In this document: piece after piece, positions 1 through 64,000 of the stretch
Numbering within the stretch: the stretch's first letter is position 1
How the letters are laid out: every line of letters begins with the position of its first letter
Assembly: GCA_963716745.1 (NCBI GenBank)
Contig: OY970320.1
Span: forward strand, 800,001-864,000
Direction: 5' to 3'
Length of the DNA: 64,000 nt
From: an uncultured Gemmatimonadaceae bacterium
Lineage (GTDB): Bacteria; Gemmatimonadota; Gemmatimonadetes; Gemmatimonadales; Gemmatimonadaceae
Notes under the pieces: model-generated
Told to the model about the DNA's origin: nothing
Database searches by the model: none
Seen by the model: the letters and a program-made list of their open reading frames with translations, nothing else
Translations under genes and position numbers: made by a program

Positions 1-860
1 ACTCCTCCTCGCATCTTGGGCGCGAGCGCTTCGAGAGTCTTGCGAAATGTGGCGGCACCCGCATGATGCGCTTCGTCGATCAATACGAGGCCAAATTTCG
101 GAACCGTGTCGAGTCGGGTCGACACACTTTGTATCGTCGCGAATGTGATACCATCCCAGAATGCCGGAGCCTCGCCTTCCGCGAGTCGGTGTGTCGGCAC
201 CCACTTAGGCAGCTGATACCAGAATCCACGTAACAACTGATCGACAAGTTCCCGAGTGTGAGCGAGAACAAGGACGCGCCCATGCTCCACCAGGTCGTCC
301 CGGAGAAGATCCGCGACCAATTCCGCCATCACCACCGTCTTGCCCAATCCCGTCGCCATAACCGCCTGCGCCCTCCCCGTATCAAGAAGCGCTTCGCGCA
401 AGCGGCCCGCGACGTCGGTTTGATAGTCGAAGAGAGTCCGTCGCGACGGGGGATATTCAGGACTCTCGCTCATCAGACTTGTCAGCACTGCTGGATCGGC
501 GACTTCAACCTTCAGACCGGTTCGCTCAAAGCGAAGTCTTTCCTCGTTAAAGGCGTCGCCAGGAGGACGCGAAGTCACGACCACCATTCGCTGAGCCCGA
601 TAGTATCGCGCGGCCTCTACGACCTCGGACACCGCCGCGCTTGGGGGGCCCGTAGTAGTAGTATGCTTGCACTGCAATACCCATAGGTCCCCATCCTTTG
701 CGCCGAGAACGTCGGCACCACGATCGCCGCTGCCACCGACCAGGCGCACATCATCGAAGCCGTTCGCCAACAGCAGTCGCGCAACGTCACGCTCGAAAGC
801 CGGCCACGGACCCCTGAGCAACCGGCGTTCATCCAGAAAGCCGACCACAGCCGATTTCAC
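1..860 (-). CDS. Mrr-type (PD-D/ExK) restriction endonuclease fused to SF2 DEAD/DEAH (ResIII-like) helicase; partial, runs off the left edge
   Basis: Manual translation from GTG at 860 (GTGA overlap with the upstream stop): FERDVARLL..GFDDVRLVGGSGDRGADV..LWVLQCK (Mrr_cat-like), LFDYQ (Q motif), MATGLGKT (Walker A), VLVLAHTRELVDQ (motif Ia), LIDEAHH (Walker B). No stop before base 1. Confidence 0.9.
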   Translation of the reverse strand, partial: MKSAVVGFLDERRLLRGPWPAFERDVARLLLANGFDDVRLVGGSGDRGADVLGAKDGDLWVLQCKHTTTTGPPSAAVSEVVEAARYYRAQRMVVVTSRPPGDAFNEERLRFERTGLKVEVADPAVLTSLMSESPEYPPSRRTLFDYQTDVAGRLREALLDTGRAQAVMATGLGKTVVMAELVADLLRDDLVEHGRVLVLAHTRELVDQLLRGFWYQLPKWVPTHRLAEGEAPAFWDGITFATIQSVSTRLDTVPKFGLVLIDEAHHAGAATFRKTLEALAPKMRGG

Positions 861-3226
861 GTCTCGGTGTCCTCGGCCGGCTCCCCTGATAGCAAGTCCA
901 ACGCCAATGCCGCCCTAAGGAGGCGCGGCCTTGATGCAGCTTCAAGCTCGGCGCTATCCTGCTCTGCCAACCAGAGGACATCGCGCATAAGCCCCACGTG
1001 ATATTCCACCGTACGAGCCCTAGCGGCCTCAGTGGCAGCGGGACGCTCATAGTCAATGCTGGAATACGGCGCATCCCAATACCGACCATCGAAGAACAGT
1101 TCTGGATGGCGCTCAACAAAACGAAGAAGTGTCGCGCGCGGCGCGTAGTCTAGAAACCGCCCCTCAGCAATCTCCTTCTGTGAGCTCGAAACGGAACGCT
1201 CCGCCATCTTGCCAAATACGGCTTCCTGTTCGATCGGAGTGAGTTCGTTGAAGAGCGCACGCCCGTCTCCGGCCGCCGAGGAGGACTGCCCAACGCTGCG
1301 TGCAATCGCGCCAAGAAGCATCGAGGCCTCACCCGAGAGTGCAACATGGTCGAGTTTCTCGGTACCGGCATACTCGTCCCGCAACCCAGCCAAGACCGAA
1401 GCGAACGTGGCTGTTGTCTGGCGGTTCCTGAGAAAGTCCATTGCGGAATGCGCAAATTCTGCCAGCAAAGCATCAAGCGGCGTCAACGTTGCCGATCGAA
1501 ATGCGCCGTGCCCTGGATTCACAAAGAACTCATGAATGCCGGCCGGAGTCGCCTTAATGACCCACGGCACCGCTGTGGTACCAAGAACGGGGTCATCGGC
1601 CTGAACTCCATACGCCTTAGTCTCCCACCTCTGCCCGGAGGAGCTATCTCTGTACTCTCGGCTCAGCGACGGGATCGCAGTTCTTGGGGGCGGTGGCGGG
1701 CCGGCGGCGGGTGGCGGTACGGGGGCAGCGCCCGGAGGCGCGGTCGGTTTGCCGCCAAATCCCGGAATTGTTCCTCCGCCAGAATCGCCGCCAGTTGGCG
1801 GCGTTGACTTTGGAACGAGGAGCTCGCGATCGGCCTCCATCACAAGATCCCACCATTTCCGGTCCGTTTGAAATTCCGCCTCGCCCGCATAGAAACGCTT
1901 GGCCATTCGCGCCGCGTCATCGTTATCTCTAACGATCATCAACTTCTCATACGCACCCGCAACCTTGGACTTTGGACTATTCCGACGGAACACCTGGAAG
2001 AGGAGAAACAGCGGCGCGTCATTTTGGGGGAAGCCAAGCTCGGCAGCACGGTCCGGACGCAGCGGTCCCGCGCCGCGCACGAGGTGAACCATCTCCTCCC
2101 ACGCCGGATCGTTCCGATCAAATCGGTCCTTCGTGTAAGTCACTCGGCAGTGATCAATGTGAATCTCTCCCACCAGCCGGCCTCGACCGCGGGGATCGTC
2201 AACTGGATACTCAGGTTCGACTGAACCGCCAGCATCCCAAAAGAAGAGATCCTTGTTGGCAGACTCGATCTTTCGCCCGTTGCGTATGAAGTCAATGCCG
2301 TAGTCTACATCGCTCACGTAACGCTGCAGCCCAACCCATCCATAAACACGGCGCTGCCTGGCAACGACATTATCCGCCGAGTCGCAGGCTGGACACGTCG
2401 TCGCATCCGAAGGCAGCCACTGCCAACACTTCACGCAAAAGGATCTTGTCGGCAGCTCAACGTTGAGGGACTGATACGCCGATACGGTTCCAAACCTGGC
2501 AGTCAGGACCTCGCGGACGGGGTTCCCTTCGCCGCCCCAAATGCAATGGCTTCTTCCCCGCAGCGCCGTGCCATTTAGCAACAGGCGGAAGGAAATGGGG
2601 ACACCGTTCGGCCGGAGCATCGCCGCATACATGCTCTCAAACTCTCGAACAAGTCGCGATCGATTAGCGGTCTTCCCTAGCCATTGTCGCTGCTCTGGTT
2701 TCAATCGCTCGATCGTAAGCTCCGTACCCTGCTCAAGAGCATCGGCCTTCGGGCGCGTCAATCTCGGTGTTCGAAAGTGACGTTGTTGCACCAACTTGTC
2801 GAAGTCGATTTCCAACCCGCACCACTCGGTATCACCTCTCCGCGTGGTCCAAACCTGAGTCACACTTCCCAGACGAGCCGTAGCAATATTGAACCCCATC
2901 CCGAACATTCCGAGGTTGTTTATCGGGTCATTGCTCGTCCAGCCGGCCCGTACGGCCTTCTCGAGCGTTGCGACGTCCATGCCAGGCCCGTTATCCCTGA
3001 CCGCCACGCGTCCCCTGGCCGAGTCGGCTGTCGGCACAGTGATGTGAATCTCCGGCTCAGGAACCGGATGACCCGATCGCTTCGCCGAAAGGAAGGCGTC
3101 GACCGAGTTGTCGATGAATTCCGCCAGGCAACGCCACTGAGGAAGTGTGATCTCCCCAAGCATAGGCAGGATGCGAGGGTCCGGCTGCAGATCGAACTCG
3201 GTGGCAGCTGCGCGAGGTCCCGTCAT
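857..3226 (-). CDS. MORC-like GHKL ATPase (HATPase_c_3) with inserted Zn ribbon and C-terminal extension
   Basis: LAEFIDNSVDA, RDNGPGMD, NLGMFGMGFNIATARLG and GTEL GHKL motifs; CVKC..CPAC; S5-like GIDFIRNGRKI..GEIHID; Pro/Gly-rich linker. Confidence 0.88.
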   Translation of the reverse strand: MTGPRAAATEFDLQPDPRILPMLGEITLPQWRCLAEFIDNSVDAFLSAKRSGHPVPEPEIHITVPTADSARGRVAVRDNGPGMDVATLEKAVRAGWTSNDPINNLGMFGMGFNIATARLGSVTQVWTTRRGDTEWCGLEIDFDKLVQQRHFRTPRLTRPKADALEQGTELTIERLKPEQRQWLGKTANRSRLVREFESMYAAMLRPNGVPISFRLLLNGTALRGRSHCIWGGEGNPVREVLTARFGTVSAYQSLNVELPTRSFCVKCWQWLPSDATTCPACDSADNVVARQRRVYGWVGLQRYVSDVDYGIDFIRNGRKIESANKDLFFWDAGGSVEPEYPVDDPRGRGRLVGEIHIDHCRVTYTKDRFDRNDPAWEEMVHLVRGAGPLRPDRAAELGFPQNDAPLFLLFQVFRRNSPKSKVAGAYEKLMIVRDNDDAARMAKRFYAGEAEFQTDRKWWDLVMEADRELLVPKSTPPTGGDSGGGTIPGFGGKPTAPPGAAPVPPPAAGPPPPPRTAIPSLSREYRDSSSGQRWETKAYGVQADDPVLGTTAVPWVIKATPAGIHEFFVNPGHGAFRSATLTPLDALLAEFAHSAMDFLRNRQTTATFASVLAGLRDEYAGTEKLDHVALSGEASMLLGAIARSVGQSSSAAGDGRALFNELTPIEQEAVFGKMAERSVSSSQKEIAEGRFLDYAPRATLLRFVERHPELFFDGRYWDAPYSSIDYERPAATEAARARTVEYHVGLMRDVLWLAEQDSAELEAASRPRLLRAALALDLLSGEPAEDTET

Positions 3227-3266
3227 TCTCCCTATCCCTTTGCAGAATGTAAGAGGCGCGTCCTTC

Positions 3267-3734
3267 TCATCTCATTCCTCTCTCGAGTGCCGCGAGTCCC
3301 TTCTCCAATTCAGCGAGCAGCGCCAGGTTTAGCCGCAGGCCCTTCCGCGTCGGAGCGCGATCGTCCGAGTCCCCGGGTGCGAAATAGAGTCGGATATCGG
3401 CCTTCGCGGCGCCTTGCCAAAGTGCAATTCCGAATCTGATCTCCCGGCCGCCACTAAGCGGGATCTTGGCCACCGTGCACTCGCGATCGGTGCCCGCACT
3501 GCGCAGTTCCTGAATCGCGTCAATCGCGTCGGATATCCTCTCGATCGGTAGCGAAACTCCCTTGGGCGTTGCAACAAAGACATTCTCTCGCGTCAGCACA
3601 AATTCGCGGACATGCAAGAAGCACCTGCCTTGGTAGGCCTGAGACAAGACCCGTACTTCGAGCGCGGGCGTTATCAGGATTCTCGCCGCGAGGGTGTCGC
3701 AGCTCCGGTCGGTAGGACGATTTGACGTCATCAA
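3267..3734 (-). CDS. Tandem PC4/YdbC-like ssDNA-binding protein
   Basis: Two copies of the PC4 signature: FLHVREF..ATPKGVSL and KADIRLY..PTRKGLRL, each followed by a helix. Confidence 0.75.
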   Translation of the reverse strand: MMTSNRPTDRSCDTLAARILITPALEVRVLSQAYQGRCFLHVREFVLTRENVFVATPKGVSLPIERISDAIDAIQELRSAGTDRECTVAKIPLSGGREIRFGIALWQGAAKADIRLYFAPGDSDDRAPTRKGLRLNLALLAELEKGLAALERGMR

Positions 3735-3753
3735 CCGATTACTAAGAGCGATC

Positions 3754-4776
3754 TCATAGCTCGATCCTGGCGTGCTGCGCCACGGATCCCAGCGCCGCCT
3801 GCAGGTTCCGGAGCTTCTCGATCTTCAATGCGTGCCCCTTTTTGAGGTCTTCGACCTCGACAAGCGGTACACTGAGCAACTCCTCGGCAGCTCGATCAAT
3901 GGTCGCCCAAAAATTCGAGATTAGCGACGGATTGCGGGCTTGAAGCACCCCGAACGCCGCCTGAGCTCCGCCGCTCTCAAATGCTTCCAGTGCAGCATCA
4001 TTCTCCAAGAAATCATTTAGCCCTCTTACATCTTTCGCATCAGGAAACCTGCCGTCATGTACCCACTGACGAAAATCACGCATGAAACCTGGATTGTCCT
4101 CGCGTTTCTCGCGCAACTCCTTCTTCTTCATAAACTCTTCGAAATGTGAAAACCTGTTGATTCCGTCCGAGTCGCCAAACTCTTCCATGTATGCTTTTGT
4201 CTCTTCGTATGCTCCGATCTTCTGCGCGATCTTAGCACGCGACCATCTGAGGTGGGCAGCGAGAAAGTCGTAGGTCTTGCCGTAGAGCGAGTTCATCTTC
4301 CATACATACTCTGCCTGCTCGAATGCGCGCCATTCGATCTTGCCCGCGATATGAAGCTCTCCGATGAGCATGGTCAGTTGTTCGTCCGTTACCTCCGCCG
4401 GTAGCTTCTGAACATAGACTTCTCGCCAGCGAGGGTCATCCGGATAGCGCTTCGCCAGCTCGCGAAGACATACCGTTCGACAGTTGCCCTCCACTACCAG
4501 GCCGTCGCGCTGCACAATTGGCTCTACTATCAGCCCGCCATTTTGGTAGATCGAGTTGTAGAGGTCCTTCACCGGATCCATTTCCCAGATCAGGGTGTGC
4601 AGATCGGCATCCGTGGCGTTCAAGCTCCGCTTCCGAATGAGGTAACTCACACGTTGATTGCCGGGATCAAGCTTGAGAAAGCTGATTGGAACTCTCGCGC
4701 GCTCCAGTTGAAAGTCTCGATTTCCTAGGCGAATCGTCTGCTGACTTTCTTCTGTACGCTGGTTAGGTCCAGTCAT
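3754..4776 (-). CDS. ParB/Sulfiredoxin-fold N-terminal domain protein
   Basis: LKLDPGNQR, SIYQNGG..EPIV, VVEGNCRTVCL and LHIAGKIEW match the LDPxNPR / EGNRR / HxxGxxxW pattern; start placed at ATG 4776 after GAGG. Confidence 0.75.
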   Translation of the reverse strand: MTGPNQRTEESQQTIRLGNRDFQLERARVPISFLKLDPGNQRVSYLIRKRSLNATDADLHTLIWEMDPVKDLYNSIYQNGGLIVEPIVQRDGLVVEGNCRTVCLRELAKRYPDDPRWREVYVQKLPAEVTDEQLTMLIGELHIAGKIEWRAFEQAEYVWKMNSLYGKTYDFLAAHLRWSRAKIAQKIGAYEETKAYMEEFGDSDGINRFSHFEEFMKKKELREKREDNPGFMRDFRQWVHDGRFPDAKDVRGLNDFLENDAALEAFESGGAQAAFGVLQARNPSLISNFWATIDRAAEELLSVPLVEVEDLKKGHALKIEKLRNLQAALGSVAQHARIEL

Positions 4777-4834
4777 GTAGTGCCTCTGTAAGAGCGGACA
4801 TGGGTGCAATAGGCGCTGAGAAGTGCTTCTAACG

Positions 4835-5113
4835 TCATGAGGCCTTCGAAGGGTAAGTCAACTCCCATACTCCTTGCGGCGACAATGACGCGGAGCGGAG
4901 GACGCCGGCTAGCCGGAGCCAATGCGCGCTCCACCGGATATCGTACTGCCATGTAAAAAATAGCTCGCGCCTCAGGCGCAGCTCGTTCTCGTTCTGTTCC
5001 CAGACTGCCTCGCAAGCTTTCCCAATCGAAGCGGAACCGCCCGACGCCTTGAGAGCACTCACCAGCGCTCGGTCAAGGAATTCCTTGTCCGACATTGAGG
5101 AGCCCTGATTCAC
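4835..5113 (-). CDS. Small winged-helix protein, Mrr N-terminal-like
   Basis: ALKASGGSA..WQYDIRWSAHWLRLAGVL..QGVWELT resembles the Mrr_N pattern (RWa..L..aG...GvW.lT). Confidence 0.55.
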   Translation of the reverse strand: MNQGSSMSDKEFLDRALVSALKASGGSASIGKACEAVWEQNENELRLRRELFFTWQYDIRWSAHWLRLAGVLRSASLSPQGVWELTYPSKAS

Positions 5114-5156
5114 TTGGAGGGAACGGCTGAACGTCGCACCAGCGGCCGCCGAATAT

Positions 5157-6218
5157 TCATGTTACGCCAATGCTGCGAAGCTCCTGCATGAAGCGCACGA
5201 ATTTGCGGAGCGCTTCCAGATCGGATGGCTCAATGCCATCCGGATCAAAATGCATTACATCATTGCGAATCTTCTGGAGACGCCGAAGCTGGCCTACGAT
5301 CACGCCCCGGTCGACCTCCACACCCAAACGACTCCACCGTTCGGCATTGTCGAGTAGCCGAACATGCTCTCCAAAGGAAAGGTCAGCCGCCTTGCCAACC
5401 TCCCTTCTCTTGTCGGCGGGATCCTTTGCCGTCGCGAGTTCCGCAGGCGTGAACTTGCCTTGAACGAGGCGACGCATGTGACTCTCGATCTCACCCAACA
5501 GCAGAAACGGTTCCGTGAGTAGCTGGAATTGCAGGCTTAGATCACTCGTCGTAATGATTCCACAAATCCTATTCGTCGAATTCCGCACGAGCACATACTG
5601 ATGCGCGATAATGCTGTCGATTGCTGCGAAGAGAGATGCTTCCGAGGAGATCTCGGTGGCGTGTTCCATGCAATCCCGCACCACCTTGCACGGCCGCCCG
5701 AGAGCGACACGACCTCCAAGTGACTCCCAGCTAATTACTCCTTTCAGCTCTCTATCGCCCTGCATCACCGGCAGTTGCGAGTAGTCGTGAGAGAGCATTA
5801 GAGTGACAGCCTCGGCCAGTGGCGTGTCCTGGTGTACCGAGAGCGGTCGATGATTGGCCGAGGGAAGTCTCTTCACTCTGTAGGTCGGATCCGTCAGAAG
5901 ACCCGAACTCGCCTCCGCGGTTGTATCGGCCTGCTCATCCGCAATCGCAACTGTGACAGGCGAGCCTTCAACCGCCAATGTCGGCGCTAAGGAGACCGGT
6001 ACGAATGAAATAACGGAGTCAATGAAGACGCCTTCGAAGTCAGGCTCCGTTCGTACTCCGACCTTGTCCAGCGCGTTTCGGATGTTTTGGACGACATAGT
6101 ACCCGCGCCGCTCGGCGCCAAACCACTCCAGAAAGCCCTTCACCGTTGTCTGCTCTGGTGACCGTCCCGCTTGAAGATCCTTCGCGATCGCCTCCAATCT
6201 CGTAGGGAAATTCGTCAC
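5157..6218 (-). CDS. CBS-pair protein with C-terminal Swt1-like HEPN domain
   Basis: CBS motifs AVTLMLSHDYSQLPVM..GVISWES and YVLV..GIITTSDL; C-terminal EIESHMR, LSFGE..W and RNDVMH (RxxxxH). Confidence 0.8.
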   Translation of the reverse strand: MTNFPTRLEAIAKDLQAGRSPEQTTVKGFLEWFGAERRGYYVVQNIRNALDKVGVRTEPDFEGVFIDSVISFVPVSLAPTLAVEGSPVTVAIADEQADTTAEASSGLLTDPTYRVKRLPSANHRPLSVHQDTPLAEAVTLMLSHDYSQLPVMQGDRELKGVISWESLGGRVALGRPCKVVRDCMEHATEISSEASLFAAIDSIIAHQYVLVRNSTNRICGIITTSDLSLQFQLLTEPFLLLGEIESHMRRLVQGKFTPAELATAKDPADKRREVGKAADLSFGEHVRLLDNAERWSRLGVEVDRGVIVGQLRRLQKIRNDVMHFDPDGIEPSDLEALRKFVRFMQELRSIGVT

Positions 6219-6395
6219 GACATCGGCCCCTGACTCATCGATACGAGATATGCCACTGACGCTCCGGCTGAGGGCGAATCCCCCAGCTGCAACGACCCCC
6301 GAAGTTGCCTCTTGTGGAGGGTCCGATCAAGTACGCGCCTTCCGCCGGAACGCAGGCACAAGATGAATGATGCGCTGTTCGAGAATCTGGCGCCG

Positions 6396-6620
6396 CTAGC
6401 CGTCCATCAACTTGGCGAATGCAGACCATGAGAATCGTCTGCCCTGCTTCCACTTGTTCCCAAACCACTTTAGCGACCCGCGTCCAATGACCAGCGTGCC
6501 TAGCTTCTCCTCGTCCGAAAATAGATCGATATCGATCGAGGTACCGGCTTTAGACAGGCCGAGTACCTGAACGCGCGCATTGGCGGAATGCCGGCGGTGG
6601 GCCTTCTTACGCTTCGCCAC
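6396..6620 (-). CDS. Small basic hypothetical protein (74 aa)
   Basis: GTG at 6620 preceded by GGAGG; MAKRKKAHRRH..KLGTLVIGRGSLKW. Confidence 0.6.
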   Translation of the reverse strand: MAKRKKAHRRHSANARVQVLGLSKAGTSIDIDLFSDEEKLGTLVIGRGSLKWFGNKWKQGRRFSWSAFAKLMDG

Positions 6621-6945
6621 TTGATCGCCTCCGCTTAGGCCAGATTCGGACGCCAGGCGCCAACCTTTCATATCCGTCGTCGAGCTGCGCACGGATTCGC
6701 TCAATACGGAACGTGTTCGCGGCTGACACCGTGCGGCATCTATGGATTAGCCGGCTCGGAGAAGCCCACCAGTGGATTCGAAGCGGCCGTCGAACCTCCA
6801 CCGCACCCCATTCCACCATAACCCATGACCCGCGCCGGAATACGCGGTATCCTCGCGACTCGACACCGGAAACATTACCCGCACTCGCACCTACGCGAAC
6901 GAGATAAGCCACTGGACCTCGAAGATCAGTGTGTCGAATACTCAA
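6607..6945 (-). CDS. Hypothetical protein, possibly WGR-like
   Basis: VMVEWGA...AANTFRIERIRAQLDDGY loosely resembles the WGR pattern; overlaps the next gene. Confidence 0.4.
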   Translation of the reverse strand: MSIRHTDLRGPVAYLVRVGASAGNVSGVESRGYRVFRRGSWVMVEWGAVEVRRPLRIHWWASPSRLIHRCRTVSAANTFRIERIRAQLDDGYERLAPGVRIWPKRRRSSGEA

Positions 6946-6998
6946 AAGCGTAAAGCGCTTCTGGTGCTGCGCTTGCCGGGCCGACTAGTTCGCCCTTC

Positions 6999-9900
6999 TC
7001 AGCATGTAGAGGTTCGCTCAGCATGTCGCGCCAATCTGCACATAAGATTGACCTGCCTCATCTCATCAACGCCCCTACATCGCCCTGCCATAAGCCCCGG
7101 TGATCCGAGCACCCCCGCTACCGCCTTCGCCCTACTCACCGCCACATTCATTCTGTTCGCACTCAGCAAGAACTCCGCCCCTCGAGGCGAGTCCTCGAGC
7201 GTCGATGAACACATCGACACGATGACCACCGGCGCCTCCTGACCCTGGAACTTGTCCACGGATCCCACTCGCACCGCCGGGTCCATCCGCCCGCGCAGAT
7301 TCCGCACCTGCATGTTGAACGGCGCAACGACTAATACGTCTTCCGTGGTCATTGCGCGAGCGGGTTTGTTTTCCACGGTCACGCTGCGCGCGAGCAGCTC
7401 CTTGACGAGCGGCACGATCGCGTCGGCCTCCTCGTCGCTGCTCTGGCTGTTTCCTTCGTGTTCCACCGGCATCCACACGATGCCGTGCTGGGTTCCAACG
7501 GCGTTCCCCTCGGTGCGCGTCGCGCTCTTGAGGCGGCCCTCATAAAATGCATCCGATATGAACGCGCACACGTCCGGGTGCATGCGGTAGCTCAGCCCCA
7601 GGAAGATCCCGAAGTCCGGCGGGATGGTCGCGTGACCGTTCAGCGCGTACTCCAGACAACTCATGCCGCTCTCGCCGGGGTGGGTGCCCTTGAGCGGCTG
7701 CGCGAGCTGCATCTGGTCGCCGATGAGCACGATGTTCTTCGCGCTCTGGCCCATCGCCACGGCGTTCGCGAGGCTCACCTGCCCCGCTTCGTCGATGAAC
7801 AGGTAGTCGAGCGAGCCAACGAGCGCTTCGCGGCTGAACAGCCACGCGGTGCCGCCGAGTACCCACGGCCCGGGGGTGCCGGCCAACTGGTCGGCGTCGC
7901 CGGACGCGGCGAGGTGGGTGATCCGCTCGTGAAGCTCTACGGTCTCGTCGCCGTCGCTGCCCACCTTGTAGAGCGCCGCGTTCCCGGGCGGGGCCGGATC
8001 GTTCTTCAGGATCGCGGCCATCACGTTGAGCACCACCTTGTGGCTGTTGGCGGCGATACCGACGCGCTTTCCGCGACGGAGCAGCTCGACGATCATGCTT
8101 GAAGCGGTGTAGGTCTTTCCAGTTCCTGGGGGGCCTTGAATGCAAAGTGTGCTGCCATCGAGTCTACAGACGATATCGATGGCGTCGCGTAGGAAGTTGG
8201 GACCGTCCTCAACGAGTGCTCCACCATCGTGGCCCTCTATCCGCGGCTTCCGGCGGAAGAGGAGATCATCAATGGCGGTGCATCGTTCATCGTGCGTCGT
8301 GCATTGTTGGGCGAACCGCACGAGGGATTCCTTGATCGGCTTCGCGCTCAGGTAGTCGTCGGGGATCAGGCTCAGGCGATCGGGGAGTTGCTTGTTCTTC
8401 GACAGCTTGAGCTCGAGCAGGCCGGCGTCCGCATCCAAGGTCACGATGCTGCACTTCGTGCGCCATTGGTCGGTCACGACCACCTTACAACCGGCGTGCA
8501 GCTTGGTATCGCTGTTGGGATCGAACGAGTATTCGTGCGCCAATGACTGTTTCTCGGGACGCGCCGCCTTCTTTGTGCGCACGAGGCCCGTGAGACAATC
8601 GAAATCTTCGCGCAGCTGCTCCTCGGTCTTCTCCAAACGGTCGAAATACTGCCACCACACCGGCTTCTCCTCGCGGCGGTGGTACTCCACGAGCCAGCCG
8701 ACGAGCGCGGTCACGCGCGCACGTTCTGGATCCTCTTCCTCCTCAGCCATCTCGGCGAGCTTGGCCGCAACCACGGCGCCCGGATCAGGCTCGCGCGGCG
8801 GACGGTCATCATCAGCGCCGGCAGGCTCAGTCGCCACCGGCGGCGCCGGATATTTCGCATCGAACTCCGCCTTCCGGTCCATGAGCCAGTCGCGCACGCC
8901 CACGGTGCTCTCGCAGTCCACGCGATTGTACTCGCGGATCTCGTTCAACCGCGCGCTCCCCGCCCAGCCCTGCGGCTCGCCGCTGTCGATCCACGCCTGG
9001 TAGGCCAGCACGGAATCGCCGGCGTTGGACACAGCCTGCTCGCGCGGCGGCATGTAGAGGCACTCGATGTCCTTCAGCGAATAACCGGTGGCCCCGATCG
9101 TCACGCCCTGACGCACGATGTTGTACAGGTCCACCAGCACTTCATTGCGCAGCAGATCGTCCACCTCGTTCTCGCGCGTGGCGTACTTGCCCATCAAACG
9201 GCGCAGCGCCGTTTTCTCGTACGCGGCGTAATGGTACACGTGCATCTCGGGATCCTGCTGCCAGCGCGCGTGCGCGAAATCGACGAAGCCCTCGAAGGCT
9301 TTTTTCTCCTGCTCGGGCGAATGCGCCCACCAGTCGTGGAATTTCGGTTTCCCGTCTTCGACAGTGACGGCGCCGAAGAGATACTCGAGGCCGCCGGGAT
9401 AGAACGGGAATCCTTCCATGTCGAAGAACACGTCCAGCGGCCGAGGCGGCGGCAGCAGCGCGAGCCCGCGCCCGGGGTCGTTGGGCGAGGGCGGGCGCAA
9501 TTCGAAGAGCGGTTTGTCGAGCTCGCGCGATGCCTGCTGCAGCGCCGCCTGCCGGCGGAGCTTCGTGAGCGTTTCGGGAGAGATTCGGGGAATGCCTACT
9601 ATTGTACTGTCGGCGAAGTCTTTGAGCGTGGTGATGCCCGCATCCTCGAGCCGGCGGATCTGCGTGCGCGTGATATTCGCGACGCGACTGAGATGGTCGC
9701 GCTCTTCCAGCAGCTGCTCGGCGAACGTGCTCCACTGGCCATAGCTGCGCTCGAGCCCGGGGTCGGGCATGTTGTCGCGGCGCCAATTCTTCTGGAACAC
9801 CAGGAACGCGTCGCGCTGCACCAGATAGTAGAAATAGAAATCGTCCGTCTTGAACGACTCTTCCGTGCTGTCGCCGAAGATGAACTTGATCTGCTTGGGC

Positions 9901-10415
9901 CGAACCCCCTGCATGGCCTCGAGCATGCCGGCGTAGCAGCAGAGCTGCACGATGAAGGCCGGCTTCGCCGAGCGCGCGAGTTTGACGTCGCGGGGCTCGT
10001 AGTGGTAGTCGCCGAGTTTCGAGGGGCCGGGGATTTTGTACAGGAGATCCGGATAGCCCTGCCAGTCGCCGTCGGTGAGGCAAGCTTGGTAGATCACATT
10101 CGCACCAGCGTGCATGGCGTCCAGCGTGTGGCGCGCGGCATGCTCGTCGTTGCGATCGATCTCCACGAGGTCCGGGATCTCGGCGCGCAGTTTGGCGAGG
10201 TGCCGCTTCTCGTGCTCATCGCCCATGCGCGCGGCGAGATCATCGCCGCCTTCGCGGACGTCGGGGGCGATCGAGATGCCGGCGGGGATTCCGGGAACGG
10301 CCGCGGCGCCGCCCTCGAACTTGGACCGCTCACACCAAGCCGAAAAATCGCCTTCGAGGAAAGCGAGAAGGTCCTTTGGCGAGAACTGCGTGCGGCCGTC
10401 GGGGAGTTTCTTCAC
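6999..10415 (-). CDS. TM0106-family RecB-like nuclease + RNase H-like + UPF1-like SF1 helicase
   Basis: GYPDLL..DVKLAR..QLCCY; FFDMEG..YNRVDC; QGPPGTGKT, FIDEAGQ, GDQMQL, SVDKFQGQE, NVAVSRA. Confidence 0.93.
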   Translation of the reverse strand: MKKLPDGRTQFSPKDLLAFLEGDFSAWCERSKFEGGAAAVPGIPAGISIAPDVREGGDDLAARMGDEHEKRHLAKLRAEIPDLVEIDRNDEHAARHTLDAMHAGANVIYQACLTDGDWQGYPDLLYKIPGPSKLGDYHYEPRDVKLARSAKPAFIVQLCCYAGMLEAMQGVRPKQIKFIFGDSTEESFKTDDFYFYYLVQRDAFLVFQKNWRRDNMPDPGLERSYGQWSTFAEQLLEERDHLSRVANITRTQIRRLEDAGITTLKDFADSTIVGIPRISPETLTKLRRQAALQQASRELDKPLFELRPPSPNDPGRGLALLPPPRPLDVFFDMEGFPFYPGGLEYLFGAVTVEDGKPKFHDWWAHSPEQEKKAFEGFVDFAHARWQQDPEMHVYHYAAYEKTALRRLMGKYATRENEVDDLLRNEVLVDLYNIVRQGVTIGATGYSLKDIECLYMPPREQAVSNAGDSVLAYQAWIDSGEPQGWAGSARLNEIREYNRVDCESTVGVRDWLMDRKAEFDAKYPAPPVATEPAGADDDRPPREPDPGAVVAAKLAEMAEEEEDPERARVTALVGWLVEYHRREEKPVWWQYFDRLEKTEEQLREDFDCLTGLVRTKKAARPEKQSLAHEYSFDPNSDTKLHAGCKVVVTDQWRTKCSIVTLDADAGLLELKLSKNKQLPDRLSLIPDDYLSAKPIKESLVRFAQQCTTHDERCTAIDDLLFRRKPRIEGHDGGALVEDGPNFLRDAIDIVCRLDGSTLCIQGPPGTGKTYTASSMIVELLRRGKRVGIAANSHKVVLNVMAAILKNDPAPPGNAALYKVGSDGDETVELHERITHLAASGDADQLAGTPGPWVLGGTAWLFSREALVGSLDYLFIDEAGQVSLANAVAMGQSAKNIVLIGDQMQLAQPLKGTHPGESGMSCLEYALNGHATIPPDFGIFLGLSYRMHPDVCAFISDAFYEGRLKSATRTEGNAVGTQHGIVWMPVEHEGNSQSSDEEADAIVPLVKELLARSVTVENKPARAMTTEDVLVVAPFNMQVRNLRGRMDPAVRVGSVDKFQGQEAPVVIVSMCSSTLEDSPRGAEFLLSANRMNVAVSRAKAVAGVLGSPGLMAGRCRGVDEMRQVNLMCRLARHAERTSTC

Positions 10416-11104
10416 TCGGATACGTCGTCCTCGCCATAAGGCCGCGGCTCAATGCGAACCCCCAGCTTGAGGAGGTCGCACGTCCACTGAAAGCAAGTGA
10501 CAGCGACAGGTGAGGAAAATACCTGCGTGTCGTCCGCCATTGGGCTGTCGAGGAGTCCGATGAACCCGACCTCCTCTCCGCTATCGGGATCGAGCCACGG
10601 CATGTACGGCTCGCATTCAGTCACGGCCGCGCGCGCTATAGCGTACGCGGGATTCAAACGGCGACAGATCGAAAGCACCTGCTCAGGATCGTCGATCTCG
10701 ATGATCTCATCGACGCTCCGCTTTTCACCAAGCCAGCGCTTCAGCACCTTGGCATCTCCCTTCACGGGGCCGCCGTAGATCCTCGCGAATGTTCGTTCCG
10801 TGAGCGCCGAGCCGCCGCGTTGGCTGACGCGATCGCGCAGCGCCTCAGTGGCTGCCTTTCCGAGCACGCGCTCCATTCGATCAATGTGCGCGCCCTCATT
10901 TCCGTCCGCGAGTTCCTCGCGCAGCCATTGGAGCATGCGGCCGCGTGTAAGCCGGGCGATCTCCATATCCGGGGCACTGAGGCGGTACTCGGCGCCCTCT
11001 TCGAGGTATGTGGCGGTCACGAAACTGTCGGACTTCTTCGCGGCCGTGAGTCTGCGGAGGAGCGGGCGCGCGTGCTCGTCGGCGTACGCGATCGCCTCAC
11101 GCAT
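10412..11104 (-). CDS. Hypothetical protein translationally coupled to the TM0106 gene
   Basis: 230-aa ORF with GTGA stop/start overlap at 10412-10415. Confidence 0.6.
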   Translation of the reverse strand: MREAIAYADEHARPLLRRLTAAKKSDSFVTATYLEEGAEYRLSAPDMEIARLTRGRMLQWLREELADGNEGAHIDRMERVLGKAATEALRDRVSQRGGSALTERTFARIYGGPVKGDAKVLKRWLGEKRSVDEIIEIDDPEQVLSICRRLNPAYAIARAAVTECEPYMPWLDPDSGEEVGFIGLLDSPMADDTQVFSSPVAVTCFQWTCDLLKLGVRIEPRPYGEDDVSE

Positions 11105-11179
11105 GCGAGCGGGAGGATGATCGGGGGCTCATAGTTCCACGGGCGAAACGTCTGCTCGTTCAAAGGCGCCTTCCGAAGA

Positions 11180-11374
11180 TCATGTGCCGTACGCCTCCCG
11201 CGGCGGCACGAGCCGCAAGATCGGCGCACCACAGAAAGTCTCCACCAGATTGTTCTCGGCGCGCGGAGGCGTCGGAACTTTCAGGTAGAACTTCTGCGGG
11301 CAGTAGGTCGGCTCCCGCCCGTTCACGTAGCGGCGGCCGCACTTTGGGCACTCCCACGAGAAGCGGTTCGACAT
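11180..11374 (-). CDS. Stand-alone 4-Cys (Zn-ribbon-like) small protein
   Basis: SWECPKCGRRYVNGREPTYC..CGAPIL, homologous to the N-termini of the next two genes. Confidence 0.75.
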   Translation of the reverse strand: MSNRFSWECPKCGRRYVNGREPTYCPQKFYLKVPTPPRAENNLVETFCGAPILRLVPPREAYGT

Positions 11375-11380
11375 GCAAGG

Positions 11381-11402
11381 AATCTGCACCCTGGGTCTGA
11401 CA
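11381..11402 (-). promoter_or_regulatory. PafBC-like promoter TGTC-N12-CAGATT, leaderless
   Basis: Minus strand TGTC AGACCCAGGGTG CAGATT CCTTGC ATG(11374). Confidence 0.6.
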
Positions 11403-11457
11403 GTGGTGAGGTCTCGGCAATTGCTGCCGCCGGTAGTCGGGAACGCCTAAGTCTGCC

Positions 11458-12136
11458 TCACTCTTCCGTCTGCTCCAGCGCCGCCTTCGGGTCCATTCCT
11501 TCGTAGATCACCTTCATCAGTCGGTCGAACTCCAGAGTCGGCCAGACAGAAGCTCGCGTTGATCACGTTATTGACCATCTGCTCGGTGAGCACGCAGTCG
11601 TCGACATCGATCCCGGTGCGGTAACGCACGAGGCCTTCCTCGAAGTCGAAATCGAAGCCGCCGACGATCGCGGCCCAGTTCGCTCGCGTGACGTACTCCG
11701 CAACGGCCGGCCGCCGCACGGGCGGCACTTTGAGCGCCAGCATCGCGCGCGCAATGACCTGTCGCTCCTCTTCGCGCGCCGTGACAATGACGCGGAGCGT
11801 CGAGTGCCTTCCGTTCAGCGTGAACTCCACGCTCTCATACTCAGGCAAGACCAAATGAGGCCAACCGCGGCCCTGCACCGCGCTGACCGCTATCGCCAAC
11901 AGGGAGCCGTCGGGCGCTGTCCCGCCCCCGCTCGCTTTTTCCTCGAATGGCTCGGCTGGCCGCGCGAGGGGCAGGATCGGCGCGCCGCACCGCGTGGCGA
12001 GCAGCCCGGTGGCAGCGTCGGCCCGCGGATGCGCCGGCGCGTGCAGTGAGAGTTGCTCCTCGCAGTACGTCGGCTCCTCACCGTTCACGTACTTCTTGCC
12101 GCACTTGGGGCACTGCCAGCTGTAGACAGTTTGCAT
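11458..12136 (-). CDS. 4-Cys domain + YbjN-family protein (frameshift near 11535)
   Basis: MQTVYSWQCPKC..; VAEYVTRANW..GGFDFDFEEGLVRYR (YbjN). The alternative frame gives FDRLMKVIYEGMDPKAALEQTEE*, matching the paralogue. Confidence 0.8.
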
Positions 12137-12142
12137 GCTATG

Positions 12143-12163
12143 AGTGTGCAAAGGGTTGCGACA
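12143..12163 (-). promoter_or_regulatory. PafBC-like promoter TGTC-N11-CACACT, leaderless
   Basis: Minus strand TGTC GCAACCCTTTG CACACT CATAGC ATG(12136). Confidence 0.5.
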
Positions 12164-12886
12164 TCACTTCTCCGGCCGCTCCAGAGCCGCCTTCGGCTCC
12201 TCGCCGCCGTAGATCACCTGCATCAAGCGGTCGTGGTAGATGTCCGCCATGTACGAGGTCATCCCGAACAGAGTGTCGACCATCTTCTCGGTGAGCGTGC
12301 CGCCCTCCACATCAATGCCGCAGCGGAAGCGCACACTGCCGTTCTCGAAGTCGAGATCGAAGGCGCCAGTGAAACACCTGTAGTTCACGCGCGCGATGAA
12401 CTCCGCGGCGGCCGGCCGGCGTTCTGGAGGCACCTTGAGCGCCAGATAAGAGGACACGATGACCTGTTGTTCGGGTTCGCGCGCGGTGACGACGACGCGG
12501 ACCGTCGTGCGCTTGCAGGCGAGCGAGAATTCCACTGCAGGGAATTCAGCGTACCGCGCGAAATTCCACTTGCACGCGCGAATGGTGCTGACCACCGTGG
12601 CCATGATCGGACCGTCGGGCGCTCTCTCCTCTTCGCTGATTCTCTCCTCGTTGGGATCGCAGGCGTCAATGCTATCGGACATGTCCGGCGACTCCTCCCG
12701 CGCCGCTTCCGGCGCCTCAAGCGGCAGGATCGGCGCGCCACAGCGCGTCTCCACGAGCCCGCTCTCGTCCGCGAGCGGATGCCCGGGCGTCTTCAGGAAG
12801 AACGACTGCTCGCAGTACGTGGGCTCTTTCCCGTTCACGTATTTCTTGCCGCACTTGGGGCACTGCCAGCTGTAGACGGTTTGCAT
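12164..12886 (-). CDS. 4-Cys domain + YbjN-family protein
   Basis: MQTVYSWQCPKCGKKYVNG..; AAEFIARVNY..GAFDLDFENGSVRFR. Confidence 0.85.
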   Translation of the reverse strand: MQTVYSWQCPKCGKKYVNGKEPTYCEQSFFLKTPGHPLADESGLVETRCGAPILPLEAPEAAREESPDMSDSIDACDPNEERISEEERAPDGPIMATVVSTIRACKWNFARYAEFPAVEFSLACKRTTVRVVVTAREPEQQVIVSSYLALKVPPERRPAAAEFIARVNYRCFTGAFDLDFENGSVRFRCGIDVEGGTLTEKMVDTLFGMTSYMADIYHDRLMQVIYGGEEPKAALERPEK

Positions 12887-12892
12887 GAACTG

Positions 12893-12914
12893 AATGTGCG
12901 AGGGGGGTGTGACA
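12893..12914 (-). promoter_or_regulatory. PafBC-like promoter TGTC-N12-CACATT, leaderless
   Basis: Minus strand TGTC ACACCCCCCTCG CACATT CAGTTC ATG(12886). Confidence 0.6.
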
Positions 12915-13028
12915 TTGAACTACGCGGGAAGCGGGAAGCGCTGCGGGATGCGCCAACTGCGCGAGGGCCCCACGCGCCGTTCATGCTCAACGCGGCGCTT
13001 CCCGCTTCCCGCTTCCCGCGTAGTTCAA
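12915..13028. repeat. Family A palindromic element (GGGAAGC heptamers)
   Basis: TTGAACTACGCGGGAAGCGGGAAGCG...CGCTTCCCGCTTCCCGCGTAGTTCAA. Confidence 0.9.
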
Positions 13029-14173
13029 GAAGCCTGCGCCTGGAATGACCGCCGCAGCGCCTCCTTCGCCCAAGTGATCTGCTGCGCCTTTTCAGTGAAG
13101 AGTTTCTGCAGCCGCGGATCCAGCCCCGCGCGATCCGGATGGCACGCCGCGATTATCGTGCGATATGCGCGCTCGATCTCGCCGTAGCTCGCGGTAGAAG
13201 AAACACCGAGCAGGATGCGCGCCTTCTCGAGATCCTCCCGAATCCGCTGCTGGCGGCGGGCGCGCGGGTCATCCTGATGCTGCTGACTCCCTTTCGCGCG
13301 CGCCTCGTTCGTTCGCGCCTCCCTCCGCGCCTCCTCGGCGCCACTCGTGCCGCGAGCGGCGTAGGCGATCTCCTTGAACAATTCCGTGATGTCATGCCCC
13401 GAGAAGTCGAGCGATTTCGCCACCAGGTGGACGGCCGCGGACATTTCCGCCGTGAGCGGGCCATCGGCGAGCGCGAGATTTCGGATGAGTCGCGCATACG
13501 GCGCGCGCTCGGCTGGCGACAACGAGCACACCGGATAGACAATGGTGCGCTTCACAAAGAGGATCTCGCGGATACGCTTCTCGCTGAGTTTCCCCTTGAA
13601 CGCGTCGCATAGGTAGACGACAGCGATCTCGTGGGCCTTGGGCGCGCAGCATGACTCGGCCCACACCAACGTCGCACAAACGAAGGCCGCAACGTCCAGC
13701 CATGCGCGCTCGCGAGGAACGAGACCGTCGGCGTCGAGCCGAACGGTGTTCGGATCCAGACCGGCCTGGTGGATGAGCGACTCCACGGTCTCCTGGCGAG
13801 CCGGCCGCGACAGCTCCCGGAGATCGCGTACGGCGTAATAGGGCGCCGCAAAGAGGCCGCCAATGCTGCCAAGTCCCGTGAACGCCGCGCGAGCGATGCC
13901 CCTCCTCGATGCGCGTCGCACGCACTTCGAGCAGCCGGCGACGACCCGGGAATCAAGGGAAGTGAACCACCCGCGCCCACGGATCACGCGCAGCACGCGC
14001 GCCTCCTGCATGTGCGCCTTGCCGCAGATGGGACACGGTACGTCGTAGCCGTACAGCGGCGGGGGCGGAGGTGCGGCGCGAGGCGCCGCGTTCCGCGACG
14101 CGGAACTCTCCTTCGCCACGCGGAACATGGCCCGGATGATCATGAATGCGATAACTGCGCCAGCATTACCCAT
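13025..14173 (-). CDS. Membrane protein with Zn finger, TerB-like region and C-terminal J domain (DjlA-like)
   Basis: N-terminal TM; CPIC..CSKC; NLALADGPL; ILLGV..IERAYR..CHPDR. Confidence 0.75.
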   Translation of the reverse strand: MGNAGAVIAFMIIRAMFRVAKESSASRNAAPRAAPPPPPLYGYDVPCPICGKAHMQEARVLRVIRGRGWFTSLDSRVVAGCSKCVRRASRRGIARAAFTGLGSIGGLFAAPYYAVRDLRELSRPARQETVESLIHQAGLDPNTVRLDADGLVPRERAWLDVAAFVCATLVWAESCCAPKAHEIAVVYLCDAFKGKLSEKRIREILFVKRTIVYPVCSLSPAERAPYARLIRNLALADGPLTAEMSAAVHLVAKSLDFSGHDITELFKEIAYAARGTSGAEEARREARTNEARAKGSQQHQDDPRARRQQRIREDLEKARILLGVSSTASYGEIERAYRTIIAACHPDRAGLDPRLQKLFTEKAQQITWAKEALRRSFQAQAS

Positions 14174-14201
14174 GACTTGAGCCTCCCGGATTGTTGATCG
14201 C

Positions 14202-14223
14202 AATCTGGGAGGGGGGTGTGACA
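14202..14223 (-). promoter_or_regulatory. PafBC-like promoter TGTC-N12-CAGATT
   Basis: Minus strand TGTC ACACCCCCCTCC CAGATT, then GGAGG and ATG 14173. Confidence 0.6.
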
Positions 14224-14320
14224 GCCTACTCTCGCCGGCTTCCCGGTGTTCGGTTATTCGCTGCTGACACCGGGATATTGCATATTCTGGCGGCCAACAA
14301 TTCGAGGAATCGCGAAGGGC

Positions 14321-15997
14321 ATGACTGAAAACGATCAGGAAAGCGAAACGGGCCCCGCATGGGAACTCGCACGCGCGCTCAAGTCGTTCGGCGAGGCTGA
14401 TGACTCGTCGGCACTCGAGGAGCTTCGCCCAGCATATGCCGCAGCCGAGGCGGCGACGACCGAGCGCGAGCGCCTCGACGTGCTGATTGCAGTCATTGGT
14501 GCGGCGGAACGCCAGCATATTCGCGGTGATGCCCTGCTCCCTTTCCTCCTCTTCGATGGCTCGCCTTCCGTTATCTCGACCGCCGCGCTCCACTCCGTCC
14601 CCGTGTGGCCGGGTGTCTCCGACGAATCACCGCTCCGCGGCGTCGAGGAGTTGCTTCGCCTCGCCGACATCGCGGTCGAGCAAGGCGACGAACCACGCGC
14701 AGTAGCCATTGTGAGCGGAATGCTCCTGCTGGGGGACCGGCGCGTTGCTCAAGCGCTCCGCAATGTGCAACGTCATTTCACCGCGGCCGGGCAGACACTG
14801 CTCGCACGGCTCGGCGGCGTCGCCGCATATGCAACGGTTATCGACTGGCTCATCGACTGGCTTGAAGACTGCGAGCGGAACGAGTTCGGATCGGTCGCCG
14901 GGGCATTGTCTCGTTTCTCGGATCAGGCGAGGAAGGACGGTGTGATCGAAACGAGACGTGCATTGCCCATCTGGTCGCGTCCGCTGGAGGAGGCATCGAT
15001 ACACGTCGGCGAGTGGACTTTCGAGGAGTTCGCGAAGCGCATTCGGCCGCGCCTCCTGCAGATCGCCGCCGATGAAGCCGCACCCCGCATCATGCACAAT
15101 GTGCTCAAGGCCTGGGGCATTTCGCACACGAATCGCTGGGTGACCGGCATCCATCGCCGGCCGGCTGTGAGCGACGCATCGCAGCGGCCCCTGTTGCCAC
15201 AACTGCCACCCGGGACATCCACGGGAGAATTATTCGAACCCATCGAGCTCAAGGATGCGGATTTCGTCGCGCGCGACGGCACGATCCTGATCGGCTGGGC
15301 GATCTTCAATCCCAACGGCCCGACGTTCAGTTGTGTCGGCCTACTGCCGACGGAGGACCCCGAAGTCGATCTGCTATTCTACCGCATGCTCAACCCATTC
15401 ATGCAGAGCTCGTGCACGTTCGCGGCGTTGCGTGGCAGCGAGCGCGACTCTGGCGAGATGCTCGAGCGACTTCTCGCTCCGTTGTTCGGCCGGAATCACA
15501 TTGGCGCTGAGAACTGGAGCTACCCGTTGTTCGGCGGCCTCCCCACCGTCGCCTTCGTCGTCGGCAGCGACGAGGCAAGAGACGCGATTGCAGGCTGGTT
15601 CTGGAGCAACGTCGCACTCGCGGAGGAAGACTTCGTGACGGCCTCCTGGCGGATGCGAGCATTTCCGCTAAGTCCCTGGGAGCGCGTGGGGGCCGAGCGC
15701 GACGAGGCATTGGCTTCGATGACCGATGATGGCCTTCTCGCGATCCCCCGCACCGGTGGCCCGGCGACGCCGGAGGAGTTCACCGACTGGTGGAGTCTCG
15801 TCACATCGGCGGACACCCTCTACTCGGAGTTCTACTGTATTCCTGGCGCGTGGTTTGGAGCGATCGACCATGCGCCGGGCGCGTTGGGGGCCAGCGACGA
15901 CTATACGTTCTGGCAGCTTGATGATTTCGTGGCGCGTTACGGGGTGACGTTGTTCCGGAACTTGGCAGCGACAGCGGACGGCGAGGCAGACTCTTAG
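14321..15997 (+). CDS. Hypothetical protein (helical N-terminal half)
   Basis: Long ORF with ATG after GAAGGG; no motif recognised. Confidence 0.7.
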   Translation: MTENDQESETGPAWELARALKSFGEADDSSALEELRPAYAAAEAATTERERLDVLIAVIGAAERQHIRGDALLPFLLFDGSPSVISTAALHSVPVWPGVSDESPLRGVEELLRLADIAVEQGDEPRAVAIVSGMLLLGDRRVAQALRNVQRHFTAAGQTLLARLGGVAAYATVIDWLIDWLEDCERNEFGSVAGALSRFSDQARKDGVIETRRALPIWSRPLEEASIHVGEWTFEEFAKRIRPRLLQIAADEAAPRIMHNVLKAWGISHTNRWVTGIHRRPAVSDASQRPLLPQLPPGTSTGELFEPIELKDADFVARDGTILIGWAIFNPNGPTFSCVGLLPTEDPEVDLLFYRMLNPFMQSSCTFAALRGSERDSGEMLERLLAPLFGRNHIGAENWSYPLFGGLPTVAFVVGSDEARDAIAGWFWSNVALAEEDFVTASWRMRAFPLSPWERVGAERDEALASMTDDGLLAIPRTGGPATPEEFTDWWSLVTSADTLYSEFYCIPGAWFGAIDHAPGALGASDDYTFWQLDDFVARYGVTLFRNLAATADGEADS

Positions 15998-16061
15998 CGA
16001 GGGTCAGAGGCTTCGAGCGGCGCCATCTGCGAACCGAACGAGAATCCTCGTCAGGCCGCGC

Positions 16062-16091
16062 TTGACGATGATATATACCTATCTGTATACT
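16062..16091 (+). promoter_or_regulatory. Sigma70-type promoter with overlapping TATAC-N6-GTATA inverted repeat
   Basis: TTGACG(16062)-N18-TATACT(16086); IR at 16074-16089. Confidence 0.5.
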
Positions 16092-16117
16092 GCGGGCACC
16101 ATGGTCTCGAGGCGCCA

Positions 16118-16516
16118 ATGGCACTGAAGGTAACGCACGGCAGCGGCAACATCTTCGTTGATGTCGGCTTTTCGCGGCCGCAGGCCGCGGTCATGCTGCT
16201 GCGCTTTGAGCTTGCGCTCGCGATTGAACAAATCATACAGTCTCGCGGATTGACGCAAGTACGCGCCGCCAGGCTGTTCGGCGTGAGTCAGCCCCGCGTC
16301 AGCAATGTGGTGCGCGGCAAGATCGATCGCTTCAGCATCGACACTCTGGTCGAAATGATCGGTCGCGCAGGAGCGCACGTCACGATCTCGGTGTGGCGGA
16401 CGCGGAGATTGCGCGTGACGATTCTGCCGCGCAGAACACCGCCTCGAGTGCGCGAGATGACTGAACTGCGCGGGAAGGGGGGCGCGGGACGCGCCCCGCG
16501 TACTAAGGAGCGCTGA
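16118..16516 (+). CDS. XRE/HTH_37 HigA-like antitoxin or regulator (orphan)
   Basis: GSGNIFVDVGF..GLTQVRAARLFGVSQPRVSNVVRGKIDRFSIDTL. Confidence 0.85.
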   Translation: MALKVTHGSGNIFVDVGFSRPQAAVMLLRFELALAIEQIIQSRGLTQVRAARLFGVSQPRVSNVVRGKIDRFSIDTLVEMIGRAGAHVTISVWRTRRLRVTILPRRTPPRVREMTELRGKGGAGRAPRTKER

Positions 16517-17464
16517 TCTCCCTCAGCCTCTTCGCGATCTCCCGGCGCACGGACTCCGGCTCCAGCACCACCGCATCCACGCCGTATTGAAGCACATGCC
16601 TCACAGCCCACCGCGCGTCCGCCAACGGATGCTCCATAATAAGCGAGCCGTCTCTTGCGAGCGGCAGCCCCTCTCGCTCCGCGATCCACCGCGCGATCTT
16701 CGCGCTGTAGCGCACCTTTAGCGTTTCGGGCTCCTCGGCGTGGAAGATCTTGCCGCCAGCGGCGATCGCGTCGAGTGAGAACTCAACTGGCACCTCGTAC
16801 GGCTCGTTGGTGGGAGACGCGCTCTCGATGCGGTCGAGCCGGAAGATCCTAATGGACGCACGCTCATAACAATGCGCGACGATATACCACGCCCCGTTCG
16901 CGGCGATTAGGCCATAAGGACCGATCAGGCGGGCTTTTGATTCCGTCGCGTCGGCACTGCGATACATGATCTTCACCTTCTTGTGCGCCCGCATCGCGCC
17001 GCGAACGGCGGCGAGATGACCGCCGTCGCCGGCGCCGCCGAGCTCGGCGTGGCGGCCCGCGTTCGAAAGCTCGCTCTGAGCGGCAATTTGCCCAGTGCCT
17101 GGCGCAATCGTTTGCGCGCCCCGTCTATTGCGCGATGCTGATTGGGTGGCCGTTCGCGCCGCAACATCGCCAGTCCAAGATCCAGCGCGCAAAGTTCCGG
17201 TGCGGTGAGACGCATGGGCCGGGCGAAATGACTGGCCCGCATCTGCACGCTTTCGGTTGAGCTCTCGATGAGCACGTGCAGGCCGGGGACGAATCCGCCG
17301 GGGTCGCCGAATCGCTCGCTGAGCGAATAGAGGTCGCCGAGTATCGTGTCCACGTCCGTGCCGGCGAGCTTGGCGACTCTCGTGAGTTGATGCGCTTTGC
17401 CGTCGGCCAGGCGCGGGATGAGCTGCAGCAGCCGCCGGAGCTGGACGGACGCCTCTTCGCTCAT
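16503..17464 (-). CDS. PafC-like wHTH-WYL-WCX regulator (frameshift near 17060)
   Basis: MSEEASVQLRRLLQLIPRL..FARPMRLTAPE; RLIGPYGL..WYIVAHC..FRLDRI; VLQYGVDAVVLEP. Confidence 0.85.
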
Positions 17465-18590
17465 CGCGCGCCCTCCATGGCGGCGAGCGTCTCGCGCGCG
17501 AGCGATACGGAATTTCGCGACGAACGGCTTCGGTTCCACCGGCACGGCGTCGCCGCCGAACGACAGCAACCAGCGCGCGAAGTGATCGGGCCGCCGCACA
17601 TGGAACACGCGCTTCCCCGCTCCGCCGCGCACCGGCGTGCCCAGCTTCGCCGCGGCGCGCACGGCGCCGGTATCGCCGCGGAAATCGACGGTCACCTGGA
17701 TCTCTTCTTCGTCGCCGAGATTCCATGACTCGCGCGAACGGCTCTCGGCGGCAAGGTCGAATGTGGAGGGGATCGCGTAGTCCGCGCTGCCGGCGCGCTT
17801 CTTGTTCACTTCCACGCTCGACATTCGGCTCAGCCGGAAATTGCGCATCTCCTCCTTGCCGCGGTCGCGCGCGACCAAGTACCAATGCGCGCCGAGGAAC
17901 ACGAGGCCGTACGGTTCCGCCTCGCGCGCGGCCGATTTGCCCGTTTGCATCGTGAGGTAGTTGAACGTCACGATCTTCTTGTCCAGCAGCGCGGCGCCGA
18001 GTTTCGCGAACACTTTCGCGTCCACGCGCTCGGCGACAACGTGCTCGCCGCTCCCAGCGGGCTGCGTGGCGTCCACCGGGAGATCGAACGCGAGTTTTCG
18101 CATGGCGCTCTCGGCGTCTGCGCCGAGCATGGGATCGCCGAGCGATCGCGACGCGGGCGGCGGCGCTGCCGACGGCCTCGAGCTCATCGGGCTCGAACGC
18201 GAGCGTCGCGAGCGAGCGATAGCCCGGGGGTCCGATGCGCGGGCGCGCGGAGTGCCCGCTCGCGACTACTTGAATGAAGGGGAGATAGAAATCGTCGTGG
18301 CGCAGGCGGTAGGCGTCCTTCTCATCTTCGCCTTTGCCTTTGATCGTCTCGATCGCGACGCCGAAGGCGCGCAACTCATCCTTGTCGCGCTCGAACATTC
18401 GCTCGAGCGTCGCGGCGTTGGCGCCGGCGCCGTAGCCGGGAACATCCCGTCGCAGTTCGGCAAAGGACACCGGCATTCGATGCGCCAGCAGCGCGGCAAG
18501 GAGATCGATCCAGCGTTGCAGCTTGGGCGTGCGCTCGGCTCCGCGGGTCGCGGCCTTCTTCTTGGCAGGCGGCTTCTTGCGTGGAGGCAT
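17461..18590 (-). CDS. PafB-like wHTH-WYL-WCX regulator (frameshifts near 18150 and 17490)
   Basis: KLQRWIDLLAALL..ERMFERDKDELRAFG (PafB-type signature); EPYGL..HWYLVARD..FRLSRM; WLLSFGG; ATGA overlap with the next gene. Confidence 0.85.
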
Positions 18591-18599
18591 GGTTCGCAG

Positions 18600-18628
18600 A
18601 GTGTGCCCCATCGTGGGGGTGAACGCAA
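18600..18628 (-). promoter_or_regulatory. Housekeeping-type promoter of the pafBC-like operon
   Basis: TTGCGT-N17-CACACT, 9 nt before ATG 18590. Confidence 0.45.
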
Positions 18629-18658
18629 GGAGGCGCGATGAGCACGAGCTTGCTTAGT

Positions 18659-18765
18659 GCGCGGGAAGCGGGAAGCGGGAATCGCCGCGGGATGCGTGAA
18701 CAGCGCGAGGGGCCATCGCGCCCTTCTCGCATCCCGCGGCGCGTCCCGCTTCCCGCGTCCCGCGC
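18659..18765. repeat. Family A palindromic element
   Basis: GCGCGGGAAGCGGGAAGCGGGAATCGCCGCGGGATGCG...CGCATCCCGCGGCG..CCCGCGC. Confidence 0.9.
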
Positions 18766-18774
18766 CTGAAGTAG

Positions 18775-19258
18775 CTAGTGGTTCAGGATGAACGTCGTTG
18801 GATACGACAACACGACCGAACTGCAATTCGCAGCATAGACGTCCACTGGCCCCGTGATGGTCATGCGCTGGTTGGCCGTGTCGTAAGTGCCGGAGAATGT
18901 CTCCGAGAAACTCGGACACAGATCCTGAGTGCACGGTGATATTGACCGAGGGATTCGTTCCCGCGGCGATGTTTCCCGCGAGCGTCCCGGTGCCGGAGAT
19001 GGCGACCGTGTTGACGCCATCCGTAAGCTCTCCCGTGAGTGCGTAACTACCACTCAGCGTCGGGCCATTCTGTCCGACCGTCACCGTGAATTCCGCGATG
19101 ATGGCCACGCCCTGGTCCACGCCGGACATTGGCCCGCTGTACGAACCCGAAACGTCGTTGTAACTCGGCGGCGGAGCCGTGGTGCCCCCGCCTCCGCCGC
19201 TGCATGCGGACGCGAGGATGACGAGGAACGGAACGAAAGCTGCTGTTCTGACGCGCAT
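18775..19258 (-). CDS. Putative lipoprotein (frameshift near 18925)
   Basis: Lipobox ILASAC; beta-rich body that continues in the 18775..19053 frame. Confidence 0.7.
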
Positions 19259-19290
19259 GATTCCCTCTCGAGTGTGAAGCGTGAGAGGGA

Positions 19291-19312
19291 ATCATTGAGC
19301 GGGGGTGTGACA
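19291..19312 (-). promoter_or_regulatory. PafBC-like promoter TGTC-N12-AATGAT
   Basis: Minus strand TGTC ACACCCCCGCTC AATGAT upstream of ATG 19258. Confidence 0.45.
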
Positions 19313-19319
19313 CTCATTG

Positions 19320-19428
19320 AACGACGCGGGAAGCGGGAAGCGGGAAGCGCCGCGGGATGCGAGAAATGCGCGCTGGCCCCTCGCGCCCTACTCGCATCCC
19401 GCGGCGCTTCCCGCTTCCCGCTTCCCGA
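19320..19428. repeat. Family A palindromic element
   Basis: (GGGAAGC)3..GCCGCGGGATGCGAG...CTCGCATCCCGCGGC..(GCTTCCC)3. Confidence 0.9.
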
Positions 19429-19472
19429 GCCCTCCCCCCGGCTTGACCCGACTGGCACACGGAGCGGAACAC

Positions 19473-20173
19473 TCACGATGGATCCGAGTAGTCCGCCACT
19501 AAGGGGCAATGATCACTCAGCGCGCGCCAATCCCGATAGGCGCCGACGCGCACGCGAGCCGGCCGCCCCCAGTCGCGCGGCACGAAGCAGATAATCGATG
19601 TGATACGGCCGATGCTCGTGATGATAGAAATAGTGCGTGTGCCGGGTCTCTTTCCCGTGCTTCTCGCGAAAGTACGTGTGATATGCGCTCGCGAGTCCGT
19701 GCGCCGCGAGCTTCTCGATGAGATCGCCCTGACTCTGCCCCGGCGGATGCTCGGCGTCCCAGATCACGTTCGCGTTGAAATCGCCGAGCACCACAGAGTG
19801 CTCGTGCTGCGCGATCACGGGGCCATAGAGCTCGATCGCGCGATTGAGTCCGCGCACGTAGCGGAACTTGCGCTCGAAATTAGTGGTCCACACCGCGAGC
19901 ATGAGGAACGACCGCGGCCCCGAGACTCGCACCGGCACCGTCCACCGCGGCACGCTCGGCCGCTTCCGCACCGGCGCGAACTCGTAGCCGTTCCGCGCGA
20001 TGACGGTGATCCCCTTCTTCTTCGGATCGCCGCCGTACCAGCGGTACGTCGCGCTGTCGGGCGCCTCGCGACGCAGCTCTTGCAGCACGGCAATGTCGGG
20101 CTGCAATGCCTCGACTGCTGCAGCGCTTCTCGGCTGAACGGCCGAATGAGCAATTCCAGGTGAGGAGACGCAT
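19473..20173 (-). CDS. Endonuclease/exonuclease/phosphatase (EEP) family protein (frameshifted)
   Basis: MRLLTWNC, PDIAVLQE, LGDFN, HIDY and SDHCP motifs spread across three frames. Confidence 0.85.
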
Positions 20174-20179
20174 TCCCTA

Positions 20180-20290
20180 AACTACGCGGGAAGCGGGAAT
20201 CGGGACTCGCCGCGGGATGTGCGGGAAGCGATCGTGGAGCAACGCGCAGTTCTCGCATCCCGCGGCGAGTCCCGCGTCCCGCGTCCCGAA
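20180..20290. repeat. Family A palindromic element
   Basis: AACTACGCGGGAAGCGGGAATCGGGACTCGCCGCGGGAT...ATCCCGCGGCGAGTCCCG. Confidence 0.9.
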
Positions 20291-20358
20291 CATGACCAAG
20301 CACGTGCTCGTCAGGCCTCGTTGGTGCGGACGATCCGACGATCTCCGAGCAGTCCGCC

Positions 20359-20781
20359 TCAAGGCGGCGCGATCGCCGTCCCATCAATGAGCACCTGCAC
20401 GCCAATGTTGTCCGGTTGCGCAACGAAATCCAGGAACGCCGGCTTATCGCCAGCCGGCGTCCGCGGCACGAAGGTGATGATCATCGTGCACGCGCCGCCC
20501 GGCGGGATCGTCACGCCGTTCAGACAATCGGTGGAGCTGTTGACGGCATAGCTCGTGACGCCCGAGCCGCCGGAGAGCAGACTCAAGTTCTCCGCCGGGA
20601 AGGTGCCGATATTGCTGACGGTGAGGGTCTCGGGCGCGGACTGCTGGCCGATCGCGATGGATCCGAATGCGAGGTTGGCGGGAGTCGCCTGGAGTTGCGG
20701 GAGGCCGCCGCTCTGGGTGGTGCTGTTTCCGCATCCCACAGCCATAGCGGCGAGGAAGATGATCGCCAGATACTTTTTCAC
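20359..20781 (-). CDS. Lipoprotein with a single choice-of-anchor D (ASH/Ig-like) domain
   Basis: MAVGC lipobox; LAFGS..TLTVSNIG..C..IPPGGACTMIITFVP. Confidence 0.75.
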   Translation of the reverse strand: MKKYLAIIFLAAMAVGCGNSTTQSGGLPQLQATPANLAFGSIAIGQQSAPETLTVSNIGTFPAENLSLLSGGSGVTSYAVNSSTDCLNGVTIPPGGACTMIITFVPRTPAGDKPAFLDFVAQPDNIGVQVLIDGTAIAPP

Positions 20782-20833
20782 TCCATGAGGCTCCGAAGAT
20801 GGACGATGCGTTCTACACCCAAGCACATCCGTT

Positions 20834-20943
20834 GTTCGGGATTCGGGACTCGGGACTCGCCGCGGGATTCGGGATGCGCCATGGGCTCACCGCGCCTTTC
20901 TCGCTTCCCGCGGCGAGTCCCGAGTCCCGAGTCCCGCGTAGTT
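20834..20943. repeat. Family A palindromic element (GGGACTC heptamers)
   Basis: GGGATTCGGGACTCGGGACTCGCCGCGGGA...CCCGCGGCGAGTCCCGAGTCCCGAGTCCCGCGTAGTT. Confidence 0.9.
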
Positions 20944-23090
20944 AGTGCGGCCCCGGCGTCCCGCCAGCTCTCTGGAATCCCCGCAGGATGTCCACCCGCA
21001 GTTCGGTCCACCCGTCCACCTGATAGTACTCGACACGCAGCTCATGCTTGCCGGGCGCGAGTGCGGCGGCTTCTACGGCGGATTCATGCGGACCCCAGTC
21101 GTCGATCGCGAGATTGCCGTCCACCCAGACGCGAACGCCTTCGTCGCTGATGGTGCGCAGGGTGTAGTCGCCGGGTGCGAGCTCAACGGTCGCGGTCGCG
21201 GCCAGTGCCCAGCGCTCATTCGGGATCGCGGGCATGCTGGGGCGATACCAGAGGAAATCGAGACGCGGCTGGTCCATCGTGAAGAGTGGCGGGGTTTTGA
21301 GCAGCGCCTCGAATGCATCGCTCTTGCTGCGTGGGTCGGTGTCCTCATCCCACGAGAACACGCTCACGTGCCAGTCGAGTATCGGCTCGAACGATCCATA
21401 GGAGAATCGAACGCCATTCGACTCGAGCGTCAGCTGCCAGTCGTTCGACGGCAGCAGGCTGATCGTGTCGTTCATCGTTCCGTTCATGTTGCTGATCTCG
21501 TCGACGCCGCGCTTCGCGACGAGGCGCCACGTGCCGGGCGGGCCGAGCACGGCGAGATGCAGCGGCAGCGCATGCGTGCTGTCCACGGGCCAGATCTTGG
21601 GCGTCGCCCAATCGTATGGGCCCCATTGGTCGACAATGATCGCCGAGCGATCGCGGCGGGAAAGCGGTGTCGACGGGATGTTGGTGGCGATGCCTTTCGC
21701 GACGGGCGCGAGCTTCGCGTATTCCGGCGGGAGCGGGAGCATCCAGAGACACGGATCATCGGGCATCACTGTGCTCGCGACGCCGGCGGCGTTGGAGTCG
21801 GCGCGCACAGCACTCGTGTCGCGCGCGACGAGCGTGGTGTCCACGCTCTGGAAGCTGTTGCCGAGCAGGCTCACGTCGCTCGTGTTCGCGAGATCCACCG
21901 CCACGCGATCGCGCGAGAAGAAATTCCATTCGATGCGCGCGTTCCGGCTCCGCGTGTCGCGATGCTTCGGATACGCCCAATCGCTCGGCGCGATGCTGTC
22001 CGCCCAGAGGCGAATGCCCACGTCGTTGCGATCGAACCGGTTCGCGACGATCGCGTTGTCCTGCCCGTGCTCGATCGCCGCGCCAATGCGATCGCGCAGG
22101 AAGCAATTGCCGGCGACGATCGACGAGTAACTGTATCCACCCCAGAGTCCGTAGTCGCTGCCGTTGCCGATATTCGCGACGAAGATGTTGCGGCTGAACG
22201 TCGCCTCGATCGCGTTCGCGGGCGCGTACGAGAAATCGTTCTTGATACACGAGATTGTCGTTCGCGCCGCCATCGCCCGTGTCCATCGTGCTCTGGCCGG
22301 CCCAGAGGAAGAACCCGTCGCCGCCGTGCGTCGCGGAATTGTATGCGACAATATTGCTGGAACTCTGCTCGAAGAAGAGGATGTCGGCCGAATCCTGCCC
22401 GCGCCAATAGAAGCCATTACTATATCCGCGCACGTTGAACTCGAGATCGTTGTGCAGGATGCGGTTGAAGCGGCTGCGGTAGAGACCGATACCGAGCCCG
22501 GAGTTGAACGAGAACGTGTTGTCGTGGATGAGCAGGCTGTCGCTGCGCACGAGCAGAAGTCCGTCCATCCCCTGCTCCGCCGTGACGCCGCTGATCGTGC
22601 CGCCGCGCACGCCGTCGAGATACGCGCCGGCGCCGTAGCGCAGCCACTCGTTCTTCTCGTTGTGATGGAAGGAGAGCCAATCGGCGATCGACTCGTGCTC
22701 CACGAGCGAGTAGAGCCGCGGCTTCCAGCTGTTGCCGAGGTCGAGTACCGCGAGCGTGAGATCCCGCGTGCCGCGCGCGAGGATGTTGAAGCGGTAGCCG
22801 TGGATGGTGCCGTTCTTGATCGTGACGTGCGGCGCCGCTGTCGACGCGAATGGCTACTCCCTCCGCCTGGTCGGGCTCGCCGGGATTTCCTTCGAGCGTC
22901 GCGCCGTTCAGGTCCACGACGATATTCGATCCGCGAATCGTGATCACGGCGGAGTCGAGGTCGAGAGCGGCGCGGGGAAGCGATAGGTCGCTCGTTTGAC
23001 GGTGATCGAGTGCGTGATCACCATGCCGGGGCGCAGCGGGACCTGCGGGGGCGCAACTGCGACGGCGAGTGCCAGGAGGGTCGGGATCAT
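20942..23090 (-). CDS. Secreted right-handed beta-helix (NosD-like) protein with PA14 domain (several frameshifts)
   Basis: Asn-ladder repeats (DNTFSFNSGLGIGL, NDLEFN, NIFVAN); SDEGVRVWVDG..KHELRVEYYQ. Confidence 0.8.
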
Positions 23091-23120
23091 CGTGGTGCGA
23101 ATCTACACCAGATTGTGTAA

Positions 23121-23226
23121 GGCGCGGGACTCGGGGCTCGGGACTCGCCGCGGGATTCGGGAACTGCGCGATGATCCCCTCGCCTCTCGAATCCCGCGGC
23201 GAGTCCCGAGCCCCGAGTCCCGCGTC
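23121..23226. repeat. Family A palindromic element
   Basis: Near-perfect IR with GGGACTC/GGGGCTC units. Confidence 0.9.
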
Positions 23227-24219
<993 letters not shown>

Positions 24220-24245
24220 GGGATGGCGACTGAGGTTGGAGTCGA

Positions 24246-24329
24246 AACTGCAGACTTAGACTTTAGACCTGGACGCTAGAATACAACGGCTCCGCATTCT
24301 AAAGTCTCAGTCTAACGTCTCAGTCTGCT
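24246..24329. repeat. Family C palindromic element (AGACGTT/AGACYT units)
   Basis: AACTGCAGACTTAGACTTTAGACC..TAGAAT...ATTCTAAAGTCTCAGTCTAACGTCTCAGTCTGC. Confidence 0.85.
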
Positions 24330-24845
24330 TTTGGAACGTGTTCCTCACTCTCACCAGCGCTGCCAATACAGCGCCCATGCCAGCGACCATGCGGCGGCGC
24401 GTAGCGTCGTCACGACCTCAGACTTCATGGTGCCCATCGGATCGTTGCTCATCGAGATGGCGCCGGTGGTGCCGGCGGTCTCGGAGGCGAGGATATAACC
24501 GCCGGCGACGTCCAGGATATTCATGAGCGCCATGAACACGAGGAATGCCGTCCAGAATCGCGGCGCCGAGGGGCTGCGTCTTGTACACGAGATAGAAACC
24601 GATACAGCGGCGCGAGCCCGCGCGTGAATTGCGCGACCGACTCGAGCATGGCGAGCGGCTTGAACATCGCGCCGCTGGGGATCGCGGGATCGGTGATGCA
24701 CGGCGAATGCGCCGAACGCGTCGGTGATCGTATAGAGGGAGTAGGCGCAGATGATAGCTTGGCCGACTAAGAACGACAGCAGCCAGCCGCCTATGCCCTT
24801 TGGCTGAGTGCTTTGGGGCGCACCGGATTCCGTGGGGGAGGTCAT
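24307..24845 (-). CDS. DUF2569-like membrane protein (frameshifted)
   Basis: KGIGGWL N-terminus; C-terminal W..YW..RVRNTF. Confidence 0.65.
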
Positions 24846-24914
24846 GACTCCAAAACTGTGCACCACGTGCACGCGTGGTAAGGAGCGGCGGCGCAGACTC
24901 TAAGAATGTTCGGG

Positions 24915-25018
24915 TTCGGGAAGCGGGACGCGGGAAGCGCCGCGGGACGCGAGAACTGACGGGGAACTCCCGCGCAGCTGACGCTTCCCGCGGCGCTTGC
25001 CGCTTCCCGCTTCCCGCG
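24915..25018. repeat. Family A palindromic element
   Basis: GGGAAGC arms around a GCCGCGGGA/TCCCGCGGC core. Confidence 0.85.
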
Positions 25019-25026
25019 TGTCGTTG

Positions 25027-26097
25027 CTACGGCACTGCGACTCCCACGAGGTTCTTCACCGCCGATCCGCCTAAGGTGGAGACCATCGTCACCGACGCGC
25101 GCTTGGTGCCGCTGGATAGAGCGGCAGGAGTGAACGTAACGGGAACCGTGCAACTGCCCATCGACACGAGTTCGCCCACGCATGTCGTGACGCCGAGCGA
25201 AAAACTCGCGGCGTCCGGGCCCATGATACTGATCGCCGGCTGAGTGGCAGCGACAGGGCCCGTGTTCGAGAGGATCACGTTGAGCGGGCCGCCTGTCGAG
25301 CCGCCGGTCACATTCCCAAAATTGAGCGTGTCGGCGGTGACAGAGAGTACTGGCGGCGCGTACGAGAAGCCGACCAGGGCGAGCGTCGGCGATCCACCGG
25401 GCGACGCGCTCGCGGTGAGCGTCGCGTTCTTGATGCCAGTGGTCACTGGATCGAAATCCAGGCGGATTGTGCAACTCGCGCCCACTGCCAACGACACCGG
25501 CACTGTTATGGAGCAACTTCCGGAAAAAAGAGAGAAACTGGACATGTCGGTGCCGCTGAGCGAAAAAGCGATAGGCCCGCTCGGCGAGGCGCCGACATTC
25601 GAGATCGTGATCGTGGCGTTCGAACCGACGAGTCCCGCAACTCCTTGAAGCGTGTCGGGCTGGAGCGCGCCGATGATCAACAGTGCTGGATTGGCCGCAA
25701 CGCCAATCACAGCGCTCGAGGCGGTACCGCCCGGCGACGCGGTGACATTGACGGTAGCGGATCTCTCCCCCGCGACCCCGGTGGGGGCCATCACCACGCG
25801 AATAGTGCAACTGGCATTCTGCGCAAGCTCGGTTGGGTCGCTGCATCTGTTGGTCATGAGCACGAAATCGGCCGCGCCCCCGCCGCCAAGGCTCAGCTGA
25901 AGCGCTCCGCTCGTCAGGACGCCGTTGTTCGTGATGGTGAAGAGCATTGGCGCCGAGCTGCCGCCGAGCGGCGCGCGCAGCGTGTCGCCCGTCGCCGGCG
26001 TGATCGTGAGCTCGCCGCCCGCGGAGCCCGTCGGATCGCCGCTGCACGCAGCTGCGGTGAGAACGAGCGCGACGCCAAGCGTGACATGCGTTTTCAT
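25027..26097 (-). CDS. Lipoprotein with three choice-of-anchor D/Ig-like repeats
   Basis: LTAAAC lipobox; three ~107-aa repeats (TITN.G..C...L....SCTI.V.F.P). Confidence 0.8.
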   Translation of the reverse strand: MKTHVTLGVALVLTAAACSGDPTGSAGGELTITPATGDTLRAPLGGSSAPMLFTITNNGVLTSGALQLSLGGGGAADFVLMTNRCSDPTELAQNASCTIRVVMAPTGVAGERSATVNVTASPGGTASSAVIGVAANPALLIIGALQPDTLQGVAGLVGSNATITISNVGASPSGPIAFSLSGTDMSSFSLFSGSCSITVPVSLAVGASCTIRLDFDPVTTGIKNATLTASASPGGSPTLALVGFSYAPPVLSVTADTLNFGNVTGGSTGGPLNVILSNTGPVAATQPAISIMGPDAASFSLGVTTCVGELVSMGSCTVPVTFTPAALSSGTKRASVTMVSTLGGSAVKNLVGVAVP

Positions 26098-26199
26098 GGT
26101 GCTCCCTGCTGCCTGAGGAGCGAAACGAACACTTCTGTACCAAAGTCCCGGCGATCGCGTCCCGCGGCGCTTCCCGCTTCCCGCTTCCCTTCAGTCTCG

Positions 26200-26618
26200 C
26201 TAGGCCTTCTTTCGACTCCGATCATCGCGTCAAGAGAGAACGATCCCGCCCCATACGCCGCATATGTAAAGAAGATGAACGCGTAGAGGTACGGCAGCTC
26301 CCCGTGATTCTGCCACCACCACATGTTGCCCGAGCCGCCCCAGTGCATCCAGAAGTACGTAACGGCCATCTCGCCGGAGGCGAGGAAGGCCATGGGACGC
26401 GTCAGAATGCCGAGCACGATGCACGCGCCGCAGACGGTCTCGATCACGCCGGCGGCGCCGAACTTGGTCATGAGGTCAACGGTGCCATGATTCGGACCCA
26501 TTCCGCCGAACCAGCCGAACAACTTCTGCGCGCCATGCGTGAAATACGACGCACCCGCGGCAATGCGCAGGGCGTTCACGGAAAGACTCTTGAATTTCGC
26601 GGTGAATTCGGGGGACAT
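26200..26618 (-). CDS. DoxX family membrane protein
   Basis: LRI..HGAQKLFG..AFLASGEMAVTYF..GAGSFSLD; true stop probably at 26200 after a frameshift. Confidence 0.85.
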
Positions 26619-26712
26619 GCGCGGGGAGCTCCGGGGTGGAGGTGAGATCCTCTGCGAACTCTACGCGCGGCCTACGCACAACGCTAGGCGACTGACCCCA
26701 AGCACGCCCGAC

Positions 26713-26818
26713 GTTCGGGACTCGGGCTCGGGACTCGCCGCGGGACGCGAGAAAGGCGCGTTGGGCCCGCGCGCAGTTCTCGCGTCCCGCGGCGAGTCCC
26801 GAGTCCCGAGTCCCGAAC
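26713..26818. repeat. Family A palindromic element
   Basis: GTTCGGGACTCGGGCTCGGGACTCGCCGCGGGACGCGAGAA...TTCTCGCGTCCCGCGGCGAGTCCCGAG..GAAC. Confidence 0.9.
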
Positions 26819-26889
26819 ACGACCTACCCTAGACTCCCCTCATACACGACGGCAAGTTACGTCGCATGGAACCCTATTCGAGGCCCCCG

Positions 26890-29800
26890 ATGAAGTCTCT
26901 TCGTACTCTCGCGTACGGCGTAACTCTCCTCGCCGCGACATCGCTCGCAGGCCAAGGAACCAGTCCGTCAACTCTGGCGCCCGCCATTAAGGTACCGAAT
27001 GATCGGCCCCTTCCGCGGCGGACGCACGAAGAGTGCGACGGGCGTGCCGAGCCAGCACGGCGTCTTCTATATCGGCGCGGTGAATGGCGGCGTGTGGCGG
27101 AGCAATGACTTCGGCCGCACCTGGGTGTCGCTCTTCGATGCGCAGTCGTCGAGCTCGATCGGTGCGCTCGAAGTTGCCCTCTCGGATCCGAATGTCATCT
27201 ACGTCGGCATCCGGCGAAGGGCTGCAGCGGCCCGATCTCTCCACGGGCGACGGGATGTACAAGTCAACCGACGCCGGAAAGACGTGGACGCATCTCGGAC
27301 TCCGCGACGGCTGGCAGATCGCGCGCATCGCGATCGATCCGCAGGACGCCAACCGGCTCTTCGTCGCGGTGCTCGGCCATCCGTACGGCGCGAACGCCGA
27401 GCGTGGCATCTATCGCAGCACGAACGGCGGACAGTCCTTCGAGAAAGTGCTGTTCAAGGACGAGAACACCGGCGGCGTCGACGTGCAATTCTCGGCGAAC
27501 GATCCCAACACGGTGTACGCGGTGCTCTGGGAGAATCGCCTCGCGCCGTGGGAGAACGGCGAATTCCACGGCCCCGGCAGCGGGCTCTACAAGAGCACGG
27601 ATGGCGGCACCACGTGGAAGCAGCTCACGAAAGGTCTGTTCACGCCCGCCGAAGGGCTCACGCGCATCCAGATCGCGCCGGCGCCGAGCGACCCCAATCG
27701 CCTCTACGCGAACATGAACGCCGACTCCGGTTCACTCGGCGGCGTGTATCGCAGCGACGACGCCGGCGAGTCGTGGACGCGCGCCACGGGCGACGAACGC
27801 ATCTGGGGACGCGGCGACGATTTCACGCCGCTCACCGTGGATCCGAAGAACGCCGACATCGTGCTACTCGACGAATGTCGTCACGTGGAAATCCACCGAC
27901 GGCGGCAAGACGTGGCATTCGCTGCGCGGCGCGCCGGGCGGCGATGACTATCAGCGCCTCTGGATCGATCCGAACGACACGAAGACGATGCTCCTCGTGA
28001 GCGACCAGGGCGGCGTCGTCACGGTGAATGGCGGCGAGACGTGGAGCTCGTGGTACAATCAGCCCACGGCGCAGTTCTATCACGTGACGGCCGACAATGC
28101 GTGGCCCTATCGCCTGTGCGGCGGACAGCAGGAGTCGGGCTCCGCGTGCGTGAAGAGCCGCGGCGATTTCGGCGCGATCGATTATCGCGACTGGACGCCG
28201 GTGGGCACGGAGGAATACGGCTACGTCGCGCCGGATCCGCTCGACCCCGACATCCTCTACGGCGACAAGGTGGAGAAGTTCGACCGTCGCACGGGCCAGA
28301 CGCGCGAGCGTCACGCCCAACGTGATCCGCCGCGGGCCCGCCGCGCCGGCGACGAAGGGCGAGGCGCCGTACCGCGTGATCCGCACCGAGCCGATCATGT
28401 TCAGCCCGACCAATCCGCACAAATTGTATTTCGCGAGCAACGTGGTGTGGCAGACGGTGAACGGCGGCCAGAGTTGGACTGCGATCAGCGGAGACCTCTC
28501 GCGCGAGAAGTGGGACGTGCCGGCGAACGTCGGCGTATACACGGGCTCGAAGGCGCGCGATGCCGACGCGCCGCGGCGTCGTCTATGCGCTCGCGCCGAG
28601 TCCGGTGGACAGCAATACCATCTGGGCGGGCACCGATGACGGGCTCATCTGGGTCACGCGCAACAATGGCAAGCTCGTGGAGCAACGTGACGCCGCCGCA
28701 GCTCGTGCCGTGGGCGAAGGTGAGCATCATCGACGCGAGCCACTTCGATGCGAACGAAGCGTACGCGGCGGTGAACACGATCCGGCTCAACGAACAGAAG
28801 CCGCACATCTATCGCACGAAGGATGGCGGCAGAAACTGGACGGAGATCGTGACCGGCATGGCCGATGACGCCAGCACGAACGTCGTGCGCGAGGACACCA
28901 AGCGCCGCGGGCTGCTCTTCGCCGGCACGGAGTCGCAGGTCTGGTATTCGCTGGACGACGGCGATCATTGGGCCGGCCTGCGGCTCAACATGCCGGCGCA
29001 ATCCGTTCGCGATCTGATCATCAAGGACAACGATCTCGCGATTGCGTCGCACGGACGCGGCTTCTGGATCCTGGACGACATCTCGCCGCTGCGGCAGTGG
29101 ACCACTCCACCGGCAACGATGCTCTTCAAGCCGGAGGCCGCCACGCGCGTGCGCTACTCGATGTACACCGACACGCCGATGCCGCCGGACGAGCCGAGCG
29201 CGGAGAATCCGCCGGACGGCGCGATCATCGATTACTACCTGGCCGACGGCGCGAAGGGCGAGGTCACGCTCGACATTGTGAACAGCGCCGGCCGCACGGT
29301 GCGGCACTATTCGTCGAACGACAAATTCCCCGCCCCGGCCGACGTCGGCAATTGGCCCTGGTATTGGTTCCGCCCGCTCTCGCCCCTCGGCACGTCGGCC
29401 GGACTCAACCGCTACGTGTGGGACCTGAAATTCGCGCCGCCGCCGCTCAAGGATTTCTCCCTCCCGATCTCGGCGATCCCGCGGAACACCCTGCGCGATC
29501 CGCAGGGACCGTGGGCGCTGCCGGGGGTCTACACCGCAGCGCTCACCGTGGACGGCCACAAGTATTCGCAGTCATTCACCGTGCGAATGGATCCGCGCGT
29601 GAAGACGCCGGCAGCGGGGATCAAGCAGCAGTACGACCTGTCGGTCGCGTTGTATGACAACGTGCGCTCGAGCGCGGAGATCATCGCGCAGATCGCCGAT
29701 CTGCGCGGTCAGCTCACCGACCGTCGAACGAAGGCGACCGGTGCGACCGCTACGGCGATCGATTCGCTGAACGCCAAGCTGGGCGCGTTGGTGACCGGGC

Positions 29801-30081
29801 GCGCGCCGACCATGACGAGCGTGCAAGGCGGAATGCTGGCGGTGTACGGCGTGTTGCAGCACGCGGATATCACACCCACGACGCAAGTCGTGGCGGCTGC
29901 GCGTGAACAGGCGACGGCGTTCGCGGGACTCAAGTCCAAGTGGATGGGAATGGCGTCGGCCGATCTTGTGGCGATCAATGCACAGCTGACGGCGGCGGGG
30001 CTAGAGGCGGTGAAAGTCTCGGCGGTGAATCTCGACAATGTCCCGCGTGAACCGGAAGGCGGGGACGACGACGAACCCTAA
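26890..30081 (+). CDS. VPS10/BNR-repeat glycosyl hydrolase-like secreted protein (frameshifted)
   Basis: IGPFRGGR, repeated SxDxGxTW Asp-boxes, QPTAQFYHV, ASHGRGFWILDD. Confidence 0.85.
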
Positions 30082-30110
30082 ACTACCGGGAACCGATCTC
30101 CGGGAACCGT
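30081..30110. repeat. Family F short repeat (CCGGGAACCG) after AACTAC
   Basis: AACTACCGGGAACCGATCTCCGGGAACCG; same unit at 63969-63993. Confidence 0.55.
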
Positions 30111-30149
30111 TGAGGCGTGACAACAGATCGCGAACTGTTGTCACGCGCC

Positions 30150-30416
30150 CTACGCGTCTCGTCGTACAGCGACGATCGCGCGCACGATCGTGATCTCCAT
30201 CGCCAGCGGCACCAGCACGGCGATGAGATAGAACTGTCCGTTCGCGGACACGGGCTTATCCACGAGATCCATGCCGACGAGCCAGAGAATCGAAGCGACC
30301 ATGAGCCCCAGCGCCCACAGCGCCGCTTCACTTCCCTCATAAATCTTCTTCACGATGAATCCCATGAATACGAAGAACACCAGCAGAATGACCCAGATCA
30401 TGATCTCGCGCGACAT
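30150..30416 (-). CDS. Small membrane protein
   Basis: Three hydrophobic segments. Confidence 0.6.
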   Translation of the reverse strand: MSREIMIWVILLVFFVFMGFIVKKIYEGSEAALWALGLMVASILWLVGMDLVDKPVSANGQFYLIAVLVPLAMEITIVRAIVAVRRDA

Positions 30417-30767
30417 GAAACTAAACTCGTGCGACGATGAGATAGCCTGCGGCGCATGCGAGGAGCCCCACGACAGCACCGCACACGATCGCGGCTTCGC
30501 GGCAGCGCTTCACGGCGTCAGATCCCATCTCCTGCGCCGACGACATTGACGCGAGCGGCACGATCCCCACAGGAGCCCACGGAATGCCACGTCGCTCGCA
30601 TTCCGCACAGAGCGCGATCCAGGCATCGCGGGAGTAATCGAGCGGGCCGAGGGCGACGGCTTGGCGGAGTTCGTCGAGCTGGTAGCCTGCGTAGAGGCGG
30701 GTGAGTTCTTCGGGGGTAGAGTGGCATTGACTCGAGTGGCGAGAGACTCGTCACCAGGACGGGCAGG

Positions 30768-30948
30768 CTGCAGTGATCAGTAAACAGTCACGAGTGACTG
30801 CCAGTCGACAGTCTACAGTCAACAGGTCACAGAAAACTGATCCAGATCGGGCTCAGCTCTACTATCCGAATCATGATCCGTGTTCTGTTGACTGTAGACT
30901 GTTGACTGTAGACTGGCAGTCACTCGTGACTGTTTACTGTTGACTGCA
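30768..30948. repeat. Family B palindromic element (ACAGTCN heptamers)
   Basis: CTGCAGTGATCAGTAAACAGTCACGAGTGACTGCCAGTCGACAGTCTACAGTCAACAG...CTGGCAGTCACTCGTGACTGTTTACTGTTGACTGCA. Confidence 0.9.
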
Positions 30949-30962
30949 ACGTTGAAATGCAC

Positions 30963-31565
30963 TTATAGCCCACGCCGTTCTTTATCCGCCTCCGTCCCAA
31001 GCTTGAGAAATATCCACGCATGCGTCGCCAACAATATCGGCACCAATACCGTCGGCACCAAACTCATCGGGAACACTAATAATCCCGCCATCGCATCCGG
31101 TGCCGCCATCGCCAATCGCGCGGCATTCGCGATCACGAATAACAGATCGATGAGCCCCACAAGATTCCACGCATGATACAGCTTGTGTCGCGCGCTCGAC
31201 GTCACGCCGCCGCCGAGCACGAGCCAGCCGGCGAAGATCCCGACCACGACATCACCCCAACCGGCCGGCACGCTGAACGCGGCGGGCAATCGTCCTTGCC
31301 GTCCCATCACGAGGAATACGACGCCCACCGCGAAGCGCGTGATGTGCAGCGCAACGAACGCGCGGGTATCCGTCGCGGCGACCCACTCGCGCAGCCATGT
31401 AGCCCACCGCTCCAGCGCGAGCAGGATCATCGCGAGTCCGATCACGATGAGTTGCGGCAGGGGCGGCTGCAGTGCGGCGACGCGTCCGCTCGCGCCGGCG
31501 GCGCCCGCCGCTACGAGCCAAATGAAGATCAGCGCGATCACACGCGTATTCGACGGTCTGTTCAT
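30963..31565 (-). CDS. Multi-pass membrane protein
   Basis: LHITRF..PAGWGD..WNLVGLIDL..FPMSLVP. Confidence 0.75.
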   Translation of the reverse strand: MNRPSNTRVIALIFIWLVAAGAAGASGRVAALQPPLPQLIVIGLAMILLALERWATWLREWVAATDTRAFVALHITRFAVGVVFLVMGRQGRLPAAFSVPAGWGDVVVGIFAGWLVLGGGVTSSARHKLYHAWNLVGLIDLLFVIANAARLAMAAPDAMAGLLVFPMSLVPTVLVPILLATHAWIFLKLGTEADKERRGL

Positions 31566-32041
31566 GCGGCAACTCCATTCTTCTTGATGAATGCGGCAAG
31601 ACCTGCCGCCGCCTGCTGGCGGATCGCGCCCCGCACGAATGGCGTCCATCCGAGCAGCATGCCCTTGGCGCCGAGCGCCTGACGTGACCACCGGTAGAGA
31701 TCGAAACGGTCGACATGACGGATGATCCTGCCGCCGTTAAGAGCGAACTCGGCCTCGATCACATTGTGCACGGGGCGGCCGGTGGCGGTGAAGGTGTACC
31801 ACGCCTCCCAGTGCGCGGCGCCGGCAGTATCAGTGGCGGTGATCGCCGACGCCTCGATGCGCAGGTCCGCCGCGCGGCCGGCGAGCATGCGCCACATCGC
31901 GCCGATCCGCGCGCCCGAGAGATCCAGGAATACGGGATCGTAGAACGTGGCATCCGCCGCATACATCGCAGCCATCGCATTCGCATCTCGGCGCGCGAAG
32001 GCCGCGTAGAAGTCCCGGAGCAGCTGCTCATTCGGATGCAC
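31562..32041 (-). CDS. SnoaL/NTF2-like protein
   Basis: FYAAFARRDANAMAAMY..DPVF..MWRML..WEAWYTF..GRPVHN. Confidence 0.88.
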   Translation of the reverse strand: MHPNEQLLRDFYAAFARRDANAMAAMYAADATFYDPVFLDLSGARIGAMWRMLAGRAADLRIEASAITATDTAGAAHWEAWYTFTATGRPVHNVIEAEFALNGGRIIRHVDRFDLYRWSRQALGAKGMLLGWTPFVRGAIRQQAAAGLAAFIKKNGVAA

Positions 32042-32063
32042 GTCGAGAAGTTGCGTTCAGTCG

Positions 32064-32453
32064 GCATCGCGGCGCAATGGCGGGATTCCTTGCGCCAAAG
32101 GTCGCGGAGCCGGCGCCCGGCGGCGCTCCCGTTTTGCCCCCGGGAACTGCGCTACGGGAGAGACACCCTCTTGGTGGCAGTTCAGCGGGCGCGAACGGAT
32201 CATGGGCCGGGACGTCTGCGGCTCACGGGCATGGAGCGCCGCGGCGGCCGGACCTTCACTTGGGCGCGGGCCGAACGACCGTGGCTTCATGCGCGCAATG
32301 TCGTCCCCTGGATCACGAAGGCCGGCGGCGGGCTTCGCAGAGGCGGCGTCAGCGAGAAGCGAGAGACTCGCGCGCCGTTCGCGCGAGGCTCGAAGCGGTT
32401 CGAGCTGTCCGCCGCCGGCGCGAAGCCCGCCGCCCGCCGCATTCGAGCGATGC
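32064..32453. ncRNA. Candidate large structured RNA or structured repeat
   Basis: Nested helices 32064-70/32447-53, 32094-104/32276-85, 32120-29/32233-42, 32144-50/32177-83 and a perfect 15-bp IR 32324-38/32420-34. Confidence 0.35.
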
Positions 32454-32516
32454 AGCCTAGACATAGTAGCGAGTATCATATATGCTCTTCCCACTCACCA
32501 CGAACCAGAGAGAGAA

Positions 32517-33185
32517 ATGGCCGCCGCGTCGATCTATGCACGGGAACCACAGCAGGCCCGCAGCGCGGAGACGACGCGTCGGTTGATCGACGCGGCGCAG
32601 GAACTCCTCGAGACCCAAAGCTTCGACGACACGTCCGTGACCGCGATCGCGGCGCGCGCCGGCGTCACCATCGGCGCCTTCTACGCGCGCTTCGGCGACA
32701 AGGCCGGCCTGTTGCGCGTGCTCGAGGCGAATCTCCACGAGGCGTTCGAGACCCTCGCCGACGAGCAGACCGTCCCGCAGAAATGGACCGGCCGCGCGAT
32801 CGAGCAGGCGCTGCGCGAGCATCACGAGACGCTCGTGCGCACCTATCGCTCGCAACGCGGCGCCGCGCGCGCGCTCCTGCTCAAGGCGCAGACCGACCCT
32901 GCCCTGCGCAAGCGCATCGACCGCCTCAATCAGCGGAATCTGCCGCTCATCGCGAAGGCGCTCGCGAGTCATGCGAAGATCAGCCATCCCGAAGCCGAGC
33001 GTGCGCTGCAGTTCGCGCTCCTCGCCGTGCGCTCGGTGTGCCGCGAGGTGCTGCTCTTTCACCAAGAATGGCCGGGTGGTCGAAAACTTTCTGATGCCGT
33101 CCTGGTAGAAGAGCTTACGCGCATGGTGCTTGGATATCTGGGACTGAAGAGCGCGGGAAGCGGGAAGCGGGAAGCGCCGCGATGA
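32517..33185 (+). CDS. TetR family regulator
   Basis: PQQARS..LIDAAQELL..TSVTAIAARAGVTIGAFYARFGDK. Confidence 0.92.
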   Translation: MAAASIYAREPQQARSAETTRRLIDAAQELLETQSFDDTSVTAIAARAGVTIGAFYARFGDKAGLLRVLEANLHEAFETLADEQTVPQKWTGRAIEQALREHHETLVRTYRSQRGAARALLLKAQTDPALRKRIDRLNQRNLPLIAKALASHAKISHPEAERALQFALLAVRSVCREVLLFHQEWPGGRKLSDAVLVEELTRMVLGYLGLKSAGSGKREAPR

Positions 33186-33256
33186 GCGCGAACCACTCGA
33201 CGATCCCGCGCGCAGTTCTCGCATCCCGCGGCGCTTCCCACTTCCCGCTTCCCGCG
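33151..33256. repeat. Family A palindromic element overlapping the TetR C-terminus
   Basis: GCGCGGGAAGCGGGAAGCGGGAAGCGCCGCG...CTTCCCGCG. Confidence 0.85.
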
Positions 33257-33270
33257 TGGTTCAGCTGCGT

Positions 33271-33723
33271 ATGAGGCCCTACGATGACGCCGGTGCGTTG
33301 ATCCGCGCCGGCTACGCCGTCCTCAGCGGCAAAGCCACCGAGCCGCGCGATTGGGCGGCGTTCCGCACGTACTACGCGCCGAATGCTCGGCTGGCGCCGG
33401 TGAATGTGAACGCCGATGGATCACCCAAGCTCGAGCTATTCAGCGTTGACGATTACATCACGAGCCGCACCGAGATCCTCGCGCGAACCGATTTCTACGA
33501 GATCGAGATCGCGCGAAAGGAATGGCGCACAGGGAACGTGTCGACGGTGCTGTCGGTGTACGAATCGCGGCGCACACCCGACGGGCCGGCGTTCCAGCGG
33601 GGAGTGAACTCCGTCCTACTCTTTCACGATGGGGCGCGGTGGTGGATAACTGCCATTACGTGGGACGGCGCCTACGCGGGGTCACTTCCCGATGCGCCGG
33701 TGCCGGAGCTCAAGCACACGTAG
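33271..33723 (+). CDS. NTF2-like hypothetical protein
   Basis: VLSG..RDWAAFR..FYEIE..RGVNSV..DGARWWI. Confidence 0.75.
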   Translation: MRPYDDAGALIRAGYAVLSGKATEPRDWAAFRTYYAPNARLAPVNVNADGSPKLELFSVDDYITSRTEILARTDFYEIEIARKEWRTGNVSTVLSVYESRRTPDGPAFQRGVNSVLLFHDGARWWITAITWDGAYAGSLPDAPVPELKHT

Positions 33724-33833
33724 GACGCGGGACTCGGGGCTCGGGACTCGCCGCGGGACTCGCTAACGACGCATAGATCCATCGCGCCGTTCTCGCGTCC
33801 CTCGGCGAGTCCCGAGTCCCGAGTCCCGCGTAG
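33724..33833. repeat. Family A palindromic element between convergent genes
   Basis: Directly abuts both stop codons. Confidence 0.9.
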
Positions 33834-35522
33834 TCATGGCCGTCCCGCCCATTCCATCACCGCGCGCTCCAATTCTGGCAGCGTCACGCTCGGATCGTCG
33901 AGCACCACGGCGTGGAAGCCTCTCAGATCGAACCTCGCCCCCATCGCGCGTTCCGCTCGCGAGCGCGCGCCGGTGATCGCCAGGTCCCCAATGCCGTAGG
34001 TCGCGAGCTGGCCGGGCGTTGCGGCATGACGGTCGGCGTATGAGCTCGCCTGCGCCATCGGGCGGCCCGCGACGGCCATCATCGTGTCGATCGCCTGCGC
34101 GCGAGTCCAGCCGCGCGCGTGCATGCCGATATCGGCTTGCAGTGCGATATAGACATCCAGCCGGTGGATCAGATAGCCAAGGCGCAGCAGCGGCGTGTCG
34201 AACAGTCCGGCCTCGTCGGCCAGCTGCTCCGAGTAGATCCCCCACCCTTCCAGATACGTGCCGCTCGAGAGGAATGCGGGCGCGCCGTTCGCGGCGCGCG
34301 CTTGCGCGGCGTACACATACTGGAAGTGATGCCCGGGATACCCCTCGTGCGACGCGCCGACGCCAATGTTCATGCGCGCGATGCCGCCCGGCTGATAGGC
34401 GTTCACGAAGAAGATGGCCGGCGACGATCCATCGCGCGGTGCGGGTGAATACTGCGCGGGCGCGGCCGCCGGCGCCTGTGCCTTGCCGATCGCGCGGATG
34501 ACGATCGGGGCGTCGGGGGTCTTCGCGAATTGCAGCGGGAGCAGCTTCCGCGCCCGGTCCAACATCGTGGTGTACGCCGCCAGGATCGAATCGGGGTCGT
34601 GCATCACGAGCGACGAGTCGGTGCGCGCGCGGCGGAGGATCTCACCCAGCGTGATGTTCGGACCGAACACGATCTTCCCCACCCGAAGGATCTCGTCGCC
34701 CACTTTCACGCGCTCGGTGACCGCGATCGCGTAAATGGAATCGAGATTCGGCTGGATGGTGGTCGCGCTCCAGACGATCGCCGAATAGCACTCGGCGCCG
34801 TGCGGAAGCGACGTGAGGCCGGGCTCGGCGCGCGCGGCAGCGAGATAGTCGCTCGCGAGATAGTCGCGGTAGCGATGCAGCGCCGGCGCCACGGAGTCGG
34901 CGATCGCGCGGCGCCAGGCGGCATCGAACGCGGCGTTCGTATCGCGCGCAATGGGACCCTGGAGAGCGCGCGCGCCCGAGTCGAGCATCGCATCGAGCTG
35001 CCCGATCACGCGCTGCACGTTGGCGCGCGGCGCCGTGTAGCCCGCGGCGACGCCCGCGCGCAGGTTCTCGAGCTGGCGCCGCACCGCCTCCGGCATCCGG
35101 TTCGCGCCGTTGAGCATGTGGTTGCGCGCGGCGGGAGCGCCGAGCGGCTGGTTCGCGATCGTGGCGGCGAACTGGGCCTGGAATCCGAAGAGCTGGTCGA
35201 CATTCCAGAGACGGAAGCGGCAGACCTGCTCCGCGCGGGCCGCGCCAACGAATCCGCGCACGGCGACGAGACGGGCCCGGAGCCGGCGGTCGCTCAGCGA
35301 AGCGGGATCGATCGCGGCCAACTGCGCATCCCACGTCGCGAGCGCCGCCGAATCGGCGGCGGTCTCAGCCGCGTTCGCGACTCCCCAGAACCCATTGCCC
35401 TCTTCGTTCTCGAACCGGGCGGCGATGCTCGAGTCGACCGCGGCGAGGGCGGCGTCCTGGGCGCTGAGCGCGACAGGTGCGATGAGCAGGAGCAGGGTCA
35501 GCGAGCGCATGAGGAGGGTCAT
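33834..35522 (-). CDS. DUF885 family protein
   Basis: HEGYPGHHFQ, EGWGIYSE, DIGMH..GWTR, PGQLATY, FDLRGFH. Confidence 0.92.
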   Translation of the reverse strand: MTLLMRSLTLLLLIAPVALSAQDAALAAVDSSIAARFENEEGNGFWGVANAAETAADSAALATWDAQLAAIDPASLSDRRLRARLVAVRGFVGAARAEQVCRFRLWNVDQLFGFQAQFAATIANQPLGAPAARNHMLNGANRMPEAVRRQLENLRAGVAAGYTAPRANVQRVIGQLDAMLDSGARALQGPIARDTNAAFDAAWRRAIADSVAPALHRYRDYLASDYLAAARAEPGLTSLPHGAECYSAIVWSATTIQPNLDSIYAIAVTERVKVGDEILRVGKIVFGPNITLGEILRRARTDSSLVMHDPDSILAAYTTMLDRARKLLPLQFAKTPDAPIVIRAIGKAQAPAAAPAQYSPAPRDGSSPAIFFVNAYQPGGIARMNIGVGASHEGYPGHHFQYVYAAQARAANGAPAFLSSGTYLEGWGIYSEQLADEAGLFDTPLLRLGYLIHRLDVYIALQADIGMHARGWTRAQAIDTMMAVAGRPMAQASSYADRHAATPGQLATYGIGDLAITGARSRAERAMGARFDLRGFHAVVLDDPSVTLPELERAVMEWAGRP

Positions 35523-35557
35523 GCGTGAATATAGTACTCAATGCTATCATTTTACAA

Positions 35558-35668
35558 GCGCGGGACTCGGGGCTCGGGACTCGCCGCGGGATTCGAGAAC
35601 GGCGCGTGAATCAATCGCGCAGTATTCGCGTCCCGCGGCGAGTCCCGAGTCCCGAATCCCGCGTAGTT
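35558..35668. repeat. Family A palindromic element
   Basis: GGGACTC arms; ends GTAGTT on a stop codon. Confidence 0.9.
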
Positions 35669-36228
35669 AATGCGGCCAAAGCCAAACGAACGTCAGCCCC
35701 ACGATCAGCGAGTAGATGATCCCGTCGAACGTGCTCGTGAGCGTGATCCGCATCGACCGGCGATACCAGATCGTCAGCTGCCAGAGCGCGAGCACGTAGC
35801 CGGCGAACGCGACGATGAACGCCGAGTGGAAGATCAGCTTGCTCGTCGCCGCCCGGGCCCACTAGCGTGCCGGCAATGTGCGCCGCGAACAGCGCCACCA
35901 CGAGCTGATAGATGAACCACTGGCCGAGCAGCTTCCCCATGTTGTCCATCATGCCCTTGTAGACGGTCATGATCAGCACCGGACCACGCTCGGCCTTCGC
36001 CTTGAATTCCGGCGTCTTCATGTCCGCCATGCTGCCGGGGCGCGGCAGCATGTAATCGCCGGGCGCCAGGTTGAACGGACGCAGCGCATCCATGATCGCG
36101 TCCTGGTTGGGCAGCTGCGGGTAGTCGCCCTTATGCCAGGGCAGCACCATGTGGATCAGCGAGCTCGCGATGAACGCGAACACGGTGGAGACGATGATCG
36201 GGAGCCAGAGGGACATGATCGGGGTCAT
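35667..36228 (-). CDS. Conserved membrane protein (frameshift near 35845)
   Basis: LWLPII..SSLIHMVLPWHKGDY..PGDYMLP; C-terminus WLWPH*. Confidence 0.75.
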
Positions 36229-36348
36229 CAGCTACCTCGCAGGTTGAGCGTTCCTCGTGCGTCGTTCCTCGCACTGCGGCTATCGGTGTTTGTTCGGGAT
36301 GTGGCCGAGTGGCTATGATACTATAGTAGACCGGCCGAATTCGTCAAA

Positions 36349-36807
36349 TCAGCGCTTCCGCAGCTTGGACTTCGGGTTCAGCATGTGCTCGACGAAGACG
36401 TCCACCGGGATCGCTCCGATCGCCTCCTTGATGGACGGCAGGTCGAGGTCGTCCAGGGTTTTGAAGTGGATGCAGCACTTCCCCATGTTGAGCCGCTTCC
36501 CCGCCCGCTTGAATCCCTGCTGGAGCGTCTTGAGCGCCGGCTCGTGTCCGTACGCGCTCATCAGGTAGAGCGTCGCGTTCTTGTTATGCCCCGAGAGCGC
36601 GGCGTACAGGAGCGGCTTCCCGTTATAGGTCTTGGGACAGACCGAGAGCGGCACCGACCAGGCGATCATCCCCCATTCCATCATTTCTTTGTAGCCCTTC
36701 GGGATCGCCTTCTTCACGATCGCGCGGGCCGCAGACACGACCTTGCGGCGTTCGGGGGGCAGCTCCTTCAGATACGCGGCGGGGGAAGCGGCAGTGCTAC
36801 GGTCCAT
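36349..36807 (-). CDS. DUF1801 (YdhG-like) protein
   Basis: PKGYKE..WGMI..TYNGKPL..MGKCCIHF. Confidence 0.88.
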   Translation of the reverse strand: MDRSTAASPAAYLKELPPERRKVVSAARAIVKKAIPKGYKEMMEWGMIAWSVPLSVCPKTYNGKPLLYAALSGHNKNATLYLMSAYGHEPALKTLQQGFKRAGKRLNMGKCCIHFKTLDDLDLPSIKEAIGAIPVDVFVEHMLNPKSKLRKR

Positions 36808-36846
36808 GAGCTGCCTCGGGGATCGGGAGTCGGGAGTCGTTAGCGC

Positions 36847-38152
36847 TCAGCCTGAATCACGCAGCGCGTCCGCCACCTCGCCGGCGAGCTGCCGGCGGCG
36901 CGCGGTGAGGCGGCCAATACTATCGCCCCGGAAAGTGCGCAACCAGAGCGCGCGCGTCCACTCCAACACGCCGTCCGCCAGCTCACCATAGCGAAGCGCG
37001 ATGTAGCCGGTGAGCGCCGCGACCGCGAATGCGGGCACGAGCCACACCCAACCGAACAGCACGCCGACCACGATCGACTCCGCGATCCACGCGCCCCCAA
37101 TGAACACGACGCCCGACAGCAATTTCACTGTGCCGAGCACGTCGTCGCTCTCGGCATTCCGCTCGGCGACGAGTCCCGCGAGACGGTACGGCACCCAGCC
37201 GAGGATCACGCCAATGTCGGCGAGCGGCAACAGCACGATCAGCTTCATGACGGCCCACGCAAACGTCGTGTATCGCACGGGCTCCAATTCGAGCGACCAC
37301 GGATCGCGCACGCCCATGCGCCGCAGCATGCGCGCATAATCGCGCGCGTCCCTGGCGATGCGGTCCACTCTCACCGGATCGTTCGCGCTCACGCGCCGGT
37401 ACGCATCGGCCAGCCGGTGCGCACGTCGGTGACGCGCTGCCGGATCCTGCGCGTCACCGTCGACGGCGGTCCACGCAGCCACGAGCGCCACACCCTCGAG
37501 GAGTTCGCGCGACTCGGCCTGCAGCACCACGTCGTCGAGGTGCTCGCGGATGACCTCGGTGAGTTCGTTCACGGCCGCGCGCTCGTCGCGCGCGATACTC
37601 GGCGAGCCGCGGCGCGACGGCGATCGGCTCGCCCACCACTAACAATACGCTGGAGCGGAAGGTCACCTTGTTGTCGAAGTGCAATCCGATCGGGATGACG
37701 ATCAGTCCGCGGTGCGACTCGGCCTCGGCCGAGAGCGCGATGCGCGCGGCGCCGGTCTTGAGCTCCCGCAGAGCAGGATCGGAGTGCGACGTGCCCTCCG
37801 GGAAGAGCGCGACCGCGCCATCGCGCGCGATCTCGGCGCGGCAGAGCGCGAAACTCTCTTCGTTGCGCGACGCGTCGCCGGAGCGATCGCCCGATTCATG
37901 CGCGCGATACACCGGGATCGTGCCGAACGCGCGCATGCCCGCGCGGCCGATCGGGTTGTCGAAGAAGGTGCTTTTCGCGAGGAATCGCACGGGCCGCCCG
38001 GTCGCGATGCGCACGACGATCGGATCGAGCAGGCCGTTCGGATGATTGACCACGAAGAGCACCGGACCCGCAGCGGGAAGGCGCTCGGCGTTCTCGACGG
38101 TGCGCGTTGGGTAGTAGAGGCGCACGAGCGCTTCGAAGAGGGCGGCGATCAT
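36847..38152 (-). CDS. PlsC-like glycerolipid acyltransferase with TM C-terminus (frameshift near 37580)
   Basis: NHPNGLLD, FLAKSTFF, FPEGTS, KTGAAR. Confidence 0.88.
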
Positions 38153-38265
38153 TGAACTACGCGGGACTCGGCACTCGGGACTCGCCGCGGGATTCGAGAA
38201 CGGCGCGCGCGCCCATCGCGCATTTCTCGCGCCCCGCGGCGAGTCCCGAGTCCCGAGTCCCGCGC
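38152..38265. repeat. Family A palindromic element
   Basis: TTGAACTACGCGGGACTCGGCACTCGGGACTCGCCGCGGG... Confidence 0.9.
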
Positions 38266-38272
38266 ACTTGGT

Positions 38273-39048
38273 TCACCGGTAGATCTTCCACACGACCTCA
38301 CGCGGCAGCAGCACCGTCTTGCTCAGGTCATAGCGCGATTCCGCCCACGCAATGAGTTTCGGCAGCGTCTCGGCCTGAACGGCCGGCGGTACGTTCCACG
38401 TGTAGGAGCACTTGCCGGTCACGATGCGCGAGAGGAATTCCGAGAGCGGCATGCTGAAATCGCCGGCGAAGCGGCGCTCGGCGGATTTCTATGAAGTGGA
38501 GCTTCGCGAGTTCGGCTTCCACTTGTGCCTCCGTGCGCGCGCCGGGATGGAACGGATCGACGACGCCGGCCGCCTCGAAGAGTTCGCGGGCCTTCTCGCG
38601 CATCTCGAGCCATTCCTCGTCGGGCGCGCCGTTGCCCCATTCGTGCAAGAGCGGCGCGCCGGGCTTCAATACGCGCCGGATCTCGGTGAGCACATCGCGC
38701 CAATCGGGCATCACGTAGAGGAGGCGCGCGATGAGTACCGCGTCGAAATGCGCGGCGTCGAATGGGAGTCTCGCACCTTCGCCGCGAAGCACCGTGACCG
38801 GCAGCGCGCCGGCCTTCTCGCGAAGCACCTGAAGCATCCCGTCCGCCGGCTCAACGGCAGTGACACGGAATCCGAGTCCGGCGAAGGGGATCGCGACACG
38901 GCCGGTGCCCTGCCCCGACCTCGAGCACTTCGGCGCCTTTCGCGACTCCGGCGGCACTCGCGAGCTCGCTCGCGTTGGCGATCGAGAGGCCGCCATGCCG
39001 CCCGTCATACGACGCGGCCGCCGGAGAGAAATCAACGCGCGCAGGCAT
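38273..39048 (-). CDS. Class I SAM-dependent methyltransferase (frameshifted)
   Basis: AASYD..VLEVGAG/TGR, VEPADGML, LPFDAAHFDAV, RRVLKPG. Confidence 0.85.
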
Positions 39049-39093
39049 TTGCAGTTTGCTGTACCCGAGTCCCGAGTCCCGAATCCCGAGAAG

Positions 39094-39573
39094 TTAGTGG
39101 CCGATCGGCGGACCGTCGTTCCATATATCAACCGTACAGCGCCATTGACCGTCGGCATCGACGCGCCAGAAGGAGACGCCGCGCGATGCGAAAGTCGCCG
39201 TCTTGCCGTCGGCAGCCTTCATAGTGGCGGTCTGAACGCCGGTCATGTACGCGGTCTTGCCGTCGGGGGAGAAGACGGGCTTGTCCGATTTCCAGGTAAT
39301 GCTGAAGCCCGGCACTTTCATCGCGCCGGCGATATAGGATTTGATGGCAGCCTTGCCCACGTACGCCGGCTCGCCGGGTGGGATCACGATTGCGTCATCG
39401 CTCCAGTAGGAGACGATCGCATCGGCATCTTTTCCGGCGAAGGCTGTCGCGGCCCAGGTGGAATCGCGCGCGAGCAAGGCTTTGCCGAGGGCGACGGTGT
39501 CGATCGGGGCGGCGGGGGGAGTGCAGGCGGCGAGGGCGAGCGCGATCATCGCGGCGGAAAAGCACTGCTTCAT
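39094..39573 (-). CDS. YybH/DUF4440 NTF2-like lipoprotein
   Basis: LAAC; DADAIVSYWSDDA..WRVDADGQWRC..DIWN. Confidence 0.85.
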   Translation of the reverse strand: MKQCFSAAMIALALAACTPPAAPIDTVALGKALLARDSTWAATAFAGKDADAIVSYWSDDAIVIPPGEPAYVGKAAIKSYIAGAMKVPGFSITWKSDKPVFSPDGKTAYMTGVQTATMKAADGKTATFASRGVSFWRVDADGQWRCTVDIWNDGPPIGH

Positions 39574-39608
39574 GTGGGGCCTCAGGAGAGAGTGTTCGAG
39601 GTTGGGAA

Positions 39609-39793
39609 GGCTGCAGTGATCAGTAAACAGTCCCTGAGTAACCGCCAGTCGACAGTCTACAGTCAACAGGTCACAGAAAACGGATCGCGATCTGGCGCGC
39701 CTCCGTTCTCCGAATCGTGATCCGCTTTCTGTTGGCTGTAGACTGTAGACTGTCGACTGGCAGTCACTCGAGGACTGTTTACTGTTGACTGCA
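39609..39793. repeat. Family B palindromic element
   Basis: Arms nearly identical to 30768-30948. Confidence 0.9.
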
Positions 39794-39832
39794 ACTCAGT
39801 CGCACACGGGTGATGATGGTCGCAGTCCGAGG

Positions 39833-42439
39833 TTACGGCTTCACCACCCGACTCAACCACGAATCTCCATGATACTCTCGCTGCAATAACGTCGCCCGCT
39901 TCAGATCGCGCGACACCGTGACCTCCGCCGCACGCACCGGGATCGTGCCGAGCGACCGCATCGCAGCGGGACCGGATACGTCATAGATCGCATTCGTCTC
40001 CGTCGTCGGCCATGCGTGCAGTGCGAAAGCGCCGCCATCGAGTGCCGTGAGGTCGAGGCCCTCCGAGAATGCCCCGCCCCATCGCACGGGCGTGCCACCG
40101 TCCACCGATACGACCGCGACTCCGGCGGTGTCGAACGTACCATTGTTCCAGCCGCCCATCGCGAGGTGCGTCCCGTCCGCGCTCACGCTCAGTCGGGTCA
40201 CCTGGCCGAACCAGGTCGGCAGCTTGATCTCCTTGGTCCCGCCGCCGCGCATGATCATCACGCGGTCCCCTGTGGCCGGGATATAGGCCCAGCCATCGGG
40301 CAGCGCGGCGACGCTCCGGTAGATGGAATCGGGAAGGTCGACCGATCTCAATACGGCGCCTGTGCGCACATCCGTGACCGCTACGTGAGATCCGGTGGGG
40401 CTTTGCGTACGCACGACGATCGATATGGAGTCCACCCAATCCCACTGCATTGGCGTGCCCTGCGTGCTCACCGGTGTTTCGCTGCCGCCTTCGAATGGCA
40501 TGACGCTCAAGCGCCGCTCCGACGCGCCGGTGCTCGACGGCATGAGGCGCGCCACGAGGATCCGCGTACCGTTCGGTGAGATGTCCGGATATACCGTGTT
40601 GGAGGACTTCGCGAATCGCTTGCTCTCGGCGAGCCGCCCCTTGAGCAGATCGGCGAGATCGAGCGCCCATGCCGAGCTCTCGGTGGTCCCCTCGTCGATC
40701 ACGATCGAGCCGCCGTCGGCGGTGACGGTGAAATTGTTGAACCGCCCCGCATACAACGTGTCCTGGCGCGTCGCGAGCCTTCCGCTCGACGGATCGAGTC
40801 CCACGCGCACGATCGATTCGAAGCCTTGCCCCAAGCGCGTGAGCCAGAGCGCGCCGTTGCTGAGCACGCCGGGACAGGTGCACGAATTGAGCACTTTGTC
40901 GGCGACTGTCCCGTTCCGGTCCATCACCTGCCAGAGCCCGTGGCCGCGTTGAATGATGAGCGCCACGATCCAATTGCCGTCGGGCGAGACGCTGAGCCCC
41001 GAGATCCCCGTGCCGAGCCCCGCGACGTGGATGCTGTCGTGCACGATGCCGCTGAGCGATGCGACGCGAATGAAGTGGATGGAGTCGACGCTCGCGGACG
41101 GCGGCGTGATCAGCAGTGAATCGCCGCCGGCCCAGAAGGTGGCGGTGCCGGGCGTGAGGAACACCGGCGGCCCGCCGAGCGCGGAGAGCAGGTAGAAGCC
41201 GTAGCGCCCGTTGAAGGAGCCGGCGAAGATGAGCCCGCGGCGGTCGCGGCTCCACTCGAGGTAGAACAGCGATGTGGCGCCATCCAGGATCCGGTGCGTG
41301 CTCGTGCCGCCGACGTCCTGCACATCCACGGAGTACGTGCACGTGGCGGGCGTACAATTCTGTGTCACGAAGGCGAGCTGCTTGCCGTCGGAGGAGATCG
41401 CGGAGCCGATGGAATTCCCCGAGTACGTGAGCTGCGTGCGGTCGCGCAGGGCGAAGTTGGCGCCGTGATGGCCGAACTTGCCCATGGCGAAGACGACGAT
41501 GAGCGCGGCGACAACGGCGCCGCCGATGGCCGCGGCGATCGTGAGCACGCGCGAGCGCGCGGCCGCCGCCGGCGCCGGCGCCGCGGAGGCGACCGCACCG
41601 GTCTCGTGCTTGATCTCGAGGGCCTTGGCGAACTCGCCGGCGCTCGGGAAGCGGTCGGCGGGCGTCTTGTCGAGCGCTTTGGCGACTGCGGCGTCGATGT
41701 TCAGTGGCACGGACTCTCGCACCACTCGGAGATGCGTCGGACGCTCCATCATGAGCTTCGCGATCATCGCCTGCGCGCTCGGCCCGGTCACCGGCGGTTC
41801 GCCGGCGAGCATCTCGTAGAGGACCGCGGCGAGCGAATAGACATCGCTGCGCGCGTCCAGCGTGCGGTCGCCGGTGGCCTGTTCGGGGGACATGTACTGG
41901 GGCGTGCCGAGCGAGAGTCCGGTCTCGGTGAGGCGATTGCCGCCGGCTTCCTTCACGGCGAGGGCGATGCCGAAGTCGGCGAGCATCGCCTCCCCTTCCT
42001 GCAGGAGGATGTTCTCCGGCTTGATGTCGCGGTGGACCACGCCGTGGCGGTGCGCATAATCGAGCGCGCTCGCGATCTGGCGCGTGATCGTGATCGCTTC
42101 CTCCAGGCCGAGCTGCTTGTCGCGGTTGAGTTTCTCGCGCAGCGACTCGCCGCGGACGTACGGGAGCACATAGTAGAAGAAGCTGTCGGCGACGCCCGAA
42201 TCGATGAGCGTCAGGATGTGCGGATGATCGAGCCGCGCCGTGATCTTGATCTCGGCGAGGAAGCGATCGGAGCCGAGGACGGCGCCGAGCTCGGGGCGGA
42301 GGATCTTGAGTGCGACCTCGCGCTCGTGCTTGAGGTCGAACGCGAGATAGACCGTGGCCATGCCGCCGGATCCGATCTCGCGCTCGAGGCGGTAGCGATC
42401 GGAAAGGGCGGATTGGAGGCGAGCGGGGGCGTCGAGCAT
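39833..42439 (-). CDS. Hanks-type Ser/Thr kinase with TM helix and TolB-like beta-propeller
   Basis: IGSGGMATV, VALK, HRDIKPEN, DFG, GTPQYMSPEQ; S.DG repeats. Confidence 0.95.
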   Translation of the reverse strand: MLDAPARLQSALSDRYRLEREIGSGGMATVYLAFDLKHEREVALKILRPELGAVLGSDRFLAEIKITARLDHPHILTLIDSGVADSFFYYVLPYVRGESLREKLNRDKQLGLEEAITITRQIASALDYAHRHGVVHRDIKPENILLQEGEAMLADFGIALAVKEAGGNRLTETGLSLGTPQYMSPEQATGDRTLDARSDVYSLAAVLYEMLAGEPPVTGPSAQAMIAKLMMERPTHLRVVRESVPLNIDAAVAKALDKTPADRFPSAGEFAKALEIKHETGAVASAAPAPAAAARSRVLTIAAAIGGAVVAALIVVFAMGKFGHHGANFALRDRTQLTYSGNSIGSAISSDGKQLAFVTQNCTPATCTYSVDVQDVGGTSTHRILDGATSLFYLEWSRDRRGLIFAGSFNGRYGFYLLSALGGPPVFLTPGTATFWAGGDSLLITPPSASVDSIHFIRVASLSGIVHDSIHVAGLGTGISGLSVSPDGNWIVALIIQRGHGLWQVMDRNGTVADKVLNSCTCPGVLSNGALWLTRLGQGFESIVRVGLDPSSGRLATRQDTLYAGRFNNFTVTADGGSIVIDEGTTESSAWALDLADLLKGRLAESKRFAKSSNTVYPDISPNGTRILVARLMPSSTGASERRLSVMPFEGGSETPVSTQGTPMQWDWVDSISIVVRTQSPTGSHVAVTDVRTGAVLRSVDLPDSIYRSVAALPDGWAYIPATGDRVMIMRGGGTKEIKLPTWFGQVTRLSVSADGTHLAMGGWNNGTFDTAGVAVVSVDGGTPVRWGGAFSEGLDLTALDGGAFALHAWPTTETNAIYDVSGPAAMRSLGTIPVRAAEVTVSRDLKRATLLQREYHGDSWLSRVVKP

Positions 42440-42514
42440 GCACCACTCCGAAAAAGGGGGTTATCGCGAGGGGAAGATAGCGGTTCCATTCGCGACTGGC
42501 GAGCGGGGAACGCG

Positions 42515-42791
42515 CCAACAGCGTGAGTACCGAGTCGTGCGTGTTCGACCACCAACGGCGTGCGTGCCGAGTCGTGCGTCTTCGACCACCAACAGCGTGC
42601 GTACCGAGTCGTGCGTGTTCGACCACCAACAGCGTGCGTACTGAGTCGGGCGTGTACTCACGACTCGGTACTCCCGCCCTCAGTGGTCGAACACGCACGA
42701 CTCGGTACGCACGCCCTCAGTGGTCGAACACGCACGACTCGGTACGCACGCCCATAGTGGTCGAACACGCACGACTTGGCACTCACGCTGT
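42515..42791. repeat. ~280-bp palindrome built from 37-bp tandem units
   Basis: About 3.8 copies of CCAACAGCGTGCGTACCGAGTCGTGCGTGTTCGACCA followed by about 3.8 inverted copies. Confidence 0.9.
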
Positions 42792-42831
42792 CAGGTCTTC
42801 CATTATTGTCTTGACATCAACATAATTAAGT

Positions 42832-44652
42832 GTGTCCGTCTCCCACGCGCGCGACCGGCTCGGCGATTTCACCACCCGGCCGCGCATGCTGCTCATCGCG
42901 GCCATGGCCTCCGTCACCGGCGTGTTCGGTGCGCTCGCCGCGGCCGCGCTCGTGTGGCTCATCGCGCACATCACCGCGCTCGCCTACTTCCAGAGCTTCG
43001 CGGCGAATGGCCTCGAGCCGGGGCTGAATCAGCTCGGCCTCTGGGCGGTCGGGGTCCCCGTCGCCGGCGGACTGATCATCGGCCTCATGGCGCGCTACGG
43101 ATCGGACAAGATCCGCGGGCATGGGATCCCGGAGGCCCTCGAGGCGATCCTGATCGGCCGCAGCCGCCTCAGTCTCAAGGTCGCGATCCTCAAGCCGCTC
43201 TCCTCCGCGATCGCGATCGGCACCGGCGGCCCGTTCGGCGCGGAAGGCCCGATCATCATGACGGGCGCGGCGCTCGGCTCGGTCTTCGCGCAGGCGTTCC
43301 GCGTGTCCGCCAACGAACGCAAGACGCTGCTCGTGTCCGGCGCCGCGGCGGGCATGGCGGCGATCTTCAACGCGCCGCTCGCGTCGACGCTGATCGCAGT
43401 GGAACTGCTGCTCTTCGAATGGAAGCCGCGCAGCTTCGTGCCGGTCGCGATCGCCGCGACGGTCGGTGCGGCGCTTCGCGTACCGCTGCTGGGGGCGGGG
43501 GCGGTGTTCCCCACCGCACCGCACGCCGCGCTCCCCATGAGCGGTCTCGTGATCGCGCTCGGCGTTGGCGCCATCGCGGGACTCGCCGCCACCGGGCTCA
43601 CGTGGATGGTATACGCGAGCGAGGACGCCTTCCTCAAACTGCCGATCCACTGGATGTGGTGGCCCGCGATCGGCGGCGTCGTCGTAGGACTCGGCGGCCT
43701 CGTCGCGCCGCGCGCCCTTGGAGTAGGGTACCCGGTGATCCGCGATCTCTTCGCCGGGCATCTCGTGGGCGGCGTGGTACTCGCACTGCTCGCGGCGAAG
43801 GCGGTGATGTGGTCGGTGGCGCTCGGCTCGGGGACATCTGGCGGCGTGCTCGCGCCGCTGTTGATCATGGGCGGCGCGCTCGGCGCCGCCGAGTCGGGGC
43901 TGATCCCAATGGGCGATCCGGGCATGTGGGCGATCATCAGCACGGCCGCCGTGATGGGCGGAACGATGCGATCGCCGCTCACGGCGATCGTCTTCCTTCT
44001 CGAACTGACGCACGATGTGAATCTTGTGGGCGGACTGCTCGTCGCGACCGCCGCATCCCACGCGGTGACCGTGCTGCTCATGCGTCGTTCCATTCTCACC
44101 GAGAAGGTCGCGCGGCGCGGCCATCACGTGATGCGCGAACTCGCCGTGAATCCGCTCGCGCTCTTCCGGGTGGATGACGTAATGCATCCACCCACATCCA
44201 GCCTCCCCGCCGACACGCTGCTCGATGCCGCATTCGAGCGCCGGCTGCATGATGATCCACAGCTCAACCGGGCCCGTGCATGGCCGCTGGTGGACGCGAA
44301 CGGATCGCTCGCGGGCATCCTCACGCGCGGGGACATCGAGCGCGCGCGTCGCGATGCGGCCGACGGCGCGCGGCCCGCCGTCGAGGCCGGCACCACGACG
44401 CTCACAGTCGCCTACCCCGAGGAATTGCTCGAGGAGGCGATCAACGCGATGATCGTGAACGATCTGCGGCAGCTCCCCGTCGTCGATCGCAAGGCGCCCA
44501 CCCGCCTGCTCGGCATGATCGACGCCACCGCCATCGCCGCCGCGTGGGCCGAGTTGCGCGACGAAGATCATGTGCGCGAGGCCGGCGAACTGACGGCGGC
44601 CGTGCGGCTGTTCCGGCGAAAAGTCGCGCGGCTCCGCGCGGGACTGAAGTAG
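42832..44652 (+). CDS. ClC chloride channel/antiporter with CBS pair
   Basis: GHGIPEA, GGPFGAEGP, SGTSGGVLAP, C-terminal CBS. Confidence 0.93.
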   Translation: MSVSHARDRLGDFTTRPRMLLIAAMASVTGVFGALAAAALVWLIAHITALAYFQSFAANGLEPGLNQLGLWAVGVPVAGGLIIGLMARYGSDKIRGHGIPEALEAILIGRSRLSLKVAILKPLSSAIAIGTGGPFGAEGPIIMTGAALGSVFAQAFRVSANERKTLLVSGAAAGMAAIFNAPLASTLIAVELLLFEWKPRSFVPVAIAATVGAALRVPLLGAGAVFPTAPHAALPMSGLVIALGVGAIAGLAATGLTWMVYASEDAFLKLPIHWMWWPAIGGVVVGLGGLVAPRALGVGYPVIRDLFAGHLVGGVVLALLAAKAVMWSVALGSGTSGGVLAPLLIMGGALGAAESGLIPMGDPGMWAIISTAAVMGGTMRSPLTAIVFLLELTHDVNLVGGLLVATAASHAVTVLLMRRSILTEKVARRGHHVMRELAVNPLALFRVDDVMHPPTSSLPADTLLDAAFERRLHDDPQLNRARAWPLVDANGSLAGILTRGDIERARRDAADGARPAVEAGTTTLTVAYPEELLEEAINAMIVNDLRQLPVVDRKAPTRLLGMIDATAIAAAWAELRDEDHVREAGELTAAVRLFRRKVARLRAGLK

Positions 44653-44657
44653 GGCCT

Positions 44658-44719
44658 AACAGCGGGCTGTCGGCTGTTGGCGGTCGCAGGCAACAGCCGA
44701 CAGCCGACAGTCCGCCGTT
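44658..44719. repeat. Family D palindromic element (CTGTCGG heptamers)
   Basis: AACAGCGGGCTGTCGGCTGTTGG...CAACAGCCGACAGCCGACAGTCCGCCGTT. Confidence 0.85.
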
Positions 44720-44746
44720 GACTTCTCAGTCATTCGCCCTTACCAT
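44718..44746 (+). promoter_or_regulatory. Sigma70-type promoter of padR-ADOP
   Basis: TTGACT(44718)-N17-TACCAT(44741). Confidence 0.55.
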
Positions 44747-44784
44747 TACCTAGCCAGCTATACCTAACTACCTCTGCCTCTCAC

Positions 44785-45120
44785 ATGGCCAAGCCGAAGA
44801 ACGACATCCTGCAGGGCACGCTCGCGCTGATCGTCCTCAAGACGCTCGCGTCGCGCGGGCCGCTCCACGGATATGCGATCACGCAGCTCATCCAGGAGCG
44901 CTCGGCCGAGCTGCTGCGGGTGGAGGAAGGATCGCTCTACCCCGCCCTGCGGCGCATGGAAGAGGACGGGTGGGTGAAGGGGAAATGGGGCGTCACGGAC
45001 AAGAATCGTGAGGCGCGCTTCTATGCCATCACGGCGCCCGGCCGCAAACAGCTCGCCGAAGAAGAAGAGAGCTGGCAGCGCCTCACCACCGGCGTCGCGC
45101 GCGTTCTGCGCTTCGCGTAA
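44785..45120 (+). CDS. PadR family regulator (acidobacterial type)
   Basis: LQGTL..HGYAI..VEEGSLYPAL..NREARFY. Confidence 0.93.
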   Translation: MAKPKNDILQGTLALIVLKTLASRGPLHGYAITQLIQERSAELLRVEEGSLYPALRRMEEDGWVKGKWGVTDKNREARFYAITAPGRKQLAEEEESWQRLTTGVARVLRFA

Positions 45121-45143
45121 GACTTCGTCACGGAGCCACCGCC

Positions 45144-47822
45144 ATGTCCCTGTTCACCCGGATCGCCAACGCACTGCGCGACGAGCGCCTCTCCAAGGAA
45201 CTCGATCGCGAGCAGCGTTTTCATCTCGCCGAGCGCACCGAGGCGCTCATCGCATCCGGGATGACGCCCGCGGAGGCGGCACGCGAGGCGCGGCGGAAGT
45301 TCGGGAACAGACTGGGAATGAAGGAACGCTCACGCGACGCCAGCGTGCTCGGCTGGCTCGATACCCTGCTCGCCGATGTGCGCTATGCGGTGCGTGGCCT
45401 CTTTGCGACGCCGGGCTTCACTATCGTAGCCGTGCTTTCGCTCGCGCTGGGCATCGGCGCGAACAGCGCGATCTTCACGCTCGCGAACGCGCTCGTCTTC
45501 AAGACGCTGCCGGTGCACGACCCCGAACAGCTTGTGGCCGTTTCAATGAGCGGCCCCGGCGGCGACGAGTTCACGAACCCGCTCTGGGAACAGATCCGCG
45601 ACACGCCCGGCCTGCTCACCGGCGCATTCGCGTACGCCACGTCCGATTTCAACCTTGCGGACGGCGGTGAGCAGCGCAGCGTGCCGGGCGCGTGGGTGAG
45701 CGGCGACTTCTTCTCGATCCTCGGCGTGCGCGCAGTGGCGGGACGCACGCTCGTTCACAGCGATGACGTGCGCGGGTGCGCTCCCGTGGCCGCGGTGAGT
45801 GCGGGTTTCGCGCAGCGCGAGTTCGGCGGCGCCGAGCAAGCGGTGGGAAAGAGCGTGTCGCTCAACGGGCATCCCTTCACCGTGGTCGGCGCGATCGATC
45901 CCGACTTCTTCGGGATCAACATTGGCCGCACGGTGGACGTTTATACGCCGCAGTGCGCGCAGGCCGTGCTCAACGGTCCTACCTACCTCGACCGGCGCAG
46001 CACCTGGTATCTGAACGTCGCGGGGCGCCTCCCCGCCGGCGTCTCGGCGGCGCAGCTGCAGACGCGCCTGCGGGCGGCCTCGCCGCCGATCTTCGCCGCG
46101 ACGCTGCCGGAACGGTGGGGCGCGGCCGATCAGAAGGAGTATCTCAAGACGACGCTCACGCTCTCGCCCGCGGCCACCGGTTTCTCGGAGACGCGCGACC
46201 GTTATCGCGGCGCGCTCTTCACGCTGATGGCGGTCGTCGGCGTCGTGCTGCTCATCGCCTGCGCCAACATCGCGAATCTGTTGCTCGCGCGCGCCGCCGC
46301 GCGCGAACGCGAGATCGCGATCCGCCTGGCGATCGGCGCGGGGCGCGGACGCGTAGTCCGCCAATTGCTCACCGAGAGCCTCGTGCTCGCCTCCGCCGGC
46401 GCGATGTTGGGCCTCGTCTTCGCTCAGTGGGCCGGCGGGCTGCTCGTGGGCTTCATGTCGAGCGCCAAACGCCCTCTCTGGCTCGACCTGTCGCTTGACT
46501 GGCGCGTGGTGGCGTTCACGACCGGCGTCGCGGTGCTCACTGCCGTGCTGTTCGGTCTCGTGCCGGCGTGGCGCGCGACGCGCGTCGATCCGCAGGCCGC
46601 GCTCAAGGCGGGCGGCCGCGGCCTCGTTGGCGGCAGGTCGCGCCACCGGCTGGGCAAGGCACTGGTCGTGGCACAGGTCGCGCTCTCGCTCGCACTCGTC
46701 GCGGCGGCCGGCCTGCTCGTGAACAGTTTCCGGCGGCTCACGCAGTTCGATCCGGGCTTCCGGCGCGCGGGGGTGCTCGTCACTCATTTCGAACTCAGGA
46801 ACACCGGGCTCAAGGATGCGGCGCTCGACGAGGCGAAGAACGAGATCCTCCGCGGTGCGCGCCTGCTCCCCGGCGTCACGAGCGCAAGTCTTTCGCTGCT
46901 CACGCCCATTGGCAACATGCAGTGGGACGAATTCGTGGTCGTGCCGGGGGTGACCCCACACAGTCACAAGGACTCCGTCGTCTATTTCAATTCGGTCGCC
47001 GACGGCTACTTCACGACGCTTGGCACCCCCTTCGTCGCCGGACGCGACATCACGCCGGATGACATCGCGCAGAAACGGCACGTGGCGGTCGTGAACGAGA
47101 CAATGGCCAAGTACTGGTTCGGTTCGACGAGCCCGATCGGCCGGAGTTTCCGTACCGCCTTCAGCGATTCGGTCTCGCCCCCGATCGAGGTGGTGGGTGT
47201 GGTGCGCGACACGAAATACGCTCGCATCGACGAGACACCGCTCGCGATCGCCTATCTCCCGATCGGCCAGGCCGAATCGACTGGACCGTTCATTGAGCTC
47301 GTCATGCGCAGCGCGGGGGATCCCGCCGCACTCATGCCTGCCGTGCGAAAACTCGCGGCCGGCGTGAGTCCGAAGATCTCGCTCGATTTCACGACGCTCG
47401 AGGCGCAAGTGGATGCGTCACTCGCGCGCCCGCGCTTGCTCGCTTCGCTGTCGGGCTTCATGGGTGCGTTGGCGCTGCTGCTCGCGGTGATCGGATTGTA
47501 TGGCATGATGTCGTACGATGTGAATAGGCGCCGCAATGAGATCGGGATCCGAAAGGCCCTGGGCGCGGCGGATCCGGCGCTGTGGCGAATGGTCGTGCGC
47601 GAGGCCGCGCGATTGATCTTCCTTGGGGTGGCGATCGGAGCGCTCATTGCCGTGGCGAGTACGCGGTTGATGAATGCGTTCCTGTTCGGATTGACCGCGA
47701 CGGATCCGGGAACGTTCGTGATGGCGGCGGTGGTGCTTGGGAGTGCGGGGATGATCGCGGCATTTTTGCCGGCGTGGAGGGCGAGTCGGATGTCGCCTAT
47801 GACGGCATTGCGAGAAGAATAG
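45144..47822 (+). CDS. ADOP-type duplicated ABC permease (MacB/FtsX domains)
   Basis: ARRKFG prefix, LALGIGANSAIF, LLIACANIANLLLAR, EIGIRKALGA. Confidence 0.93.
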   Translation: MSLFTRIANALRDERLSKELDREQRFHLAERTEALIASGMTPAEAAREARRKFGNRLGMKERSRDASVLGWLDTLLADVRYAVRGLFATPGFTIVAVLSLALGIGANSAIFTLANALVFKTLPVHDPEQLVAVSMSGPGGDEFTNPLWEQIRDTPGLLTGAFAYATSDFNLADGGEQRSVPGAWVSGDFFSILGVRAVAGRTLVHSDDVRGCAPVAAVSAGFAQREFGGAEQAVGKSVSLNGHPFTVVGAIDPDFFGINIGRTVDVYTPQCAQAVLNGPTYLDRRSTWYLNVAGRLPAGVSAAQLQTRLRAASPPIFAATLPERWGAADQKEYLKTTLTLSPAATGFSETRDRYRGALFTLMAVVGVVLLIACANIANLLLARAAAREREIAIRLAIGAGRGRVVRQLLTESLVLASAGAMLGLVFAQWAGGLLVGFMSSAKRPLWLDLSLDWRVVAFTTGVAVLTAVLFGLVPAWRATRVDPQAALKAGGRGLVGGRSRHRLGKALVVAQVALSLALVAAAGLLVNSFRRLTQFDPGFRRAGVLVTHFELRNTGLKDAALDEAKNEILRGARLLPGVTSASLSLLTPIGNMQWDEFVVVPGVTPHSHKDSVVYFNSVADGYFTTLGTPFVAGRDITPDDIAQKRHVAVVNETMAKYWFGSTSPIGRSFRTAFSDSVSPPIEVVGVVRDTKYARIDETPLAIAYLPIGQAESTGPFIELVMRSAGDPAALMPAVRKLAAGVSPKISLDFTTLEAQVDASLARPRLLASLSGFMGALALLLAVIGLYGMMSYDVNRRRNEIGIRKALGAADPALWRMVVREAARLIFLGVAIGALIAVASTRLMNAFLFGLTATDPGTFVMAAVVLGSAGMIAAFLPAWRASRMSPMTALREE

Positions 47823-47827
47823 GGGCG

Positions 47828-48100
47828 AACTGCTCACTTCATCACCAGGGCGCTTAAGGCTGCAGTAGACAGCAAACAGTCACGAGTGACTGCCAGTCTA
47901 CAGTCAACAGCTCACAGGTCACAGAAAACATCGCTTCGAGTGAACGGGGTCTCGAGATGCCGAACCAGCATCACGAGACCCCGTATTCGCACTTCACCGC
48001 TTTCTGTGACCTGTTGACTGTTGACTGTAGACTGGCAGTCACTCGTGACTGTTTGCTGTTGACTGCAATTCTAAGTGCACTGGTGATGACGTGCGTAGTT
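47828..48100. repeat. Family B palindromic element with extended arms
   Basis: AACTGC..CATCACCAGGGCGCTTA..CTGCAGT...ACTGCA..TAAGTGCACTGGTGATG..GTAGTT. Confidence 0.9.
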
Positions 48101-48977
48101 AGTGGAGTGGCCGCAACACGATCGCCCCACGGAAAGTCCGAATAACCACCCTTCCCGCGCTGGCACTGGGTCCGAGTCCGATACGGATCGCACTCCCCTT
48201 CCCTCCCGGCGCGGCAACGGCACGCACAGTCGACATCTCATTCGATATCGTCCCAGCGATCGTCGACAATTCGAAGACGCCGGCAACGTCACGCGGCATC
48301 ACCATCACCACCGCGCCGGCGTGATCGGTGAAATCCAGCACTCCGCCCGCGGCCGGAGCGCCGGTGAAAGCAATATCGCCTGACACCGACGCGAATCGCC
48401 CGCGCACGATCGCCGGCGCGGCGACCTCGATCGCGCCACCGACGGTGGATATATCTACATCCTCAGGCGCGCCGCGGAGAACGATCTTCCCGTCGCCTGT
48501 CTGCGCGCGAACGACCGGCGCGGTCACGGCCACCGCGATGTCACCCGTGATGGTCTGCACATCCACTGCGCGCGAGTCACCATCGATCGACATGCGGCCC
48601 GATACCGAATAGAACCAGCCCGACACCCCGCTCGCCGCGATGTCGGCGGTCACGGCCTTCACCGAGACGTTGCTCCCGCGCGGCACCATGATCTCGAACG
48701 TCAATGCGCCCGGCACTGCGTCGTCGGCGCGTGGCATGATGCCAAGCTTGAGCCCATGACGGTCGCCGCTGAGATAGAAGCGCTCGCCGCGCGCGACCCG
48801 GCCGCGCACGACCACGGAATCCTTGTCCCACGCCGTGATCCGCACGGCGCCGGCGGGGTCGAACACTTTCACGCCGACATTCGCCTCAGTGGCGCGCGCG
48901 CCAAGCCACGGCAGCTGCGCGCGTGCGGCCGGCGCGATGAGCGCCAGCACGAGCGCTACAACCGCGCTATGACGCAT
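48099..48977 (-). CDS. DUF4097 (adhesin-like beta-repeat) protein
   Basis: ITAWDKDSV, IMVPRGS, repeated sv.G.i units. Confidence 0.8.
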   Translation of the reverse strand: MRHSAVVALVLALIAPAARAQLPWLGARATEANVGVKVFDPAGAVRITAWDKDSVVVRGRVARGERFYLSGDRHGLKLGIMPRADDAVPGALTFEIMVPRGSNVSVKAVTADIAASGVSGWFYSVSGRMSIDGDSRAVDVQTITGDIAVAVTAPVVRAQTGDGKIVLRGAPEDVDISTVGGAIEVAAPAIVRGRFASVSGDIAFTGAPAAGGVLDFTDHAGAVVMVMPRDVAGVFELSTIAGTISNEMSTVRAVAAPGGKGSAIRIGLGPSASAGRVVIRTFRGAIVLRPLH

Positions 48978-49605
48978 TGCCCACCCGCTTGAGCACGTCC
49001 AGTTTGCGCCGGTACGACGCGGCGAGCATCTGCCGCAGCGCCGGATTGTTCGGGTCGGCCTTGATCGCGCTGTCGAGCTCGGCGATCGCGACATCACATT
49101 CCTTGAGATCGCGATCGATCGCCGCCGAAGTCTCCGTGCGGAGCAGGCCGCGGCGCAATTCGAGATCGCTCATGAGGTCGGCGATCTGCTCGCGATAGGC
49201 GTTCGCGGAATCGGCGGACGCGGTGAACGCGACGCTATCGGGTGGCGCGAACAGTGGCCCGGGATCGCCCGACGGCCGGCGCCCGATCGCGAAGGTCAGC
49301 ACGACCAGCACCGCCGCCGCCACGCCCGACACGATCCATCGCCACGGGCGCCGCGCCGCGGGCGTGCCCGGCAGCGCGACGACTTTGCCGCGCTCGATCC
49401 GTGCGCGGATCGCCGGCCATTCGTCGGGTACGGACTCTCGCAACGGCGCGCCCTCGCGGGCCCGCGCGATCAGTGCGCGCAGGCGCGCGACATCCGCCGC
49501 GCACTCTTCGCACGCCTCGAGGTGCGCTGCCATGTCCGCCAATCGTCGCGCGTCCAGCGTGCCATCGGCGGCGCCCTGCCGCTCCGATTCCGTGAGATGA
49601 TTCAT
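48967..49605 (-). CDS. zf-HC2 anti-sigma factor
   Basis: HLEACEEC, TM helix, ADPNN..L..SY.RKLD. Confidence 0.85.
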   Translation of the reverse strand: MNHLTESERQGAADGTLDARRLADMAAHLEACEECAADVARLRALIARAREGAPLRESVPDEWPAIRARIERGKVVALPGTPAARRPWRWIVSGVAAAVLVVLTFAIGRRPSGDPGPLFAPPDSVAFTASADSANAYREQIADLMSDLELRRGLLRTETSAAIDRDLKECDVAIAELDSAIKADPNNPALRQMLAASYRRKLDVLKRVGNAS

Positions 49606-50177
49606 AGGTCCAAATGCCTCATGAGTTGCCGTCGCGCCCGCCACAATTGTGCGCGCGATGTGCCGGCCGCCGTGCCGGTGAGCGTCGCGATCTCGTCGTG
49701 CGAATAGCCCTGCATGTCGTGCAGCACGAACACCACGCGGGCGCCCTCGGGGAGCCGCGCGAGCGCGGCCTCGAGATCCAGCCGCGAATCCACATCGTCG
49801 CCCGGCAATGGAGAGCGCTCGATCGCCTCGTCGCTGTCGGGGATCCAACGATCTTCCTGCCGCCCGCCGGCGCGAAAGCGGTTGAGGATCACGTTCACAC
49901 CCAGTCAATGCAGCCAGGTGGAGAATGCGCTGTGGCCCTTGAAACTGCCGAGCTGTTCCCACGCGCGCACGAAGATATCCTGCACCAATTCCGGCACCTG
50001 CCCCGGATCGCGCGCCATGCGCCGCGCAAGCGCGGTGACCGCCGGCGCGTGGGCGCGGTACAGACGCTCGAAGGCCGCGACATCGCCGCCGTGTGCGCGC
50101 CGCACGAGCTCGTCGTCCGGGAGCAGATCGGCGACGGTCACCGATCGCTCACGGAGCGGCGAGGTGCGCGCGCGCAT
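49602..50177 (-). CDS. ECF sigma factor (frameshift near 49905)
   Basis: GDVAAFERLY..ELVQDIFVRAW..SAFSTWLH; FVLHDMQGYSHDEIA..SRAQLWRAR. Confidence 0.9.
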
Positions 50178-50198
50178 ACGACGGCGTCCGGTCGCGTG

Positions 50199-50651
50199 CT
50201 AGCGGCTGCGCGTGGCAGCGAGCGTGGCCAGCGTGGAATCGATCTCACGTGCCGAGATCGCAGAAGGCACGCGGTCGCCGTTGGATTGCGTTCGCATCGG
50301 GATATCGACGGCCGCGACCTGCCCGTTCGCGCCGATGCTCACAAGCGCGGTAGTGTTCTTGAGCGTGACGCTGATCAGCCACGCGCCCGAATTCGGCCAT
50401 TGTTTGCGCACGGCAAAAGTGCCGGGTTGGCCCGTGGCGTCGAGCTTGACCGTGATGGTCTCACGGGCGCCGTTCACGAGCCCTTCGGCGGTGGCGGAGA
50501 GGTCTGCGAGTTGCGGCGTGCCTTCGCGAGTCATCGCGTGGACGAGGAAGATCGCGTTGCGGGTTGAAGGATCGTAGGGATTTACTGGAGATTCGATGCT
50601 CAGCCATGGGGGCCAGAAGAAGAGGAGGGCTGCGAGGAGGATTGGTTTCAT
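50199..50651 (-). CDS. Conserved hypothetical exported protein
   Basis: PPWLSIESPVNPYD..TAEGLVNG; AGGAG RBS. Confidence 0.7.
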   Translation of the reverse strand: MKPILLAALLFFWPPWLSIESPVNPYDPSTRNAIFLVHAMTREGTPQLADLSATAEGLVNGARETITVKLDATGQPGTFAVRKQWPNSGAWLISVTLKNTTALVSIGANGQVAAVDIPMRTQSNGDRVPSAISAREIDSTLATLAATRSR

Positions 50652-50698
50652 TTTGGGCTCCTGGTGGGGGGCTGTTGTATGTGACACCAGGTCCAGGC

Positions 50699-50980
50699 AA
50701 CTGCTTACGGCCACTTCGCTACCAGGGCGCTTACGGCTGCAGTCAACAGCAAACAGTCACGAGTAACGGCCAGTCGACAGTCAACAGTCACAGGTCACAG
50801 AGCACGGTGCGGTGCGCCAGCGCGGGTCTCGCGATGCCGATTCGGCATCGCAGAACCGGCGTACGCGCAGTTTCACAAGTTTTCTGTGACCTGTTGACTG
50901 TTGACTGTAGACTGGCGGTCACTCGTGACTGTTTGCTGTTGACTGCAATTCTAAGCGCACTGGTGATGCAGTGAGTAGTT
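50699..50980. repeat. Family B palindromic element with extended arms
   Basis: AACTGC..ACCAGGGCGCTTA..CTGCAGT...TAAGCGCACTGGTGATG..GTAGTT. Confidence 0.9.
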
Positions 50981-50986
50981 CGCGCA

Positions 50987-51757
50987 TCACTCCCACCGAA
51001 ATACCCGTGTCGCAACCGCAACACAAATAACAAACCCCACAACCAACGCCCCCACATCCGGCAAATGCGCGATCCATCCTTCCCCGTTCCATATCCCACT
51101 CATCAACTGCACGGCGTACGTAAGCGGTAACAAATGCGCCACCACTCGCAACCACGCGGGGAACGCTGAGATCGGCGCGAACAGTCCCGACACCGCGATC
51201 ATGGGATACAGTATCATCGCCCCAACAGGCTGTGCGAAGCGCGCGGTGGGGACCACGCTCGCGATCAGGAAACCGATCGCAAGAATGCTCCACGTACTGA
51301 GCACCACCGCGAATCCGAAGCTCACATACGGGACATCCACGTTCGGCGGCAGATAGCGGCGGCCGGCGAGGATCATCAGCGTCATCGTCACCGCCGTGAG
51401 CAGCAATTTCACGAGCACGTGCGCGGTGAGGATCGTGGTGGGACGCAGCGGCGTCGCGCGCAGGCGCTTGAGGATCCCGCCTTCGCGGTAGATCGAGATG
51501 ATCGTCACGAGCGACAGTACGGCATTGATCGCGATGATGCAGGCGACGAACACCGGCAGGCTGTTGCGCGCGAAGCTCGTGACCGGCCCGGCCGGCTGTG
51601 GCGCCATCGCATCCACGCGCACCAACGCGCGGCTCATGATCACGAACGCCAACACCGGCACGAGGATCCCGCCGATCGCGCCAAGGGGTTCGCGCAGGAA
51701 GATCTTGATCTCGAGCCAGGTGAGGCGCGGCAGCCCGCGCAGGACGTCGAGTCGCAT
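50987..51757 (-). CDS. ABC-2 type permease
   Basis: YREGGILKRLRATP, six TM segments, LPLTY. Confidence 0.9.
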   Translation of the reverse strand: MRLDVLRGLPRLTWLEIKIFLREPLGAIGGILVPVLAFVIMSRALVRVDAMAPQPAGPVTSFARNSLPVFVACIIAINAVLSLVTIISIYREGGILKRLRATPLRPTTILTAHVLVKLLLTAVTMTLMILAGRRYLPPNVDVPYVSFGFAVVLSTWSILAIGFLIASVVPTARFAQPVGAMILYPMIAVSGLFAPISAFPAWLRVVAHLLPLTYAVQLMSGIWNGEGWIAHLPDVGALVVGFVICVAVATRVFRWE

Positions 51758-52680
51758 CAATCGCGGATCGAGTGGCCGGTGAGCTTGAGGAACACATCCT
51801 CGAGGTTCGGCAGCTCGGTGCGGAATTCACTCACGCGCATCCCGTTGTCGGAGATGCACTGGATCACGTCGGTGACGAGATCGTTGCCCACGCCGCGCAC
51901 GGTGTATTGCGTCTCGCGCACGACCACGGATTCGACGCCCTTCACTCCACGGAAACGCTCGGCGGCGGCCGGATCGCTCGTCGTGAGCACCACCGATCGC
52001 TCGGGGCAGTGACGGTCTACCAGGCGCTGAGGCGTGTCGGCGTCGATGATGCGGCCACGTTCGATGATGGCCACGCGGTCGCAGAGGCGCTCCGCCTCCT
52101 CCATGAGATGCGTCGTGAGGAACACCGTCTTGCCGCGCTCGCGGATGCCGCGCACCAGCGTCCAGATCGCCCGGCGCGCTTGCGGATCGAGTCCGGTGGT
52201 GAGCTCATCGAGGAACACCACCTCGGGATCGTTGATCAGCGCGAGCGCGATGAAGAGCCGCTGTTTCTGGCCGCCGGAGAGCGTCATGAACCACGCTTCG
52301 CGCTTGTCCTCGAGACCGAGCTGTTCGAGCAGCTTCTCGCCCGCGCTCGCGGGCTTGCGGTAGAGCGCGGCCCAGAGATGCACGGCCTCCCACACCTTGA
52401 TGCGCTTCTGCAATTGCGCCTGCTGCAACTGCACGCCCACGCGTTCCTGCAGCGCGTACGCGTCCCGCAGCGGATCGAGGCCGAGCACTTGCACCGTGCC
52501 GCCCTCGAAGCGCCGCAGTCCCTCGACGCATTCCATGGTGGTGGTCTTCCCCGCCCCGTTCGGGCCGATGAGCCCGAAGATCTCGCCGTCGTTGACGGTG
52601 AACGAGACGTCGTTGACGGCGAGGAAACTGCCGTAGCTTTTTCGGAGGGAGGAGACGGCGATGACGGCGGACGACGGCAT
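51757..52680 (-). CDS. ABC transporter ATP-binding protein
   Basis: GPNGAGKT, LSGGQ, FLDE, TTH. Confidence 0.95.
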   Translation of the reverse strand: MPSSAVIAVSSLRKSYGSFLAVNDVSFTVNDGEIFGLIGPNGAGKTTTMECVEGLRRFEGGTVQVLGLDPLRDAYALQERVGVQLQQAQLQKRIKVWEAVHLWAALYRKPASAGEKLLEQLGLEDKREAWFMTLSGGQKQRLFIALALINDPEVVFLDELTTGLDPQARRAIWTLVRGIRERGKTVFLTTHLMEEAERLCDRVAIIERGRIIDADTPQRLVDRHCPERSVVLTTSDPAAAERFRGVKGVESVVVRETQYTVRGVGNDLVTDVIQCISDNGMRVSEFRTELPNLEDVFLKLTGHSIRD

Positions 52681-52686
52681 TCTCTA

Positions 52687-52754
52687 AACTACCACGGCGG
52701 ACTGTCGGCTGTCGGCTGTTGCCTGCGACAGTCGACAGTCGACAGTCCGCCGTT
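52687..52754. repeat. Family D palindromic element
   Basis: AACTAC..ACGGCGGACTGTCGGCTGTCGGCTGT...GACAGTCGACAGTCCGCCGTT. Confidence 0.85.
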
Positions 52755-52756
52755 CG

Positions 52757-54047
52757 CTACTGTACCGGCAGGTTCCCCGGCGCCGGCGAGAAGACCATTC
52801 CCCACGGCAGAAATAGCGAGTTCGCTGTGCTGCTTATCTTGACTGCGGGCGCTGGCGAGCCGGTCGTCGTCAGCTGCGAGGCGTCGTAGCGAAGGATGGA
52901 CGTTCCCTCGTTCGCGACTACCCACAATGCGCCGCTGTTGTCGAACGCGAGTCCCATGGGGATGTTCAGCACGGAGCCGGTGATGATCACCGCCGGCACC
53001 GGCGCGCCGATCGAGGTGAGATCGCTCGCACGGAACTCGACCAACGAGTCGATGATCGAGGCCACCCACAAGTTCCCGTTCGCATCGAACGCGGCGCCGA
53101 GCGGACCCGTAAGTCCCTGTGATCCCGTGACGGCGGCGAAGGGCGTGGGGCTGCCCGTCGCGGCGATCTGCGCCGGAGTGAATCCGGCAACGGAATTGCC
53201 ATGGTAGTTCACCACCCAGAGATCGCCGAACTTGTCGAAGGCGAGATCCCAGGGACGGTCGATCGAGCCGAGCGCGGCTGAGAGAGTGACCACGGGCGTT
53301 TGCGTGCCGCCAGCGGCGGCCTGCGCGGCGCTGAATTCGAAGATCTTGTTGGATGCCTGGTCGGCGATCCACAGATTGCCGGCGACGTCGATGGCGATCC
53401 CGGTCGGCTCTATGGTCGTCGTGCTGACGATGGACCCGCGTGGCGGTCGGATTGCCAGTGGATGCGAGTTTTGCGGCCGAGAAGTATCGGAGCGTGTCGC
53501 CGCCGCTGGCCGATCCAGATGCCGCCCTTCGCATCGAGCGTGATATCATTGGGATTGGCGACGGTGCTGTCGCTGGTGCCATTGCCCAATGGTATATGGC
53601 CGGCGCCGTAGCGCCGGTAGCCGTGAGCTGAGCCGAACTGAATCCGCTCAGCTTGTTGCCGAGTTGTGACGCGACCCAGAGATGGCCGGCGCTCGCCCAG
53701 GCGCTGCTGTACGTCACGGTCGCGTTCGCCGTCGCGCCCGCGGTGATCGCAGCGGGGCTTCCCGTGACCGCGCCCGCATAGCCGGTGCCGACGATCGGAT
53801 CGGCGGTCGTGCCCGGTCGCGCGTTCACGGTGTAGGTGCCCGTGTCGAGTCCTGAGATCGTTTGCGATGACGTGATCGTCGCGCGGTATCCGTTCGGTCC
53901 GAGTACGGTCACGCGCGCGGAGACTCCGCCGGGCGCCGTGATCGTGATCGCAAGCGAGCCGGTATTGCCGCCGCCCCCGCCGCCCGGGCTCGTGCTGGAG
54001 CTGCACGCCGCCGCCGCGAGGAGGGTTCCGAGGAGGATGTATTTCAT
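52757..54047 (-). CDS. NHL-like repeat lipoprotein (frameshifted), paralogue of 59186..60481
   Basis: AAAC lipobox; P.G.AFD..G.LWV repeats. Confidence 0.8.
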
Positions 54048-54090
54048 AGAGGAGCGACGAGTCACTCGGAACGCGGGCAACGCCACACGA

Positions 54091-54174
54091 CAGACCTAGA
54101 CGTTAGACCTAGACGTTAGAAGGCGGACGGCGTGAGAGTCTTCTAACGTCTAGGTCTAGCGTCTAGGTCTGCAG
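54091..54174. repeat. Family C palindromic element
   Basis: AGACCTAGACGTTAGACCTAGACGTTAGAAG...CTTCTAACGTCTAGGTCTAGCGTCTAGGTCTGCAG. Confidence 0.9.
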
Positions 54175-54179
54175 TACCC

Positions 54180-55049
54180 TCAGAATCTCACCACGGGGAT
54201 CAGCGCCACATACCAACCACCGTGGAAATCCGTGCCGATGTCGGTCGCGACATCGAGCCACTTCGTCGCGCTGTATTGCGCGCCGGTGCCGTACGTGTAG
54301 CGGTACGCGGGACCCTGGTCCACCACGAACGTGAGTGTGCCGCCGTCGGGATCGGGCACGGTGCCCGTCACGGTGGTGAAGGTGTTCCAATCGGTCGCGA
54401 CGAGCCATGCGCGCAGCGGATGCGAGTTCAACTTCCCGTTCCAGCCGGCTCGAATAGAGGTGATCACTCCGTGGATCTGCTCATTGAATCCTAGGTCGGC
54501 ACGGATGTAATTCCCGTCCACGGTCAGGAAGTATGGACCCCAGCCGCCCGCGAGCGTGGCGCCGAGTCCGAGCACGGTGCCGGTCATCGACGTCGGCACG
54601 TCCATGGTTCGCTGACGCGACATGCCGCCGGGAGTGAGCGGAGGGAGCGCGACGTTTATCGTCGTCTGCGAGGAATTCGAAACGTAGCCGCCGACGCCGT
54701 ACAGATTCAGAAACGGCAGCAGCCAGGCGTCCACTTTCACGTTCACGTTGTTCACCGCGGCGCGTGCGGCGAGCTGCGCGAAATTGCTCACCGATTGCGG
54801 CGGCGCGCCGTTCCGGCCGACGCTCACGTCACTGATCGCGATGTCGCGCGCGAGATAGTAGTACACGAGGCCGGCGCCGAACGGCCGCGGCATCTCAATG
54901 CAGCGCTTGCGCGCTTCTTCGGCCATGAGTGGCAAGAACGACCGTTTCGGCGGCGCTTGCGTCGTGTCGCACGCGGGCGCCGATACGCGTGCACTGGAGT
55001 CGGACTGAGCCGCGCCGAGCGAGGCGCCGAACGCGATCGCGACGAGCAT
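54180..55049 (-). CDS. Putative outer-membrane beta-barrel protein
   Basis: Signal peptide, DAWLLPFLNLYG, terminal Phe (VVRF). Confidence 0.65.
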   Translation of the reverse strand: MLVAIAFGASLGAAQSDSSARVSAPACDTTQAPPKRSFLPLMAEEARKRCIEMPRPFGAGLVYYYLARDIAISDVSVGRNGAPPQSVSNFAQLAARAAVNNVNVKVDAWLLPFLNLYGVGGYVSNSSQTTINVALPPLTPGGMSRQRTMDVPTSMTGTVLGLGATLAGGWGPYFLTVDGNYIRADLGFNEQIHGVITSIRAGWNGKLNSHPLRAWLVATDWNTFTTVTGTVPDPDGGTLTFVVDQGPAYRYTYGTGAQYSATKWLDVATDIGTDFHGGWYVALIPVVRF

Positions 55050-55169
55050 CAATAGTCCGCGGTGTGCCAAGGACCGACCTCCTCGGGTAAGCGCGCTTGC
55101 AATGTGGAAGGTAAGTGGTGCTTGCGACAGCCGACAGCCAACAGCCCGATCTCGCAGTATCGTACTGCC

Positions 55170-56072
55170 ATGCCCGAACTTCCCAATGTCGAGATCTACG
55201 TAGAGGCGCTTCGCGCGCGCATCGTGGGCGGCGCGCTCGAGCAGCTCCGCATCGCGAATCCCTTCGTACTGCGATCGGTCGAGCCTTCTGTTTCGGACGC
55301 GGACGGGCGCATCGTGACCGGCGTCTCGCGAATGGGCAAGCGGATCGTGGTCGCGCTGGAGGGCGAGCGCTACGTCGTCATCCATCTCATGATCGCGGGG
55401 CGGCTGCGCTGGCGGCCGCGGGGCACGAAGGTGCCGAAGAAACGCGGGCTCGCTTCGTTCGAATTCCCGGCCGGGCTCATGCTGTTCACCGAAGAGGGAT
55501 CGCAGCGACGCGCTGCGCTCTGGTACGTGCACGGCGCTGCAGCGCTCGCGTCACATGACCCCGGCGGCATCGAGCCGCTCACCGCCACGCTCGCCGCGTT
55601 CACGGCGGCACTTATGCGCGAACGGCACACGCTCAAACGCACACTCACGGATCCGCATATCTTCGCCGGGATCGGCAACGCGTATTCGGATGAGATCCTG
55701 CACGCCGCGCAGCTGTCGCCGCTCCAGCTGAGCACGAACCTGAAGCCCGCCGAGGTCGTCCGACTCTATCAAGCGACGCAACGCACACTCACGACGTGGA
55801 CCGACCGCCTGCGCGCCGAGCTCGCCGGCGCGTTCCCCGAGAAAGTGACCGCGTTCCGAGAAGGGATGGCCGTGCACGGCCGCTACAAACTCCCCTGCCC
55901 CGTATGCGGCTCGCCGGTGCAGCGCATTCGCTACGCTGAGAACGAGGTGAATTATTGTGCGACGTGTCAGACGGGGGGGCGTGTGCTGGCGGATCGGGGA
56001 TTGTCGCGGCTATTGAAGGAGGATTGGCCGAGATCGTTGGAGGACTGGGAAGAACGGCTGGGAACGGCCTAA
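55170..56072 (+). CDS. Fpg/Nei family DNA glycosylase
   Basis: MPELPNV, RMGKR, HLMIAG, H2TH GIGNAYSDE, Zn finger CPVC..CATC. Confidence 0.93.
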   Translation: MPELPNVEIYVEALRARIVGGALEQLRIANPFVLRSVEPSVSDADGRIVTGVSRMGKRIVVALEGERYVVIHLMIAGRLRWRPRGTKVPKKRGLASFEFPAGLMLFTEEGSQRRAALWYVHGAAALASHDPGGIEPLTATLAAFTAALMRERHTLKRTLTDPHIFAGIGNAYSDEILHAAQLSPLQLSTNLKPAEVVRLYQATQRTLTTWTDRLRAELAGAFPEKVTAFREGMAVHGRYKLPCPVCGSPVQRIRYAENEVNYCATCQTGGRVLADRGLSRLLKEDWPRSLEDWEERLGTA

Positions 56073-56152
56073 CTGCAGACTGTCGGCTGTCGGCTGTCGC
56101 ATGCCGCGGCCGCGCAGTGTAGGCGACAGCCGACAGTCGACAGCCTGCCGTT
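56071..56152. repeat. Family D palindromic element
   Basis: AACTGCAGACTGTCGGCTGTCGGCTGTCGC...GCGACAGCCGACAGTCGACAGCCTGCCGTT. Confidence 0.85.
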
Positions 56153-56171
56153 GACATGATAGATATGACGC

Positions 56172-56642
56172 ATGAAATCACTCCTCCTCGCATTTTCGCT
56201 ATGGGCGGCAACAATGGTCGCTCAGTCGCCCCTCCCCAACGCCTGCGCCACGCTTTCGGCGTCCGACATCGCAACTGTCATGGGCGCCGGGTGGTCGCAG
56301 ACGCCGAGCACGATGGCGACGCACACGAAGGACCTCGAGAGCTGCTCGTATACCAAGGGCGTTGGCCAAATGGTCGCGTTCTCGATCGTGCGCCCTTCGA
56401 ATGGGGACGCGAAGAAAGACGTTGCGGCTCGGCAGAAGAATGTGGCGGTGAAACACAAGGTCACGGCGTTGCCGGACGTGTGCGAGGGTGGATTCTCGTA
56501 TGTGAGCACGGCGACGATCACGACGCTCGTGGCCGCGCAGGGGAAATGGGAGCTGCAGATCAACGTGATCATCGCCAACAAGCCCGACACCGCGTCCGAG
56601 CGGGCGCTGATCGTGGCGGCGTGCGCGCGGATGGGCTCGTGA
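56172..56642 (+). CDS. Secreted hypothetical protein
   Basis: Signal peptide; ACATLS..SCSY. Confidence 0.7.
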   Translation: MKSLLLAFSLWAATMVAQSPLPNACATLSASDIATVMGAGWSQTPSTMATHTKDLESCSYTKGVGQMVAFSIVRPSNGDAKKDVAARQKNVAVKHKVTALPDVCEGGFSYVSTATITTLVAAQGKWELQINVIIANKPDTASERALIVAACARMGS

Positions 56643-57719
56643 AGGCGCGCGCGCTGATCGCCGCGATCATGCTCGCCGGCGTGTCGAGTGTGACCGTGGC
56701 ACAGGCTCCAGCGGCCGCCGTCGGCAAGGAGGGCGATTTCGAGACGGCGGATTTCCATTTCCGCAGTGGCGAAGTGCTGCCGGTCATGCGTTTGCATTAC
56801 ATCACCTTCGGTGCGCCGCGGCGCGACGCGAAGGGCACGGTCATCAATGCGGTGATGATCCTGCACGGCACGACAGGCAGCGGCCGGCAATTCCTGTCGC
56901 CACAGTTCGCCGGCGTGCTGTATGGGCCGGGGCAGCTGCTCGACACGTCGCGCTACTACGTGATCCTCCCCGATGGGATCGGACATGGGAAGTCGAGCAA
57001 GCCGAGCGATGGGCTGCACGCGAAGTTCCCGCACTACGACTACGACGACATGGTGGCGGCGCAGCACTTGCTGCTAGTGAATGGATTGAAGGTGAGCCAC
57101 CTGCGGCTCATCATGGGAACGTCCATGGGGTGCATGCACGCGTGGATGTGGGGCGAGACGTATCCCGATTTCACGGACGCGCTCATGCCGCTCGCGTGCA
57201 ACGTGGTGGCGATCGCGGGGCGCAATCGCGTGGTGCGCGAGATGGCGGTCGAGGCAATCGTGAAGGATCCAGCGTGGAACAACGGCGACTACACGACGCA
57301 GCCACCTGGCCTGGTCGCTGCAGTGGACATGCTGATCCTCATGACGAGCGCGCCGTTGTACTGGCAGAAGCAGTACCCCACGCTCGCGGCCGCCGACTCG
57401 TTCTACGCGCGGAATCTCGCGACGCGTCTCGCGGCGAATGACGCGAACGACTTCGTGTACGCCTTCCAGGCGTCGCGGAACTACGATCCGTCGCCGAACC
57501 TCGAGAAGGTGCGCGTACCCGTGATGCACGTGAACTCGGCGGACGACTTCGTGAATCCACCGGAGCTTGGGACTCATGGAAGTGCTGATCAAGCGCGTGC
57601 CGAAGGGGAAATTCGTGTTGTTGCCCGTGAGCGATGCGACGCGGGGGCATGGGACGCATACGCTGCCGGCGGTTTGGGGGGCTTATCTTGCGGAGCTCAT
57701 GAAGAGCTCTGAGCCGTAA
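56639..57719 (+). CDS. Alpha/beta hydrolase, homoserine O-acetyltransferase-like (frameshift near 57570)
   Basis: HGTTG, GHGKSSKPSDG, GTSMG, NSADD, RGHGTH in the shifted frame. Confidence 0.88.
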
Positions 57720-57824
57720 CTGCAGACTGAGACGTTAGACTTAGACGTTAGACTGCAACTGCGAACTTCGCGCGCCGCGTGTAGTCGCTTTCTAACGTCT
57801 AGGTCTAACGTCTAAGTCTGCAGT
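57718..57824. repeat. Family C palindromic element
   Basis: AACTGCAGACTGAGACGTTAGACTTAGACGTTAGA...TCTAACGTCTAGGTCTAACGTCTAAGTCTGCAGT. Confidence 0.9.
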
Positions 57825-57843
57825 CCCGACTCGAACCCCTGAC

Positions 57844-59082
57844 ATGAGACACAAAATTCGCTGGTCCATTGCGATCGCGGCTGCCCTCACCGCCGCCGCC
57901 GCGTTCTCCTACATCGATTCGCCGCCGCACGTTGTCCTCGCAATCGTTGACGCGACGATCTACGTGTCGCCCGATGCGGCGCCGATCGTGAACGGCACGG
58001 TGGTGGTGCGCGATGGGAAGATCGCCGCGGTGAGCCCGGGGTTGGCGGTGCCCGCGGACGCGCGCATCGTGCCGTGCGATCGCTGCGTGGTGACCGCAGG
58101 ATTCTGGAACTCGCACATCCACTTCACGGAGGCGAAGTGGAACACGCCGCAGTCGGTCTCCGCGGCCACGCTCTCCGCGCAGCTCGCGGACATGCTCACG
58201 AGCCGCGGGTTCACCTCCGTCGTAGACCTGGGCTCCGATCTCAACGTCACGATCCCGCTGCGTCGGCGCATCGCCTCGGGCGAAGTGATCGGGCCCACGA
58301 TCTACACCGCCGGTTCGGGGCTCTTTCCACCGAACGGCATCCCCTACTACCTCGGGAGTCTTCCGGCGGCGGTGCGAAAACAGATCCCACAGCCGGCGAC
58401 ACCGCTCGAGGCGGCCAATGCGGTGCGGGCCAATATCGCCGCGGGCGCCGACGTGACAAAGCTGTTCACCGGCTCGCTGATCGCGCGCGGCACGGTGCTC
58501 CCCATGCCTGACTCGGTCGCGCGCGCGGCGGTCGAAGCCGCGCACGCCGCGCATCAGCTCGTGTTCGCGCACCCGTCCAATCTTGTCGGCACGATGGTCG
58601 CGGTGAACAGTGGCGTGGACATCCTCGCACACGCGCCGAGTGCGCCCCAGGGAGTGGACAGCGCCGTGATCCGCGCGATCCTCGCGCATCACATGGCGAT
58701 GATCCCGACGCTCAAGATGTTCGCGACCACGGTGACCACGGATACGGCGTGGCTCAACCCGATCTACGCCGTGGTGCGCCAGTTCCATGCGATGGGCGGC
58801 GAGTTCCTGTTCGGAACCGATGTGGGCTACATGACCGACTACAGCACCGAGGGAGAATTCAGCGCCCTCGCGACGTCCGGTCTCGATTGGCGCGACATGC
58901 TGCGCATGCTGACCACGGCGCCCGTCGCGCGCTTCGGCCTGTTGGCGTCGCAGGGAACCGTGGAGGTCGGGAAGGATGCCGATCTCGTGGTACTCGATGC
59001 GGATCCGGCGATGAACGTGGCCGCTTTCTCGAAGGTGCGGGTGACGATCCGAAAGGGCGAGATCATCTATCAGCGACCGTAG
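57844..59082 (+). CDS. Amidohydrolase family protein
   Basis: GFWNSHIH, KLFTG, AHP, LAH, FGTDVG, GKDADLVVL. Confidence 0.9.
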   Translation: MRHKIRWSIAIAAALTAAAAFSYIDSPPHVVLAIVDATIYVSPDAAPIVNGTVVVRDGKIAAVSPGLAVPADARIVPCDRCVVTAGFWNSHIHFTEAKWNTPQSVSAATLSAQLADMLTSRGFTSVVDLGSDLNVTIPLRRRIASGEVIGPTIYTAGSGLFPPNGIPYYLGSLPAAVRKQIPQPATPLEAANAVRANIAAGADVTKLFTGSLIARGTVLPMPDSVARAAVEAAHAAHQLVFAHPSNLVGTMVAVNSGVDILAHAPSAPQGVDSAVIRAILAHHMAMIPTLKMFATTVTTDTAWLNPIYAVVRQFHAMGGEFLFGTDVGYMTDYSTEGEFSALATSGLDWRDMLRMLTTAPVARFGLLASQGTVEVGKDADLVVLDADPAMNVAAFSKVRVTIRKGEIIYQRP

Positions 59083-59086
59083 CAAC

Positions 59087-59176
59087 AACTGCTCTGACAG
59101 GATGCACATGATTGCCCTGATGAATGCACGGTCGTGCGTTCATCAGGGCAATCATGTGCATCCTGTCAAAGCAGTT
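59087..59176. repeat. Family E palindromic element (9-bp period)
   Basis: AACTGCTCTGACAGGATGCACATGATTGCCCTGATGAA...TTCATCAGGGCAATCATGTGCATCCTGTCAAAGCAGTT. Confidence 0.9.
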
Positions 59177-59185
59177 GTACGGAAA

Positions 59186-60481
59186 CTATTTCACGGGCAG
59201 CGCCGCCGACCCCGGCGAAAAGGCGATCCCCTGTGGCAACGACAGCGACCCCGAATTCGCCGAGATCGTGACAGCCGGCGTCGGGGAGCCCGTCGATGCG
59301 ATCTGATTCGCGTTGTACTTGACGAGATTGTTCCCGAACCAGTTCGATGCCCAAAGGGCGCCGCTGTTGTCGAACGCGAGTGCGACGGGCGCTTTGAGCG
59401 CCGTGCCGGTGATGATCAATGCGGGCACGGGTGAGCCGACGGCGTTGAGGTCGCTGGCGTTGAACTTCGCGATCGTATCATTGAGCGTGGAGATCCAGAG
59501 ATTCCCTTGGGCGTCGAACGCGATCCCGAGGCAGTTGCTCGTTCCCTTGGAACCCGCGATGGCGGCGTACGGCACCGGATCGCCGCCCGCCGCGAGCTGC
59601 GCGGCGGAATAGCCGACGATCGTGCTGTCGCCGAAGTTCACGACCCAGAGATCCCCATGCGCGTCGAAGGCGGCCTGCCACGGCATCGAGATCGTGCCGA
59701 AGATCTTGTTGACGATCACGGCGGGCGTCTGCGCGCCGCCGGCCGCGAGCTGCGAGGGGGTGAACTCGTTGAGCGTGGCGTAGTTCCTGTCCACGACCCA
59801 GAGATCGCCGGCCTGATCGAAGACCGCCGCCTGCGCCGCGAGCAATGCCGAGCTCGTGATCGTGCGAGCCGGCGCAACGTTCGTGCTCGTCGCGATCTGC
59901 GCCGCGGTGTAATACTTGACGGTTTCGCGATCTTCGACGACCCAAATGCCGCCAACGCTGTCGACGGCGACGCCAATGGGCTGCGGCACGGTGCTGGTCG
60001 AGCCGCCGTTGCCCACGATCACGGCCGGCGCGGGCGCGCCGGTGGCAGCGAGGTTCGCCGAGCTGAAGCCGTCGATCGCCTTGCTGACCGGGCTCGCCAC
60101 CCAGAGGATGCCCGAGCTCGCGCGCGGCGACGTGTAGGTCACCGTGGCCGTGGCCGTCGCGCCATCGGTGACCGACGCGGGATTCCCGGTGACCGCGCCG
60201 TTGTATGCCGTGCTCACGATCGGATCGCTCGTAACGCCGGGCCCGGCGCTGATCTTGTACGTACCCACCGGAAGCGCGCTGAGTGTCTGCGTGGAGGAGA
60301 TCGTTTCCGTGGTACTGTCGGGCTTGATAATCGTGACGTTCGGCGTGACGCCGGCCGGTGCGGTGATCGTGATGGTGAGCGAACCGGTGGGGCCGGCGTT
60401 GGTGGAATTGCTGGAATTACAGGCGGCGGCGAACAGGATCACCGCGCCGAGGCGCGGAATCGAACGAGTAGAGAGTGTCAT
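59186..60481 (-). CDS. NHL-like repeat lipoprotein
   Basis: FAAAC lipobox; five ~55-aa AFD..G.LW repeats. Confidence 0.82.
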   Translation of the reverse strand: MTLSTRSIPRLGAVILFAAACNSSNSTNAGPTGSLTITITAPAGVTPNVTIIKPDSTTETISSTQTLSALPVGTYKISAGPGVTSDPIVSTAYNGAVTGNPASVTDGATATATVTYTSPRASSGILWVASPVSKAIDGFSSANLAATGAPAPAVIVGNGGSTSTVPQPIGVAVDSVGGIWVVEDRETVKYYTAAQIATSTNVAPARTITSSALLAAQAAVFDQAGDLWVVDRNYATLNEFTPSQLAAGGAQTPAVIVNKIFGTISMPWQAAFDAHGDLWVVNFGDSTIVGYSAAQLAAGGDPVPYAAIAGSKGTSNCLGIAFDAQGNLWISTLNDTIAKFNASDLNAVGSPVPALIITGTALKAPVALAFDNSGALWASNWFGNNLVKYNANQIASTGSPTPAVTISANSGSLSLPQGIAFSPGSAALPVK

Positions 60482-60551
60482 GGGCGCGTCCGTCAGAGAT
60501 ACCGGAGCGACGACCCGGGACTGGAGTCAGTCACCGCGGTCCATCTTCTCC

Positions 60552-60620
60552 GTCATGTGAATCCTGTCCAATGCAGTTCACGGAACGGCATTGGACAGGA
60601 TGCACATGATGGAAAGGATT
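60552..60620. repeat. Family E related element
   Basis: ATCCTGTCCAATGC..GCATTGGACAGGATGCACATGAT. Confidence 0.7.
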
Positions 60621-60696
60621 GAATCTGAAACCGGGGAGCGCTGCGACCGTATAGCATAGTAGTCAGTACTGTTTTCTTTTACGCCGAGGGAACCTC

Positions 60697-62149
60697 ATGC
60701 GTGCCATCCTGGCTGTCATCCTGTTGGCGACCGGAATCATGTCCGGCGCCGCCCAGGATCCCGTCGCGCCGGCGATCCTCGGCGATTGGTACGGTGGCGC
60801 GGGATGGGCCACGGACAGCATCGCCCTCGGACTGCGGTTCAAATACAACGACAAGCACGAGCTCAAGGCGTACCTCTATCAGCCGTCGCTCAATTTCTAC
60901 GGACTCGAATTGCCGGGCGTCGTCGTAGAGGACAGCGGGATGTTCATGCTGCGCGAGTACGCGATCCGGGGCGCGGTGCACGGCGACTCGCTCATCGGCA
61001 CCTTCTTCCCGCTCAGGGCGCCGATGCTCCTGCGGCGCACCCCCGTGTTACCGTCGGAGGCGCCGATCCCGGAGATACCCGCCGGCCCCGGGCCCTTATG
61101 GCGGGTCAAGCTCTATGCCCCCATCTGGGCGCCCGTCGCCGTGCGCGATCATCTCGCCTACGTGGGCACCGAGGGCGGCGTCTTTCACGCCGTGGATCTC
61201 GGCACCCACAACGTCGCATGGACCTTCTCCGCCGGTCGGCCGATCTTCGGCGGGGCGCTCACTACCGACAGCGCCGTGTTCTTCGCGAGCGATAACGGCT
61301 ACCTGTTCAAGCTCGACCGCGCCACGGGTAAAGAGATCTGGCGCTACGACCTCGGCGACGCGCGCGTCTCGCGGATCCTGCCGCACGAGACCGTCTTCGA
61401 CTACGACTACAAATCGCCCGCACCGGTGACTGCCGACGGCGTGATCTTCATCGGCAGCGGCGACAGCAGCTTCCACGCCATCTCAGCGGCGACGGGCAAA
61501 CGCCTTTGGCGCGCGAGCGTGAACGGCAAAGTCCGCAGCACCGCCGTGTTCTACAAGAAGAGCGTGATCGTCGGATCGATGGGCGGCAAAGAGTATTCCT
61601 TCGACCGCGCGACCGGAAAACAGCTCTGGACGAAAGAGACCGGCGCCGAGCTCAACAGCACCCCGGTCGTCATGGGCAACCGTCTCATTCTGGGCAGTCA
61701 CGACGGACTCGTCGCCGCGATCGATGCCGACTCCGCAAAGACGCTCTGGCGCATGTTGTTCTGGGGCTCGGCCATCGAATCCGATCCCGTCGCCGAGGAC
61801 ACGACGTTCGTGATCGGCGCATCGGATCTGCGTCGCGTGAGCCGCATCGACGCGCGCACCGGCAGAGTGTACTGGCGCACCAATGTCTATGGCTGGGCTT
61901 GGGCGCGCCCGTTGGAGACGGCCGACCGGATCTTCCAGAGCGTGGCGAGCGGCACCCCCTATCAGAATGCGCCACGTGGCGAGCTTCACCGCCCTCGACC
62001 GGAAAACGGGCGCGATCATCTGGCGCTGGCCCATGCCCGAATGGCCCGGCGCCTACATGAACGGCTTCGCCGCCGGTGCGGCGCTCGCGGGAGATGAAGT
62101 CGTGGTAGGAGCAGTGGACGGCAGTTTATACGCCTTCCCCGCGCATTGA
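60697..62149 (+). CDS. PQQ-like/BamB beta-propeller protein (frameshift near 61965)
   Basis: Repeated LD..TGK.lW units. Confidence 0.85.
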
Positions 62150-62156
62150 ATCGCGT

Positions 62157-62192
62157 ATTCTAAGTCTAAGTCTAACGTCTCAGTCTGTAGTT
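62157..62192. repeat. Family C half element
   Basis: TTCTAAGTCTAAGTCTAACGTCTCAGTCTGTAGTT. Confidence 0.75.
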
Positions 62193-62193
62193 C

Positions 62194-62718
62194 TCAGCAG
62201 ACGCTAGCAGGCGCCTTGCCGGTGACCTGCAGCGAATCCAGGAACTTCCCGCTCCAGTTCCCTTCCTCGCTGCCGTCGGGCTTCGAGATCATCCAGTCGA
62301 TGATCTCCGACTGCGGCACGATGTATGGCTGCCGCAGCTGGTAGCCCTTCACAATGTTGATCTGGTTCCAGATCCGGCCGTAGACGTCGGCTTTGCCGAT
62401 GCTGTCCACCGCGACGAAGACCTGCTCGAACTTCCCCGAGCTGTCGTGCAGCACGGTCACCACGAAGAACGACTCTCCCTCGGGCAGGCCCGCCTTGAAC
62501 CGCTGCGCCGCGGCCGGGAACGCGGCCCGCGCCTTCGTGACGCAGGGCGCGAGCATCTTCCCCATCGCCGTCACGCTCCCCGCGGGCGCCGCCACCGGTG
62601 CATCGGTGGGCGCGTTGTCCGCGAGCGCCGGGTCGGGAACCAGCGCGGGCGAGGGTTTCCTGCCCGCGCACGCGACGGCGATCCCAAGGAGCAGAGCGAG
62701 CAGCGCTGACCGGACCAT
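62194..62718 (-). CDS. DUF2314/YegJ-like lipoprotein
   Basis: AVAC lipobox; KARAAFP..EIIDWMI..EEGN. Confidence 0.75.
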   Translation of the reverse strand: MVRSALLALLLGIAVACAGRKPSPALVPDPALADNAPTDAPVAAPAGSVTAMGKMLAPCVTKARAAFPAAAQRFKAGLPEGESFFVVTVLHDSSGKFEQVFVAVDSIGKADVYGRIWNQINIVKGYQLRQPYIVPQSEIIDWMISKPDGSEEGNWSGKFLDSLQVTGKAPASVC

Positions 62719-62755
62719 CCATGCCTCCACGGCGAGTTGAGATACATTACCTCCC

Positions 62756-63956
62756 ATGCCCGACCTCTCGCCGGATGTCATGTATGTGCTGCTCATCTTC
62801 GGCATCTTCATCGTCTCGAGATACCTCGAGCGGTTCCGGATCCCGAGCGCCATCACCTGTGTCGCGATCGGCGTGGCGCTGGGCATCGGCGCCGGTGCCT
62901 TCCACGAGGCGCCGACGATCAGGATCTTCGCGGTGCTCGGCATCGTCTCGCTCTTCTTGTTCGCCGGCATGGAGGTGGACCTCCAGGAATTGAATCGTGG
63001 ACGCGCCGTTCTCGCGCAGCACCTCGTGATCCGCGCGTTGGTGATCGCCGGCGCGACATGGCTGATCCAACGCTTCCTCCATCTCGACACGCGCCCCGCG
63101 GTGCTCGTCGCGCTCGCACTGCTCACGCCGTCCACCGGATTCATCCTCTCGTCGCTCGCATCGCTTGATCTCAGCCCCGACGAGCGCTTCTGGATCAAAT
63201 CGAAAGCGATCGCCACCGAGATCGTCGCGCTCGCGGCGCTGTTCATCGCGCTGCAATCCACGTCGCCGGAAACGCTCGGACTGTCCACCGTGGCGCTCCT
63301 GCTCATGATCCTGCTGCTGCCGGTGATCTTCAAGATGTTCGCGCGCGCGATCCTGCCGTACGCGCCCAATACCGAGTTCGCGTTCCTCGTGATCGTCGCG
63401 CTCCTCTGCGCATCGCTTACCAAGAAGCTGGGCGTCTATTATCTCGTGGGGGCGTTCGTCGTGGGTGTTACCGAGCAGCGGCTGCGGACGGAACTCCCGG
63501 CGCTCGCCACCGACGGCCTGATGCGCGCGGTGGAGTTGTTCGCCTCGTTCTTCATTCCATTCTATTTTCTCGAGGCCGGGCTCACGCTCACGCCGGAAAA
63601 TTTCTCTCTCGCCGCGTTCGAGCTCGCCGGGATCTTCGTCGTGTGCGCGCTTGCCGGCGCAGCTCGTGATCGTGGCGCTGCACCGCCGGATCGCGCTCAA
63701 GGAGCCGATGCGCGCCGGCTTCAAAGTGGGCGCGTCGCTGCTGCCAACGCTCGTGTTCTCGATGGTGCTCGCCGGCATCCTGCGGGAACGATTCGCGGCC
63801 GCGCCGGCGTTAGTCGGCGCGATCATCATCTACGCGCTGGTCAATACGCTGCTTCCCGGCTTCTTCCTGCGCGCGCCCGTGCCCGATTACGATTCACCGA
63901 TGGTGCCGAGGCAGACGGTCGAGATGAGCGTTACCGAGCACGACGCGGCGAGCTAA
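62756..63956 (+). CDS. Cation:proton antiporter (CPA2/Kef-like; frameshift near 63650)
   Basis: LGIVSLFLFAGME, LVGAFVVG, FFIPFYF, PTLVF. Confidence 0.8.
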
Positions 63957-64000
63957 GGACCTTAACGGCCGGGAACCGGTTACCGGGAACCGGTGTGGCA

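Follow-up and report, generated by a model that had tools for sequence, protein, structure and literature searches.

A predicted MORC restriction cassette and a ParB-like/PC4 gene pair, two probably separable modules in a Gemmatimonadaceae defence island

Introduction

Iyer, Abhiman and Aravind (2008, Biol Direct 3:8; PMC2292703) predicted a type-1 prokaryotic MORC restriction-modification operon. In their description, a MORC-type GHKL ATPase adjoins a Rad25/type-III-like SF2 helicase with an N-terminal nuclease of the restriction-endonuclease fold, and a cytosine methylase and Vsr are usually found in the neighbourhood. The 2026 Tiamat preprint grades the prokaryotic MORC cassette only as 'proposed'. 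Defence regulators form another group with which the present locus can be compared. In published accounts of them, small conserved cassettes precede many unrelated defence systems, and several of the known regulators respond to single-stranded DNA (ssDNA) or DNA damage.

Here, we analysed a window of 64,000 nucleotides from an uncultured Gemmatimonadaceae bacterium (contig OY970320.1, positions 800,001 to 864,000), at whose left edge a sequence-only reading had proposed a single, undescribed four-gene defence operon encoding a ParB-like protein, a tandem PC4 protein, a MORC ATPase and an Mrr-nuclease/SF2 helicase. Our best explanation, to which we give a probability of about 0.6, is that these genes belong to two separable modules, arranged head to tail within a defence island that was acquired horizontally.

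Organization of the locus

All four ORFs are present, co-oriented and tightly packed on the minus strand (Table 1). The ParB-like and PC4 genes are separated by 19 nt (22 nt if PC4 starts at the ATG at 3731) and the PC4 and MORC genes by merely 40 nt, no terminator-like site was seen between the genes, and the MORC and helicase genes overlap by 4 nt (857-860), the helicase GTG start lying over the MORC TGA stop. The ParB-like start, which is likely the true one, was picked from an alignment with homologues within an ORF spanning 3754-4809. The helicase-nuclease gene runs off the window edge, as had been noted, and is complete in the genome. Between L002 position 10000 and window position 7000, the GC content is also lower (about 0.52-0.62) than in the flanks (about 0.62-0.70). 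The motifs that had been named were found in the translations, including EFIDN in the ATPase, GLGKT in the helicase and LQCK in the Mrr domain, and Pfam matches supported the PC4, GHKL ATPase, Mrr and SF2 helicase domain calls.

Upstream of the ParB-like gene lie two more co-oriented genes, a 92-aa ORF and DS-11, with gaps of 58 and 43 nt. The 92-aa ORF has no match in Pfam, NCBIfam or PADLOC, and outside the closest clade it was not found ahead of the ParB-like gene. DS-11 (E 9.9e-113, 376.3 bits versus a cut-off of 260) is a neighbour outside both modules, and its presence next door bears out the defence setting that had been proposed.

Table 1. Genes at the left edge of the window and in the adjoining part of the genome (L002 coordinates)
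Feature	Position	Strand	Details
ParB/KorB-like protein	3754..4776	-	340 aa from ATG at 4776; ORF open from 4809
Tandem PC4-like protein, predicted ssDNA binder	3267..3734	-	155 aa, two PC4 repeats in one chain
MORC-type GHKL ATPase	857..3226	-	789 aa; HATPase_c_3
Mrr-nuclease::SF2 helicase, first 286 codons in window	1..860 (ORF 3-860)	-	open at window edge
Whole Mrr::SF2 helicase gene	L002 14172-15860		562 aa; reaches 829 bases left of window
Fifth co-oriented gene, 176 aa	L002 13645-14175		4-nt overlap with helicase stop
92-aa ORF between DS-11 and ParB-like gene	4835..5113	-	no family found
DS-11 CBS-domain anti-phage gene	5157..6218	-	NCBIfam NF053863

Neither module gave a full match to a named system in PADLOC or NCBIfam, in agreement with the sequence-only reading, and three partial candidates were rejected. 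MZA (MzaABCDE) and other GHKL-containing defence systems share a MutL/MORC-like GHKL ATPase with this locus; MzaB scored 19.1 bits versus a cut-off of 850 (PADLOC E 0.013), and Z1, AIPR and the other Mza partners were not found. The type IV methyl-directed restriction enzyme model of PADLOC (mREase_IV, E 3.8e-44) covered the helicase core only, residues 144-487 against positions 220-569 of 945. For PADLOC PDC-M38, only residues 78-234 of the ParB-like protein matched positions 59-228 of the 715 in PDC-M38A (E 1.2e-12), and no other gene of the locus matched any PDC-M38 model.

MORC ATPase, helicase-nuclease and a third conserved protein

To characterize the conservation of the MORC gene, we collected 80 reference-genome loci holding a MORC protein with 43-63% identity. 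The helicase gene adjoins MORC in 78 of them, and both exceptions end at a contig edge. The gene for the 176-aa protein is adjacent in 73/80 loci, and 72/80 have a Dcm cluster no more than about 5 kb away, mostly directly upstream and co-oriented. Vsr is likewise usually found nearby. The tight conservation upholds the earlier pairing of the MORC ATPase with the Mrr-nuclease/SF2 helicase as a functional unit, whose third partner (the 176-aa protein) and usual Dcm methylase had been overlooked. Within a type-1 prokaryotic MORC restriction-modification cassette, whose described layout these loci match, MORC, the helicase-nuclease and the 176-aa protein would, as part of the main reading, probably make up the restriction side. 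Such cassettes are widespread and their layout was already predicted in 2008 (PMC2292703), so that this part of the operon is not undescribed. Roseovarius sp. 217 is among the MORC loci (L071), and a Roseovarius sp. abbreviation is present in a figure legend of that paper. On the other hand, the conserved 176-aa gene is not mentioned in its operon description, and no Dcm gene lies between the upstream genes and MORC in this window.

The MORC ATPase has at least 2116 full-length relatives and contains a HATPase_c_3 domain (Pfam E 8.1e-13), an internal CxxC...CxxC zinc ribbon, a proline-rich linker and a conserved helical C-terminal region. When a profile of 16 family members was compared with 177,635 PDB sequences, it matched MORC3 and MORC4 only (E 8.5e-5 to 2.5e-3), which places the ATPase with MORC proteins and not with MutL, Hsp90 or topoisomerases. 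For the S5-fold domain expected after the GHKL domain, no Pfam S5/Morc6_S5 match was found on residues 160-480 up to E 10, and Atlas provided a weak lead to Morc6_S5 (0.76). The full helicase protein matched Mrr_cat (E 7.9e-14), ResIII (E 5.6e-22) and Helicase_C (E 1e-17) in Pfam. Among the NCBIfam models, RadD, EcoAI R subunit, dnd_restrict_1 and XPB ranked highest for it, but none came near its cut-off; XPB (E 2.4e-16) and rad25 (E 2e-9) both stayed below theirs.

The N-terminal half of the 176-aa protein is helical, and its C-terminal half resembles restriction endonucleases, aligning to the PD-(D/E)xK folds of CdiA-CT, NucS, Can1 and Can2 with Z-scores of 4.8-6.6, a middling fold match. 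No D...ExK motif was evident in this protein. The sole Dcm gene of this genome is located at about 11352-12495 of L002, approximately 1.1 kb from the 176-aa gene on its downstream side. In the assembled sequence it is broken by an in-frame stop and a frameshift. One independent contig of 151 nt has two extra bases at the frameshift, with which a 282-codon frame is open.

The ParB-like protein and its PC4 partner

In the ParB-like protein, a ParB/Srx-type domain at the N-terminus is followed by an HTH domain, and the C-terminal half is helical. In Pfam it matched only ddrB-ParB, with an E-value (0.008) that falls short of the cut-off, so that Pfam did not sustain the ParB call of the sequence-only reading. 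No sequence-level match to any solved ParB was found. The call did gain support from its AlphaFold model (pLDDT 88.3), with which Foldseek listed 13 ParB, Noc and KorB chains at probability 1.00 (E 1.9e-5 to 7e-4) over 205-249 aligned columns, including the HTH domain. The PC4 protein matched PF02229 (E 1e-12, 47.8 bits versus a cut-off of 25) in two stretches. Both halves are conserved in an alignment of 25 relatives, in which R43, R115 and G132 are invariant.

KorB is encoded together with KorA, a small DNA-binding partner. The ParB-like protein is likewise encoded with a small DNA-binding partner, and its predicted N-terminal ParB plus HTH fold resembles that of the KorB-KorA and ParB/Noc CTP-dependent DNA clamps (PDB 8qa8, 8qa9, 7bnk, 7ol9). 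A further shared feature is that palindromic sites are present at promoters, here in loci related to the window's pair. In contrast, it appears to have EGNCRT at the place of the CTP-binding box (canonical ParB GERRxR), opposite DGERRW of the ParB_N protein of L098, by an hhalign alignment short of significance (probability 1.5%). Its helical C-terminal half also differs, the partner is a PC4-type ssDNA binder and not an HTH repressor, and a ParA partner is absent.

In 51 of 54 metagenome loci, mostly on short contigs, the ParB-like gene is followed immediately by a co-oriented PC4 ORF, with PC4 identity dropping to 24%. No ParB-like gene was found in 400 other genomes of the same phylum, which, along with the low GC content and an integrase beside the related island in L085 and L086, favours an acquired island. 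The ORF after the pair is co-oriented in 28/33 loci (within 130 nt in 22), and the downstream genes vary, such as Dcm, an EcoRI-type methylase, a CBASS cyclase with a 4TM effector, a TIR protein, a UvrD-like helicase, WYL, Mrr_N, HNH and many of no known function. We regard the two genes, again as part of the main reading, as probably an independent, rare, mobile and previously undescribed cassette.

Upstream of the ParB-like genes, GTAC-N4-7-GTAC palindromes, which often overlap a TTGACA box, occur 15 times in 9,200 nt versus 6 times in 265,828 nt elsewhere. Of 46 eligible loci, only 11 contain the strict palindrome. Neither the window nor the clade closest to it has one, and the regulator reading therefore lacks a candidate operator in this genome. 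From its position and the operator-like repeats, we tentatively infer, at somewhat less than even odds, that the pair is an ssDNA-sensing regulator or sensor cassette, namely a DNA-bound switch. By analogy with known defence regulators, the PC4 protein could sense an ssDNA or DNA-damage signal. The pair differs from those regulators in that the protein families are unrelated and it is co-oriented with its cargo.

Alternatively, the pair might be an autonomous two-gene defence system in which PC4 senses phage ssDNA and the effector is the ParB/Srx-fold protein, which would work as a nuclease, hydrolyse nucleotides or entrap DNA as a clamp. It is self-contained and mobile, with many defence genes among its neighbours, and PADLOC gave a partial match to PDC-M38A, a candidate family. 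Nuclease and NTPase activities are cited for members of the ParB/Srx superfamily (PMC10853773, PMC12839542), and a PC4/Whirly-type domain is the proposed nucleic-acid sensor of the Shedu nuclease in a preprint account (bioRxiv 10.1101/2023.08.10.552793). However, the fold is that of HTH-bearing, DNA-binding ParB, Noc and KorB proteins, nuclease-type ParB proteins were not matched, and the pair's own promoter carries the operator-like palindromes in related loci. In addition, its steady place before variable co-oriented genes, at very short gaps, better fits a leader or regulator cassette. We consider an autonomous system unlikely.

It appears highly improbable that the pair serves the mobile element and not the host, either in partition or silencing on behalf of the island or in counter-defence like AcrIIA22. 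Entry titles of the matched structures place ParB, KorB and Noc relatives in partition and plasmid gene silencing, and an integrase and an excisionase-like HTH gene are located near the related island in L085 and L086. AcrIIA22 is described as a PC4-like anti-CRISPR nickase from hypervariable regions that nicks plasmids (PMC8545432), but the same description gives it a single small domain without the PC4 helix. It is a distant fold analogue rather than a demonstrated relative. Against such a role, no match was found in 50,697 phage records, plasmid matches were only six and distant, and the neighbours scanned included no ParA-type partner.

Co-occurrence of the two modules

The two conservation patterns were compared by looking for each module beside the other. 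Neither ParB-like nor PC4 genes were found next to MORC in any of the 80 reference-genome loci, so the conserved co-occurrence expected of a four-gene operon was not observed. Among the 21 ParB-PC4 metagenome loci with enough flank, MORC is present in only 5 and missing in 16, which speaks against a single four-subunit system. MORC is absent even from L089 and L090, although their ParB-like protein is 74% identical to that of the window. All four genes occur together in one narrow clade only (contigs L083, L085, L086, L087 and L093), with the same module order and a Dcm gene lying between PC4 and MORC. Two of these five contigs are 99.97% identical, leaving a count of four independent ones.

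In the clade closest to the window, both modules travel together in the same order, and they may therefore be functionally coupled there.

The recurrence of this gene order in five related contigs, as well as the tight co-oriented spacing with no terminator-like site found between the genes, would be expected if all four (really five) proteins formed one complex, in which the MORC ATPase and the helicase-nuclease are licensed by a ParB-like clamp together with PC4 as ssDNA sensor. On rhizobial plasmids, more distant homologues of the ParB-like protein (27-35% identity) also cluster with an SNF2 helicase, a DndB-like protein, a radical SAM protein and a HATPase_c_3 ATPase; thus, a looser ParB/GHKL/SF2-helicase theme exists. 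On the other hand, each module is largely found without the other, the Dcm gene separates them in the very clade that holds both, and the four independent contigs may share one inherited island. A single complex is thus quite unlikely.

A possible mode of action

The analysis shows which genes are present, how the two modules are separately conserved, the folds, and the palindromes of related loci; from these, under the two-module reading, we infer all of the biochemistry. For the MORC module, a Dcm methylase would mark the cell's own DNA, following the operon model of Iyer et al. (2008), and a MORC dimer, using ATP, would close on unmarked DNA. The closed MORC may then link the site of recognition with the helicase as it translocates, and the Mrr domain of the helicase would cut.

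In this window, the ParB-PC4 module has probably lost its own promoter, and it abuts MORC directly with the 40-nt gap where close relatives carry Dcm. The genes from DS-11 through the 176-aa gene are therefore probably transcribed together. Among related loci, the ParB-like protein would bind GTAC-type palindromes at promoters and its PC4 partner would report ssDNA arising from infection or damage, and the pair may thereby control whatever defence genes lie downstream.

Gene organization of the island

The sequence-only reading had described four co-oriented and tightly packed genes in a block of lower GC content, the last of them running off the window edge, and all of this was borne out (see table). 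The four genes lie on the minus strand, with gaps of 19 nt between the ParB-like and PC4 genes and 40 nt between the PC4 and ATPase genes, and the GTG start of the helicase-nuclease gene shares 4 nt with the ATPase stop. In the 15 kb fetched to the left of the window (L002, whose coordinates run on into the window), the whole helicase-nuclease gene was found, followed by a fifth gene of 176 aa. Upstream of the ParB-like gene are a co-oriented 92-aa ORF without an assigned family and the CBS-domain anti-phage gene DS-11, the intergenic distances being 58 and 43 nt. GC content was ~0.52-0.62 between L002 10000 and window 7000, against ~0.62-0.70 outside. No terminator-like site was present in the short gaps between the ParB-like, PC4 and ATPase genes, a promoter scan of L002 12400-20000 gave no sigma-70-like site, and tRNA scans revealed no tRNA at the island borders.

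Beyond DS-11, the minus strand encodes, at window 6999-10415, a protein of 1138 aa in which a TM0106-type RecB-like nuclease (TIGR03491, E 1.4e-67) is combined with RNase_H_2 and with the AAA_11/AAA_12 domains of an SF1 helicase; its match to PADLOC MkoA is confined to the C-terminal helicase part. This gene probably lies outside the island because its GC content equals that of the host genome.

Positions of the genes and upstream motifs (L002 15860 corresponds to window 860; the other L numbers in this table are metagenome loci with relatives of the ParB-like gene)
Feature	Position	Strand	Basis or loci
ParB-like gene	3754-4809; start ATG 4776, 340 aa	minus	ORF; start by homologue alignment
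Tandem PC4 gene	3267-3734	minus	ORF, 155 aa
GHKL ATPase gene	857-3226	minus	ORF, 789 aa
Helicase-nuclease gene	start 860, off window edge; complete at L002 14172-15860	minus	ORF, 562 aa
176-aa gene (fifth)	L002 13645-14175	co-oriented	ORF; 4-nt overlap with helicase stop
92-aa ORF, family-less	4835-5113	minus	ORF; directly after DS-11
DS-11 CBS-domain anti-phage gene	5157-6218	minus	NF053863, 376 bits vs cut-off 260
Dcm, Vsr and Eco29kI-like genes, all frameshifted as assembled	L002 10232-12510 (window -4768 to -2490)
GTAC-N4-7-GTAC overlapping or flanking TTGACA	~70-180 nt 5' of ParB-like start		L089, L095, L119-L123, L127, L129, L134, L145
A-tract	directly 5' of -35 box		eleven further loci: L098, L107, L108, L110, L113, L115, L120, L125, L128, L131, L138

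The MORC-type cassette

The ATPase contains a HATPase_c_3 domain (E 8.1e-13) and no S5 domain detectable by Pfam, and a PDB profile search with 16 members of its family matched MORC3 and MORC4 only (best E 8.5e-5). Across the aligned family, a CxxC...CxxC ribbon is invariant and a proline-rich linker is visible. The helicase consists of Mrr_cat, ResIII and Helicase_C domains; its NCBIfam matches (RadD, EcoAI R subunit, dnd_restrict_1 and XPB) all scored under their cut-offs, and its match to PADLOC mREase_IV spans the helicase core only.

Domain, NCBIfam and PADLOC searches assigned no family to the 176-aa protein, and its AlphaFold model (pLDDT 92.3) matched nothing in PDB by Foldseek at E <= 0.001. 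A wider fold search, with middling Z scores, related residues 73-176 to PD-(D/E)xK folds (CdiA-CT, Z 6.6; NucS, Z 5.9; Can1, Can2 and PaqCI) and residues 1-77 to small helical DNA-binding domains (Z ~5); a D...ExK motif is not evident. Atlas searches returned just unnamed clusters and weak leads, the nearest named cluster being NucS_C at 0.79, which serves as a lead only.

At least 2116 full-length relatives of the ATPase were found. With each species represented by a single genome, a scan yielded 461 stretches encoding such a relative, and neighbourhoods were counted in the best 80 of these 461. The helicase-nuclease gene adjoins the ATPase gene in 78 of the 80 (the two exceptions, L034 and L047, stop at a contig edge), and the 176-aa gene is a neighbour in 73 of the 80. 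Clustering of flanking ORFs placed a C5 cytosine methylase in 72/80 loci, mainly co-oriented and directly upstream, an Eco29kI-like nuclease in 24/80 and integrases in 7/80. We also observed a PIN_8-domain protein of ~380 aa directly 3' of the 176-aa gene in 25/80 loci, as well as a family-less 233-aa protein upstream on the opposite strand in 18/80; these two proteins are markers of cassette sub-types.

As set out in the sections on prokaryotic MORC operons by Iyer, Abhiman and Aravind (Iyer et al., 2008; PMC2292703), the first operon type combines MORC with a Rad25-like helicase bearing an N- or C-terminal restriction-fold nuclease, and cytosine methylases and Vsr are frequent in it. The gene content and methylase link of the cassette studied here match that type. 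Judged from its sequence, it is a new member of an already known, predicted kind of restriction cassette. In the relevant part of the 2026 Tiamat preprint, prokaryotic MORC defence is still called "proposed", with Iyer et al. (2008) as the sole citation for it, and a literature search for HATPase_c_3 in a defence, phage and helicase context returned only an unrelated soil metagenome preprint. Following Iyer et al. (2008) and the domain content, Dcm would mark host DNA, a MORC dimer would use ATP to clamp unmarked DNA, and the SF2 motor would translocate while the Mrr domain of the helicase cuts; the 176-aa protein, with its restriction-like fold, might act as adaptor or second nuclease.

A rare ParB-PC4 pair

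The PC4 protein matches PF02229 (E 1e-12) in two stretches, and its invariant residues include R43 and R115. The ParB-like protein had no significant match in Pfam or PDB sequences, even when a profile of the family alignment was used; its AlphaFold model (pLDDT 88.3) resembles ParB, Noc and KorB chains, including the HTH (Foldseek probability 1.00, best E 1.9e-5), and the HTH region is nearly invariant among its relatives. Its relatives numbered 221, all annotated as "hypothetical protein" at most, in a large protein collection, and PC4 relatives occurred in 63 representative clusters among 1.84 billion at E <= 1e-3 (14 at E <= 1e-10). Searches of 400 further genomes from this phylum and of 50,697 phage records did not detect the ParB-like gene, and on plasmids it had only six matches, all distant. 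The pair is rare. Literature searches found no joint treatment of PC4-like and ParB-like proteins and nothing relevant on PC4 with ParB, helicase and defence, and this leader pair is apparently undescribed.

A metagenome scan with the ParB-like protein gave 64 loci, of which 54 had flanks of 500 nt or more and 21 had flanks of 2.5 kb or more. A co-oriented PC4 ORF lies directly 3' of the ParB-like gene in 51 of the 54 (exceptions: L098, L139 and L146). Identity of these partners to the window copy falls to 24%, and some consist of a single PC4 domain of 77-89 aa. The ATPase gene follows the pair in 5/21 loci (L083, L085, L086, L087 and L093; L085 and L086 share 99.97% identity). These loci all fall in the clade nearest the window (ParB-like identity 69-75%), while L089 and L090 (74%) lack the ATPase. 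A 389-aa Dcm gene separates PC4 from the ATPase in all five. In the related island of L093 the order is DS-11, ParB-like, PC4, Dcm, ATPase, helicase, 176-aa gene and Vsr. DS-11 and the 92-aa ORF stand ahead of the ParB-like gene only in the nearest clade (L083, L085, L086, L093 and L124). Past Vsr, L093 10801-13822 encodes a DUF4231/SLATT protein, a MazG_C protein and a 5-hmdU DNA kinase-like (HMUDK_hel) protein; genes of these types are usually linked to thymidine hypermodification.

Two probable modules in one island

These comparisons do not support the claim that the four genes form one undescribed four-component system. By tblastn (E 1e-5), neither ParB-like nor PC4 genes were found in any of the 80 best ATPase loci, and the ATPase accompanies the pair in only the five loci mentioned. 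The expected synteny holds within each half, namely ATPase with helicase and ParB-like with PC4, and the halves stand together in the nearest clade only. Counts from both sides thus indicate two modules that lie side by side within a single lineage of a mobile island, a reading to which we assign a probability of about 80%; tight spacing alone caused them to be mistaken for one system.

Distant ParB-like homologues (27-35% identity) on the rhizobial plasmids NZ_CP064694.1 (L147) and NC_012854.1 (L148) bear on the alternative in which the MORC system includes the ParB-like and PC4 proteins as genuine subunits. In their clusters, possibly DNA-modification or restriction systems, several ParB-like genes are grouped with an SNF2 helicase, a DndB-like DGQHR protein, a radical SAM protein and a 522-aa HATPase_c_3 ATPase, which shows that a looser theme of ParB, GHKL ATPase and SF2 helicase exists and lends the subunit alternative some weight. 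The small proteins of these clusters (128 aa and 139 aa) are not detectably PC4 (hhalign probability 0.15% and 4.2%). We consider true subunits distinctly improbable.

Among the 33 loci with an ORF after PC4, this next ORF is co-oriented in 28 and lies within 130 nt in 22, and it encodes Dcm (6 loci), an EcoRI-type adenine methylase, a CBASS cyclase with 4TM effector, a TIR protein, a UvrD-like helicase, or WYL, Mrr_N, HNH or DUF3825 proteins; many are family-less, and a few pair loci (L113, L137) have housekeeping neighbours. That the pair is a regulator is our tentative preference, at somewhat less than even odds. An autonomous two-gene defence is unlikely, and a role in element maintenance or counter-defence would be the most surprising outcome.

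Candidate promoter and operator of the pair

Many regions upstream of ParB-like genes contain an A-tract followed by a TTGACA box, with repeated GTAC-core motifs. The 9,200 nt of upstream sequence hold 15 copies of GTAC-N4-7-GTAC, compared with 6 in the 265,828 nt of other sequence, and 11 of the 46 eligible loci have the motif. Of the 16 strict GTACT/AGTAC inverted pairs, 12 lie no more than 200 nt 5' of the ParB-like start. This arrangement resembles a conserved promoter and operator travelling with the ParB-PC4 cassette, and the palindromes together with the near-invariant HTH are what one would expect of a DNA-binding protein that regulates itself through a putative operator of its own. 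At the window locus GTAC-N4-7-GTAC is absent, with two chance-level sites elsewhere in the window and one in L002; in the window and its nearest clade the pair is positioned after the 92-aa ORF, without GTAC sites.

The methylase of this genome

Where its relatives hold Dcm, the window has just 40 nt. The genome contains a single Dcm-like sequence, positioned downstream and on the same strand (L002 ~11352-12495), which as assembled has one in-frame stop and one frameshift; the adjacent Vsr gene reads with two frameshifts and the Eco29kI-like gene with one. Marker completeness of this single-contig genome is 89.8%, compared with 97-100% in the listed genomes of the same family. A near-identical, independent 151-nt contig from a public run (depth 2, and perhaps derived from the same sample as the assembly) has two additional bases at precisely the position of the Dcm frameshift, and adding them extends the stop-free stretch from 188 to 282 codons. 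The sole public run to match did so weakly, with 7% of words matched and 6/30 bins covered at a depth of ~2, and it bears little on the remaining frameshifts. Considering the extra bases and the low completeness, assembly indel errors in the three genes are possible, and the reopened Dcm frame likewise calls for caution in reading the frameshifts as decay. Between the 176-aa gene and Dcm, L002 12492-13523 (window -2508 to -1477) holds a 121-aa ORF, without relatives in the fetched loci, and a 136-aa HNH_2 ORF with three short matches only; the two may be fragments of one broken gene.

Possible role and significance of the pair

In the role that we suppose for the pair, the ParB-like protein would sit on promoter palindromes, its PC4 partner would bind ssDNA arising from infection or damage, and both would jointly set the expression or activity of downstream genes. 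Such logic would be similar to that of the CapW/BrxR, CapH-CapP and CapK-CapS regulators, and the architecture is reminiscent of KorB-KorA, the likeness to KorB being the fold match of the ParB-like model. KorB pairs with KorA. A more specific idea, and a more doubtful one than regulation in general, is that ParB-PC4 represents a new class of two-protein switch, KorB-KorA-like but ssDNA-reading, that heads and controls or licenses many unrelated defence operons; here it would have been joined directly to the MORC module at the methylase position, which could put the MORC nuclease under ssDNA instead of, or besides, methylation.

Prokaryotic MORC cassettes are thought to be ancestral to the eukaryotic MORC chromatin ATPases, and to our knowledge none has yet been tested; the window locus offers an intact, compact and clonable copy. 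The ParB-PC4 pair is the more novel item of the locus and the part worth following. If it regulates or senses ahead of diverse defence systems, it would add a new family to the few known controllers of immune operons, and PC4-type ssDNA binders and ParB-type clamps would then have a role in bacterial immunity.

Follow-up and report, generated by a model that had tools for sequence, protein, structure and literature searches.

A PafB/PafC-type WYL regulator pair and its candidate promoters in Gemmatimonadota

The only two WYL-domain genes in this 3.29 Mb genome of a soil-dwelling Gemmatimonadaceae bacterium probably encode a heterodimeric activator of the PafB/PafC type, with the five minus-strand sites that flank them in the 64-kb window (the whole stretch of DNA analysed) as the promoters dependent on it. 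This reading was proposed in a preliminary description of the window and is supported by the present analysis, as every computational test run agrees with its predictions. Both genes encode WYL and WCX domains, with an HTH_PafC domain in the second, and the stop codon of the pafB-like gene overlaps the start codon of the pafC-like gene (ATGA), an arrangement for translational coupling. The coupled pafB-pafC order was found in 19 of 20 phylum loci examined, the exception (L054) retaining only a 103-aa C-terminal remnant of pafB; in two of the 20 a single ORF spans both genes, as is also described for some Actinobacteria (PMC6789036). The PafB-like profile matched Mycobacterium smegmatis PafB at 7.7e-45, against 3.9e-14 for PafC, while the PafC-like profile matched PafC at 1.1e-26, against 2.6e-16 for PafB, and, on structure 6SJ9, scored 110 bits for the PafC half and 50 bits for the PafB half. 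These matches, in which each protein is closest to its own counterpart, identify the two as orthologues of actinobacterial PafB and PafC, and the earlier identification of a coupled pafB/pafC-like pair stands.

The residues expected to contact nucleic acids are largely retained. In an alignment with M. smegmatis PafB, the sequence 'RMFER' in the window falls on R46 and R50, which are reported to read the two guanines of GTC (PMC8635444), and these two positions are at least 90% conserved across 14 rows (12 Gemmatimonadota PafB-like proteins and the window's two pieces). PafB R181, the WYL motif (Y196), R211 and R214 are also kept, as are PafC R201 and R204; the WYL arginines of PafB and PafC are described as binding single-stranded DNA (ssDNA) (PMC11804915). 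The PafB ssDNA residues R204 and R208 are not uniformly arginine within the phylum. In this assembly, three frame-breaking insertions lie across the pair: relative to genome G002, single nucleotides are inserted at 18149 and 17505 in the pafB-like gene, and two nucleotides at 17077 in the pafC-like gene. Assembly error is the probable cause, given that rpoC is broken as well and that indel errors are frequent in this assembly; were the insertions real, the regulator would be dead in this organism.

The five sites are present at exactly the coordinates originally listed, and each consists of TGTC(A/G)(C/G)A(A/C)CC followed by 5-6 nt and then (C/A)AnnnT (Table 1). Sites 1-3 were correctly described as lying exactly 6 nt before an ATG, and the gene behind site 3 is predicted to be leaderless.

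Table 1. Candidate promoter sites, genes and repeat in the window
Feature	Position	Strand	Details
Site 1	11402-11381	-	TGTCAGACCCAGGGTGCAGATT; TGTCAGACCCAGGGTG-CAGATT; ATG 6 nt on; foreign matrix 21.8 bits
Site 2	12163-12143	-	TGTCGCAACCCTTTGCACACT; TGTCGCAACCCTTTG-CACACT; 11-nt gap; ATG 6 nt on
Site 3	12914-12893	-	TGTCACACCCCCCTCGCACATT; TGTCACACCCCCCTCG-CACATT; ATG 6 nt on; foreign matrix 27.6 bits
Site 4	14223-14202	-	TGTCACACCCCCCTCCCAGATT; TGTCACACCCCCCTCC-CAGATT; J-domain gene ATG 28 nt on; foreign matrix 27.2 bits
Site 5	19312-19291	-	TGTCACACCCCCGCTCAATGAT; TGTCACACCCCCGCTC-AATGAT; lipoprotein ATG 32 nt on
TM0106-family RecB-like nuclease and SF1 (IGHMBP2/Upf1-like) helicase fusion	6999..10415	-	
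230-aa protein gene	10412..11104	-	Between short 4-Cys gene and helicase gene
Short 4-Cys gene, 64 aa	11180..11374	-	Third, partial zinc-ribbon copy; 62% identity, residues 3-63
4-Cys and YbjN gene, copy 2	11458..12136	-	55% identical to copy 1; frame shift near 11535
4-Cys zinc-ribbon and YbjN-domain gene, copy 1	12164..12886	-	Pfam YbjN 8.9e-10
~100-bp palindromic repeat	12924..13025		Between J-domain gene and site 3
DjlA-like membrane protein gene, C-terminal J domain	13025..14173	-	Pfam DnaJ 7.1e-07
pafC-like gene, HTH_PafC-WYL-WCX	16503..17464	-	Pfam domains
pafB-like gene, HTH-WYL-WCX	17461..18611	-	ATG at 18611 or 18590
Small lipoprotein gene	18775..19258	-	Frame shift near 18920

The 10-mer TGTCRSAMCC matched six times in the window, against 0.87 expected, and none of 100 shuffles reached six; the loose pattern TGTC-N12-MANNNT, with eight matches against 8.06 expected, was not above chance. 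A local two-block matrix, trained on the five sites themselves, ranked them first to fifth (21.9-29.0 bits) in the 3,292,296 bases of the genome, where the next best position scored 17.4; site 2 scored 21.9 bits with the gap penalty included, and site 5 scored 23.2. A foreign matrix was also built with fixed spacing from 46 sites in other genomes only, excluding a near-identical relative. It recovered the sites at 12914, 14223 and 11402, all above the reversed-genome maximum of 18.4 bits, together with just one further site genome-wide; the 11-nt gap of the site at 12163 made it unscorable. Site 5 is the weakest of the five, its 16.4 bits with the foreign matrix falling below the control maximum, and canonical sites precede orthologous small lipoproteins in other genomes. 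Sites 3 and 4 are unchanged in G002, whereas the spacer of site 5 differs by 1 nt between this genome and G002; this difference, and the 11-nt spacing of site 2, may be artefacts.

All five promoters of the preliminary description were thus found, but they are not all independent. Sites 1-3 head tandem paralogues that share their promoter as well as ~60 codons at the start, site 2 being a paralogous copy of site 3, and hence the window holds three independent occurrences, rather than five. This paralogy, and the ~100-bp palindromic repeat immediately preceding sites 3 and 5, would also be accommodated if the likeness between sites were a by-product of local duplication or repeats, with no regulatory role. 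Such an origin is scarcely credible, as the repeat occurs at ~53 places in the genome, compared to four occurrences of TGTCACACCC, the flanks of site 4 are unrelated to those of the other sites, and the motif precedes unrelated genes in divergent genomes, in which PafB and PafC are only 30-55% identical to those of the window, with fixed spacing and unconserved flanks. The phylum-wide motif counts and spacing largely refute it.

Across 80 pafC loci of Gemmatimonadota (1,009,066 bases), TGTCASAC-N8-YAnnnT matched 48 times in 38 loci, against once in the reversed control, and alternative spacings were rare (N6, none; N7, one; N9, two; N10, one), such that spacing is near-invariant across the phylum. 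The two positions after TGTCASAC are C in 43 and 38 of the 48 sites respectively, and neither a -35 nor TGn is present. The phylum site is non-palindromic, fitting the expectation for a heterodimer. In a second test, on 201 phylum genomes with loci not selected by pafC, the strict 22-mer matched 86 times, against 13 in the reversed control. Matches occurred in 34 of 56 genomes with HTH_PafC (62 matches) and in 21 of 145 without it (24 matches), although the latter class contains false negatives, since in at least one such genome (G180) a pafB-like gene lies behind the site.

These promoters closely resemble the RecA-NDp or '-26 element' promoters of PafBC, being 22-nt, non-palindromic GTC-N12-YAnnnT sites with no -35. 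The mycobacterial consensus is given as the 22-nt tGTCgg(N10)tA(N3)T (PMC8635444), and the Gemmatimonadota form, TGTCAS(N10)YA(N3)T, has this same geometry, but differs in its element, TGTCA(C/G)ACCC, and in its C-rich spacer. The preliminary description named expression driven by an ECF sigma factor recognising TGTCACA as a finding that would refute this view. TGTCACA would then be the -35 of that sigma factor and the WYL pair a mere neighbour, and the genome does contain ~20 sigma-70-family genes (22 matches). Four observations make this very improbable. Firstly, only 10 nt separate TGTCAS from the -10, far fewer than the ~15-17 nt usual between the -35 and -10 of sigma factors. Secondly, the -10, YAnnnT, is of the housekeeping type. 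Thirdly, the nearest sigma gene is ~30 kb away (window 49860-50063), and the two-block motif is absent upstream of it. Fourthly, the motif tracks pafC across genomes, with 29 of the 32 sites sharing a contig with pafC lying within 20 kb of it.

An unlikely, but less remote, alternative to a PafB/PafC-type activator is that the WYL pair binds TGTC without sigma adaptation, either as a class-II-type activator touching sigma region 4, or as a promoter-bound repressor similar to BrxR or CapW. The position of the binding site alone fits either mode, other WYL proteins are reported to repress defence genes (PMC12392091), and some targets here are Cas and conflict-system-like genes. However, the element lies within the spacer, where the mycobacterial -26 element sits, and the site is non-palindromic, as for a heterodimer. 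The pair also matches PafB and PafC at ~1e-45 to 1e-27, compared to 1e-5 to 1e-7 for BrxR and CapW. Furthermore, with no -35 or extended -10, the repressor model lacks a promoter able to fire unaided.

Comparison with characterised WYL systems places the pair nearest to actinobacterial PafBC (PDB 6SJ9, 7P5X, 9FND), with which it shares adjacent, coupled, paralogous HTH-WYL-WCX genes, helicase-nucleases among the targets, and coexistence with LexA and RecA. Unlike PafBC, its host belongs to the Gemmatimonadota, and as no match to Pup ligase (PF03136) was found in this genome, which is 89.8% complete, the proteasome-locus context of Actinobacteria is missing here. The link to the pafA/Pup-proteasome locus is described as helping to identify actinobacterial PafBC orthologues (PMC6789036), and is regarded here as belonging to the actinobacterial setting and not to the transcription mechanism itself. 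SiwR of M. smegmatis is likewise a WYL activator of adjacent genes, with a local regulon and a necessary -26 triplet, but it is an actinobacterial homodimer that recognises an imperfect palindrome of 19 bp containing a GGA triplet, and its targets belong to the DinB superfamily (PMC10693628). DriD of Caulobacter and DdaA of Moraxellaceae are described as non-actinobacterial WYL activators responsive to ssDNA or damage, DdaA also driving CRISPR-Cas and restriction genes (PMC10853764, PMC12392091); both are single genes, and the DriD chain matches the pair at only ~1e-11 to 1e-16. BrxR and CapW also adjoin the genes they control, but are homodimeric repressors. Membership of the homodimeric WYL class (DriD, SiwR, BrxR, CapW) was rejected on the basis of the two different genes, the non-palindromic site and the much weaker matches.

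Of the genes beside the regulator, the lipoprotein gene changes frame at the same place in this genome (G000) and G002, an intact 162-aa homologue (L051) aligns across its two frames, and a Pfam search found no family for it. The J-domain protein matched NCBIfam DjlA at 2.5e-15, under the family cut-off. Searches of family collections including Pfam and NCBIfam likewise matched none for the 230-aa protein, which, from gene spacing, is probably in one operon with the short 4-Cys and helicase genes. The product of the helicase gene has Pfam RNase_H_2, AAA_11 and AAA_12 domains and matches TIGR03491 at 1.4e-67. Read-through into this gene, as first suggested, would make it the probable last gene of the site-1 operon, again on spacing, and in L058, L110 and L207, three other genomes, the motif stands before the TM0106 homologue itself. 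Further copies of the palindromic repeat lie at 18660-18764 and 19320-19427; these and the copy in Table 1 are probably insulating terminators. A consensus scan of the minus strand between 10300 and 19600 found no sigma-70-like promoter, and so did not recover the ordinary -35/-10 promoter that had been ascribed to the pair.

Genes behind the motif were assigned across the phylum by crude calls, taking the longest ORF whose GC3 was at least 0.72 and whose start lay within 300 nt, such that 12 of 85 sites had no downstream ORF and 15 of the remaining 73 ORFs began more than 80 nt away. Starts lay 4-7 nt after the hexamer in eight of the 73 (five at exactly 6 nt) and in five of 28 ORFs in a second set, and 21-80 nt after it in 47 of the 73. 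The products included PafB-like proteins (7+3), VWA proteins (8+2), AddB-like PD-(D/E)XK nucleases (6+2), DUF2779 (6), TM0106 helicase-nucleases (2+1), RecC (1+1), RmuC (2), ARPP-1 (1+2), Cas GSU0053 (1), an RNase_T exonuclease (1), YbjN or TY-Chap3 proteins (3+1) and Cas4-Cas1 (1, plus one cut-off Cas4-like ORF), as well as lipoproteins. The cargo differs from that of PafBC in including VWA, YbjN-like, DjlA-like, lipoprotein and Cas genes. The regulon is also small, and most of it is found no more than 20 kb from the regulator. The preliminary description suggested looking for the motif upstream of recA and lexA, but the foreign-matrix scan found none before either gene of this genome; given this, and the single further site above the control, this is not a global DNA-damage regulon of the mycobacterial style (~150 genes).

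The proposed mechanism follows the mycobacterial analogy. Each promoter would comprise a housekeeping-type -10 (YAnnnT) with no -35, which would be replaced by the GTC-containing element starting 16 nt upstream of the -10. Counting the ATG of the leaderless genes as +1, this element would span approximately -28 to -23. The dimer would become active once ssDNA is bound in the WYL/WCX tunnel, the PafB HTH would then read GTC, and the dimer would substitute for the contact between sigma region 4 and the -35, through sigma adaptation. The outcome would be activation of a small regulon beside the regulator, comprising the lipoprotein, the DjlA-like J-domain protein, the two 4-Cys/YbjN proteins and the short 4-Cys protein, whose transcript probably continues into the TM0106 nuclease-helicase. 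Phylum-wide, this promoter type is predicted to drive DNA-end-processing enzymes, CRISPR adaptation, VWA and YbjN-like genes, and often pafBC itself.

PafBC and its '-26 element' promoters were still described as an actinobacterial DNA-damage system in 2025 (PMC12392091). In the literature library searched, no paper mentions PafBC together with 'Gemmatimonad', or uses 'outside Actinobacteria' with PafBC or sigma adaptation. The present data suggest that sigma adaptation is not confined to Actinobacteria, the Gemmatimonadota being a distant, Gram-negative phylum. It may well be, on balance, that ssDNA-sensing PafB/PafC reprogrammes housekeeping RNA polymerase in these bacteria without a Pup-proteasome, through a compact, neighbourhood-centred and often self-activating regulon that couples break processing (AddB-like, RecC, TM0106, DUF2779, RmuC) to CRISPR adaptation and conflict-like modules (VWA, ARPP-1, YbjN/TY-Chap). 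If sigma adaptation does operate here, it would be more ancient, or pass more readily between lineages, than has been assumed, and its different element sequence, C-rich spacer and lack of a proteasome link would provide a natural comparison set that could separate the requirements of the mechanism from its actinobacterial context. An SOS-independent response would then be predicted for approximately a quarter of the sampled Gemmatimonadota, and its defined motif could serve to annotate its targets, several of which have no known function.

The two coupled WYL genes can be identified as PafB and PafC, as the preliminary description had proposed, since each profile scored best on its own M. smegmatis counterpart. 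The PafB-like profile (14 rows: 12 proteins of related loci and the window's two pieces) matched PafB at 7.7e-45 and PafC at 3.9e-14, whereas the PafC-like profile (five proteins) matched PafC at 1.1e-26 and PafB at 2.6e-16, and on the fused A. aurescens protein gave the PafC half 110 bits and the PafB half 50. The next WYL structures (DriD, CapW, BrxR and others) followed at 1e-17 or worse. The N-terminal piece of the window's PafB-like protein also had M. smegmatis PafB chains as its first matches (9fnd_X, 6.7e-12; 7p5x_AY, 1.1e-11). Its R-M-F-E-R stretch aligns with R46...R50 of PafB. R46 and R50, both kept here and conserved to 90% or more across the phylum alignment, are described as reading the GTC triplet's two guanines (PMC8635444). 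The residues named as ssDNA-contacting in PMC11804915 are largely kept (PafB R181, Y196 of the WYL motif, R211 and R214; PafC R201 and R204), with PafB R204 and R208 variable in the phylum alignment. These two genes are the only ones in the genome with WYL domains. No NCBIfam model covers the PafB-like or PafC-like member, and a protein atlas, as a lead only, named Gemmatimonadota clusters first and an Actinomycetota PafC cluster next.

The five minus-strand TGTC sites surrounding this pair lie where they had been described, with 6 nt separating each of sites 1-3 from an ATG. The loose TGTC-N12 pattern in which they were originally written matches no more often in the window than chance predicts (8 times, 8.06 expected), whereas the extended TGTCRSAMCC matches six times against 0.87 expected, a count reached by none of 100 shuffles. 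The extended element alone is the informative form. A matrix built from the five sites places them above every other position of the 3.29-Mb genome, with 21.9-29.0 bits against 17.4 for the next match. A matrix built from 46 sites of other genomes ranked 12914, 14223 and 11402 first, with one additional match at genome position 3185256, and gave site 19312 16.4 bits, below the highest score in the reversed genome, 18.4. As the tandem paralogues downstream of sites 1-3 (55% and 62% identity) have their promoter and first codons in common, these sites count once; site 2's 11-nt gap may be an artefact, because the assembly is rich in indel errors. The additional match (G000:C1:3185256; fetched locus L174, 2257-2278, plus strand; TGTCACACTCCTTTGATAGCGT, 21.8 bits) is the genome's only other site above control. 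The intergenic stretch around it is AT-richer, with a LuxR-type response-regulator ORF ~450 nt downstream, and the site may be functional or a chance match. At site 4 (14202-14173), the following gene's Shine-Dalgarno region (GGGAGG) has its complement in the C-rich spacer, CCCCTCCC, and the spacers of the VWA genes at four fetched loci (L057, L146, L150, L161) are likewise C-rich and complementary to a GGGAGG Shine-Dalgarno region; transcription of these spacers from their own promoters is not expected.

Pair and motif recur together across Gemmatimonadota. HTH_PafC was found in 56 of 201 sampled phylum genomes. Of the 80 loci retained by a contig search with a 5-row PafC alignment, 79 carry a Gemmatimonadota, Gemmatimonadales or Gemmatimonadaceae label and one a Bacillota label; the search retains close relatives only, and is therefore uninformative on other phyla. 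A PafB-like gene lies directly 5' of the PafC-like gene in 19 of 20 fetched loci, at 30-60% identity to the window proteins, the twentieth (L054) having just a 103-aa C-terminal pafB remnant ahead of pafC. A single ORF covers both parts in two of the 20 (L050, 3085-5313, plus; L051, 9229-12168, minus), reminiscent of PafBC fusions that occur naturally in some Actinobacteria, although a frame error is possible, as one record may be a long-read assembly.

Scanned with the local matrix, most of these 20 loci yielded sites built like those of the window. Another 80 pafC loci (1.009 Mb) contained 48 matches to TGTCASAC-N8-YAnnnT, spread over 38 of them, compared with one in the reversed control, and other spacings were almost empty (N6 0, N7 1, N9 2, N10 1). 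When the 48 sites were aligned, the two positions after TGTCASAC were C in 43 and 38, within a C-rich spacer, and the columns of a -35 or TGn were at background. In DNA of the 201 genomes chosen without reference to pafC, the strict 22-mer matched 86 times, against 13 for the reversed pattern. It was present in 34 of the 56 genomes with HTH_PafC (62 matches), compared with 21 of the 145 without (24 matches); these are given as counts rather than as a probability, since kin are not independent. Excluding one sampled genome flagged as unpublished, G086, which supplied three of the 86, leaves 83 matches and 20 of 144 genomes lacking HTH_PafC, and alters no conclusion. Where the 22-mer lay on the pafC contig, 29 of 32 matches were within 20 kb of pafC.

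The promoter geometry is that of mycobacteria. The in vivo consensus described there is a 22-nt tGTCgg(N10)tA(N3)T, with PafB contacting -23 to -28 and no -35 (PMC8635444), and the Gemmatimonadota consensus, TGTCAS(N10)YA(N3)T, has the same arrangement. At leaderless genes the ATG starts 7 nt past the hexamer's last T; taking its A as +1 places the hexamer at -12 to -7 and TGTCAS at -28 to -23, where the mycobacterial element also lies. Leaderless-type starts, 4-7 nt past the hexamer, were found for 8 of 73 downstream ORFs in a first set of sites, five at exactly 6, and for 5 of 28 in a second, including RecC, AddB-like and Cas4-Cas1 genes. As an alternative, an ECF sigma factor is unlikely to recognise these promoters, given the 10 nt between their hexamers, their housekeeping-type -10 and the co-occurrence of the motif with pafC; the nearest of the ~20 sigma genes (22 matches) is 30 kb away and lacks the motif.

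Features of the window, in minus-strand order from 19800 to 11000, followed by repeat copies and a sigma gene
Feature	Window coordinates	Strand	Remarks
Exo_endo_phos-like gene
Palindromic repeat, ~100 bp
Site 5, small lipoprotein gene	19312-19291 (site)	minus
Second palindromic repeat
pafB-like gene	17461..18611	minus	WYL+WCX (Pfam)
pafC-like gene	16503..17464	minus	HTH_PafC+WYL+WCX (Pfam)
2.27-kb stretch	14225-16494		two plus-strand genes
XRE/HTH_37 protein gene	16118-16516	plus
558-aa protein gene	14321-15997	plus	no Pfam, NCBIfam or PADLOC family
Site 4, J-domain gene	14223-14202 (site)	minus	DnaJ (Pfam)
Third palindromic repeat
Site 3, 4-Cys/YbjN gene	12914-12893 (site)	minus	YbjN (Pfam)
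Site 2, second copy of 4-Cys/YbjN gene	12163-12143 (site)	minus	YbjN (Pfam)
Site 1, 64-aa 4-Cys gene	11402-11381 (site)	minus
230-aa gene		minus	no family assigned
1138-aa nuclease-helicase		minus	RNase_H_2 + AAA_11/AAA_12 (Pfam); TIGR03491, TM0106 RecB-like nuclease, 1.4e-67 (NCBIfam)
Palindromic repeat copies	12924-13025, 18660-18764, 19320-19427, 20180-20288, 20837-20943, 23123-23225, others
ECF-type sigma gene	49860-50063	minus	one internal TGA

Palindromic repeats of ~105 bp, located like insulating terminators between convergent or tandem genes, adjoin sites 3 and 5. The reading of the sites as artefacts derived from these repeats was rejected: the genome has about 53 copies of the repeat, 12 of them within the window, compared with four occurrences of TGTCACACCC, and the motif recurs in 38 of 80 other pafC loci. 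The same-genus genome G002 lacks the stretch between the WYL pair and site 4, and has a single palindromic repeat in its place. No TGTC site lies at the pair itself in the window genome, and a consensus scan gave no sigma-70-like match for the ordinary -35/-10 promoter that the pair had been credited with; the region's only such match is upstream of the XRE/HTH_37 gene. The C-terminal half of the J-domain protein is DjlA-like, under the NCBIfam cut-off for that family. PADLOC identified no defined defence system among 12 proteins (seven of the window, five of related loci), returning generic WYL and helicase matches only. Around the tabulated sigma gene (49860-50063 and 50740-50960), short repeats of another family, tandem or palindromic, are present, and the small gene ahead of the sigma gene has TGTCACATAC in its upstream region, with no -10 at the right distance.

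The assembly is one contig of 67% G+C, in which even the essential rpoC (G000:C1:2764247-2768286, outside the window) is broken into at least six frame pieces. Hence frame-breaking indels are a property of the assembly. The insertions in the pair at 18149 (+1), 17505 (+1) and 17077 (+2) are absent from G002, which has insertions of its own at different places, and we infer that they are errors rather than decay. The frame change of the lipoprotein gene (~18920), beside GGATC, coincides in position between the two genomes, and may be a shared systematic base-calling error or a real lesion. A further apparent frame break lies near 11535, in the second copy of the 4-Cys/YbjN gene. A search of sequencing runs gave three DNA runs containing small shares of the sampled words (0.05-0.07), and no RNA run.

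Downstream genes were assigned by a crude rule (the longest same-strand ORF with GC3 >= 0.72 starting within 300 nt). Under it, sites without an ORF numbered 12 of the 85 making up the first set and 12 of the second set's 40; no site belongs to both. In the first and second sets respectively, these genes encoded PafB-like (7+3), VWA (8+2), AddB-like (~1080 aa, PDDEXK_1; 6+2), YbjN or TY-Chap3 (3+1), TM0106 helicase-nuclease (2+1), RecC (1+1) and ARPP-1 (1+2) proteins, with PEGA lipoproteins in the first (3) and Ig-like (Big_1/Big_2) lipoproteins in the second (4). Others were DUF2779 (6), small lipoproteins resembling the window's (4, plus singletons), RmuC (2), Cas4-Cas1 (1, plus one cut-off Cas4-like ORF) and, once each, Cas GSU0053, RNase_T exonuclease, ADP-ribosylglycohydrolase and HD_4. 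Two canonical sites in the sampled genome G170 precede Cas genes: a Cas4-Cas1 fusion (L186, 928-2628, minus), predicted to be leaderless and 6 nt past the hexamer, and a Cas GSU0053 gene (L187, 2039-3301, minus). Their position points to a putative damage- or ssDNA-induced CRISPR adaptation.

Neither recA nor lexA, both present in the genome, carries the motif, and no Pup ligase was found in G000 (89.8% complete). The system is thus distinct from the global regulon of Actinobacteria, and is not placed in a proteasome locus. The publications consulted present PafBC as an actinobacterial system and the HTH-WYL-WCX class as one that is widespread (PMC6789036, PMC8635444, PMC11804915, PMC7617703, PMC10693628, PMC12392091); a search of a literature library found no paper naming both 'PafBC' and 'Gemmatimonad'. 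The PafBC-type reading originally put forward is the best explanation: the pair and its defined promoter element extend PafBC-type systems to a new phylum, and their mechanism is predicted from orthology, conserved residues and promoter geometry. The predicted regulon is small, variable and close to its regulator, with a theme of DNA-end processing, defence-like and envelope proteins, and probably frequent self-activation.
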